A DNA stretch of 64,000 nucleotides, taken from contig OZ037773.1 in NCBI GenBank assembly GCA_964035545.1, positions 401,751 to 465,750 of the forward strand, in the 5' to 3' direction. Source of the stretch: Bugula neritina. Lineage: Eukaryota > Animalia > Bryozoa. The notes under the pieces are model-generated. The model did no database searches. It was not told the origin of the DNA and was given only the letters and a program-made list of their open reading frames with translations. Numbering within the stretch: the first letter of the stretch is position 1; each line of letters opens with the position of its first letter. The position numbers and the translations under genes were made by a program. Of the stretch, positions 1 to 64,000 are shown piece by piece.

Positions 1-408
1 GCATATAGGTCACTGTGTTGGCAGCATATAGGTCACTGTATTGGCAGTATATAAGTCACTGTGTTGGCAGCATATAGGTCATTGCGTTGGCAGCATATAG
101 GCCACTGTGTTGACAGTATATAGGTCACTGTGTTGGCAGCATATAGGTCACTGTGTTGACAGTATATAGATCACTGTGTTGGCAGCATATAGGTCACTGT
201 ATTGGCAGTATATAGGTCACTGTGTTGTCAGCATATAGGTCACTGTGTTGTCAGCATATAGGTCACTGTGTTGTCAGCATATAGGTCACTGTGTTGTCAG
301 CATAGAGGTCACTGTGTTGGCAGTATGTAGGTCACTGTGTTGGCAGCATATACGTTTCTGTGTTGGCAGTATATAGGTCACTGTTTTGGCAGCATATTGG
401 TACTGTGC
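1..408. repeat. 23-bp minisatellite (gcatataggtcactgtgttggca)n, about 17 copies, runs off the window start
   Basis: Direct tandem periodicity of 23 nt with scattered substitutions. Confidence 0.95.
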
Positions 409-842
409 TATCTGTTTCTTCGGTCACCTGAGCTATAATTGATGCAGTAGCAGATGGCGGAGATATATGGTGCTATTATTATTCTATCTAAAATATTACT
501 TCTAGTGTTTCATAATTTTTGACCTGTTATTTAGTTCCTTTGAGAAAAAATTTTTGGTTTTTTAACTGATGCTTGATGAAGGCCTACATAGTTAGCTAGT
601 TATTTTTCTACATAGACCAATGACTTATTAGATAATATTCTCGTACATAATAATTTATAATGTTATATTATAATATATAATAATCATATATGACATTATT
701 ATATATAATAGTATTGTATGTTTTGCTTGTTTATATAATATCTTGCACATTTTATATATCACATGTCTGTATATATTAGTAGTATTATGTTGCATTCTAT
801 ATGTGTTATATATCATTATTAACATATATTTGTATTCATTAG

Positions 843-12911
<12,069 letters not shown>

Positions 12912-15649
12912 TTCATTGACTCACCAGTCTCTATCTCTTCTATCAGACATTACAGTATGAAACTGTTGCTATTAGACAATACAGTATGAAACTGTTGTTA
13001 TTAAGCAATACAGTATACTGTATAAAACTTGCTATCCATTCATTCCGATTAGTGCTAGCTGCTCTGGTTTAAAGTACAGTCTAACAAGCAAGACATAATT
13101 TAAATATTTGTTTAATACTGACTTATCTTTTCAGCAAGAAAGTCAGTTTTATTTTTATTAGTTCTAGGACGTGGGTTTATGGTGAATATACAGTTGTAGG
13201 TGAAGTTGTAGAAAATGGAAATGGTGCTAGAAACTTTGTGTAAAGATTGTTTACTTTGAGAGTAGTTAAGTAACATTACAATAATATTTAATGTGTTTTA
13301 TAGTCACCATCCCTGTGAGAAAGACTGATGGTTATTATATAACATATTACATATATATAAAATATAGCTATATTTCATATATCTGTAATATAATATATAA
13401 TTCTTACCATCTAGTACAGCTAGTGTATATTGTGATTTTATCTTAGGCTACTTTATTATTAGGTATTTTATTTTGTATTAGTATTATTAAGTATTATATT
13501 TGTATCAAGTATTTTATTAAGTGTTATATTTTGCATCTTTTTGTCTATATTTCGTAAAATATATAAATACCAAAGACCAACCAACCATGTTGTTTAACAC
13601 AAGTTTATACAATACAAGTAAATTACTGTATGCTTATTAGAATAAAACATAGACTTTTTACTACTTTTATATAACTATGGCATGACAACTTCATAACGAC
13701 ACCTGGTATAGCTGTATATTCTGATTCACAAGTTGATGTGGTAACTTTCAGCTGTTCCAAAGTTTTCTAGTTGCCTGAGACTTTACTAACAGTACAGTCG
13801 CCCTAAGCTGTTGTGCAGCAAATTTTTACCAGTATAAAAAATATACCTTAAGTTCAATAAATTGAAGTGTAAAAAACAGTTGCGGTGTGTCCATTGCAGT
13901 TGTATTGAGAAATAAGCTAGAGGTCCTAATCAGTAAAAAGAAGTGCAGCTTGGTCAGTTGGAAATTCTAATCTAATTAGTCTAATCTATAAGTGAACCAC
14001 TGTAGGAATCGTTTTTAAATAATATTTGTTTTATGTAATGAAACTGAAAGATGCTATAGTTTTGCAAACCAATCAAGAAGAAAAAAGCAATAAATTTGAA
14101 AATTAAAATTTTTTTTGAAAAAGCTACCAAAAATATGCTATTTCTTGTAAAATAAAATGTCAATTAGTTTGTTGTTATCCTGCAGTTAGTCAATCAATGA
14201 TATTTCTTGGAGTAAATGTTATATGACTAGTCATTGCTTAGTACAGACATGTCTTTAGCATGCATATATATAAACTAAGTGGTAATATTTTGATTAAGTG
14301 TGCTACAGTTATATTATTAATTATAGACTGTATGCCATCGCACTCGTACATTGTACATCGTACATTGACATACATTGAATTACATATTAGTATAGGGAAA
14401 ATTTATTCGAAAATTCTACAGGAAGTTTTTTTACTTATATATTTCATAGTAATAATTATTCACTTACAACCGTAGTTACTTCCTATTATATTCTTTATAG
14501 CACCACACACATAATAATATATCAGCATGTGTTAGAAATAATAATGAAGTCAAAGCAAGTACAAATTTTTTACATACATGTATATGATACTAACAGCTCT
14601 ACTTTTCTAGAAAATATAAAACAATCTAATGCTTTAGGAAGGTGACATATATATGAACGATCAAATGGTCCAACTGAGCCAGTAGAATAGCATTAATATA
14701 TATGAAGGATTAAAATTAAAAAAGTCAAATTTATACTTTATTTTGACAACTTTCATTTCCTTGAATAATTTAAAATGGCAAGTTACTGGTTTCAAATTAG
14801 CTGAAACAATCCGCGCCTATAAATTAGCTTTTGAAGTTATTGCTGCAGAAATAGCAAAGTGTAGAAGCCAGTAGCTGGGTTTTGCTTCAGAAAGTTTTAT
14901 TATAGTTTAGGAGTTGACTTCTCTTTGATATATTTCTAGTATGGTTATATTTTTATAGATATACAGGGTTTTGACCTAGAAGTGATATAAATAGAAAATC
15001 TAATTTGGTATTAGGGACTATTAGCCAAGCACTTTGTATTGTATGACAGGTTAAAATTTGTAAGACACTCTTATCCTATTGGAATAAAATAGAAATAATT
15101 GGAAATCCATCAATTTTGAGCAAACAACTCCACGTTACAATCCTCAATTATCTTGTGCAAGTGACAGGGTAGCTGTAGTTATGCAAGTGGATTAAACTAT
15201 TTGATTATAATAATATGTAGAATAAAATTCTAAAATATCCTATTGGATTTATTTATAGCTGGTTTGCAATAACTCAATTGACCTATAAAACCTTGATCTA
15301 TGAATATCTTTTATTAGAAAAGTAAATTCAATTTTAAATATCTGAAGTTGTTTTTAGTTTATAAACAAAAAAATTGTTTTATACATGCAGTTGATGTTGA
15401 AGTTCAAACATTTCTAAAGATTAATTCTTAAAAATAACAATTAATTAAAATGGTGTAAAAACTTAGCAAGCAGAAATGCAGATATTGTCTATACTAAAAC
15501 TTAAATTAAGAAAACATGTATCTAAATATTATGTTTCAACATTATTCACTATTATATTATTTTCACAGTTTATTTTTATTATAGTATAAACTTGAAATGT
15601 ACATATGTAGTCATTGAATTATACAGATGTAGATTATTGTATATAGCTG

Positions 15650-15790
15650 TATGTGCATATGTGCATGGGTGTGCGCGTGTGTACGAGTGTGTGTGTGTAC
15701 GCGAGTGTGGGTGTACACGAGTGTGGGTGTGTACGCGAGTGTGGGTGTACACGAGTGTGGGTGTCTGGGTGCATGTTGGCGTGTAGGTGT
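15650..15790. repeat. GT-rich degenerate repeat (cgagtgtgggtgtgtacg-like) just 3' of the GPCR stop
   Basis: Directly visible; would be CA-rich in the 3' UTR of the minus-strand GPCR. Confidence 0.8.
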
Positions 15791-15814
15791 TTAACGTATA
15801 AAGTGTAATCGTTT

Positions 15815-17367
15815 TCATGATGGCTGACTTTTCAATGAAGGTAAGAGTTGTGTGTCTTGATCATTGTATCTTGGCTCACACCTGGAAACTGTCATACTTT
15901 TGCTAGACGATAGCTCTTTGTCAGGTTTCTTTTGTCGAAAACACTGACATAGCAGGTTAATGCAGCTCACAACTTGTCTAACAAATATTATTCTATATTG
16001 ATGACTCATAGAGCTGTAGAGGACAAAGTTCACGGTGCAGCTAATGATTGTCATCAGATCCAGGAGATTTCCCATAGGGTAGAATATTTGCTCATATGTC
16101 TTAGTGTCTATCATTGTTAAACCAAACAGAATTCCCTGTGGCAACTCAGCCAGTGTGAAGACAATAGCCACAGCTGTTAGCAGTTTCGTCGTTTGGTTGG
16201 TCTGTTTCTGACGCCTCTTTTCATTGCCACGACTTTGACCATTGCAAGGAGTTTGGCTGTTCACTCGAGTTTGACTATTGCAACTGGACTTCCTGACAAC
16301 AATTTTCTGGTAATTCTTTTGCGCTTTTATCAGAATTTGCACAAGAATAGCTGAGAGTATGATTAACATAAAGCTGGGTCCTATTTTTACAAATATTGCC
16401 ATCAAGATGTACTGCACCCGAGTTAAAGTTTCACTTCTCTTGATTACCTTTGAAGCATAATCTAAGACATACCAGGTTTCACCTGTAGAAGGGTGCCTGT
16501 ATTCATTGACAGTAAACATCAGAATTTGGGGGAGGATTAGGCACACACTCCCAATACAAACTACTGTTATGGTCACGTAGGCTCGATTCATTGAGCATAA
16601 AGTTTTTCCATTTTTAGCGGAGAGGTAGATGCAGCGGAAGAGAGCTACAGACACGGTTAGCCAGATGCTGATGGTGTGAGAGAGAATGGTGGATATGGCG
16701 TGAAATACGAGGTAGCAGGCGGCTCCAAAATTGTTTCTTTTAGGACTATAAGCGCTTCCATAAGCGATAAAGAACTGTATTGAGTAGGGTATGTATGTCG
16801 ACATGGTCACCACGTCACAAACAGCTACAATAAAAAATTATACAGATCTGTAAACTTGACTCATGTACGAAAACGCAATAACAAACACATGAAAAGAGGT
16901 TCTGGGCTTTGTGTATATCTTAGGATCATCATTTAATTGTGCAATAGTATCAATGAAAGGTAGTGCTTGTAAACAGCTTAAACTATATATTATTGGCAAT
17001 ACTAATTTGGCTTCTTTATCGAACTTCTCAAGTATAGGCTGATTAAGCAGTTTCATCAGAATATTGTTTACATTACGTCATTTAATAAACATTTTTACAC
17101 AGACATATTAATACCAATACAGTTTTGACTACTAGACTCACCAATGGCTTGCAGCAGGCGATTAACAGGTGACACCATCTCCTTGTGAGACAGCACCACA
17201 ACATTAATTATATTCAGAGTAACCCCTACAATACAGACGACCAAGGCCACCGTACCATGAACCTTTTCATACTCTTCCATAGCAATCCTTATGCCAGAAA
17301 GTGTGGTAAGGTCATTCGATAGTGAAGTGGTATTAGGGCTGCCATTGGTCAATGTGTAGTTACTCAT
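15815..17367 (-). CDS. Class-A neuropeptide GPCR, myosuppressin/DmsR (dmsr-1)-like, about 411 aa
   Basis: Coding exons 17367-17142 and 16824-15815 (phase-1 GT-AG intron). Motifs GVTLNIINVVVL, AIAVCD..MSTYIPY, FHA..SHTISIWLTV.VALFRC, TTKLL.AV..VF.LAELPQG, NFVLYSSMS.QYR. N-terminal N-glycosylation sequons NYT, NGS, NTT. Probable 5'UTR acceptor at about 17446. Confidence 0.93.
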
Positions 17368-18231
17368 GGTCCAAAGGGAATAGACTTATCTCTTTATGAC
17401 ATGCGGTTTCCAATCAAATAATTTTATTCATCTGCGTTTGCCAGCCTGTAACATGTAATGTCACTACAATACAGTACAATTCAATGCAATAGGTGTTATT
17501 GGTTTAGCAAAATGAACATTTTTCTATCAACTTTAAAAAAGTTGATATAATTTCTTATCTAGGGTGATTTTGAAATACTGCATTGTATATGTAGGTAAAA
17601 TGCAGTATTTTCCAATATTACCTATCACCTATGTACATATATGTTTTGTTTTCAGTGAAATTATATAGGCATGTGGTGGGTTCTTGTGAGTTGAGACATT
17701 CAGCTCTTCACTCAATCACCTGTTTAGTAACTTCTGTTATATGACCTTGAAATTGCTGGTGACAAATAGTAGAGATGAACTTACAGCTATACAAACCTTC
17801 AATTGGTTTTTTTTATTTGAATATTATACATGGGAAAACGGAGTGTTTTGTTTATATATTAAAGCTAACAGTGAGCAGCCTAACATCAATGCTGGAACCT
17901 GTCAATCTTCACACATGTTTACTAGTAAAATGTTGCTTCATCCAAGTAGCCAGAACGAAAACGCCATAGCCCCGATCTACAGTCTTGGTTCAAAGTCTTA
18001 GACTTAGCTTTTGTTGTTTATTTGCCTTCATAAATTTTTGTTCTAATATCAAATTAAAGCAAAACTACTCTGGCTATGTTTCTCATCTAAAACAAGGGCT
18101 TTTCCCAATTTCTCTATTTCTGCACCTGTAACTCAAATGGTTTGTAGAGTAAGTTTAATGTTCACTAAAGCAATCACTGATATATGTGTTTTGTTCTTAA
18201 TAACAGCTGCTGTTGGCCCCCTTCCCCTCGG

Positions 18232-18374
18232 CTACTACTACTACTACTGCCACTACTACTACTACTACCACTACTACTACTGCTGCTACTACTGCTACTG
18301 CTGCTACTACTGCTGCTACTGCTACTACTGCTACCAGTGTTACTGCTACTACTTACTACTACTACTACTACTGC
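18232..18374. repeat. (cta/ctg)n trinucleotide microsatellite
   Basis: Directly visible. Confidence 0.95.
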
Positions 18375-18894
18375 ACAACTGCCGCACAACAATTTACGTC
18401 AGTTCTATTTCAGCATGGCTATAGGCTTACAGGACTGTTTGCTATGTTTGGGAACGCTTCAATTGTCAGGAAAAGAGACTGATCTGTTGAAACAAAAAGT
18501 TAAGATAGAGTAGTTATAAATCCCATAGGATATATACAATGTTATACCTACTAATGTTTGTTCATGCAGGCAAGTGTAACCTAAGAGTCTCTACACATAG
18601 TCAGGAAATGCGGTTTATTTGTTGTCACTACAATGCTACAAGATTTCACACAGATAAACCCTATAAACACGCAATCAACAGATGTATATCACTTATTTAA
18701 TAAATCTATAAATCATCTAAAAAATGTTGATAGTTGACATTCTCTTGTTGCTCCTTATATACCTAATATACAATTTCAACACAATGGGATAAGATTTAAT
18801 CTAAATTATTTACTTTCAAAGCATCTCTTGTGAGCCTTCTTGATTAGGCTTTTTAACTCAACACTATAGTATAGAGTAAACATGCACGCACATC

Positions 18895-19682
<788 letters not shown>

Positions 19683-20082
19683 GTGTGTGTTGCGTGTCAG
19701 CTACACTTGCCTGCATACCTAATGATGACATGTCGCTACCAGAGATGAAAAGATGCTGCCTATAATCACCCACTCAAAGCCTGCCAAGTGCTCATAACTA
19801 TCAGCCCAGCATGTTGTTAACACTACACTAATCTCTTATGTTATCCCGAACCACTATTAGGCTTACAACATGTTGCTCAATATATAATTATTATTGATTT
19901 TAATTTCTCCAATATAATTATCTTCCATCAGAAAGATAAGCAAGCACTTATTTCATGCCAATGAGATATAAAAACTCATAATTATCCAATCAACTAGCAA
20001 TGCTTGTTATTAGAAAAATTCTATCAAGAACCACCCTGTTGAAATTTTGCTTTCACTTTCTAGAAAATTACAAATAGTCTTA

Positions 20083-20380
20083 GCCTAGGGCCACACGGTG
20101 CATATTTTCCCATGAGAAAACATTCGCACTTGTCGCTCAGCATTATCAACGCAAGTGCGAATCGTCTCTGTCGTCGTCACCCAATTGGCTGCTAGTTATT
20201 CAGCGAGCCCAATTTCTTTATTTTAGTGCTACATTCCAGTAAATTGCGTTTTATTGAAAGCGAGTGCGATTTAAAAATGAAAGCTTTATTTATCACGCAT
20301 CACTGACGCTACAGTGGACACCTTTGCTACCTATAGTTTCAATTTTCGCATGCGAAAATACGCACAGTGTGGCCCTAGGC
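20083..20380. mobile_element. PIF/Harbinger-type MITE (298 bp)
   Basis: About 38-bp TIRs gcctagggccacacggtgcatattttcccatgagaaaa / ttttcgcatgcgaaaatacgcacagtgtggccctaggc, with a TTA duplication on both sides (20080-82, 20381-83). Confidence 0.88.
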
Positions 20381-23300
20381 TTACAATTGCAAATTTAATT
20401 TTAGTCATTTTTGAAAAATACAAAGAGTAAATTTATCACCATCCTTAAACTAGTTGTTTAGGTTTGGAGAGCATTCATATAGTTTGCATAAATATAATAT
20501 GTTTTAAATAGTAAAGTCATTCAAATTTAAACAAGATGAAATGTTCTACTTACAATTAAAACTTTTTCACCCTAGCAAAATTATTTTAAGTATAGTGGTT
20601 TGCAAGCATATTATTATAGTAATTTTCTTTTTGGCTTTATTACAATCTAAGACATTATTCAATTTCTTAAATCTATCATGGTCACACTTATGTATAATTT
20701 ATCATACATAATTCTATTGAATAGTATAAAGTAGTATAATATATTAATTGTAATAGCCTGAAATATTTATCTTAGTTATTCATATATGAAGCATGATTGA
20801 AGTAAACTGTTTAACCCTGAATAACAAAAGCTCTTTAAATGCAAGTAGTATAACTAACTACTATTATAAACTTAAAGCAATTTAATAAATTCCTGATCTG
20901 AAAATACAGAAAAACGTTGAACAATGGCATACCTGCTGGTCAACCCTTCCTATATATTCTGGCAAACTTACTTTACATCATTTGTAGTGCAAATACATTT
21001 TTAAAACAATAAATTTATGCGAGTTTCATTGAGTAGAGGAATATTAATAAAGTTGATGTAAATCTATAATACTATACTAATGAATAAAGTATTTTTACTT
21101 ATTGATTTTTATTAGAACCATCTCTCATTATATATCCGGTGTTGAATGTATAGAAAAGTTGCAAACAAACAAATACGAGTAATATACAACAAGCTTGGCA
21201 ATACCCCAACCTATGTGCACTGCTGGCTATCTATGCTCTGCAACACCTCTGAATTCATCACCACACATACATATTCCTTCACAGAGGACACAATTACTAT
21301 TTGCTGATCTGCAGGCAAGACTGTCTGCAGGTAACATTGGCAGTCAACTTTATGGTTTAATCCCATGCAGCTAATAACAAATAAACAAATTATTCCTCAA
21401 AGTTTTCTGCCACCCTACAACCTTCTTAGATCATTCAGAAATAGAATATGAAAGTTAGCTGCAGCACACAAAACCTACTTTGACGTAGAATTCATACTAA
21501 CTAAAACCAAACAATTACAGGACTATAATTAGGACTGGCTTAAAAAGAAGCGAAAACAAAATTCAATGAAATAAACACATGGTGAGCTCCGGAGATATGA
21601 AAAAGTTAGGCTCTAATAAATAGGATTTTAGAAATAATAAAAATGTCAAATAGAAAACTTGAGTTAAAGCACAACCATGTAGCAAAAGCATTAAAATGTT
21701 TTGAGAAAACTAGCCTGCAATATTTGCTTAACACGGTATGGTAGTTTATGTACTGTGTGGAGCCGGTACCCAAGCTGTGAGGGTACTGCATGATTTTGCA
21801 AAGGGAATTGTCCTCTATGATGCTGTAATTTTATTTTAATGCTAAACTTGAATCATATTTGCAAATGAAGTAGCATAATCTATTCCACACTGTCTTGCAG
21901 CAGCTTAATGTTGATAACCAACAAAAGAAATTCAATAAATTTTATTTCAATAAACAAAAGAGTTGTTTAGTAAAGGAAGGATTTGAAGCTTCATAATCAA
22001 TGCTAGATCAATCACAGTAAACTCCCTCACTGCTGTATAAGCAGAACTTAGTAATTAGTGTTAACCACCTCCATTCCTTCTGCTCTTACCTAACATGATG
22101 TCTTTCTCATGCTGAGCATCTATTACATTCAATGTACATTTGATAATGGTGTAGGATCGATATTCCAGCTTTAAGAATAACTCTTATTTGATTGCAATCT
22201 CGGTACTTAGTATGATTAGATAGTGAAATAAATTGTCTCACAAGTGCACTTTACTAGTTGTCACTGTCTTTACTCATATTCTACTAGATAGAGCTGCTCG
22301 TGCATTGCTCTCTAACACCAGGGAAGCAAACCTTGTCAATTGCTAAAATGGCTGAATCAAACTGCAATTTCATAATGGCATCACATATTAGCAACTTTTG
22401 TCAAACATTAGACATTAAATATTGAAAATATATATATTGTAATTTTAATATATTATAAATTGATTGGAATAGTAATTAATAATGATTTTTACATACATAC
22501 TTAACAAGTAATTTGCTAAATATTCTGAATTAATGGCCACACTTGCTATAGGGAAGTATAAATATCATTTATACATTTCAGGCTAGTGAAAGCCGCCATT
22601 GAGTATGGAGATGTGAAACACTAGAACACCCACACCATTTGTATAAAAGAAACTGGATAAAGTGGCTTGCTAACTTTCACAATAAGCTGTATACACAAGC
22701 ATTATAGTACATGCATGACATAAGTTCTCTCTCACGATACTAACAAGTATTACTTCAAAATCATGCTAATAATCTTCTAATTTGTGATACAAAACTATAA
22801 ATGCAGCTTAAAGTCTAAAATTTATTTAATAAAGTTAGCTCAGTTATATAATAAAATTAATATTCTGTGTTTTTATTTCATAACAACTACAACAAATAAT
22901 GTGACTTAATGAAGTTAGGGCTTTTTAAATTATTCTATATTCTGTATAAAGATACTCCCAGTTTTTTCTTAAAGTCACCTTTTAATTTGCACTGATTTGC
23001 ACTATTGTTGCTGCATGTAAAATGACAACTCATGTAATGTACTTTCAGTGAGAAGACTTACCTTGAGCTATCCTGTAGAGTTGCTGTCAGAGAAATAAAT
23101 ACATAGCTATGTTGAAATTATTATTATTATGGTCTTTTAGCTCATGTACTAATCAATGCAGCAATCAATGAGACTGTTATTGGTGACAATATATTATCAT
23201 TGCCTGATGAATAAAACCTTTACACATTGAAACTGATTGCCTGGATTGTGTGGCAATATTTATATAGGTTTAATGAAATACATTTGTATCTGTGTAAACA

Positions 23301-25903
23301 ATGATAACAAATATTGGTGTATAGAGATTATCAACAAAACTAATAATGACAAAACCTGGTGTGGAGTAACAGGAGATATGTTATTGCTGCCATATTGCAA
23401 GGTCTGAGTATGCATATAGGGCCATTCATTAGGAGACATCCTACTAGGCATTAGGGCAATTGAAGAGTTGTCTGATCTTGTTAAAAGATTTATTTTGTTT
23501 AAATATTATATTTAAAATGAAATAACCAGTGGTTTGATGAAGTAATACGATAAAATGACTAGTGGAGGCTTAAAATAACACAATTCGTTTTAGGAAGGTA
23601 GCAAGGAGGCGATGTTTGGGCGTCTAAGCCCTGTGAGTTCAGTAGAGGACATTACCAATCTAGCAGCAGTTCTTGCATGCAAATTAAACATTTTTGTTAA
23701 GTTTGGTAAAGTTTGTAAGTAAATGTTTATGTACATCTATTGAGGTTAACAATTATATTAGTTTTAAACAAAACTGATATATTAAGAAGTTGTGAATCCT
23801 TAAAATTATATCAAAGCTATAGCTATAGCTATATAGAACTATATACATCAGCTCAATTATGAAGGCATATTGTAGCTGCATAGCTGCAACAAAACTGGAC
23901 CCCTTAGTTATACTGTATTGGATGGCCACTGGGTCAGCAGTGTTGATATCACAAGTCAAATCATGGTTAGCAATCTATAAGTATGTTTGATTTCACTTTT
24001 CCGTACAATTGTGTTTTGCATTATATAGCCATCTAAATTTGCAATAGTTGCACATTTAGAGTTCAAATTTATTCAATCACTTGATGAGTTTAAATGCTGA
24101 GTCTGACTCGAAACGAGTTTGTTTTGAAGTATTCAATGAGTTTATTCAGTATATGCATTTTCCAGTATGAATAATGAACTACATGTAAAATAACCTAATA
24201 ATATAATATAAACTTGTTTGTGATTTTGTTTTAACCGCAGGGCAATGGTGTGAACTTTGAATCAAAGGAAACAGTAAATGAGTAAATCAGTTGTAAAGTT
24301 GTAACTTTCATAGGGAATACTAAAATAGAAAAAGTAGTGTGTAATTGCTTTTCATTTAGTTACTGAGAGAAGTTAAAAGATTAATTCTCTTTGATGTAGA
24401 AGTTAAAAAGTTTAAATGCTCTCAGCAGGACAGTCATGATCAAATTTCTGCATATAATTATGTATGTATATACATATAATTTATGTACATGTCACCGTAC
24501 ATCATCTAACAAACTTATAGCAAAGTAAAGCTCAATTGCAGCTATTGAAAAAATTTCTTTGTGAAAATACTGCAAGGCTTTAGCTTCTAATCAGACATGT
24601 GTTCAGAAAACTAAAACAAATATGAAATCAACTCGATAATAAGGTGGCTGATGATAATATTTGTTTTATTCAAGTATAATTTTGAGCCCATAAAGCAATT
24701 ATATGTAGAATAGAATAAAATTGTTTTTATACGATCCTAGAATAATTACAGTGCATGAACTATTACCTGTTTACGAGAAGTGCAAGCACAAGTGTTAGAT
24801 AATTGTGTAATTGCTTCATCAAAACTGAATAAATCTGTGAAAAAAAGTTAGAATGTGTTTTTAAAATGTTTGGTGTGTGTGGACAGGTCTTGGCTGTTTT
24901 TAAGATTGAATTGTCAAAACCAGGAGTTATGGTTACATGATTATTTTAGTGTAATCATACTGCGTTTTTCACACCTGATGAACTGGTTACAATATTAACC
25001 AATGAATAGTCTACTTTCTAAGGCTATATCTACATGTACTGAAAAGAATCTTTAATAATTGGATGTACATGAACTATCAAGTGGTAGATGGTTAGATTTT
25101 GTGCCATAAAGTAGATCGCAAGTAATATCTGCCACTTATAGAAAAACACTTGAACTTGCTACTTACAATTGACAATAATATATATGGCAGGTTCTATAAA
25201 CTTGACCGAGAGAAATTGCCTTAATTACTTATTACTTAGGCTTGCAATTACCTAATTACTTGCCTTGATTAGTTAAAAGTGACCGAGAGCAGAGGTAGTT
25301 AGGTGATTTGTGGATGTAAAGCTCTTTGTTATTGGCAGCTATTTTTCATGCAAAAAACTTTTGTTGCTATGTGAATTCTTATGACAGCTGCAATTATAGC
25401 AACTGGTAATGCTTGAAGTTCTATCTTTTTTTGTTCTTCACCACCATGGGGTTTCTTACTGAGTGCTATATGCCACCACTTCCACTAACTTCTTAATCAT
25501 AATACAGGCCATGCTTTTAATTTATAATGTTACAAAGTGAAAATCCAATGCAGTACATTTTTTTCACAATATAAGAGAATTAGATGCATTTATTATAATA
25601 TATAATGCTAAATTTATCTAGGAATCAAACAACAATAGTAGGGCCAAATATATCTGTACTTTTTCATATTCCAAGTTGTCAGAGATATAATGAAAAATAA
25701 ACTCACAATGTTTTTATTGTTATAACTTTTGAAGGATATAAAAATATTCCATTTTCAACTTTTTGGCTAAAGAATTTATTTAGCACAAAATCAGTTGTGA
25801 GTAGACAACTCTCATTATGCTAAATTTTGCATATGGATTATTAAAAGGATTTATGTAAAGTAAGAAGGATGAGTGTGGTGAGTGATTGACTTGCCACCAT
25901 TTA

Positions 25904-26059
25904 GGAGCGGTGGTAAAAAAATTGAGATAGCCTAAATTCTTTAATATTTTTATTAAACTTTGGGTTAAGGCACGGGTTTAAATTCTTGTGAGAATATAAC
26001 TTCTTTTGCTGCACTTTCAATTTAGAACACACTTTTCTCAATTTTTCCATTACTGCACC
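25904..26059. mobile_element. Short TA-flanked MITE-like element, copy 2
   Basis: Colinear similarity to 5268-5419 (aaattgagatagcctaa, ataacttcttttgct, ttttctcaa...ccattactg.acctacctc). Confidence 0.7.
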
Positions 26060-26577
26060 TACCTCCTTGCCACATAGACATAAAAAGCTGTAGTTTAACC
26101 AAAATAACTTTGTTATTAATCAACAAATATGAATATAAGAAACAAGCTAAATACACAACATAACAAAATGAAAAAATAGAACTGTATAACTACTAGTTTG
26201 ATTGAAATTCAACATTAGGACAGTAATAGTGTAATTAAGCTATCACAAACTGCGTGTTACATACATAATAGTTGAAAGGAAAAGCAGTTACAATATATTA
26301 ATTAGACATCTTGCCTCCAAAAGTTACAGCGAATGTATTTTCTGCAAGGATTTTAACAATGAGTTGCTAGATATGTACACTAGAGCTACACAGTAGGTAT
26401 ACGCTCGATATTGTTAACTAGAGCTGACGGGAGAGAACCAAAGCGGAGATTTCAAGAGGAGTAGAGACACAGGATGGTATACAGGGGTGGTACAAGCAGA
26501 AGATACAAAGTGTAGGTGCAACATTAGTAACAATTTGAGTTCCGTTTGAAAGGGTATATTGATCCAGAAACTAGTGA

Positions 26578-29500
26578 CTATTTTCTACCCATTTTTGTTC
26601 CAAGTCTTGCAAAATTCAAACCGGTCAGTTTCTAAAATTTACAAGAAAATAAAGTATTAATGTACATGATATCATAATAATATAAACACACTTTCTGTAT
26701 TTAGATTACTTTGTACTAAATACTTTATAAATAAATAAAAGTAAGTAAATAAATATGTAAGAAGCTAAATTTTACAACATGACACTTCAAAGCAATGTTT
26801 ATTCAGAATATTAGAGTAATAAATAGCTTTCGGCCATATTTCTCAATTAATACATGTTTCAGCTCCTGGTTCATCAAACTATAGATTGATATGTTGTTAT
26901 AAATAAGGCTATACTTGAGACATAATGTATAATGAAAGTGAATTATTAACAAATTACACATTGAAGTTCAAAAACATAATTCTTGTTAGATAGCCCGTGC
27001 TCTCTGTAAATAGGAGACTAAACGACGAACCTGGCACTGATAGCCCAGTCTAGCTAACGAGTTTACATCTAATAGGGGAACACAGGAGGGTCTGCCATGG
27101 GCACACTGGAAGGGCAGGCAACAGCCTGACAGTGTTTTTATGAGGGACTTGCACTGAGATCTTGTCAATTCATCACCAAACTTTATAGAGCCTGAAGTGG
27201 ATACAGAGTAGAGTATACAGAGTAGAGTATACAGAGTAGAATATACAGAGTATACAGAGTAGAGTATACAGAGTATACAGAGTATACAGAGTAGAGTATA
27301 CAGAGTAGAGTATACAGAGTAGAGTATACAGAGTAGAGTATACAGAGTAGAGTATACAGAGTAGAGTATACAGAGTAGAGTATACAGAGTAGAGTATACA
27401 GAGTAGAGTATACAGAGTAGAGTATACAGAGTAGAGTATACAGAGTAGAGTATACAGAGTAGAGTATACAGAGTAGAGTATACAGAGTAGAGTATACAAA
27501 GTATACAGAGTAGAGTATACAGAGTAGAGTATACAGAGTATACAGAGTAGAGTATACAGAGTAGAGTATACAGAGTATACAGAGTAGAGTATACAGAGTA
27601 GAGTATACAGAGTAGAGTATACAAAGTATACAGAGTAGAGTATACAGAGTAGAGTATACAGAGTATACAGAGTAGAGTATACAGAGTAGAGTATACAGAG
27701 TAGAGTATACAGAGTAGAGTATACAGAGTAGAGTATACAGAGTAGAGTATACAGAGTATACAGAGTATACAGAGTATACAGAGTATACAGAGTATACAGA
27801 GTATACAGAGTATACAGAGTATACAGAGTATACAGAGTATACAGAGTATACAGAGTATACAGAGTATACAGAGTATACAGAGTATACAGAGTATACAGAG
27901 TATACAGAGTATACAGAGTATACAGAGTATACAGAGTATACAGAGTATACAGAGTATACAGAGTATACAGAGTATACAGAGTATACAGAGTAGAGTATAC
28001 AGAGTAGAGTATACAGAGTAGAGTATACAGAGTAGTATACAGAATATTTAAAAGAAAGGGTGCAGAGGAAAGTACATAGTATAGAGTAAAAAGAGAAGTC
28101 TCGCTATAGTACCACCAGTACAATAAATAGCGTAAATAAACCAAAGCAATTCTCCAATTGATTTGGCTTGAGTAATATGAAGTACTAAAACACTTTTTCC
28201 AATAAGATTTTGTGGTCTCACATGGTGGACACCATTTCTCTATTTTCTATAAACCCAAAATTAGCCAACTCTTTACACTGCAGGGCGTTACCATTACATC
28301 CTAGATTAGCAATGTGCAGTTCAATCAAGAAGTCATGAATCATTATTAGATGGAGTTATTCCCCCTCTAGGGAGGCTAACAGGCTACAGTTTAATGTTGG
28401 CTGTTCACTTTCCAAAAATATAAATTAGAACTTTTGAAATTCAATTCTATCCTAAAATATGTGCTTTTAGCTAAAATTCTTATTGTTTGCAAATTTACCA
28501 CCATTAAGATAAAATTTTTATTAAACAAATGCTTTTATATTAAAACTCTAGGGTCCTTTAATAAGTGCATGTAAAATTTGAATTTAACACTGTTTGTCTT
28601 GCCTTTACATTTCTAATTATATGTTTATTTTATTTACATAATTTAAACTTCAATATTCAGTTTGTGCTATAAAGATGGAATTTACAAGTTAGAGCTCCCT
28701 CTGGCTAACATTAAGATATCTTTTAGTAATTCTAATGGTAATACAACATAGAGTGTTGATAGGTATTCTGTAGAGATCATATGTATGCTCTCCTTACTGC
28801 CTGACAAACAACTCACCTCTACAAGCATGTGAATTGAGACACTCCTGGTAAGCCTTAGGTCTAATAACAGCAGTACAGCCTCTCTCCAACACCTCGGACA
28901 CCACACTTTCTACATATTTCTACGCAATATAATAACTCAGCTATAGCGCCTGCATATTTATTCTCGGTGAGAGAGGGCTTAAAGTTATGCGTGAGACAGT
29001 GCTATGGTATGTAAATTTAAACTTCAAAGCTCTCACATTGCAACCAGATACACCTGCATAACTGAGGTCAGCGAGAAAATATATAATATGATACATCATA
29101 CAAAAATATAATATAACATAGTGGACCATATTGTCATATAAATACCCCTTTATGACAGTACTGATATAGAATACATGTAATATTTTTACCTTAAAATAGG
29201 AGTTATCATCTTTTGCATACTCGAGTATCAGAAGAGGGAGTGAAAATACCTGGACGCTCGTTGTGCTCTCAACAGATAACGAAATGCCTACAGAACGAGT
29301 TGTAATTACAGTGAATAATGATTATATAATGTACTTCAAAAACCCCTTGAGTAAAGAGAAACCAGCTATTCTGGTATATCAAATAAAGTCAAATATTATT
29401 CATGTCCGTTGAAATTTAATTAATTCATTGCCTAATAAAATACCTGAGATGTCCGAGAGCTAAATATAACTGCAGCAAACAAGCTCTACACTCCTAGATA

Positions 29501-32500
29501 ACTTTAGACAAGGCTGTTTGTGAAGCAAAATATGATTGTAAAGTAGAGCCTGTTTCACCCTACAGCTACAATGCTAGGAACTTGATATTCAAGCTACCTA
29601 AGAGTGGAGAAATCTGCAGTCTACCTAACTTAGCAACGTAATCTCTGGAGGCTTTCTCCACCAAGAATTGGCAGACATTCTCTTCGAGCTGCACAGTGAG
29701 AGGCTGTTTGAGCGAGTCATACAGGATATGACCAGACTTGCTGCCAATATTCTTGCTGCCGGTATACTTTCTGTCGAGCAGTTCTACTCGAACTCTCTCG
29801 TGCGCTGCATGCTGGTCTACGGCCAGTAAGACCACCTCACCTGACAACATCAAGTAATTTAGAAATAGTATTCTTTGTATATCATCGAGTTCTTTTATTG
29901 TATGTACAACTCTTGACATGCGAAGACAGCTTCTCTTATGACTTTATTAAGTTCACACTAAAAGAGTAGTTTTTGTGGCTTATATTTGAATATCTTGTGA
30001 CTGTAGCCAGGAGTGTGCTGAACCCCTCATAACTTGACCCCTTAATTTGATAAGAATAATTAAAGGGGATGTCAATTACATAATAATACAATATTTACAT
30101 CTTCCTAGTAAATTTTGTGGTATTGTGTTACTATAAGTACCAAATTGTGCTAAGTTTAACCCAATTGATTTGCACTACAGAAAAATTTTTTGAGTAATAA
30201 CCTGTAAGCTAATATAAATTACACAATACCACTATATATCTGATGTCACAATATGGAATACATATTTTGCAGAATTATTTTCGTATGAAGATTCAGTGCG
30301 ATGCTATTAATAGTAAATATATGAAGGTAACTACAGCACCACTCTATAGACATGATGGTAGAGATAGTACTGTGGCATGCACACTGTATTGTGACATATT
30401 GTGACACTACCAAAAAGTCACCGACTAAACATTTATTCAGTTGAGACAAGCAACATATGGTGACCAACTTGAAGCCCCAAGCCTAACTTAAATGTACCTT
30501 TCACAGGTTAATGGGTAAAAAACATTGTAACTTAATTAATATCAATTACTTGTGTTTGCTGAAATTAAGACATCAAGGTCACTTTAGGCCTAGTGCTTTG
30601 GTAAACATTTTTGTAAAAAGAAAATATGACAAAGCTCTGTAGAACAAATTTATCAATAGAGAAAGTCAGCTATCTTATTTCACTATATTCATAGTGCAGA
30701 CAACTCTCCATCCCCATATATTCACGCCTCATCTCCATCATTGCAACACAAAGGTACACTTCCAATATTTTGAATCAACTGACGACATTTTTTTAAATTG
30801 TGAACAAATAGATAGAAGGACATGTAGTAGTATGAAATACATGTCCTTCTATCTATTTCATACTACTACATGTCCTATCTATTTCACGTAATGCATGGCG
30901 TGTCTTACCTGATCTTGTTTTGCTAACAACCAAAATAAATTGATTTCCCCATTGACCAATCACATCAGAGGTAACAGAAAGCATGTCTGCCGTTAAACTG
31001 ACCTCTTTCTTAAAGGTCAATGGTGCAAGAACTTCCTAAAATCAGTGAAGATAATTTACAGACCATCAACTAGCAAAACCCACATTCTATTATCATCTTA
31101 ATTATAACCTCTCTAAGCAATTTATTAAATAATGCAGCCAAAATATTATTGTGAACTCATTTGATTTGTGAAGTGCAAAACCAGTACAACTTACTCTATG
31201 GAAAGCTACAAAGTTCTTATTTCTGATTTGTTGAACCAGAGGCTCTACATTAGGCAGAGTATTTGGAGTTTTAAATGGTGTCTTATAAGGCTGCTCTCTG
31301 GTACGAGATAAACTGGGGGGTTTCAAAGGAGTGGTAGCAACTTCTGCAGCTAATAAAACATACAATGTATGGGAGAATATTACCCTATTCATATTATACA
31401 ACTCTTATTGCCCTTGCTTGCCTTCTATTGCAGTGCATGTGATCATATATAATACAACACATCAACCTATGTATTGGCATCTATATCAGTAAAAACAGCC
31501 TGCAATTATTCTATTTAAATTGAAAGTTCAAGTATACAACTATACTAAATATCTTACCAATCTCAACTTTTTCCGGGGGAAAAAAAGTATGAAGACACAT
31601 TTATTGTGCTAAGCTGCATAAAGTATCTTTTGACAATGACAAACTCATTTTGCATAAAAACATTAAAAGCATGTATATTAATATCTAACACTTACCGGAC
31701 TGCTGCACAACCTGATTGGCAGGTGTCAGGGCCGTTGTCAAAAGTTTGCTATTTGTGACACTCTGGTTGACATCCTCTGCAAGGTACTTCAGCTCCTCAC
31801 TAGTGAAAGACGACATGGAACTGACAGACGTGGTGTGGTTTGAAAGAGCGAGGGTAGAACATACATGCATGGCATTAACATCTTGAGAGTTTCTGATAGA
31901 AGTAGAAGCACATTGAAGAGATTTCTGAGGGATATTGCAACCTTGAAGCAATGGTTGGGGCTGAGCAGTGTTACTTGAAGCACCTTGGGGTACCTGTCGG
32001 GGCTGGTCATCACACTGGCGAGCACTTTGAAGGGCTTGATGAGACTGGTGTTTGGAATCTAGAAGACATTGAAGAGCTTGCTGGGATGGGCAAGAGTTGC
32101 ATGGAATACACTGAAGCATTTGCTGTGAGCTGGTTACCTGACTGTCCTGAACAACATGGTTGGGTTTAGCAGAGAGGGAAGGCATTTTCCATCCAATATC
32201 TAAAGCAATCTCTGACCAGCTGCTATCAGAAAATTTGTCATTTGGTGGACAATTTGAGTCAATTATATTATTTTTGGGAACAAAATTTCCTGGTAGTATG
32301 CCAGTATGCTGTGTATTAAAGGAAGTTGGGTTGCTTAAATTAAGAAATTCAAAATCAATGTGTTTATTTGCATTAATCTCAACATTATCTTCATGTTTGT
32401 ATTTATTTAGACTCAATGTCTTGTGGTATTTCTTTTTACAGAGATATAGTATAGCTTGCTTTGTTACTAGAGAGCAAGTGCTAAGAGATGCTGAGGGAGA

Positions 32501-35500
32501 GAGGAAGGCTATATTGTCTTCTAGATTGTTTTCATTTGAAATCTCCGGTTTAGACTCTCTACCAACATCTGAAGGGAAAAATTCCATTTCCTTGCTAAGC
32601 TGCTCTTTAGCACTTATTTCTGCACCTGAATCTAGAGCACTATTTTGTAACTCCATACTTCCATCAGTCAATTTATCTGAAGTTTTAGCATCAAAGTTAA
32701 CCTGCAGATTACTGTTAGTGTTTGAGAAGGTTTCCGGGGAGTGGTGCATGATCTCCTGAGGAGATGAACCAGAGCTGCCAGTTTCTGCTGGCAATGTGGA
32801 AATTTCCTGTGACGGTTGACTAACTCTGAAATCTGTGGAACAATTTACAGGGACATCCTTATTCGACATCACACATTCAGGGGAAGATGAAGAAACAGGC
32901 GAGACGGCAATATTGAAGCTAGTATTGCACTCGGGTACATGCTTAGAAATACTTGAGTCGTTACTTGAGTTAAGTACAGACGTCTGCACTGATGTAATAG
33001 AATGAGATTTGACAGACAGATTGTAGTTTGTGATAAATAAAGAACTGTTATGCTGGCTACCAAGGTGTTCAGCAAGGGAGGAGTGGGAACAGCCATCTAC
33101 ATGTGTTGAAACAGTCTCCAACCAGCTCCCGTGCTCTGTGAAATAAACAATTGTTAGAGTCAAATTAGCTGCATTGCTATGGACCTGCCTGTAGTAACAT
33201 GTCTGATTAAACAACCAAGCATAGAATCACATGATGAATCAGTACCAAGTCTAAGTAGCAACAAAAGCTTGTATGTTACAGTTACACACAGCTAGTGAAA
33301 ATCAGTTTCAAGTGAGTGAATAGAGAACCTAAGGATGAGAGGATAAGCATGGATCATGGGTATTGTAGATCTGCATGTGTAGATGGATAGTCACCTACTG
33401 GAGAGTCTGCCAACTGGAAGACTGCATCTGATGGACTTCTCTGTTCACTGTGTGGGTTATAGAGTTCCACGTCGTCAGGTATTACAGGTGAAACTGCTCC
33501 CCTCTCTGAACCTTGGTAGAGGAACTCACTGCTGCTGTCACTGCTGCTCTTCTCTCCTGCATTTAGACATCACGTCACATTCACTATGACAAATCTTATG
33601 ATATAAATTCAACAAACCTAAGTATAGCTCTGAATGTCAAAATCTGTAATTGGAAATCAAATAGCTATAATGTGTTATAATTTATATATCTTTTAATCTA
33701 CGAAGGGTTATATATTATATAGTTTACAAAGAATTGTATATTATATAGTTTACAAAGGGTCAATGCTTGCCTTCAATTATCTTTCTAAATATTTCATTTG
33801 CAGCTTCCTCAGAATTTTCGGACTTCTCGTTCTCCCAGCCATGTTCAAGGGAGACCCTGCAAGCAGAAGTACGTTGCTCTAACATACCAACAGGTGATCG
33901 CCAATAAGGTGAGTCACTAGGGACTCTTTGTCTCAAAGGAAATTGTTCCCTGGAACTGAAAAAACTAGGTGTTGAGTGTTCTCCAAATAAAGCCTGTTCT
34001 GTTCCCTTGCGCTTTGGAGTTGTCAACTCTCTGGTCCTTACATGGTCATGTGCTCTAAAGGTAGGAGGTATTTTTAGTTCGACATCTTTCCCATAGTCAC
34101 ACCCCGTTGTTAAAGGAGAACTAAAATTAAAATGCAGCTGGAAAGGATCCAAGGCCATGCCTCCACTAACATTCCTTGAGTCACGAGAGAGTAAAGCATT
34201 TTCCGGAAAGTCGGGTGTGTGGTTTGATCTCCGGTAGAAGGCAGGTGTAGTGCATCCTTCCCTCTCCGGTAGACATAACTTGCTTTTGTATGTGACTGCT
34301 GGGTAATTCATATCAACTACTGCCAGTGGGGCATTGTGGGTAACTCGCCGCTCTTTCCTGTATCTTGTATCAACCGGTTTCAATTGCCGCTTCCTTCCAT
34401 TTCCACTACAACGTTCAGACGCCCAGTTGTTCAGATTTTCAGCTGAAACTCTTCTGGGAATACTGTAACCTGCCTCCTGATTTGACACGTGAATTTTCAA
34501 CTGTCGGCCAAATACTGACCGTGAATTTCCACCTACGAAACGAAAACCGCAAAGAACCATCAACATGCACAAACAGCATTTCACAAAATTTCTATTCTAC
34601 TTGCTTTATGTAAAGCAGTTTGAGATATTGAAAAAGTGAACATAAATTAGACACAACATTGCATACTAGCCCAATCAATGTAGGCTTCCATTCATTAACA
34701 TTAAATTTAAGTTGCCGTGCAAAACTTTTAGTCTTCAAAACAATCATATTTTTTCATGTGTGTTTCGTTTTGTAATCAACTGCGCTTATAGAAAATAGAA
34801 TGTTACCTTCTCCATTGAAGCTGGTGTGGAACCCGCATCTAGCTGTGGGTTTAGAGTGGCTCTTGTTCTGCCAAGTCAGCATATCCAGGTTGGAAAGAGA
34901 CCCATTGCTGCCAGATGTAGGAGAGTGACATATGCTGCCGGCATGAGGACGGGTAGAGAGTTGAGTAGCATCTTCCAGACAGAGTTCAGAGTCTGAATCT
35001 GATAACCTCGGCACCTGCATGGTACAGTCTCAGACTATGTCTACACACTCAGATTACATACTCAGATTATAATGTTTAGACTCGGACTACGTCTATATAT
35101 TCAGATTACACGCTCTGTATAGTAATAAAACACCACCTTGTCAGGAATATATTTAGTGAGCCAATAGACTATGTGAGAAACTGGAGTATTTTGGGGTCCG
35201 CAGCGAGATGTCAGCTTCACTGGGGGACTGTACTTCCCCGTATCATCAGGTATTTGAGGGACAGGAGGCCCGAGTCTAGCATCAATAATGTCATCAGCTA
35301 TCGGGGCAGCACTGCAAGCGGTTAGCAAGTTATTACTGTATATTGAAATAAAGGGGCAGCTGTACTCCAGCATATAGAGACGTTAATATAGCATGTTGGA
35401 ACATTAGTATAGCATGTAGAGATGTTAATATAGTACGTAGGGACGTTATTATAACATATAAAGACGTTAGCATAGCATGTGAAGACGTCAGCATAGCATG

Positions 35501-38500
35501 TAGATACGTTAGTATAGCATGTAGAGACGTTGATATAGCATGTAAAGACGTTAGCATAGCATGTAGACGTTAGCGTAGCATGCAGGGACGTTAGCATAGC
35601 ATGTAGACGTTAGCGTAGCATGCAGGGACGTTAGCATGGCATGTAGACGTTAGCATAGCATGTAGGGAGGTTAGCATAGGATGTAGACATTAGTATAGCA
35701 GGACACACATAACAAACTCTGTTAAAAGTTAGCAGCTCAGAAACAATAGCAATAGATGTGTTTAAAATTGATAAAGAATTAATATAAAATCAACAAACCA
35801 TTTACTCTGAGAGCCAATTGGTTGCTCACTTGTAACCACATCTGTGGTTAGTTGACACTCTGGCTCTTTAGGAGCAGAGTGTAGAGAGTGTGAACCAGAC
35901 TCATTCCTGTTTGAAGTTGTTGAACTGAGATCAGTTGGTCCAGAGTTCTTACTCTAAAAGTTGAGATCACTTCCATCACTAACACAAGAATGTTAGCCTT
36001 TGAGCAGAATGGAATCAATAGTTAAGGTTTTAGTGAACATTCTTACCACCTTCTAGACTAATTCTTTTATGGTTTAATTTACATACTCAAGTCGAATAGA
36101 ATTATTGGAAACACTTAGCATTAAATTTCATAAAATAATTCAGAAAGCTGGAAGATACTAAAAATAATATTCATGTCCTATTGGCGGAACTGAGCATGTT
36201 AACTGAATAATAGCACTTCAAACAGTTAATTGTTGTATCTTCATTCATAAATTTGAATCATCGACCATGAAATTAAGCTAAAAAAAACTTAACTATTGTA
36301 GATTGTTTACTAACGGAAGTAAATACATGTTTAAGATGGCTCTATTGGCCTGAGAGACAATGGACATACTTTGTACAGGTTGTGTTTTATTAAAAACTTT
36401 TTGATGATTTTGAAGACAGAGTTGAGCAGAGCCGGCCAGTTGTGGAAGTCCAGGGAGGTTAGTTCAGAGTGGTGAGAGACTCTATACAGCGACCTCTTAC
36501 ATCTGATGTCGAGTATGTACAGGAAGTGGGCAGACTTTGACAGCATCTTCTCGGCGTTGGCTAGAAACATGGAAATATAAGTCAACAGAATTGATAATTG
36601 ACAGTTTAAAGCTTGTTTTGCAAGTGAGTGAATACTTTTCATGCATAAAAACTTTATTCTGCTAACAGCTATGATTATAATTATAAGAACATCTCATAGT
36701 AAGTATTATGTAGCTAACAATAAGACATGCAATTTTATTTTTATTATAATATTATATTACTCATTACCAATATTATCTACTATATATTACCACATTATAT
36801 TATTAAAATAAAAATATTATGGAACAGCACTACAAGAATATGTTTTCTTACATTTGTTTTGTTGAACTAAAGATTTTGTTCATTATACACTACAAACTTG
36901 AAATACTACTACTAGCCATGATACAATTACTGTGCTTGATGGAATTATAGAAAGGCGTAATCTCATATGATGCATGATGATAAAGCAAAGCATGCTCAGG
37001 AAACGACTCTAGTATTATAGAATTTAAAGTCCGTACACACAGGTAACATACACATGTCTTATATATGTATCATACAGGACAGAATAACCCACTTTGCTCA
37101 TCTGTGTTCTTACTGCTTGGCGCAGAGATGGCTGAGGCCTTGAGCTGAGCATCAATTGATTGCTGAATTCTTTGAGAGCCCAGCTGCCTGTGGTTGACTG
37201 TAACCAACTTGATCTTCCTACCCCTGTACGCTGTCGTGCTGACCACACCAACTATCTGTATGCAAGAGTGGCTCCCCCTCAGACTGTGAATGTTGGAACA
37301 GTAGTCACTGCCGTGAGTATCCAGTATAGCATCTATACAGGAAAAGCTAATGTGCAGAACGTGCAGACATAGACAAGTGTCATGAGAGGAAAGCAAAAGC
37401 AGACCTCAGGTTTACAGCATATCACTCGCCAACAAACAATGCAATGACAGAACTCTAGATATATTCATTATATTCAGTAGCGGGCAGGTGGTCTTACTGT
37501 CATCACAAGCATAGTGTCTCTTCTTCAAGTTTACCATCACTCACTTATGATATCAGGAAATGTACACAAGTTTGAAACATATATTTGTTCTAAGACGCAA
37601 GCTCTGTTGAAAGAAGAGCTTACAGAAGATACCAAAAATAAATAGAAACCTTTAATAGAAGTTATTCTGCTGGTGTTGATCAGCACTTTCCCATTCTGCT
37701 CGTCACGCAAAGAGAGTGAAATTTTTCCAGCTAGACTGATGGCAAGACCTTGCACCAACTCCACTATTTCTTTCAGTGACTTAGTCTCATTGGTGTGTTT
37801 CTTCCTCACCGGTTGCTTGTGAAAGAGGTTATGCACAGTGACGGTGGTGCCAGCACTGGGGCGTTCATCTGAGAGCTTGTCAACCACACCTTCAACATCA
37901 AACAGATCTTCAACATTGAACACACCTTTAACAATGAACACAATTTTAAGATTGCTAACAGCTAAAGGGAGGCTCTCGCATAACATTTATATGCCATACA
38001 ATTGGCCAAGAAATAGCAGACCTATCAAATTCGAAGTAACAAGAAACATTTTTTAAGAAACACCTAGGTTCTCGCAGATAGCTGCAGCACAAAAGGTAGT
38101 CTGTGACTGTGATATAAATTTGAATTAAATTATGGAAAAATAGTGAATCAACTGACCGACTTTGTCATGAAACACCTTGCGATACGTGGCACAGTCTGCC
38201 GGGTTATTGCGTCGTGAGATAACCTCTACCTTTTCACTGACAGCTATAATGTTGGCTATGGCGGAACCACTATTTCCATGCCATACCGAGGGCTGCTCTA
38301 ATGTGCGGATATTCTGATTAGACTTTCTGTAGAAGATGTTGTAATGAACATTAGAGATGGCATAGGAAACAGAGTATATATTAGCCGTGTAATGATTTTA
38401 TTATTTAAAAATTTTCACCTAAAGCTTCTATGAAAAAGAAATATCTGTGCTGTATTAATATAGTGCTATCAACGCACATGACTGCTATACACACACGTAT

Positions 38501-38908
38501 TTGCAATATTTCAGAAGCCAACTACATCTGCATCCATAGGCTTCGTTACGATGCCAATCTTCTAATTTATTGACGTAAATAATAGCTAAAGACATTTAGG
38601 CATTAACCAAAAATCACAATACTGATAATTAATAGTGCTGCATACTTCTCCGCAAGTCTAAGCATTTCTGATTGTGTAATTCCCACTCCATTATCTACAA
38701 CTTGCGCATAAGCCCTTGCGACATCAACTCTGATGCTAATACAATTGGGAGATGAAGCTACAGCATTTAACACTAGCTCTTCAACACAGCGAGTCAGGCT
38801 TGTCACAGCATAGTCAGGTTTAAAATTCTCAAAAGATGGAAAGAAATCTTTCAGCTGTGTTGTTGATTTCACAGCAGGTCGAGATTGCTTCTTGGAAACT
38901 TGTTTCCA
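26578..38908 (-). CDS. MLH3: DNA mismatch repair / meiotic crossover endonuclease MLH3 (MutL-gamma subunit); true start unresolved
   Basis: Exons (minus strand): ~38908-38646, 38326-38157, 37925-37650, 37332-37093, 36560-36370, 35953-35799, 35311-35137, 35014-34807, 34532-33771, 33556-33395, 33135-31696, 31349-31195, 31035-30909, 29840-29625, 29287-29190, 28919-28817, 27191-27031, 26631-26578; phases consistent. N-terminal CVEELVLN, VVDNGVG, SAGTTVTVHNLF..PVR; long Ser-rich linker; C-terminal DQHAAHERVRVE, ACRGSIKFGD.L and LPFQCAHGRPS are diagnostic of MLH3. Confidence 0.95.
27202..28042. repeat. Compound 14-bp (tatacagagtagag) / 9-bp (tatacagag) satellite abutting an MLH3 acceptor
   Basis: Directly visible; ends about 10 nt from the acceptor at 27192. 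Confidence 0.97.
35375..35700. repeat. 19-21-bp minisatellite (gacgttagcatagcatgtaga)n in an MLH3 intron
   Basis: Direct tandem periodicity, more diverged at the left end. Confidence 0.9.
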
Positions 38909-39974
38909 CTATTAATTGACAGTTAAAACTCCCACTATTATAAACACATTGAATAATAGCATGTTTGAAACATGTAAACATTAAAGTTATAAGTATGAGA
39001 TCTTTCAAGTGGAGACTCTTTATAGCTGTGCCTAAGTTGGCTAGGTAAACAATAATGCATTTTTCCACTGTCTATTTGTAAAAATATTTCAAAATAACAA
39101 CAGAGGAAACTGCTATAACAAGCTGAGGTATATAAACAAAGCATAACATATATTAAGGAGACAATGCCAAGTTGGAAAAGAAGCATAACATACCATAACA
39201 TTCATCCTTAGAATCCATTTTGTAATAATTTACAAATTGTCTGAAGCCTTTTCATCATAAGTCCATCCCTGTGATACAAATTTCAACCTTATTTGACTAT
39301 TAAAAATATTAGAAAATTAAAGGTTTGTGTTTGCTGTTTTTTAATTTTATTTTTTGGTAGAGGGTCTACTAAATAGTAGCAAACAAGAAACTATAAAAAA
39401 TATTTTCTAGATCTACAATTCCATTTCATTGCTTAACAGTGTTGGGTTTGTAACCTAATATCCTGGCTATGTAGCAACTAATAGTAAGCAACTAAAATTA
39501 CCACAATCTATTCTTCAAAAACTACAAACGTTATTATGAGTATTTCACATTTCACAAAATCAAATGAAACTTAGAATGAAAGAATAAACAATGCATAGTA
39601 GATAAACTTTAGCTATGAGAACATTTATAGCATTGTCAACGTTGAGCAACTAGCTGTGGTAAAATAACTATTACAACACAACACCAATAGGGATTATTAT
39701 TATGCCACACCTCCATATAATTGTTATCTTCTAACCATAAATAGAAATAAAACTTATGTTCAGTTTTCAAGCAAGTATATTTTTTGTCTTTGAATTTCTA
39801 GCACAAATTGAAATTAATTACGAAAAAAGTTACAAATTAATAACCCAGTGAGAAGAATATTACTACCAGTCACTGCCAAGTTTGGAACAAAAGCATTTAA
39901 AATGTTATAACCTATGGTAATGCTAATTATAGAGCCATTTAATATATTTCTTAATATTCAAAAGTATTATCACT

Positions 39975-40746
39975 ATTATGACAAGAACATCTAGAGGACG
40001 CAGGTCTCAAGGTGAGCCGGAAGAAAAGGGAGCATCTTTCACCAAAGTAAAGCACCAGAAGGATCAGAATAAAAAGATATGACCAGGAAGATTATACTGA
40101 GCTACCAACAACAAGCAAGTTCAAGTATCTGGGGACAGTGATAAATCAGGATGGAGGCTGTGAAGCAGAAGTCACAAGAAGAATAAGTGCAGCGTGGGAT
40201 AGATGGAGGGACTTATCAGGAGTTCTGTGTGATAAAAAAGTGCCTAGGCAACTGAAGGTATTACTCTACAAAACAATCATAAAACCAACACTGATATAAT
40301 ATATATATATATGGCAATGAAACATGGCCTATCACCCAGAGGCAAGAACAAAGGATAGAGGCAAACGAAATGCGAGTGCTCAGGCACATACATGGAATAA
40401 ACTGGGAGGATCATTTTAGGAATGAAGACATAAGGAGCGAAGCTAAGGTTAAACCTGTGTCTAGGCATATGAGGAAGAAAAGATATCAGTGGTATGGTCA
40501 TGTGCAGAGGAGAGATGGTGAAGAGGATATTAGATATGTGACTGAGTTAAAAATATTGGGGAAGAGAAAGAGAGGACGGCCCAAACGAAGATGGATGGAC
40601 ACGATAGGAGATGACATGAAGCGGTGGGGCCTTGAACCAGAGGATGCAGAAAAACCGGGAAAGATGGCAGACGCTGATAGAAATTGGGAACCTGCAGACC
40701 GGTCACCCGTACAGGACTACAACCGTATAGGTGTGAAAAGTGTGAA
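39975..40746 (+). mobile_element. 5'-truncated, decayed RTE-clade non-LTR retrotransposon (RT thumb / C-terminal region)
   Basis: Translates to FKYLGTVINQDGGCEAEVTRRISAAW..LSGVLCDKKVP..LKVLLYKTIIKPTL.Y, GNETWP, EMRVLR.I.G..WEDHFRNEDIR, QWYGHVQRR, GKRKRGRPKRRWMD; frameshifted. Confidence 0.9.
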
Positions 40747-40877
40747 TTATCACTATTATGCCTATTTTATTCCGACAGTTACTTTCTCTATAATCAACTT
40801 GCAGTAAGTATAATATAAGCTGTTAACCAATATATCAAAAGTAAAAAATAAAACGATAATCATCAATGCATATAGCT

Positions 40878-41870
40878 GTTATTACTATTATGTTGTATCA
40901 CAGCTTTTTTGCTGGTGTAGCCTTCTACTATCGGCCTAGTTCCATTAAGCTGGGATGGATAGAACTGTCCTCAAGATGGGAGCTGATTTTAATAAGACCG
41001 CCTGCTGAATCAGTGAGTATTTGTTTTCAGCTACTCCAAGTAGTGCCATCCAATCTACAGTCTTGTATGTAGCTCCAAGAGCTCCAATAACAATGGGATG
41101 ACTATCTTGATGTTTTCTAAAGGTGGTTAATGTTAGTGCTAAATCTTGATATTTTCCTATCTTCTCCAACTCTTTTTTTTACTCTGTAGTCACCAGGGAC
41201 TGCAGTATCGATGATTGTTGTTTCAGCATTATGCTTGTCAATTGCCATTATATAAGGCATCCTAGCTTTGATGACTTTGTTGGTGTGTATGTTGAAATCC
41301 TACAAGATTTTTAAATTGTCATTTTCTAGTACTGATTCTGCTCAGTGGCCATACTAATTCTTGCTTTTCTGAAATCCACGAAGTTCACACAACTCCCAGC
41401 GAATTACTGATGCCACATGGTCGTATCTTTTCTTATATTCTCCTTGTTCTAACTTCTCACATTTACTTAGTATATGCATCATAGTTTGGTCCCTTGCATT
41501 ACACATCCAACACCTCTTGCTACCCTGTTCTTTTATTAGAGCCACCTCATAATTTCTAGTCGGGGGGTGCTTGATCTTGTGCGGCCAACAGCAGTCCTTC
41601 TGTTTCTTTTTCCAACCAACCAGTCCTAGAAGTATGTTTTCATTTCTTCCACATTTTTGATGTACTAACCATGTAGAGCCTTTTCTTTCCACTCATCAGT
41701 TCTTTCTATCACTTTATCGTTCTTGAGTTCCACCGCAGTTGTGTCCTTTAGGAAGGCATTCAGTGTGGTTTCTCCACAATTACATGTTCTTTTTTGTAAT
41801 CTGACATGCTGCATTCTTCAATCCTTACACATTCTTCAATGGAAACCATTCCTCTGCTGCCTACGTTTCT
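40878..41870 (-). mobile_element. 5'-truncated, decayed R4/Dong-type non-LTR retrotransposon (restriction-like endonuclease)
   Basis: CCHC knuckle CWMC...HILSKC, YKKRYDHVA..I.WELC, DFNIHT..VIKAR.P, IIDTAVPGD, EKIGKYQDL, PIVIGALG; in-frame stops; degenerate (TAA)-like tail near 40880-40890. Confidence 0.88.
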
Positions 41871-42799
41871 TCTAACTTACAGCTTGTCCACATCTGCTCT
41901 TAATAGTCTATACGTGTGTGTGTGTGCGTGCGTGCGTGCGTGTGTGTGTGCGTTCGTATGTATTATACTACTTCTATCAGTAAAAGCAGGTCCACCAGGC
42001 ATACATCTATGCCACACGAGCAGGCTACGAGTTGGACTTGGTTGTTAGAAGCTATTCATGACGCGTACCTAAAGAAACACTTTTTGACAGTATAATCTTA
42101 TCCTCACTGCTGCTCCTCAGCTATAACAACCTCTTATGATATGCTAATAATTATTATAGGAATAATTATAGAAATAATTATCAGTGCGAGTATCACAATG
42201 ACAATGACAATATCCATTATTATAATCATGATCAACATCACCATGAGCTAGGCATGACAATAGTCATCATATGATGATAATCATTACAATTATAATCTTG
42301 TAATATGGATATAACTATTAGCATTACTAACGTGAAGATAATAAATTGAAAATAATAATATCACTATCAGTATAACTTAAAGTAAATAGTAACATCAATA
42401 CTCATACTGGTATTGAGATTTTGATAACAATATCATCATCATCATGATTTGCCATTATGATAATCAAATCATTATTGTTATGATAATCGACATCATTATA
42501 ATTTAGATTATAAATTAAAATATAATTATAAGTTATTATACTTTATACTTATTGTATTTGTTATAGTTTATGATACATTTTGACTTATAGTTATAGTTTA
42601 ACTTTAAGTTATAGTTATTATTGTAAATAAAATTATGATTAGGAGTTTTAATCAATTAAATAATTTACTATAAGTTTAAAGCAAACGATACTTATTAGAA
42701 TTATTCTTGATCACAATGATTATGGGAAAAGTGGTATAATAGTTATACCCACAATGATAATGTTTATGTTAATAATAATGATAATCATAATAATAATAA

Positions 42800-43148
42800 T
42801 TCGCAATCCGTCTGCTAGGAAGGGAACGGAAGTATAACTTAATAAAACCCTAATACTGTGCGCGCTACAACTCTGACTATCGGGATACGTTCGTGTTATT
42901 AGTCTAATTGCTTGATTGGATCAAAGGACTGATGCATCGTATAACTATTGGCCTTACCATGGTAGAAGACTCATGAGCGAACGAATTAAAACAGTTGAAG
43001 AATATACCACGTGCTAAATAGAAGATTTATAGCAATAAATAGTAGAGAAAATTATTAGAATTTTCGACATATAAGAGGCTGAGTTATTCAACGTGTATGC
43101 TCAGCTTGGCGTGCTCGTGAGCCAGTGCTATTTCATAACAGCGCCAAC
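42800..43148. promoter_or_regulatory. Candidate bidirectional promoter between MLH3 and TXNDC16
   Basis: Locally CpG-richer; CGGAAGT (ETS-like) at about 42827, two ATTGG (reverse CCAAT) at about 42915 and 42947, CCACGTG at 43007. Minus-strand ATG...TG|GTAAGG mini-exon at 42974-42958 and plus-strand ATG at 43149. Confidence 0.5.
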
Positions 43149-46100
43149 ATGGGTTCCTTCCAGTTGCTGGTTAAATCAGTACTGCTACTAGTGTTTCTGT
43201 GTATGTTTAAAAATTCAATTGCCACATCATCTGACGAAATAAAATCATTTAGTAATGTATTAACTCTAAAATCTCATGACGCTTGGATAAAGAGTCATGA
43301 TATAGCGTTAGTTTATTACCACGATCGAGAGTCTAACATTTCAGGTAATACTAATAATTTTACTTTCACTTTGACTTTCAGTGAGTTTAAGTTTAAATTT
43401 GAAGTTTGATAATATTAAATAAGTTAATATTAATATGAATTATTTCCTTTTAGCTTAGGCTTTGCCCTTGCGCTGTCACTGACTATTAAAGTCAATCCCA
43501 CATTACAGTTTGAGTTACACTAACACTTACTGAGTTACTGTTACTGTGTTAGTGTTAGTGTTAGTATTACTATTACTTTAAATTTAGTCAACAGTGTCAG
43601 TCACTATAAATATTGCTGCCAACAAAATAATCGAACGCCTCGATATTTAATTTAGGTATTGCATTGAATTTTAAATTTGTAAGAATGACTAAAAGTAAAC
43701 ACGTGAGTTTATTATTAATTAACTCACGTGTTTACCTTTAATTAAAATAAAAGAGTGAAACCGGTGTTAGAGCCGAGAGGCAACATATTTACATAAATGA
43801 TAAATTCAAATTGGTATATAAATATTATATTTTATAAACATACATGTAGTGATGCAAAGTTTGGAAGCTAAATTTGTTAAGAAAACTAATGAAAATGAAT
43901 GTCACTATATATGCATATAATCCATAAATCGATAGGAGTGTTTAGTTTTACACTCAAGTTGAAGTTCTAAACTCCTGAAACTGAAAGATCACGGTTTTTT
44001 GTAAAAGAAAAGCTTTTGCCCCACCTGGAATCGAACTACAGGCCTCCAAATTGTAAGTTAGCAGGCTAGCCATGGGGGCTACTGGGGATTCATAACACTG
44101 CAGTTTACTTGAAATTTAATTAACAATCTTTGAGCTTAGGCTGAAACTGCATTTAATTCTAGAGTTCACAAATATAAAAGAAACACTATGTGTATTCTGT
44201 TTAGGTTTAAATAACAAAACTTATTGGCATTTGCAGTGAGTATTTTATCATTTTTTATTTCTCATGCTTGCTATTTTAATTTAAATAATTTCTAGTCTTT
44301 TTTCACAACTTTAATCCAATAGTAATTATAAAATTAACAGAAAATGAGTTCAATAACTATTTTAGATGAATAAATGAAGTAATGGCTCACTTTCAGTTAT
44401 GCTTTGAATGGCTGTAAATGCAATGCTTAGCACTTGGTCTCATTATAATATTTTGAAGTGAAAGTAAATTGATTTCAACTTATAAAGTTTCATCTTAAGC
44501 TAATTATCTATAATAGCAGGTTAATCAACTAATCACAAACTACCCTTTCAAGCAAATTTCACCAGTGCTCCTGTGTAAAAAAGTCAAGTAATATGTGAGT
44601 GCTGTTTAAAAATTATTTTAATTTTTTTAGAATCTGACAGCCAAGAAATTGTAAGACTGATTGATGTCCTAGAAAGGAGTGCTGACAATTTGAACAAACA
44701 TGGCATCCACTTTGCTGTCGTGAGTTTGATGCTAATTCTCACCTGGCTGTGCATTTATTTTTTATGTTCAAATAAATGTTTTACCTGCATTTAAGTTAGT
44801 TTTTGTTGCAGAATTTATCTAATCACATGTCCAAGAAACTTATTACTGTATGTCACACTATCAGTACTGTATGTCACACTATCAGTACTGTATGTCACAC
44901 TATCAGTACTGTATGTCACACTAGTAGTACTGTATGTCACACTAGTAGTACTGTATGTCACACTATCAGTACTGTATGTCACACTAGTAGTACTGTATGT
45001 CACACTACCAGTACTGTATGTCACACTAGTAGTACTGTATGTCACACTACCAGTACTGTATGTCACACTATCAGTACTGTATGTCACACTATTAGTACTG
45101 TATGTCACACTATCAGTACTGTATGTCACACTATTAGTACTGTATGTCACACTACCAGTACTGTATGTCACACTACCAGTACTGTATGTCACACTATCAG
45201 TACTGTATGTCACACTATCAGTACTGTATGTCACACTAGTAGTACTGTATGTCACACTATCAGTACTGTATGTCACACTAGTAGTACTGTATGTCACACT
45301 ACCAGTACTGTATGTCACTATCAGTACTGTATGTCACACTATCAGTACTGTATGTCACACTATCAGTACTGTATGTCACACTATTAGTACTGTATGTCAC
45401 ACTACCAGTACTGTATGTCACACTACCAGTACTGTATGTCACACTATCAGTACTGTATGTCACACTATCAGTACTGTATGTCACACTAGTAGTACTGTAT
45501 GTCACACTATCAGTACTGTATGTCACACTATCAGTACTGTATGTCACACTATCAGTACTGTATGTCACACTATCAGTACTGTATGTCACACTAGTAGTAC
45601 TGTATGTCACACTATCAGTACTGTATGTCACACTATCAGTACTGTATGTCACACTATCAGTACTGTATGTCACACTGTCAGTACTGTATGTCACGCTATA
45701 GTACTGTATGTCACACTGTCAGTACTGTATGTCACGCTATAGTACTGTATGTCACACTGTAGGCCATTTGTGAAGAAATATCCAACACTGAAAGATGTTC
45801 GTCAAAGAAGGACCCTAAAGATGTGGCAGTTTACAGGTGATTGCTGTTGTTTGACTCACTAAATATTTACTGTTTGCTTAAAAAAATTTTCCTACTGAGT
45901 TGCTATAGTCTATTTGATTGTCATTAGATAAACAACCAGGAAGTTAAATGCTGCTCAACAAGATACCCCAGGTGTGCTGAGGTATAAAATCAGTTCATTT
46001 AAAGTAGTAGAGCATGCGTTCTACTCAAAGGTTATATTGGTGTCGATTTCAGTTCTATTTTACTATCAGCTGTTCTTGTTTTACATGCTCAGCTTATATA

Positions 46101-49100
46101 AAATTCCTCTCAGCTGCGTGCTAGCTACAAGTGATGAAGTGCTAATGTAGTGTACACACTGACTGCTAGCTAGTCTACTCAACTATCTGAAACTCTACAC
46201 TTACCCTTCTGAATATTGCGCACCTAGGCGGCTCTCTCCATCTTCTGAGTGAACAGTCCTCTTCCCTTTTTGATATTTTTGTCTCCCTACCTTGTAACAC
46301 ATAGTTTATAATTGTGTGTGTATTGAATGGTTCTATAAGCAGCTCAGAGCTGGGGGTGAATGAGTTCAGTAGTTTAGGTTCTCCAGTCTGGAGTTGGGGG
46401 TTTAGTGGAACCATTCGTGTGTATACTGTATGTGTTGATGCCAATAACCGACATCAGAAGCTGTTTTTATGCTGGCTGTTTGAATCATGAATGAAGAGAT
46501 TCAGTTCTATTATTTGACTGACTGGCTAAAGATATTACAGAGTTGCTACTTCCTGACACAAGTCTATGAACTGTTGCAGTGGCACGAGGCACAACACCAG
46601 GCACAACACCGGAGTGAATTATTATACATTATATTGTATTGAACATCTCACAAAATAGTATTAATATATGATATATAACAAATATTATGTAATGGTTTAA
46701 AATAATATCTACTATATTATATAACATATGATGTGATTGTGTTCAACCACTTTTTACCATTGCTCTGGTTCTAGGTGCATTATTTCAGCAAAGTTCAATG
46801 TCTTAGATTAGCTGAAGTTCTACTACAATACCAGTGGTTGGGGGGCCATCATGCAAACATGGGTGGCTGATGCACATCATACTAACCTTTGTTGCTGTAT
46901 ACCACTGCGATGCCAACATTCTATCCTCTCTGTTTATTATGTCTTACTATCTTACAATAGCTTTGTCTGTTAACAAGGTTATAAGGTTGCCTTTTTATAT
47001 CTGTGATTGGCCTAATACACTAGTTCATTATCAAACAACTATTTAATGTCAATCGCTATTAAATAGATGAAAAATTTAAGTTTTATGTGTTTGAAGCAGT
47101 ATTTGTTTTAACCACTTATTGTAAATAAGCCATGAGTTAATAAAAACAAGTTAAATTTTAATTTATACCATAATAATGTTAACCCAATTGGTAAAAAAGG
47201 GTTAAAAGGCAATTTTCTAGGACAAAAGAGGTAAATCAATTCTAGATTTTTAATTTTTGGGATTGTAAAAACCGGTCTGTCAAACTAAACTAGAATTTGA
47301 CATGAGACATGAGCAAAAGACACTCTAACATACTAGATTCTACTACATCAGATACATCTGAACAGGCAATACGTTATGCCATGGGCTACGGCCACCCTTA
47401 ATTTTTAGTCACAATTTTTTGCGAGAGACAGTTTCATAGGTGTATAACATTCCTTGAGAATATTACCACATACGCAGAATTTACCAATGATTAGTATTAA
47501 TGTGTTCCACTCACCCTTTTTTGCATGTTGATAACCCACTATAAATAATACCATTGTTCTTGTTTCATACGAGTCTTATCATGTTATTGTTACTATTTCA
47601 GACATGGCGTATACATGACAGAGTTGGCTCCTGGTGTGCTGTTTGACGAAGATGCCGTGATTTCAAACTGTTTGGAGTACGTAACGTTATATTACACAAG
47701 TCATGCTTTCTTACACAAGTTGCACCATACATCACTTAGATCTAATGATAATATATTAATTTGTGATACTATTACATATCCATTACAATTGATTGGTTTA
47801 CTGAAATGTTACCATTAGCAGTGCCACCCTGTCCATGCCATACTTTTACAGCTGTGAATAGTGTTTCACTTGCAGGCTTCTACTCCGTGATAAAGTTCCT
47901 CTACTACAAAAGCCCGAGCAGCTCCGAGATCACATGACCGCTTCGATTCAGAAGTCCAGCCACTTCCTGTTTATGATTGTTCACGGCATCGGTGCTAAAG
48001 GTTGGTCCCTTATATCTGTGTTTTCTGTCTGTTTCCTACTAACAGGTGTTCGCATGGCGGATTTATTCTACATGTATTAATTTTGCATTTCCTGTGATGA
48101 TAAACTGTTTAGCTCAGTTCCAGGGCATAACCACCTGGCCATGTGTTTATTAACAGAATAATGTAGTTATGATACTAAGGTAGTTTGCACTCAATACCTC
48201 AACCAGTAGACTACAGTTTGTATTTATGTATTCTTTTTACAAATGGTAACTTCATCAATGTTCTTCATCTTCCATCCCATGGTGTATGCAAATCCAGTCT
48301 CTCTAATATTTAAATCAACATGATGGAGTAATACAATGCAATTTTACAAGCTCCAATATTGTTGTATACCAGCAAATAGGGTTTGTACCTCTGGTATTGC
48401 TTGGTAGCAGTAGGTTCGTTTTATCTGGGTGCAATCTTCCTTTCAACTGGCAATGCATAGTTTTTGTGAAATGGTTTTGGTTTTCTTTTAGAACACTCTC
48501 ATCTGCTGCAGATTGCCCACCATCACACTGGGTCTCTCACCTTCGCTCACTCCACATCTCACAACATATTGGAAGGATTTGAAATCAAGTGAGTGTGTTG
48601 TACAGTCTTATCTTAATCTTACTCACTCACTCACTCACTCATTACTCACTCACTCACTACTCACTCACTACTTACTCACTACTCACTCACTCATTACTCA
48701 CTCATTACTCACTCATTACTCACTCATTACTCACTCATTACTCACTCATCACTGTTTACTCAGTATTCACTCACTCTCTACTCACTTGGTTTGGCTACCA
48801 AAAAGGTAATGAAATTTCAACAAACAAAACAGGTATTAAATTTTTTTTTGAAATTTTCTTTTCACAAAAAAGAATCGCATAAACAAAACAGAAACTCTAA
48901 AGTAAAATAGTCAGACTCAACTTATTATGAAATGGTTTTTATAAATATAATAAATTTATAAATATATTATATGCTGGTAGTTGAAATTAATTCATCTGTT
49001 ATCTATTAAAGTGATGTTGAATGGGTTAAACGATGAAGATAAGAGACATTATAAGAGCATGCAGTATTATCAGCCATTACTTCAAGTGCTAGTTAAAGAG

Positions 49101-52100
49101 CTAGTGGCTGTAGAGTTAGTGGATTAAATATTAGTACTTGATGGCTAATAAAGTATTCTCCCTGCTTCTAGAATATGCCATTACCTGTGCCATATATACA
49201 TACGCTATATATGTACATTACTGTGTATATACACTATATAAGTACACTACTATATATGTAAACAGTAGAGTACTTACACAGTAGTGTAGTGTACATATCT
49301 AGTGTACTTGTGTTTCACTGTAGAATGTAGATGTCTTTGCTGTGTTTACCACACTATCTAAGAAATATGCACTTAGAAGGGGGTGAATCTCTCATTCCAT
49401 TATGTTGGTTTGAACACAGATCTACTTCTGTCTCCAATAACTTCGATACTTGGTTATAGCAGAAAAAGTTGTGGTAGTTGTCTTCTTTTTTCCAACTTGA
49501 GTATTGCTTGTCATATGTCATGTGAATGGCTTGAGAGAACGCTAGAGTTGTGTACAGCATACTGTATTGGCATGAAGAAGTAAATTATATAGCATACACG
49601 ACCCAGAAGTAGTGAATGAGTGGCTTGTGCAGTTTTGTTGGGAGTGGAGGATTTTTCATAATTGATTTATCACTTTAAGTCTAGGGAGAATCCCATAAGC
49701 ATGGCTTAGACCTGCTATTCACATTTCATATATTGTTGAAACTAAGTTATAATGTGTGTTATAAGTATTGTTGAAAGTAGAATGCATCTATTGTACTGTA
49801 GCTGTGTGCCAAGAGCTTGCTAACTGTAACTCCAAACCTGTACAGCTTAAACATCTGTAATACAATCTCCCACTCTCTCCACCTCTTCTCTCTCCCTCTT
49901 TCCCCCTCCCTTTCTCCCACTCTCTCCCCCTCTCCCTCTTTCCCCCTCCCTTTCTCCCGTTCCTCCTCCTCAACCCCCTCTCTCTCACCCCCCCTCTCTC
50001 AAAAAGTTTAATAATGAAACTGTTTAATTTAAGGCATTATCTTCGTGCATAATTCAATGCAAGCACTTCTGATTGTATATCTCACCTCTGATGGAAACTT
50101 ATGGCTCATCTGAACAAACGATTAGGTTGGATCTGGTCTTATTAAATAATCAATTTCATTAGCATGTGTTTTGGAATTGTCGGCTCTCTTATTTCCAGTG
50201 CCCAGTCCTCGAGTGCAGCCAAGGACCTTGACCTTGACAATAGTCAGGTGCGTCTCTTGTACTTCAACTGCGGTAAAGGAAGAGTTGCCGGCAAGGGGGC
50301 GTGTGACATCCACCACTACCTGGGCAGTTTCAAGATGGCAGCACTGCAGGTGTATATAGACATGCTAGAGGCACCTGCTGATATACCGGTAGGTTGACAG
50401 CATATCTGGCAGCATATAATACATGACTGTAGCAAGTTTGTCTGAACCACGAGATATTTTAGTCATAATACTTTATGTTGTATTTAAAACCACAAGCACT
50501 GCAGTCTTGTTGGTTTTGTAGAGTGAAGAAGCATATAAAAGGAAGTTGCCTGTCACTGTCTGCTATTATATGGACCAATCAGGTAAAGAGAAAGCAGAAG
50601 TTCTGACCAATCAAATGTCAGAAGAGATGAAAGGCTCCATGTTGTTTTATGCAAGCAACAGGTAAGTGTGGAATTGCTGTGAAGTCTTTCTTCTCTTTAA
50701 TTAGCTCACTTTAGATGGTTAGATGTGTTGGTGTGGTTGGATGTGTTGGTGTGGTTGGATGTGTTGATGCTTGAAGAAAACCCTTGACATGTATATGACA
50801 ATGTTTATATGACTATATAATATAGTGAAAGTATCTGGTAATGTTTATATGACTGTATATATTATATGTTTATATCACTGTATATATTATATTATGTTTA
50901 TATGACTGTATATATTATATGTTTATATGACTGTATATATTATATGTTTATATGACTGTATATATTATATGTTTATATGACTGTATATATTATAGTGAGA
51001 GTGTGGGAGCTGGGCTCAAACTTAACCAAAGTGACACAATCTGTAGTATAAAAGCAACCGAGCAACATCTGGTATGTAGCGTCTAATGGGCCTCAGTCTA
51101 TTGTAGACAGTGGGCCTCAGTCAATTGTAGACAGTGGGCCTTAGTCTATTGTAGATAGTGGACCTTAGTCTATTGTAGACAGTGGGCCTCTGTTTCTTGA
51201 GGAATACAATACAAGTGCGGTACATTTTTATGTGGTTTTCATAAGAACTTCAGTATTACTCGCATCAGTTGATATTACAACTCCCATCCTTGCTCCCTAG
51301 ACCTTGGGTTTGCTCTAACCCCTATACCACGGCTGCTTCCATCAATTAAGCAGTTACAAGGAGGTATTGTCAATAATTAGGGTGTGTTTATCCGGGACAG
51401 TAGATTTACCTCTCCTTTTGCTCTGTGTAGGCGTTCAGTGACTACAGCAAGGTACGCGATGACGTACTTAAACTCATCTCCAGAAAACCCAATGAGCTCA
51501 AGACTTCTGAAGATGTTGAAGCAGATGCGCTGGATGAATTAATCGAAAGTAAGAGATTATTATTAGTATGACTACTTCAATATACAGATCACTTATACAG
51601 TATGTGTGTGTGTGACTACTTCAATATACATATCACTTATACAGTATGTGTGTGTATGACTACTTCAATATACATATCACTTATACAGTATGTGTGTATG
51701 ACTACTTCAATATACATATCACTTATACAGTATGTGTGTGTATGACTACTTCAATATACATATCACTTATACAGTATGTGTGTGTATGACTACTTCAATA
51801 TACATATCACTTATACAGTATGTGTGTATGACTATACTTCAATATACATATCGCTTATACAGTATGTGTGTATGACTACTTCAATATACATGTCACTTAT
51901 ACAGTATGTGTGTATGACTACTTGACACTACTCAGGTAAACTACTTGACACTACTCAGGTAAACTACTTGACACTACTCAGGTAAGCTACTTTACAATAC
52001 TCAGGTAAACTACTTGACACTACTTGTGTTTGTAGAGGTGGAGACAAGGGATGACTCGGTAGACTTGGCTGACCAGGCACTTGGAGCGAGGAAGAACCTG

Positions 52101-55100
52101 TCTCTGTCGCATCTCGTCCAACTGGACAGAAATACTTTTATGTATGAGAAGTTCAGTGGCATTGTGTTGTTCCACATCAAGAAGTGTACGTTCAACATTA
52201 GCTGTTCTTTCACTGTATCATTCACCTACCCGGTATCATATACCTACCCTGTATCATTCACCTACACTGTATCATTCACCTACCCTGTATCATTCACCTA
52301 CACTGTATCATTCACCTACCCTGTATCATTTACCTACACCTGTATCATTTACCTACCCTGTATCATTCACCTACTCTGTATCATTCACCTACCCTGTACC
52401 ATTCACCTACACTATACCATTCACCTACCCTGTATCATTCACCTACCCTGTATCATTCACCTACCCTGTATCATTCACCTACCCTGTATCATTTACCTAC
52501 CCTGTATCATTTACCTACCCGGTATCATTTACCTACACTGTATCATTTACCTACCCTGTATCATTCACCTACTCTGTATCATTCACCTACCCTGTACCAT
52601 TCACCTACACTATACCATTCACCTACCCTGTATCATTCACCTACCCTGTATCATTCACCTACCCTGTATCATTCACCTACCCTGTACCATTCACCTACAG
52701 TGTATCATTCACCTACCCTGTATCATACACCTGCACTATATCATTCACCTACCCTGTATCATTCACTTAGCTCTATTTTACAATATCAGCATTTGATTTT
52801 TATGGATTTTATTCCTAAAAGTTACTAAAGTTTGAATTATAAATTATTTTTCTATGAGGTAGGACTTGCCCAGATTTACTCTTTATTGTTGTAATATTAC
52901 TATATTAAGGTGTCATTTCTACTCTAGACTATTACTCATGTAGAATATTATTCTAACAATATCCATAACACCATTCCCATCATCTGACCTTTGCCCCCTG
53001 ACAGATGACCACATGAGCAGAGTAGCTCTAAGACTGTTCGACGCTGCCGCTGTCAGACAGACAGAGGTGAAGTACCACACACTAGACTGTTACGACTGGA
53101 CAGATGTCTGCAGGAAGATAGGCGTGTCCAGTTTCCCGACAGTGCGGGTGTATCACGAGGGAGATTACTCCGAATATGCTGGTCCAACCTCGGTTGAAGG
53201 TTTCTCCAGACTAGGATTCCTGTGAGTTGTGACTTCTAATCATTCATACAGTGTATAGTTCCCCTGCAGAGTCTATAACACAGTTAGATTCTTCTGTTGG
53301 AAAATTTGAAGTCTGCACAAATTCCTACTTACCTGTTTCATTATGTGTCATTATTCTAGTATAACCCCTTTACTCTTATGTAGCACTGAATGCCTGGTAC
53401 ACTGTAATATGTTGGTTAAACTTATCATTTTAATGAACTGAAAGGAGACAGAATGCCTCTAGTTCTCACAATTCTGAGATTTATTCTCTATTTTTGTGAA
53501 TGAAAAGCATCTCGGATACATTGAGTAGGAATTATCCATTCAGTGTCTATATTTGGTGAGAGTATGATGAATTGATGATGTAGGTCTCAGTTCACAGCCC
53601 CTCTGAGAGTTCCTTCCATGGCTGCCATGACCAGACTGAACCAAACTCTGGAGATGAGTCACTTTATCTCGGGCAGCATAGTGCTCGGTCTCTTTAAAGA
53701 CGACCTTTCTCAAGGTCAGTCAATTAGTATTTATTTCTGGTTTCCCTTAACTTATTTGATAATTACGATGTGCATCTGAATTCTCATTGCAACCCTAGTA
53801 GATGTCCATGTCTACTGTAGAGTGAATTGAAAGGAATATATTGTGACTAAATATATTTCTATTACTCCATATCCTCTATAGAAATGGAAATGGAAATGAA
53901 ATGCAGGGTTTTAGGGCATCTGAGTTTGTCTGCTGCTAACAGTTGTGGTTGTTGCAGAGTTTAAAGCATTTGAGGGGGCAGCGAAAACCCTGATTGGCCA
54001 GAAACTGATGGTGGCAGCTTTTGATAAGCTTGCTGAGAGACTGTAAGTACACTCAGTATACTTACATATAGTACTGTATACCACTCAGTATACTTACATA
54101 TAGTACTGTATATCTCTCAGTATACTTACATATAGTACTGTATATCTCTCAGTATACTTACATATAGTACTGTAAGTACATTCAGTATACTTACATATAG
54201 TACTGTATATCTCTCAGTATACTTACATATAGTACTGTATATCTCTCAGTATACTTACATATAGTACTGTATATCACTCAGTATACTTACATATAGTACT
54301 GTATATCACTCAGTATACTTACATATAGTACTGTATATCACTCAGTATACTTACATATAGTACTGTATAGTATACGATATTGTAAAATATTATCTCAACT
54401 GTGCGGATTTAGAGTTATCTTTCCCTAATTGTTTTAGTAACTTTAAAAGTTTCCCACACAATGCAAATCAAATACATCTAAAAAACTATCTATTAGCACT
54501 TTTGCTCTCTTCTGTCAAACTGATGATGTGTTGTGAGCACCAGCATAGCCTGTGTTTCTTCGTATTTGTAGGGTTCAGAAGTACAAGCTACCATCTCTAC
54601 CTGCCCTAATATCTCTTGACCTGGCAGAGTCTAACCCAGCTAAGGCTAACAAACAATTCAACAAGAAAGTTTTCTGTTCTCCCAACATGAAAAACTTTGC
54701 TCTCAGATCTTCTCTGCCTTCCTTTGTAGGTCTTCAGTAACTTTACAGTATTTGCTTGTTGAATGACTACTTTACACTGTATATTATACTATATTCTCTA
54801 CTATATACTATATATTATACTATATTCTCTACTATATACTATATATTATACTATATTCTCTACTATATACTATATATTATACTATATTCTCTACTATATA
54901 CTATATATTATACTATATTCTCTACTATATACTATATATTATACTATATTCTCTACTATATACTATATATTATACTATATTCTCTACTATATACTATATA
55001 TTATACTATATTATCTACTATATACTAATATTATACTATATTATCTACTATATACTATATATTATACTATATTATCTACTATATACTATATATTATACTA

Positions 55101-55977
55101 TATTATCTACTATATACTATATATTATACTATATTCTCTACTATATACTATATACTATACTATATTATCTACTATATACTAATATTATACTATATTCTCT
55201 ACTATATACTATATATTATACTATATTCTCTACTATATACTATATATTATACTATATTATCTACTATATACTAATATTATATTATATTATCTACTATATA
55301 CTATATATTATACTATATTATCTACTATATACTATATATTATACTATATTCTCTACTATATACTATATACTATACTATATTCTCTACTATATATTATATA
55401 TTATACCTTTTATACTCTATTATACTATATATCATACCTTATATACTCTATTATACTATATATTATATATATAGTACACTATAATATATTATAATATATA
55501 GTATATTATATTATAACAACCATAGTATACTATAATATATTATAATACATAGTATACTATAGTGTACTATAATATATTATAATATACCATAGTATACTAT
55601 AATATATTATAATATACTATAGTGCACTATAGTATATTATAATATATGGTACACTATAGTATATTATAATATATTATAGGACACTATAGTATACTATGTA
55701 TTATAATATATTATAATATGTTGACAGGCTGAGCTAACTCCTAGCACACTTCCTGTGGTATCGAGGTCGCAGAAACTACAAGTCATACTCTTTACTGACA
55801 GGAAGTCAGCTGATCTGTTTACTCGTGTAGAGGAGCTTTCAATGGACAGTGATCTGCTTCAGACCTTTGAGTTCAACTACATGTTAGTAGTACTGGTAGT
55901 AGTAGTAGTAGCAGTAGTAATAGTAATAACAGTATTAGTGGTACTAGTAGTAGTAGTAGCAGTAGTAATAACAGTGT

Positions 55978-56046
<69 letters not shown>

Positions 56047-57207
56047 CGGTAGTAGTAGCAGTGGTAGTAGTAGTAATAACAGTATTAGTAGTAGTAGTAG
56101 TAGCAGCGGTAGTAATACTATTAGTAGTAATTTTAGCAGTAGTAGTAGTAATAGTAGTACCAGTAATAGTAGTAGAAGTAGTAGCACTGCTGGTAGTAGT
56201 AGTAGTAGTACTAGTAGTAGTAGTAGTAGTGTTAGTAGAGGTTGTAGTGTGAATACAGGAGACATATACTAAAAGAGATGATAACTCCATATCTGTTTCA
56301 GGGCTGACAATGAGATGAATCAGAGAATCCTGGGAACACTGACTGATGACCTTGCTGCTGTCACACCCGCACTGCTTGTTGTCAACTACAAACAGGTTCG
56401 TCTCACTCCCTGACTTAGATTTGAATTTTCCCGAAATGTTGTCTCTCAAGTTATTTGTCACTAGAATAGTTTAAGTATAATTAGAAAACAAATATGTGCA
56501 TGAGAAGACAACACATCCTTCGTGTAAAGAGAAATTGTAGTCTATCAACCTGTTATTTTATTTTTATTCAGTATACCTTTACTGCCAGTGTAGATGCACC
56601 AGTTATAAGACAGAAATAATAGTCTTTCTGTTACACTCCCCCCCTTCTTATCTCTTAAATGTACTTCTATGGTGTCTGGTAGTTAGAATGTGTACTAACG
56701 AATATCACAAAACAGAAAGCCACTATTCTATGCACCAGATAAAAATTTACCTCGATTCTCTTGTACTCCATTAGGGCGCAGTATTTATATACTCTGCTGT
56801 CGGTGGAAAGAAGGTTGATGCGCAACTAATAAAGGAGTGGCTCAGATCTGTTAGTGCAGGTAGCACTCCAGTGACAAAGCACCTGGCTAAAGGCCAGTGG
56901 AAACCCATGCACCCAGGCTATGATTTCTTGGCCATGAAGGAAGCAGATAAGAAGAGATATGTACCTGAGCGGACGAGGTTTGACATATCACCCAGACAGG
57001 ATATGATGTCAGCACAGGATACTCCTCTCGCTCTTAGTAAGCGGTTTACTCTCTAACAGTGTTAGAGTGTGATATCGGTAACAGTCCAGTTACGCTGCGA
57101 GCTTTCCTAAGTAGCCATATTGAAATGAGGAATATTTCTTGTTTGTAGATGTTGGAACTGAGAAGGTAGCAGCTTCTGTTGATCGACCTCTGCACACTGA
57201 ACTCTAA
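43149..57207 (+). CDS. TXNDC16: Thioredoxin domain-containing protein 16 (ERp90)-like, PDI family, non-catalytic, ER-lumenal
   Basis: Exons 43149-43344, 44631-44719, 45763-45836, 47602-47676, 47876-48000, 48492-48588, 50199-50388, 50522-50661, 50996-51071, 51431-51548, 52036-52185, 53005-53221, 53584-53714, 53958-54042, 54572-54725, 55728-55882, 56302-56395, 56775-57036, 57149-57207; phases consistent. Signal peptide; motifs LFDEDAVI, VHGIGAKEH, DCYDWTDVC...VSSFPTVRVY, WKPMHPGYDFLAM match TXNDC16 as recalled; C-terminal HTEL. Confidence 0.9.
44018..44090 (-). pseudogene. tRNA-like remnant (tRNA pseudogene or SINE head)
   Basis: Minus strand reads gtagcccccatggctag...ttacaat...gtagttcgattccaggtggggc; the T-loop GTTCGATTC is present but the stems are imperfect. 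Confidence 0.4.
44843..45762. repeat. 21-bp minisatellite (agtactgtatgtcacactatc)n, about 43 copies, ending at the acceptor of exon 45763
   Basis: Direct periodicity; last unit reads gtcacactgtag|GCC. Confidence 0.97.
48620..48787. repeat. (actc)n / (actcatt) microsatellite
   Basis: Directly visible, about 30 nt after donor gtgagt at 48589. Confidence 0.92.
49866..50000. repeat. Polypyrimidine (CT-rich) low-complexity tract
   Basis: Directly visible. Confidence 0.85.
50801..50995. repeat. 25-bp minisatellite (gtttatatgactgtatatattatat)n ending at the acceptor of exon 50996
   Basis: Terminal unit reads ...tatattatag|TGAGAG. Confidence 0.92.
51087..51190. repeat. 24-bp repeat (tgggcctcagtctattgtagacag)x4
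   Basis: Starts about 15 nt after the donor at 51072. Confidence 0.9.
51566..52024. repeat. About 44-bp minisatellite x8 fused to a 23-bp repeat (actacttgacactactcaggtaa)x4, together filling intron 51549-52035
   Basis: Direct periodicity. Confidence 0.93.
52210..52767. repeat. 18-bp minisatellite (ctgtatcattcacctacc)n, about 30 copies
   Basis: Direct periodicity, starting about 25 nt after the donor at 52186. Confidence 0.95.
54041..54369. repeat. 32-bp minisatellite (ctcagtatacttacatatagtactgtatatca)x~10 beginning at a splice donor
   Basis: First unit overlaps CT|gtaagt at 54041-54048. Confidence 0.95.
54780..55718. repeat. AT-rich compound satellite (tatattatactatattctctactatatac-type, then tatactataatatat-type) filling intron 54726-55727
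   Basis: Directly visible. Confidence 0.93.
55883..56250. repeat. (gta)n trinucleotide microsatellite starting at donor gttagt
   Basis: Directly visible. Confidence 0.95.
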
Positions 57208-57837
57208 TGACCCCAGCATGACCTTCCTGTCTATCTGTTGCACCTACGTATAATCTCTCTTCTATATTGAACTTTTAATCTCTCACTATGCATATATAAT
57301 ATACTAAGATCTGTAATCATCTTTTACTCTATATTTGATACATATGCATTTAAGCAGCTTATATGCTGCACTGATTTAGGACATTTACACATGAGTTCTA
57401 ATGGTCCTATCTCACAACAGTCTAATCTTTAGTCTTGTCTTGGTTATTGGGCGTAGCTGTTAATATAGCTAGTATTTATATCTATATTTGACCTTCAGAT
57501 GAAGATATCTTTTTTGCTATTTTTGTATGTGAATGTGCAAAACGTTTTCGTCTACAGCACGTAATCTAGATATTATGTTTATGTATTCTGTAAGTTAGCT
57601 GTTTGTTTTATACACGTATTGAGTCAGGAGTAACAACTCCGAATACTGACCAATCGTTTATTGTTCTTCAGTAGGGAGTAACCAATCACTGGCAATGTTT
57701 TACATGGCACGGTTTTCTCTTGCCAACTGATTTAATTTAGACACATTTAGTATATTTTTCTGTTGTAGTTTTATTTTTGTGTTTTTATAAGTATATTGGG
57801 ATTGCAAGTGGTTTTCCTTGTCTTTCAGAACATTTGA

Positions 57838-57903
57838 TCACAGTGGGTGGTCTCACAGTGAGTAGTCTCACAGTGGGTGGTCTCACAGTGGGTGGTCTCA
57901 CAC
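57838..57903. repeat. 15-bp repeat (tcacagtgggtggtc)x4
   Basis: Directly visible, between convergent 3' ends. Confidence 0.85.
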
Positions 57904-58342
57904 TGAGTGAGTAACATACTCAGGAGATAGGTGTTCTATGAGTAGGGTGTAATGCTAACCACTCACTTTTTGTTGAAATTTTCTTGCAATAAATGTGAAT
58001 TAGTAATGCATGTTAAATCTCTTATTGCTGTGGAACCTCCTAATGCAAAGTATTGCATACACACGCAGGTACAGTTGTGAAACTCAGTGGCCAGTAAAAC
58101 TTTGCCTGCATTTGTGTGCCATACTCTGCACAAACTAGGCAAGTTGAATACATAAATTCTAATAAAATTGATCTGCTGTCTATGTCATTACTAGAATGAT
58201 CTGCTACAGCAGGGTACACAAATATTTCACCTTTCAATGTTGAGCTTATGAGCTGTCAAAACAGAATACTAAATGTTAGGCTAACTTGCTTCAACCTGTA
58301 TAGCTTTATTATATAATACAATTGATCTCTACAGATAATATA

Positions 58343-61300
58343 TCAGCCATTTGAGACACGTAGATGATGCTTAGAAATCTGATTGCCAGAGTTTGAGTCT
58401 GCTTTTTCTGCCCCTGGAGTTTGTTTATCGTCAGTTTGCCCTTGAGTAGAGGGCGCTGTTAGCAGACTGTTGGAAGGTTTGGATATTCTTAGTTCAGGAT
58501 TTTGTCGAGATTTCATTTCCTGTTTGAGCTGTTCCAGCGTCTTTCTTTCTCTAGGTGGTTTTGGTGGGATGGGCGGTGGCTCCCTTACCATTGAGCTGGT
58601 TGAGGGTTTGTTGTAGTTGAACTTACGATTACGTCTGTTATTGGCCAGCTGCTGTGCTGTCTCCGCATTCAGTTTTCTAGCAGCAATGATTCTGCTCTCT
58701 AACGCCTTCTCCTGCTCTTCTCCGCCAGGTGTTGTTTCGAACTGCTTGACTTTTTCTGAAACTGGCATTGGCGAGTCATCAGTGGACACTCGCTGAAGTT
58801 TTCTCAGTTCCTCCGCGTCTACTGACTCATATGTGCCATTGCTGCCGAACCTTGGTCCACTCGACTGTCTGGTTTTGGCTTGTTGCTCAAATTTCTCATC
58901 TTCAACTGTACCAGGATAACTGAACTTGGACAAGTTCGGACATCCTTCGCCAAAAGCTTTTAAAGCCTGAAAATATTAATCATATTTTGTTCACAATCTT
59001 TGCAGTTGCTGGCAAATAATGTATTCAAACTTTTAATTTAATTTACAAAGACAGTGCATAGCTTGATTCTATTCACTCATCATTTTGTTAATACCATATT
59101 CATATTTCTTAAAATTCAAAAGACTACAAAGAATTGGCTAAACTCTAAAGCATCATGTATTGTTTTGCATTGACTCATAATGCTCGAAATTGAAACTGCT
59201 TTTCAACATATATACACAACACAAAACTGTTTAAAAAAATATCTAACCTCAGAACTGAGCGGCGTATCATTGAGTTCTACCAATTCAAGTTTTTTCAGTC
59301 CATTAGAAGTCATTGCACGTACAGTTTCAGAGGTCAATGAGACACAGTTAACTAGCTCTATCGCTCGGAGGTTTTGGCAAAGTTGAGCAATGTTAACAAG
59401 ACCTCTAGCTGTTATTCCTTTACCTCCAACACACAGCATCCGAAGATCAGGCCACGCCCTATATTCAACAGCCAATGAGATGTTATATTGAGTGTGTAGC
59501 ATTATGTGCAGATACCTGCGAAAATATGGTTGGTGTATCATCTCTCATTGAACTGTTTACTATGGATCAGCAAGATATATGTTCTCTGCTAATATCCTGG
59601 GTCACTTGTGGAAATTCAAACAAGTACGTTATAGCATTCAGCTAGTTGCAACAGGAGCTAAGAAGCTGTTGTTTAGCATACAATATACGATGAGATCAGC
59701 AATTACTATTATACTAGGAAGCTGTGTAAAGTTGTCTTTCCTTATAGCCTCTGAGATAGATTACATAAAATTCTGGAGTAAGAACAAATTCACAAACCAG
59801 GCATCTTGCTGCTCAGAAACTATAAGCAGAAGATAATTTTTGCGCAGAAAAATGTTCTGGTTTGTAAATGTGCTTGATTAAATTAGCTCACCTTCCAATG
59901 ACCTCACAACACGCGTCATCGAACCGCATTGGCATCTTGCAGGGTTCAGTGGGGGCTAGCAATAGCGTGTCTATCAGCCTGCATCCGGATCCCAGCTGCC
60001 ACAGCGTGTCTTTACCTGATAAGATAGAAATGCTGAGAAATACTTCACCAGATAGTCTGTATTTAACAGCTTGTAGAAAGATTGCCATATGAGCACGTCA
60101 TGTCATGAGGTGGTAACAAAAATCAGTTGAAATACAGACCAAATTGAATTAATTTATCAAACATGATGAGTAAATTTATCCACAAAAGCTTGCTAATTGC
60201 AATCTGTCAACACTCACTCACTTGTAACAAGTATGTGAATAATATTTATATTAATATCTGCATACTATGTACACACAGGCCGGGAAATATGCTGAAACGT
60301 ATGCCAGTCTTTTCAACATTGGACAATATTGACCAATCAGAGTCAGGATCTCATCAGTAAACATGTTACTACAGCCAATGATGGTGACGGAAGTGAGGTT
60401 GATGTTGCTAGCTTTGAGGAGACTCTCTAAACCTGCAACAGATGTTGTGTATTTAGAATATGAATCGCACTGTTGCAGTTTTGACTCTCTGGCAATATTC
60501 CACAGCAGATACTTAAAGGTTCAGATCTTTGAGTTTTTTATCAAAACAACTCATCAGAAAGTTGCAATACCTTTTCTCTATTTACTCAAACAAATCTATG
60601 TAGACAAAAACCAATCACACACCACTTTCAAGATTTCCCTGAATTGCTGCCAGAAACGTTTCGACTTCCATGGATCTTCGTTTCTTAGGAGCTTTAATTC
60701 CCTGCAGAGTGAGAGTCTTGACTTGAGTACTCCAGGAGGAGAGGGTGTGGAGGTACTTGGAGGATATTCTCTCGTTAACTATCTCAATCTTCTTCCAGAG
60801 AGAAGGCAGTCGAGACACGACTTTCCACTCGCGGCAAACCTGCAGACAAATAGAATATGACTCAGAGAACTCAGTCTGATAACTTCTCAGTCTGAGTAAG
60901 CTGTGACTCATTCATCCAGCAGAAAACAATCAAATAGTATTTTCTTAACAAGATAAAATTTATTATAAATAATATTATAATTTCAACTGTCAAAATAATT
61001 AAAAGTTAATTCAATTTATAATTTCGACTAATAGATATTCAATCTGCTAATTTATAGCTGGAATACACCATAATATTATATCTTATATGTAGTTGTCGTA
61101 TTATATAGGCTATGTAGTTGTCTTATCATATAGGCTATGTAGTTGTCTTATCATATAGGCTATGTAGTTGTCTTATCATATAGGCTATGTAGTTGTCTTA
61201 TCATATAGGCTATGTAGTTGTCTTATCATATAGGCTATGTAGTTGTCTTATCATATAGGCTATGTAGTTGTCTTATCATATAGGCTATGTAGTTGTCTTA

Positions 61301-64000
61301 TCATATAGGCTATGTAGTTGTCTCATCATATAGGCTATGTAGTTGTCTTATCATATAGGCTATGTAGTTGTCTTATCATATAGGCTATGTAGTTGTCTTG
61401 GGTGTTGAGCAGACTTATAGCAGACGATTTACTTACAACTAGTGACTGAGAAGATTTGGCCTCATCACCTCTAAGCACTTTGTATGCTTACCTCAGAAAC
61501 ACTGGAGAGTGTCTTTAGGTCTAAATATTCAAAGATATGTTCCAGGCATTTCTTCATCAGTCGGTCACGGGACGAGTTGGCTTTGAGTACTTTGCCTTCG
61601 ATGTTTAGTATGTTGTCTTCAGTCAGAGCTTCGGCTAAACCAACTGACTCACCATCACCAGATTTCTGACAAACAAGCGAACAACAATCTGTAGAAAATA
61701 AATCATTTTCAGCAAACAGCTTCCAAGAGAAAACTTATTGAAGTTGTTTTTTATGATTCACCAAGTTTAGGCAAGAAAAAACTTTTTGATCATGTCTGCA
61801 TGTTTACATTGGAACAAATATTAGTGACACTTTACAACCTGCATGTATTATCTTCAAGACTAATGAAGAAAATACTTTCAAGAATTATATTTTAAGTAAA
61901 TAAAATATTGATTGCTATAAGAATACTTTTTTTCCAAATGAAATATTCGAAAAAATATGTTTTATGAACAACTCTATTTAGTATAGTTCAGTTCAGTGAG
62001 TTGTTGGAGTAAATGTTCCAAGGTTGATTGACTGATTGATTTATTTATTGGATATCAAGACATGAAAACATGCGGCGAAATTCAGTGTAAATACTGGCTA
62101 TAATAAGTAGGTATGAACAAATATATAAAAAAAAATCAAAACTCTGTTGGATTTTTTACTTTTTTCCCATTTTTGTTCCCGCCTACTTATCATAAGTTGA
62201 AAGCTCTTAATATCCTAAATACTGTCACAATGAACATAATACTCACTAGACGATTTAGAGGAGAGGCTGACAGAGAGGGGGTTGGCAGAGAAGGACCTTC
62301 TGGTAATCCACCAGGTTGTTTACCAGAAGGTTGGGCAGCAGATACAGAGCTGATAGATTTCTCTAAGATTGTTTCAGGTCTGCAACATGATTTACAGACT
62401 CAGTACACCAAACAATATCAAATAAATAAAACATAATATGCTAACTTATGAGAAAATTATTGCTACTAAAGATTGTATATAATTATGCATCCATCAATGA
62501 AACCCAACAATGGCAGCAATTTAATGCAAGATGACGGTTTGTCATAGCATTATAATGATCTGAGAGACTATACACCCACATCTGTCAGATAGATGGCTGG
62601 ATGACAATTCTCAAAGGTTTTCAGTGTTGTTGCAACTGGGAAGTTTGAGGACAAACTCTGTTATGTGTATATCAATTATAATGTTACTTTATTATCTTGA
62701 ACTTGACTATACACAATACTTTATTTACATATAGTTGTGGCAGTCTGACTCACTCATAGTTTTGGTGAAATACCAGTCCTTCTATTTTAAGGTTTTAACT
62801 TTAAATAAATTACAAGCAATAAGTAACCAGTCTAGCAACATACAGTTATACCAAACAAGTAATGGTTGCAGATATATCATATATCCTGACACTTACACAT
62901 GTTCCTCAATGGTAGGCATGCCGAGAGAGTTGGCTGGACTATTTGATGGCAGAAAATCTTTAGGGCTTGTTATTTTACTATTTTTAGTAGCAGGCGAAAC
63001 CCATTTTAAGTGGGGCGGCATATCAGGGCCCCCTTCTTCTTTATCAGGGACACAGTCGCTACATATGCATTTTTCTGCAAATAATTATAATAAACAAGGC
63101 ATAGAATTTAAACTGCAATACAACTGTGCGATCTTTTTATATAAAATAAAAACTTGACTAAAACCTTTAAACAACGCTTCAACATGTTATGCAAATCATT
63201 ATTTTGATCAATCAGCTACTGGATGCTAATAAAACCATAAAAATGAACTGAGAAAGCTTTGAAGCAGTGCCAAAACCTCCAAAGCCTAGATTTAAAAGTT
63301 GCGCCTTGCAAAGTTCAAATGTTAGCAGTCGATAATTTTCATTGTAGGCTTCAACTGCTTCATTTTGTTTCGTTTACAAATCAATGGATACCGAAATCAG
63401 CAATGGTGCTGTGAGATTTTGCCTTTTTCTTAAGTGATCTTGCTAACTCAGATTTCTTTTGTCTGCTCTGCACAACGTCCTGATCGAAGCATTCGTCTGA
63501 GGATACTCGTTCCACACAGGAGTCTCGAGTTTTACTCAGTGCTTTCACCACTTGTTTTCCTGAATCCATAACTCATCACTCAATATGCTTATAACATGAT
63601 ATAATATGAGATACAACAATGAGATATATAACTGAGTATCACTGCGGCAAACATTGTAAAAATAATTCGAATAACATATTGTAATACAACAATACGTTTA
63701 GATTGCTTCAACTGCCAGAAATCATAAAAACTTATAAGGTTTGAGAAACTCTGCTTAAAACTCTCTACTGAGTAAAATACCTATCCCTAGCAACAAGAAA
63801 TGAAGTCTGACGATACCTGGAGAACACGGTTTCTTATGTCTAGACTTCCTGCAGTCACAGCACTCGGCAGGGGTTTTGCAGGCTCCTTTGGGCATAACCA
63901 ACTTACTTCCCTTGATAGGTATGTTAACCACCAGCTCTTCATCTGTGCAGTCGTTGGGTCTCGCGATGTAGTAAACATTTACCCCGTCAGTCACAAGGGT
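58343..64000 (-). CDS. FBXO41: F-box only protein 41-like (F-box plus LRR-like C-terminal region); 5'-partial
   Basis: Exons (minus strand): >64000-63817, 63559-63392, 63074-62897, 62379-62247, 61665-61492, 60839-60623, 60432-60277, 60015-59892, 59458-59248, 58966-58343. F-box IFEYLDLKTLSSVSEVCREWKVVSRLPSLW followed by SKYLHTLSSW.TQ..LTLQ, GLESLLKA, WQLGSGCR.I..L.LAP..PC..P.RF, IGRAWPDLRMLCVGG, matching the FBXO41 C-terminal half as recalled. Confidence 0.88.
61087..61399. repeat. 25-bp minisatellite (atgtagttgtcttatcatataggct)x~12
   Basis: Near-perfect tandem copies in an FBXO41-like intron. Confidence 0.96.

Follow-up and report, generated by a model that had tools for sequence, protein, structure and literature searches.

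A full-length MLH3 gene of the bryozoan Bugula neritina with a decayed ATP site and intact endonuclease motifs, predicted to encode an ATP-hydrolysis-dead nuclease subunit

The window, i.e. the whole 64-kb stretch of Bugula neritina DNA that was analyzed, contains a multi-exon MLH3 gene (minus strand, about 39205 to 26986), whose product is probably an ATP-hydrolysis-dead yet working nuclease subunit. This prediction, made from the sequence, is based on the replacement of residues that drive the MutL ATP cycle: the Lys of TSK, the Arg and Glu of GxRGE, the Asp of NxxD, the transducer Lys and the N-terminal strap. A preliminary description of this DNA had proposed that the ATP site is specifically decayed and the endonuclease motifs are kept, and both parts of that proposal hold. 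Judged from its domain content (GHKL, transducer, long linker and MutL C-terminal domain), the gene is of the MLH3 type and full-length; it is termed paralogue A below.

The exon model was obtained by DNA reading and by comparison with the orthologue of a sibling species (L003). Database and tool searches with the window gene were performed one exon at a time, and exons were joined only for codon counts and the merging of HMM rows; the window proved not to be of human origin. The following parts were distinguished.

39194–39205, minus strand: candidate exon 0, ATG AAT GTT ATG followed by a gtatgt donor; putative supplier of the start codon
38646–38908, minus strand: exon 1; N-terminal extension WKQVSKKQSRP, decayed N-terminal strap, motif I and motif II
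38157–38326, minus strand: exon 2 (ATP lid), from DNA reading; splice sites retained in L003
37650–37889, minus strand: exon 3; motif IV and start of the transducer domain; splice sites retained in L003
37093–37332, minus strand: exon 4 (transducer domain); phase-consistent splice sites, retained in L003
36370–36560, minus strand: exon 5 (transducer loop and helix); MLH3 N-terminal HMM, E = 1.2e-8; retained in L003
31100–36369, minus strand: long linker with several open exons (boundaries approximate); ORFs open in both species
35104–35382, 33763–34596, 33357–33569, 31688–33226 and 31105–31404, minus strand: linker ORFs
30898–31035, minus strand: first exon of the C-terminal domain; MLH3 C-terminal HMM, E = 3e-4; 52% identical to Watersipora
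29590–29880, minus strand: C-terminal-domain exon with the endonuclease motif DQHAAHERVRVE, from Pfam MutL_C and a motif scan
28811–28919, minus strand: C-terminal-domain exon with ACR; protein identical in L003, matching SQACRG of Watersipora
26986–27200, minus strand: last exon, FQCAHGRPS and stop codon, from a motif scan; C-terminal HMM, E = 5e-24; 49% identical to Watersipora

A custom MLH3 N-terminal HMM recovers all five N-terminal exons in the correct order (E = 4e-19 to 2e-5), exon 1 with E = 4e-19. The acceptor (ag, 38909–38910) and donor (gt, 38644–38645) of this exon are both retained in L003, and its score with Pfam HATPase_c is marginal (26.2 bits vs a cut-off of 26.4). A Pfam search with exon 2 gave no match, and exon 4 matched DNA_mis_repair weakly (E = 0.036). 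Exon 3 is 97% identical to the sibling sequence and 60–62% identical to Watersipora MLH3; exon 4, which has an alternative same-phase donor at 37114, is 51% identical to Watersipora. Within the linker, indels between the two sibling species are mostly in-frame, and short matches to the Watersipora model were found at 35134–35175 and 32120–32224; an intronic tandem repeat (21/40-nt) is present in the same region at 35369–35700. Further downstream, nucleotides 30901–31000 of the first C-terminal-domain exon are 100% identical in L003, and the ORF of the next exon, 29569–29943, contains Pfam MutL_C (PF08676; 26 bits, with a cut-off of 25). The intron preceding the last exon carries an array of a 14-nt microsatellite (27201–28043). 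Word searches with the ORFs of exons 2 and 3 retrieved the sibling species only, and no spliced transcript fragments.

Exon 1 contains no in-frame ATG. Candidate exon 0 lies within a block of ~60 nt that is 100% identical in L003, its ATG alone reaches a strong donor in phase 0, and in the Watersipora model 7 residues precede WRQV, the homolog of WKQV in exon 1. We infer that exon 0 provides the start codon. Another ATG, out of frame, is located upstream, near the candidate start.

The states of the diagnostic motifs are as follows.

38753–38782, minus strand: motif I, EELVLNAVAS; Glu and Asn kept, Asp of NxxD replaced by Ala
38681–38701, minus strand: motif II, VVDNGVG; DNGxG kept
38317–38325, minus strand: KSN in the position expected for TSK (exon 2)
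38257–38277, minus strand: GNSGSAI in place of G[FY]RGEAL (exon 2); GDSGSSI in L003
37834–37854, minus strand: motif IV, AGTTVTV (exon 3)
36445–36486, minus strand: transducer loop, YRVSHHSELTSLDF (exon 5)
29782–29817, minus strand: endonuclease motif DQHAAHERVRVE; intact, identical in L003
28818–28826, minus strand: ACR; intact, conserved in L003 and Watersipora
27088–27105, minus strand: CAHGRP; intact, conserved in L003 and Watersipora

The window gene thus keeps Glu and Asn in motif I, DxGxG in motif II and GTTV in motif IV; the lid lysine of TSK and the Lys of the transducer loop (D[IV]xxxPxK) are missing. The junction of exons 1 and 2 reads AE-K/KSNQNIRTLEQP. Motif III retains its glycines and Ala (GNSGSA; GDSGSS in L003), and its Arg and Glu are both replaced by Ser. 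In the transducer loop (RVSHHSEL; SHHSGL in L003), Leu at 36460–36462 substitutes for the Lys that contacts the gamma-phosphate, and Pro is replaced by Ser. Two lysines (KK) are located just upstream of the position expected for the TSK lysine, in a lid loop whose length varies among MLH3 proteins, and one of them might act as a substitute.

Most of these states had been recorded in the preliminary description, namely NAVAS for NSIDA with Glu and Asn kept, retention of DNGxG and GTTV, absence of TSK, GNSGSAI and the loss of the transducer Lys; DNA reading and the sibling sequence bear them out, and the residues replaced are near-invariant in 88 other MLH3s. The same description was right that the C-terminal motifs (DQHAAHERVRVE, ACR and CAHGRP) are intact, but these metal-binding motifs are located 6.5 to 9 kb outside the interval it had given (36370–38800). 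An alternative exon restoring TSK or GFRGEAL was sought and rejected: tblastn with canonical N-terminal exons as queries returned, over the entire window, the modelled exons only, and a six-frame motif scan of the 64 kb found no GFRGE elsewhere.

To count conservation, 88 further MLH3 representatives were aligned by HMM column. In the columns of TSK, T was found in 62 of 62 sequences, S in 60 of 62 and K in 61 of 62; the Arg and Glu of GxRGE were present in 64 and 65 of 67, respectively, and the Asp of NxxD in 28 of 29. For the transducer PxK, the counts were 82/88 (P) and 83/88 (K). The window gene deviates at all these positions. By this alignment, the ATP-site substitutions exceed chance and are not a general trait of invertebrate MLH3, among which the same replacements are not common.

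The assignment to MLH3 agrees with the preliminary description. A search with exon 3 retrieved 105 proteins, all named ones being MLH3 and none another MutL paralogue. In a FastTree phylogeny (the source of all support values given here) the window gene is placed inside animal MLH3, with MLH1, PMS2 and PMS1 of the same genome as outgroup, and its C-terminal domain is the only MLH3-type one in the genome. The genes for MLH1 (contig C5), PMS2 and PMS1 (contig C1) have canonical motifs. PDB sequence searches yielded only a histidine kinase for exon 1 (E = 0.06) and weak matches to PMS1, PMS2 and MutL for exon 3, with no MLH3 N-terminal structure. Four bryozoan MutS loci were found, and PDB comparison of two of them fits MSH3, MSH4 or MSH5 alike. 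From Walker A strings compared with consensus sequences, one of the other MutS loci is presumably MSH6-like and one MSH2-like. Literature searches yielded nothing on bryozoan MLH3, MLH3 duplication or a naturally ATP-dead MLH3.

The L003 copy shows 87% nucleotide identity to the window gene, and its five N-terminal exons are free of indels, with every splice site kept. Ratios of dN/dS were calculated by the Nei-Gojobori method for this pair. The value for the N-terminal domain is 0.24 overall; since the splice sites are also conserved, the gene is under purifying selection and not a pseudogene, in line with the preliminary description. Calculated by region, dN/dS is 0.62 in the ATP-pocket exons E1–E2 (15 nonsynonymous and 7 synonymous changes), 0.12 in E3–E5, the rest of the N-terminal domain (10.5 and 22.5), and 0.52 in the linker. 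The contrast between E1–E2 and E3–E5 (Fisher p = 0.012) comes from ~55 substitutions in a single species pair. Intron divergence is 0.13, and the exons with endonuclease motifs encode identical protein in both species.

The closest named relative of the window gene is MLH3 of Watersipora subatra (XP_067939925.1). Like the window gene, it has the N-terminal extension, a decayed ATP site (TSK absent, GATG where GxRGE is expected) and intact endonuclease motifs (DQHAAHERIRVE, ACRG and CAHGRPS); MutL_C is its sole precomputed Pfam domain. Unlike the window gene, it has lost the Glu and Asn of motif I (replaced by Asp and Ala, respectively) and kept the Asp of NxxD. A counterpart of exon 5 is missing from the RefSeq model, which may reflect true loss or an incomplete model. 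No further bryozoan protein emerged when the N-terminal region of Watersipora was used for a word search. The window gene, L003 and Watersipora form a clade (support 0.98) within a larger clade A (0.994), whose outer members, L017 and L020, have a canonical ATP site. At equal identity in E3 (62%), the decayed lineage pair shows 24% identity in E2 and 23% in the strap, compared with 56% and 65% in the canonical pair; relaxation of the ATP site in the decayed lineages is, on these figures, region-specific. Since the decay is common to Watersipora, it is not peculiar to the window species and is probably an old, clade-level state, its timing being relative only (from the branching of L017 and L020).

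The same genome carries a second MLH3 copy, absent from the preliminary description and termed here paralogue B (C3:9136472–9142345, minus strand). The protein begins with Met and shows EELVLNALDS, DNGSG, TSSK, GYRGEAL and LEPDK in canonical form, but it stops beyond the linker and lacks a MutL C-terminal domain; in three assemblies the reading frame terminates at the same conserved tail, LQRIFAPL. Searches with a Pfam model, a custom HMM and the Watersipora C-terminal domain detected no such domain within 13 kb downstream. A distant C-terminal domain for B was also considered and rejected, the only MLH3-type one genome-wide being that of the window gene; similarities between L018 and C3 downstream of B are dispersed repeats. 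Paralogue B has a dN/dS of 0.083 in the N-terminal domain and 0.22 in the linker. All four intron positions are common to A and B, which form sister clades within animal MLH3 (support 1.0), and B would have arisen before the decay of A, given that L017 and L020, A genes with a canonical ATP site, fall within clade A. In contig L019 of the sibling species a 47-bp frameshifting deletion removes the GYRGE of B, which would mean either a dispensable B in that species or an error in the contig.

The reading that we favor is that MLH3 was duplicated in the bryozoan lineage and that decay then occurred on the branch leading to Bugula and Watersipora, followed by continued lineage-specific drift. The N-terminal domain encoded in the window would be a pseudo-ATPase, incapable of ATP hydrolysis and of normal ATP-driven closure, and retained for its fold, DNA binding and partner contacts; with Glu, Asn, DxGxG, the glycines and GTTV still in place, weak nucleotide binding may persist. 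The A protein would pair with MLH1 via its C-terminal domain and nick DNA, with ATP-dependent steps provided by MLH1 and possibly also by the N-terminal-only paralogue B. The preliminary description had proposed crossover nicking driven by the MLH1 ATPase alone. As stated, this is unsupported, because it presumes a single MLH3, while a second one with a constrained ATP site exists and may supply the ATPase in trans.

The survival of the motif I Glu, the Mg-binding Asn, DxGxG, the GxxGxA glycines and GTTV, together with KK adjoining the lid, counts against an ATP-dead domain. It leads to a different reading, that the N-terminal domain is a working ATPase with non-canonical residues (e.g. a lysine of KK acting as general acid), the changes being tolerated drift. 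Retention of these residues in both sibling species, the variable length of the lid loop among MLH3s and the overall purifying selection on the domain are in its favor, but the strap has been replaced along with Lys and Pro of the transducer and Arg and Glu of the lid, E1–E2 evolve at a dN/dS of 0.62, the lid exon is just 24% identical to that of Watersipora, which also lacks the motif I Glu and Asn, and mutational data for K79A and K307A indicate that each lysine matters. We regard a working ATPase as rather unlikely. The long, fast-evolving branch, the relaxed constraint in E1–E2 and the linker and the out-of-frame ATG could also be signs of a gene that is non-functional or disappearing, as happened to MLH3 in certain other invertebrate lineages. 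With all exons open, all N-terminal splice sites kept over a dS of ~0.13–0.19, a dN/dS of 0.12 in E3–E5, endonuclease-motif exons that are protein-identical between species and the same architecture in Watersipora, this reading is very improbable.

A dead MLH3 ATPase is expected to cost function unless compensated, because the human ensemble in Mg2+ needs all four ATPase sites for maximal cutting and the equivalent yeast mlh3 mutants are defective. In another conceivable, though on balance unlikely, reading, MutL-gamma would consist of three parts after complementary degeneration, A contributing the nuclease and the MLH1-binding end and B an ATPase acting with MLH1 in trans. The presence in one genome of a B copy with canonical ATP motifs and a strongly constrained N-terminal domain, the intron positions common to A and B, their sister relationship, the conserved end of B at LQRIFAPL with the sole MLH3-type C-terminal domain in A, and the origin of B before A's decay are all in its favor. 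On the other hand, B without a C-terminal domain has no known tether to MLH1, the L019 deletion removes its GYRGE in the sibling species, and the N-terminal domain of A is still constrained, so that the fission is not a clean one. That cheilostome bryozoan MLH3 is partitioned in this way, between an ATP-dead, nuclease-competent full-length A and an ATP-competent N-terminal-only B that would act together with MLH1, can be put forward only tentatively; if true, the MLH3 ATPase would have been relocated rather than dispensed with, in a natural separation from the endonuclease. An ATP-hydrolysis-dead A subunit that still nicks DNA remains the reading we prefer.

The lysine of TSK is a general acid, and K79A abolishes ATPase activity, not binding; K307A of E. 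coli lowers kcat 20-fold (bioRxiv 10.1101/2021.07.09.451751). In yeast, mlh3-K80E is a null allele, and R96A abolishes mismatch repair and has an intermediate effect on crossing over (PMC3538346). In the human system, nicking with Mn2+ or with MutSgamma is almost unaffected by MLH3-E28A, and maximal cutting by the human Mg2+ ensemble needs all four ATPase sites (bioRxiv 10.1101/2020.02.12.946293). The role of the MLH3 ATPase in crossover resolution is unsettled: yeast needs the ATP-site residues (PMC3538346), and in human reconstitution the MLH3 site is nearly dispensable or needed, depending on conditions (bioRxiv 10.1101/2020.02.12.946293). An MLH3 with nuclease motifs but without the catalytic lysines in at least two genera would represent a natural separation-of-function allele, and A together with a constrained B would exemplify complementary domain degeneration after duplication of a core meiotic gene.

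Compared with canonical MLH3 (yeast, mouse, human and most invertebrates), the window gene has the same domain order, long disordered linker, DQHA(X)2E(X)4E, ACR and CAHGRP. It differs in lacking the TSK lysine, the GxRGE Arg and Glu, the NxxD Asp, the transducer PxK and the N-terminal strap, in having an extra N-terminal extension (WKQV..) common to clade A, and in the coexistence of an N-terminal-only paralogue in the same genome. Among the positions engineered in yeast (mlh3-K80E, -R96A, -N35A and -E31A) and human (MLH3-E28A), those of yeast K80 and R96 are naturally replaced in the window gene. The yeast laboratory alleles have null or intermediate phenotypes, and human E28A is conditionally defective in vitro, whereas the state in the window is natural, multi-site, found in two genera and under selection.

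Meiotic TopoVIB-like proteins have kept a GHKL fold in a recombination complex after loss of ATP-binding residues, although they belong to a different family and complex from the window MLH3. Yeast Mlh2 and human PMS1 (MutL-beta), as well as the E. coli MutL fragment LN40, keep the ATPase and lack endonuclease function. In this they are the reverse of the window gene and partly analogous to paralogue B; PMS1 keeps its C-terminal dimerisation domain, whereas B is without the entire C-terminal domain.

The MLH3 gene of the window (paralogue A) is located on the minus strand, between approximately positions 39205 and 26986, and is intron-rich; the window itself is AT-rich animal DNA and not human (G000:C9:401751-465750, in an assembly of 216 Mb). 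Its splice sites were read directly from the DNA and then compared with L003, an orthologous contig of a sibling species (JGI metagenome 3300002729), which was retrieved using the exon 3 ORF and shows 87% nucleotide identity to the window, equally in exons and introns. In L003, the five exons of the N-terminal domain (E1–E5) contain no indels, and all acceptors and donors are conserved.

N-terminal exons of the window MLH3 gene (E1–E5 from DNA reading and L003 comparison)
39205-39194, minus strand, candidate exon 0 (12 nt, inside a 100% conserved block)
38908-38646, minus strand, E1
38326-38157, minus strand, E2
37889-37650, minus strand, E3
37332-37093, minus strand, E4
36560-36370, minus strand, E5

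E1 contains no in-frame ATG. Candidate exon 0 is paralleled in the gene model of the bryozoan Watersipora subatra, in which a few residues precede the homologous WRQV. The conserved candidate-start block (39219-39195) carries an upstream ATG in good context but out of frame with MLH3, which may belong to a uORF or lie upstream of the transcription start. Two open frames without a Pfam match lie immediately upstream of the gene (40138-40807, plus strand); judged by eye, they could encode the tail portion of a retrotransposon protein of the LINE/RTE type. An array of ~840 bp (27201-28043; 14-nt period, ~58 copies) takes up the greater part of the final MLH3 intron and aligns only partially with the sibling contig. 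A linker intron contains another tandem repeat (35369-35700; 21/40-nt period), which is mostly missing from that contig (alignment gap ~35400-35660).

The preliminary description had reported a degenerate ATPase and intact endonuclease motifs. DNA reading and the L003 comparison confirmed all of its N-terminal readings (EELVLNAVAS, VVDNGVG, GNSGSAI, AGTTVTV and YRVSHHSELTSLDF), as well as that of the lid, where the E1/E2 junction reads AE-K/KSNQNIRTLEQP. Neither the TSK lysine nor the transducer lysine is present in the protein, which also lacks the Arg and Glu of the lid and the N-terminal strap. Even at short divergence, the lid is altered in L003 (GDSGSS, NAIAS, SHHSGL). Canonical N-terminal exons, compared with the whole 64 kb by tblastn, matched E1–E5 only, and the motifs are therefore not restorable by an alternative exon. 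The endonuclease motifs DQHAAHERVRVE (~29.8 kb), ACR (~28.8 kb) and CAHGRP (~27.1 kb) are indeed intact, although they lie outside the range to which they had been assigned.

The predicted spliced model was searched one exon at a time. Exon 3, used as a query against 1.84 billion representative proteins, gave 105 matches, and all the named ones are MLH3. Alignment of 88 other representatives to the columns of the MLH3 N-terminal HMM revealed that the residues lost in the window gene are near-invariant elsewhere in MLH3, rather than commonly substituted in invertebrates: T, S and K of TSK are kept in 62, 60 and 61 of 62 other MLH3s, R and E of GxRGE in 64 and 65 of 67, D of NxxD in 28 of 29, and P and K of the transducer PxK in 82 and 83 of 88. 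A handful of long-branch sequences lack the transducer Lys, yet have TSK and GxRGE. MLH1 (contig C5), PMS2 (C4) and PMS1 (C1) of the same genome all contain TSK, GFRGEAL and the transducer Lys (DVNxxPxK). The decay is therefore gene-specific and not a general invertebrate feature.

Selection was examined by the Nei-Gojobori method in one species pair, window versus L003 (intron divergence 0.13). The dN/dS ratio was 0.24 for the whole N-terminal domain, 0.62 for E1–E2 (ATP pocket and lid; 15 nonsynonymous and 7 synonymous changes), 0.12 for E3–E5 (10.5 and 22.5, respectively; Fisher p = 0.012 for the contrast with E1–E2) and 0.52 for the linker. The protein encoded by the endonuclease-motif exons is identical in both species. 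The gene is thus under selection, with relaxation limited to the ATP pocket and linker; the N-terminal ratio, the kept splice sites and the identical endonuclease exons agree with the original view that it is not a pseudogene.

One match, P0013, stems from the JGI sample that yielded L003, yet its exon 3 identity is just 36%; following it up uncovered another MLH3-like gene in G000:

G000:C3:9142345-9136472, minus strand, paralogue B (loci L021 and L023)

Paralogue B begins with Met, carries canonical motifs (EELVLNALDS, DNGSG, TSSK, GYRGEAL, LEPDK) and, unlike A, scores above the Pfam HATPase_c cut-offs. All four intron positions are common to A and B, and B forms the sister clade of A within animal MLH3 (FastTree support 1.0). 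In G000, L019 (sibling species) and L018 (a more distant relative) alike, its frame stops after the linker with the conserved tail LQRIFAPL. No MutL C-terminal domain was detectable within 13 kb downstream, and the genome's only MLH3-type C-terminal domain is that of the window gene. With dN/dS of 0.083 (N-terminal domain) and 0.22 (linker), B is strongly constrained. In the sibling species, B exon 2 (L019:6568-6780) has a 47-bp deletion relative to G000, which causes a frameshift and removes GYRGE; recent loss, polymorphism and assembly error are all candidate explanations, and the other exons of B in L019 appear strongly constrained. HATPase and MutS matches with in-frame TAA/TAG codons on two small contigs (G000:C241:425-682 and G000:C284:16833-17162) fit ciliate contaminants.

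The lysine of TSK acts as the general acid of MutL ATPases, and its replacement in K79A eliminates hydrolysis with binding retained; stabilisation of the transition state falls to the transducer lysine, and kcat drops 20-fold in E. coli K307A (bioRxiv 10.1101/2021.07.09.451751). In yeast, the mlh3-K80E allele is null, and mlh3-R96A has a null phenotype in mismatch repair and an intermediate one in crossing over (PMC3538346). In reconstitution with human proteins, nicking is hardly changed by MLH3-E28A when Mn2+ or MutSgamma is present, but maximal activity of the Mg2+ ensemble requires all four ATPase sites (bioRxiv 10.1101/2020.02.12.946293). Since the window protein is missing these two lysines together with the Arg and Glu of its lid and its strap, we infer that its N-terminal domain is hydrolysis-dead. 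Weak nucleotide binding may persist, and what would maintain the domain is its fold, its binding to DNA and its contacts with partners, with the protein continuing to pair with MLH1 and nick DNA. The ATP-driven steps might be supplied by MLH1 alone, as initially proposed, or by paralogue B. The latter is permitted by the sequence of events, in which duplication came first, B lost its C-terminal domain before the G000/L018 split, and A decayed later.

The closest named relative of the window protein is the W. subatra Mlh3-like protein XP_067939925.1, whose precomputed Pfam domains comprise MutL_C only. In its motif I, Glu is replaced by Asp and Asn by Ala; TSK is absent and GATG stands where GxRGE is expected, and DQHAAHERIRVE, ACRG and CAHGRPS are retained. 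At residues ~302-355, this RefSeq model lacks a counterpart of exon 5 (transducer loop and helix), which reflects either further loss or a gene-model gap. The clade-specific N-terminal extension of the window gene recurs in two relatives' contigs, L017 (ENA) and L020 (Logan), which have canonical motifs (EELLLNS.D, STSK, GHRGEAL). An N-terminal-domain tree built with FastTree gave the topology (L020,(L017,(Watersipora,(window,L003)))), with support of 0.994 for the whole clade and 0.98 for the three decayed sequences; this fits relaxation that began once, with the lineages drifting independently thereafter. When E3 identity is matched (62%), the comparison agrees: the two decayed lineages are 24% identical in E2 and 23% in the strap, versus 56% and 65% for the two canonical lineages. 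The ATP site of the Watersipora protein is likewise decayed, at positions that partly differ from those of the window gene.
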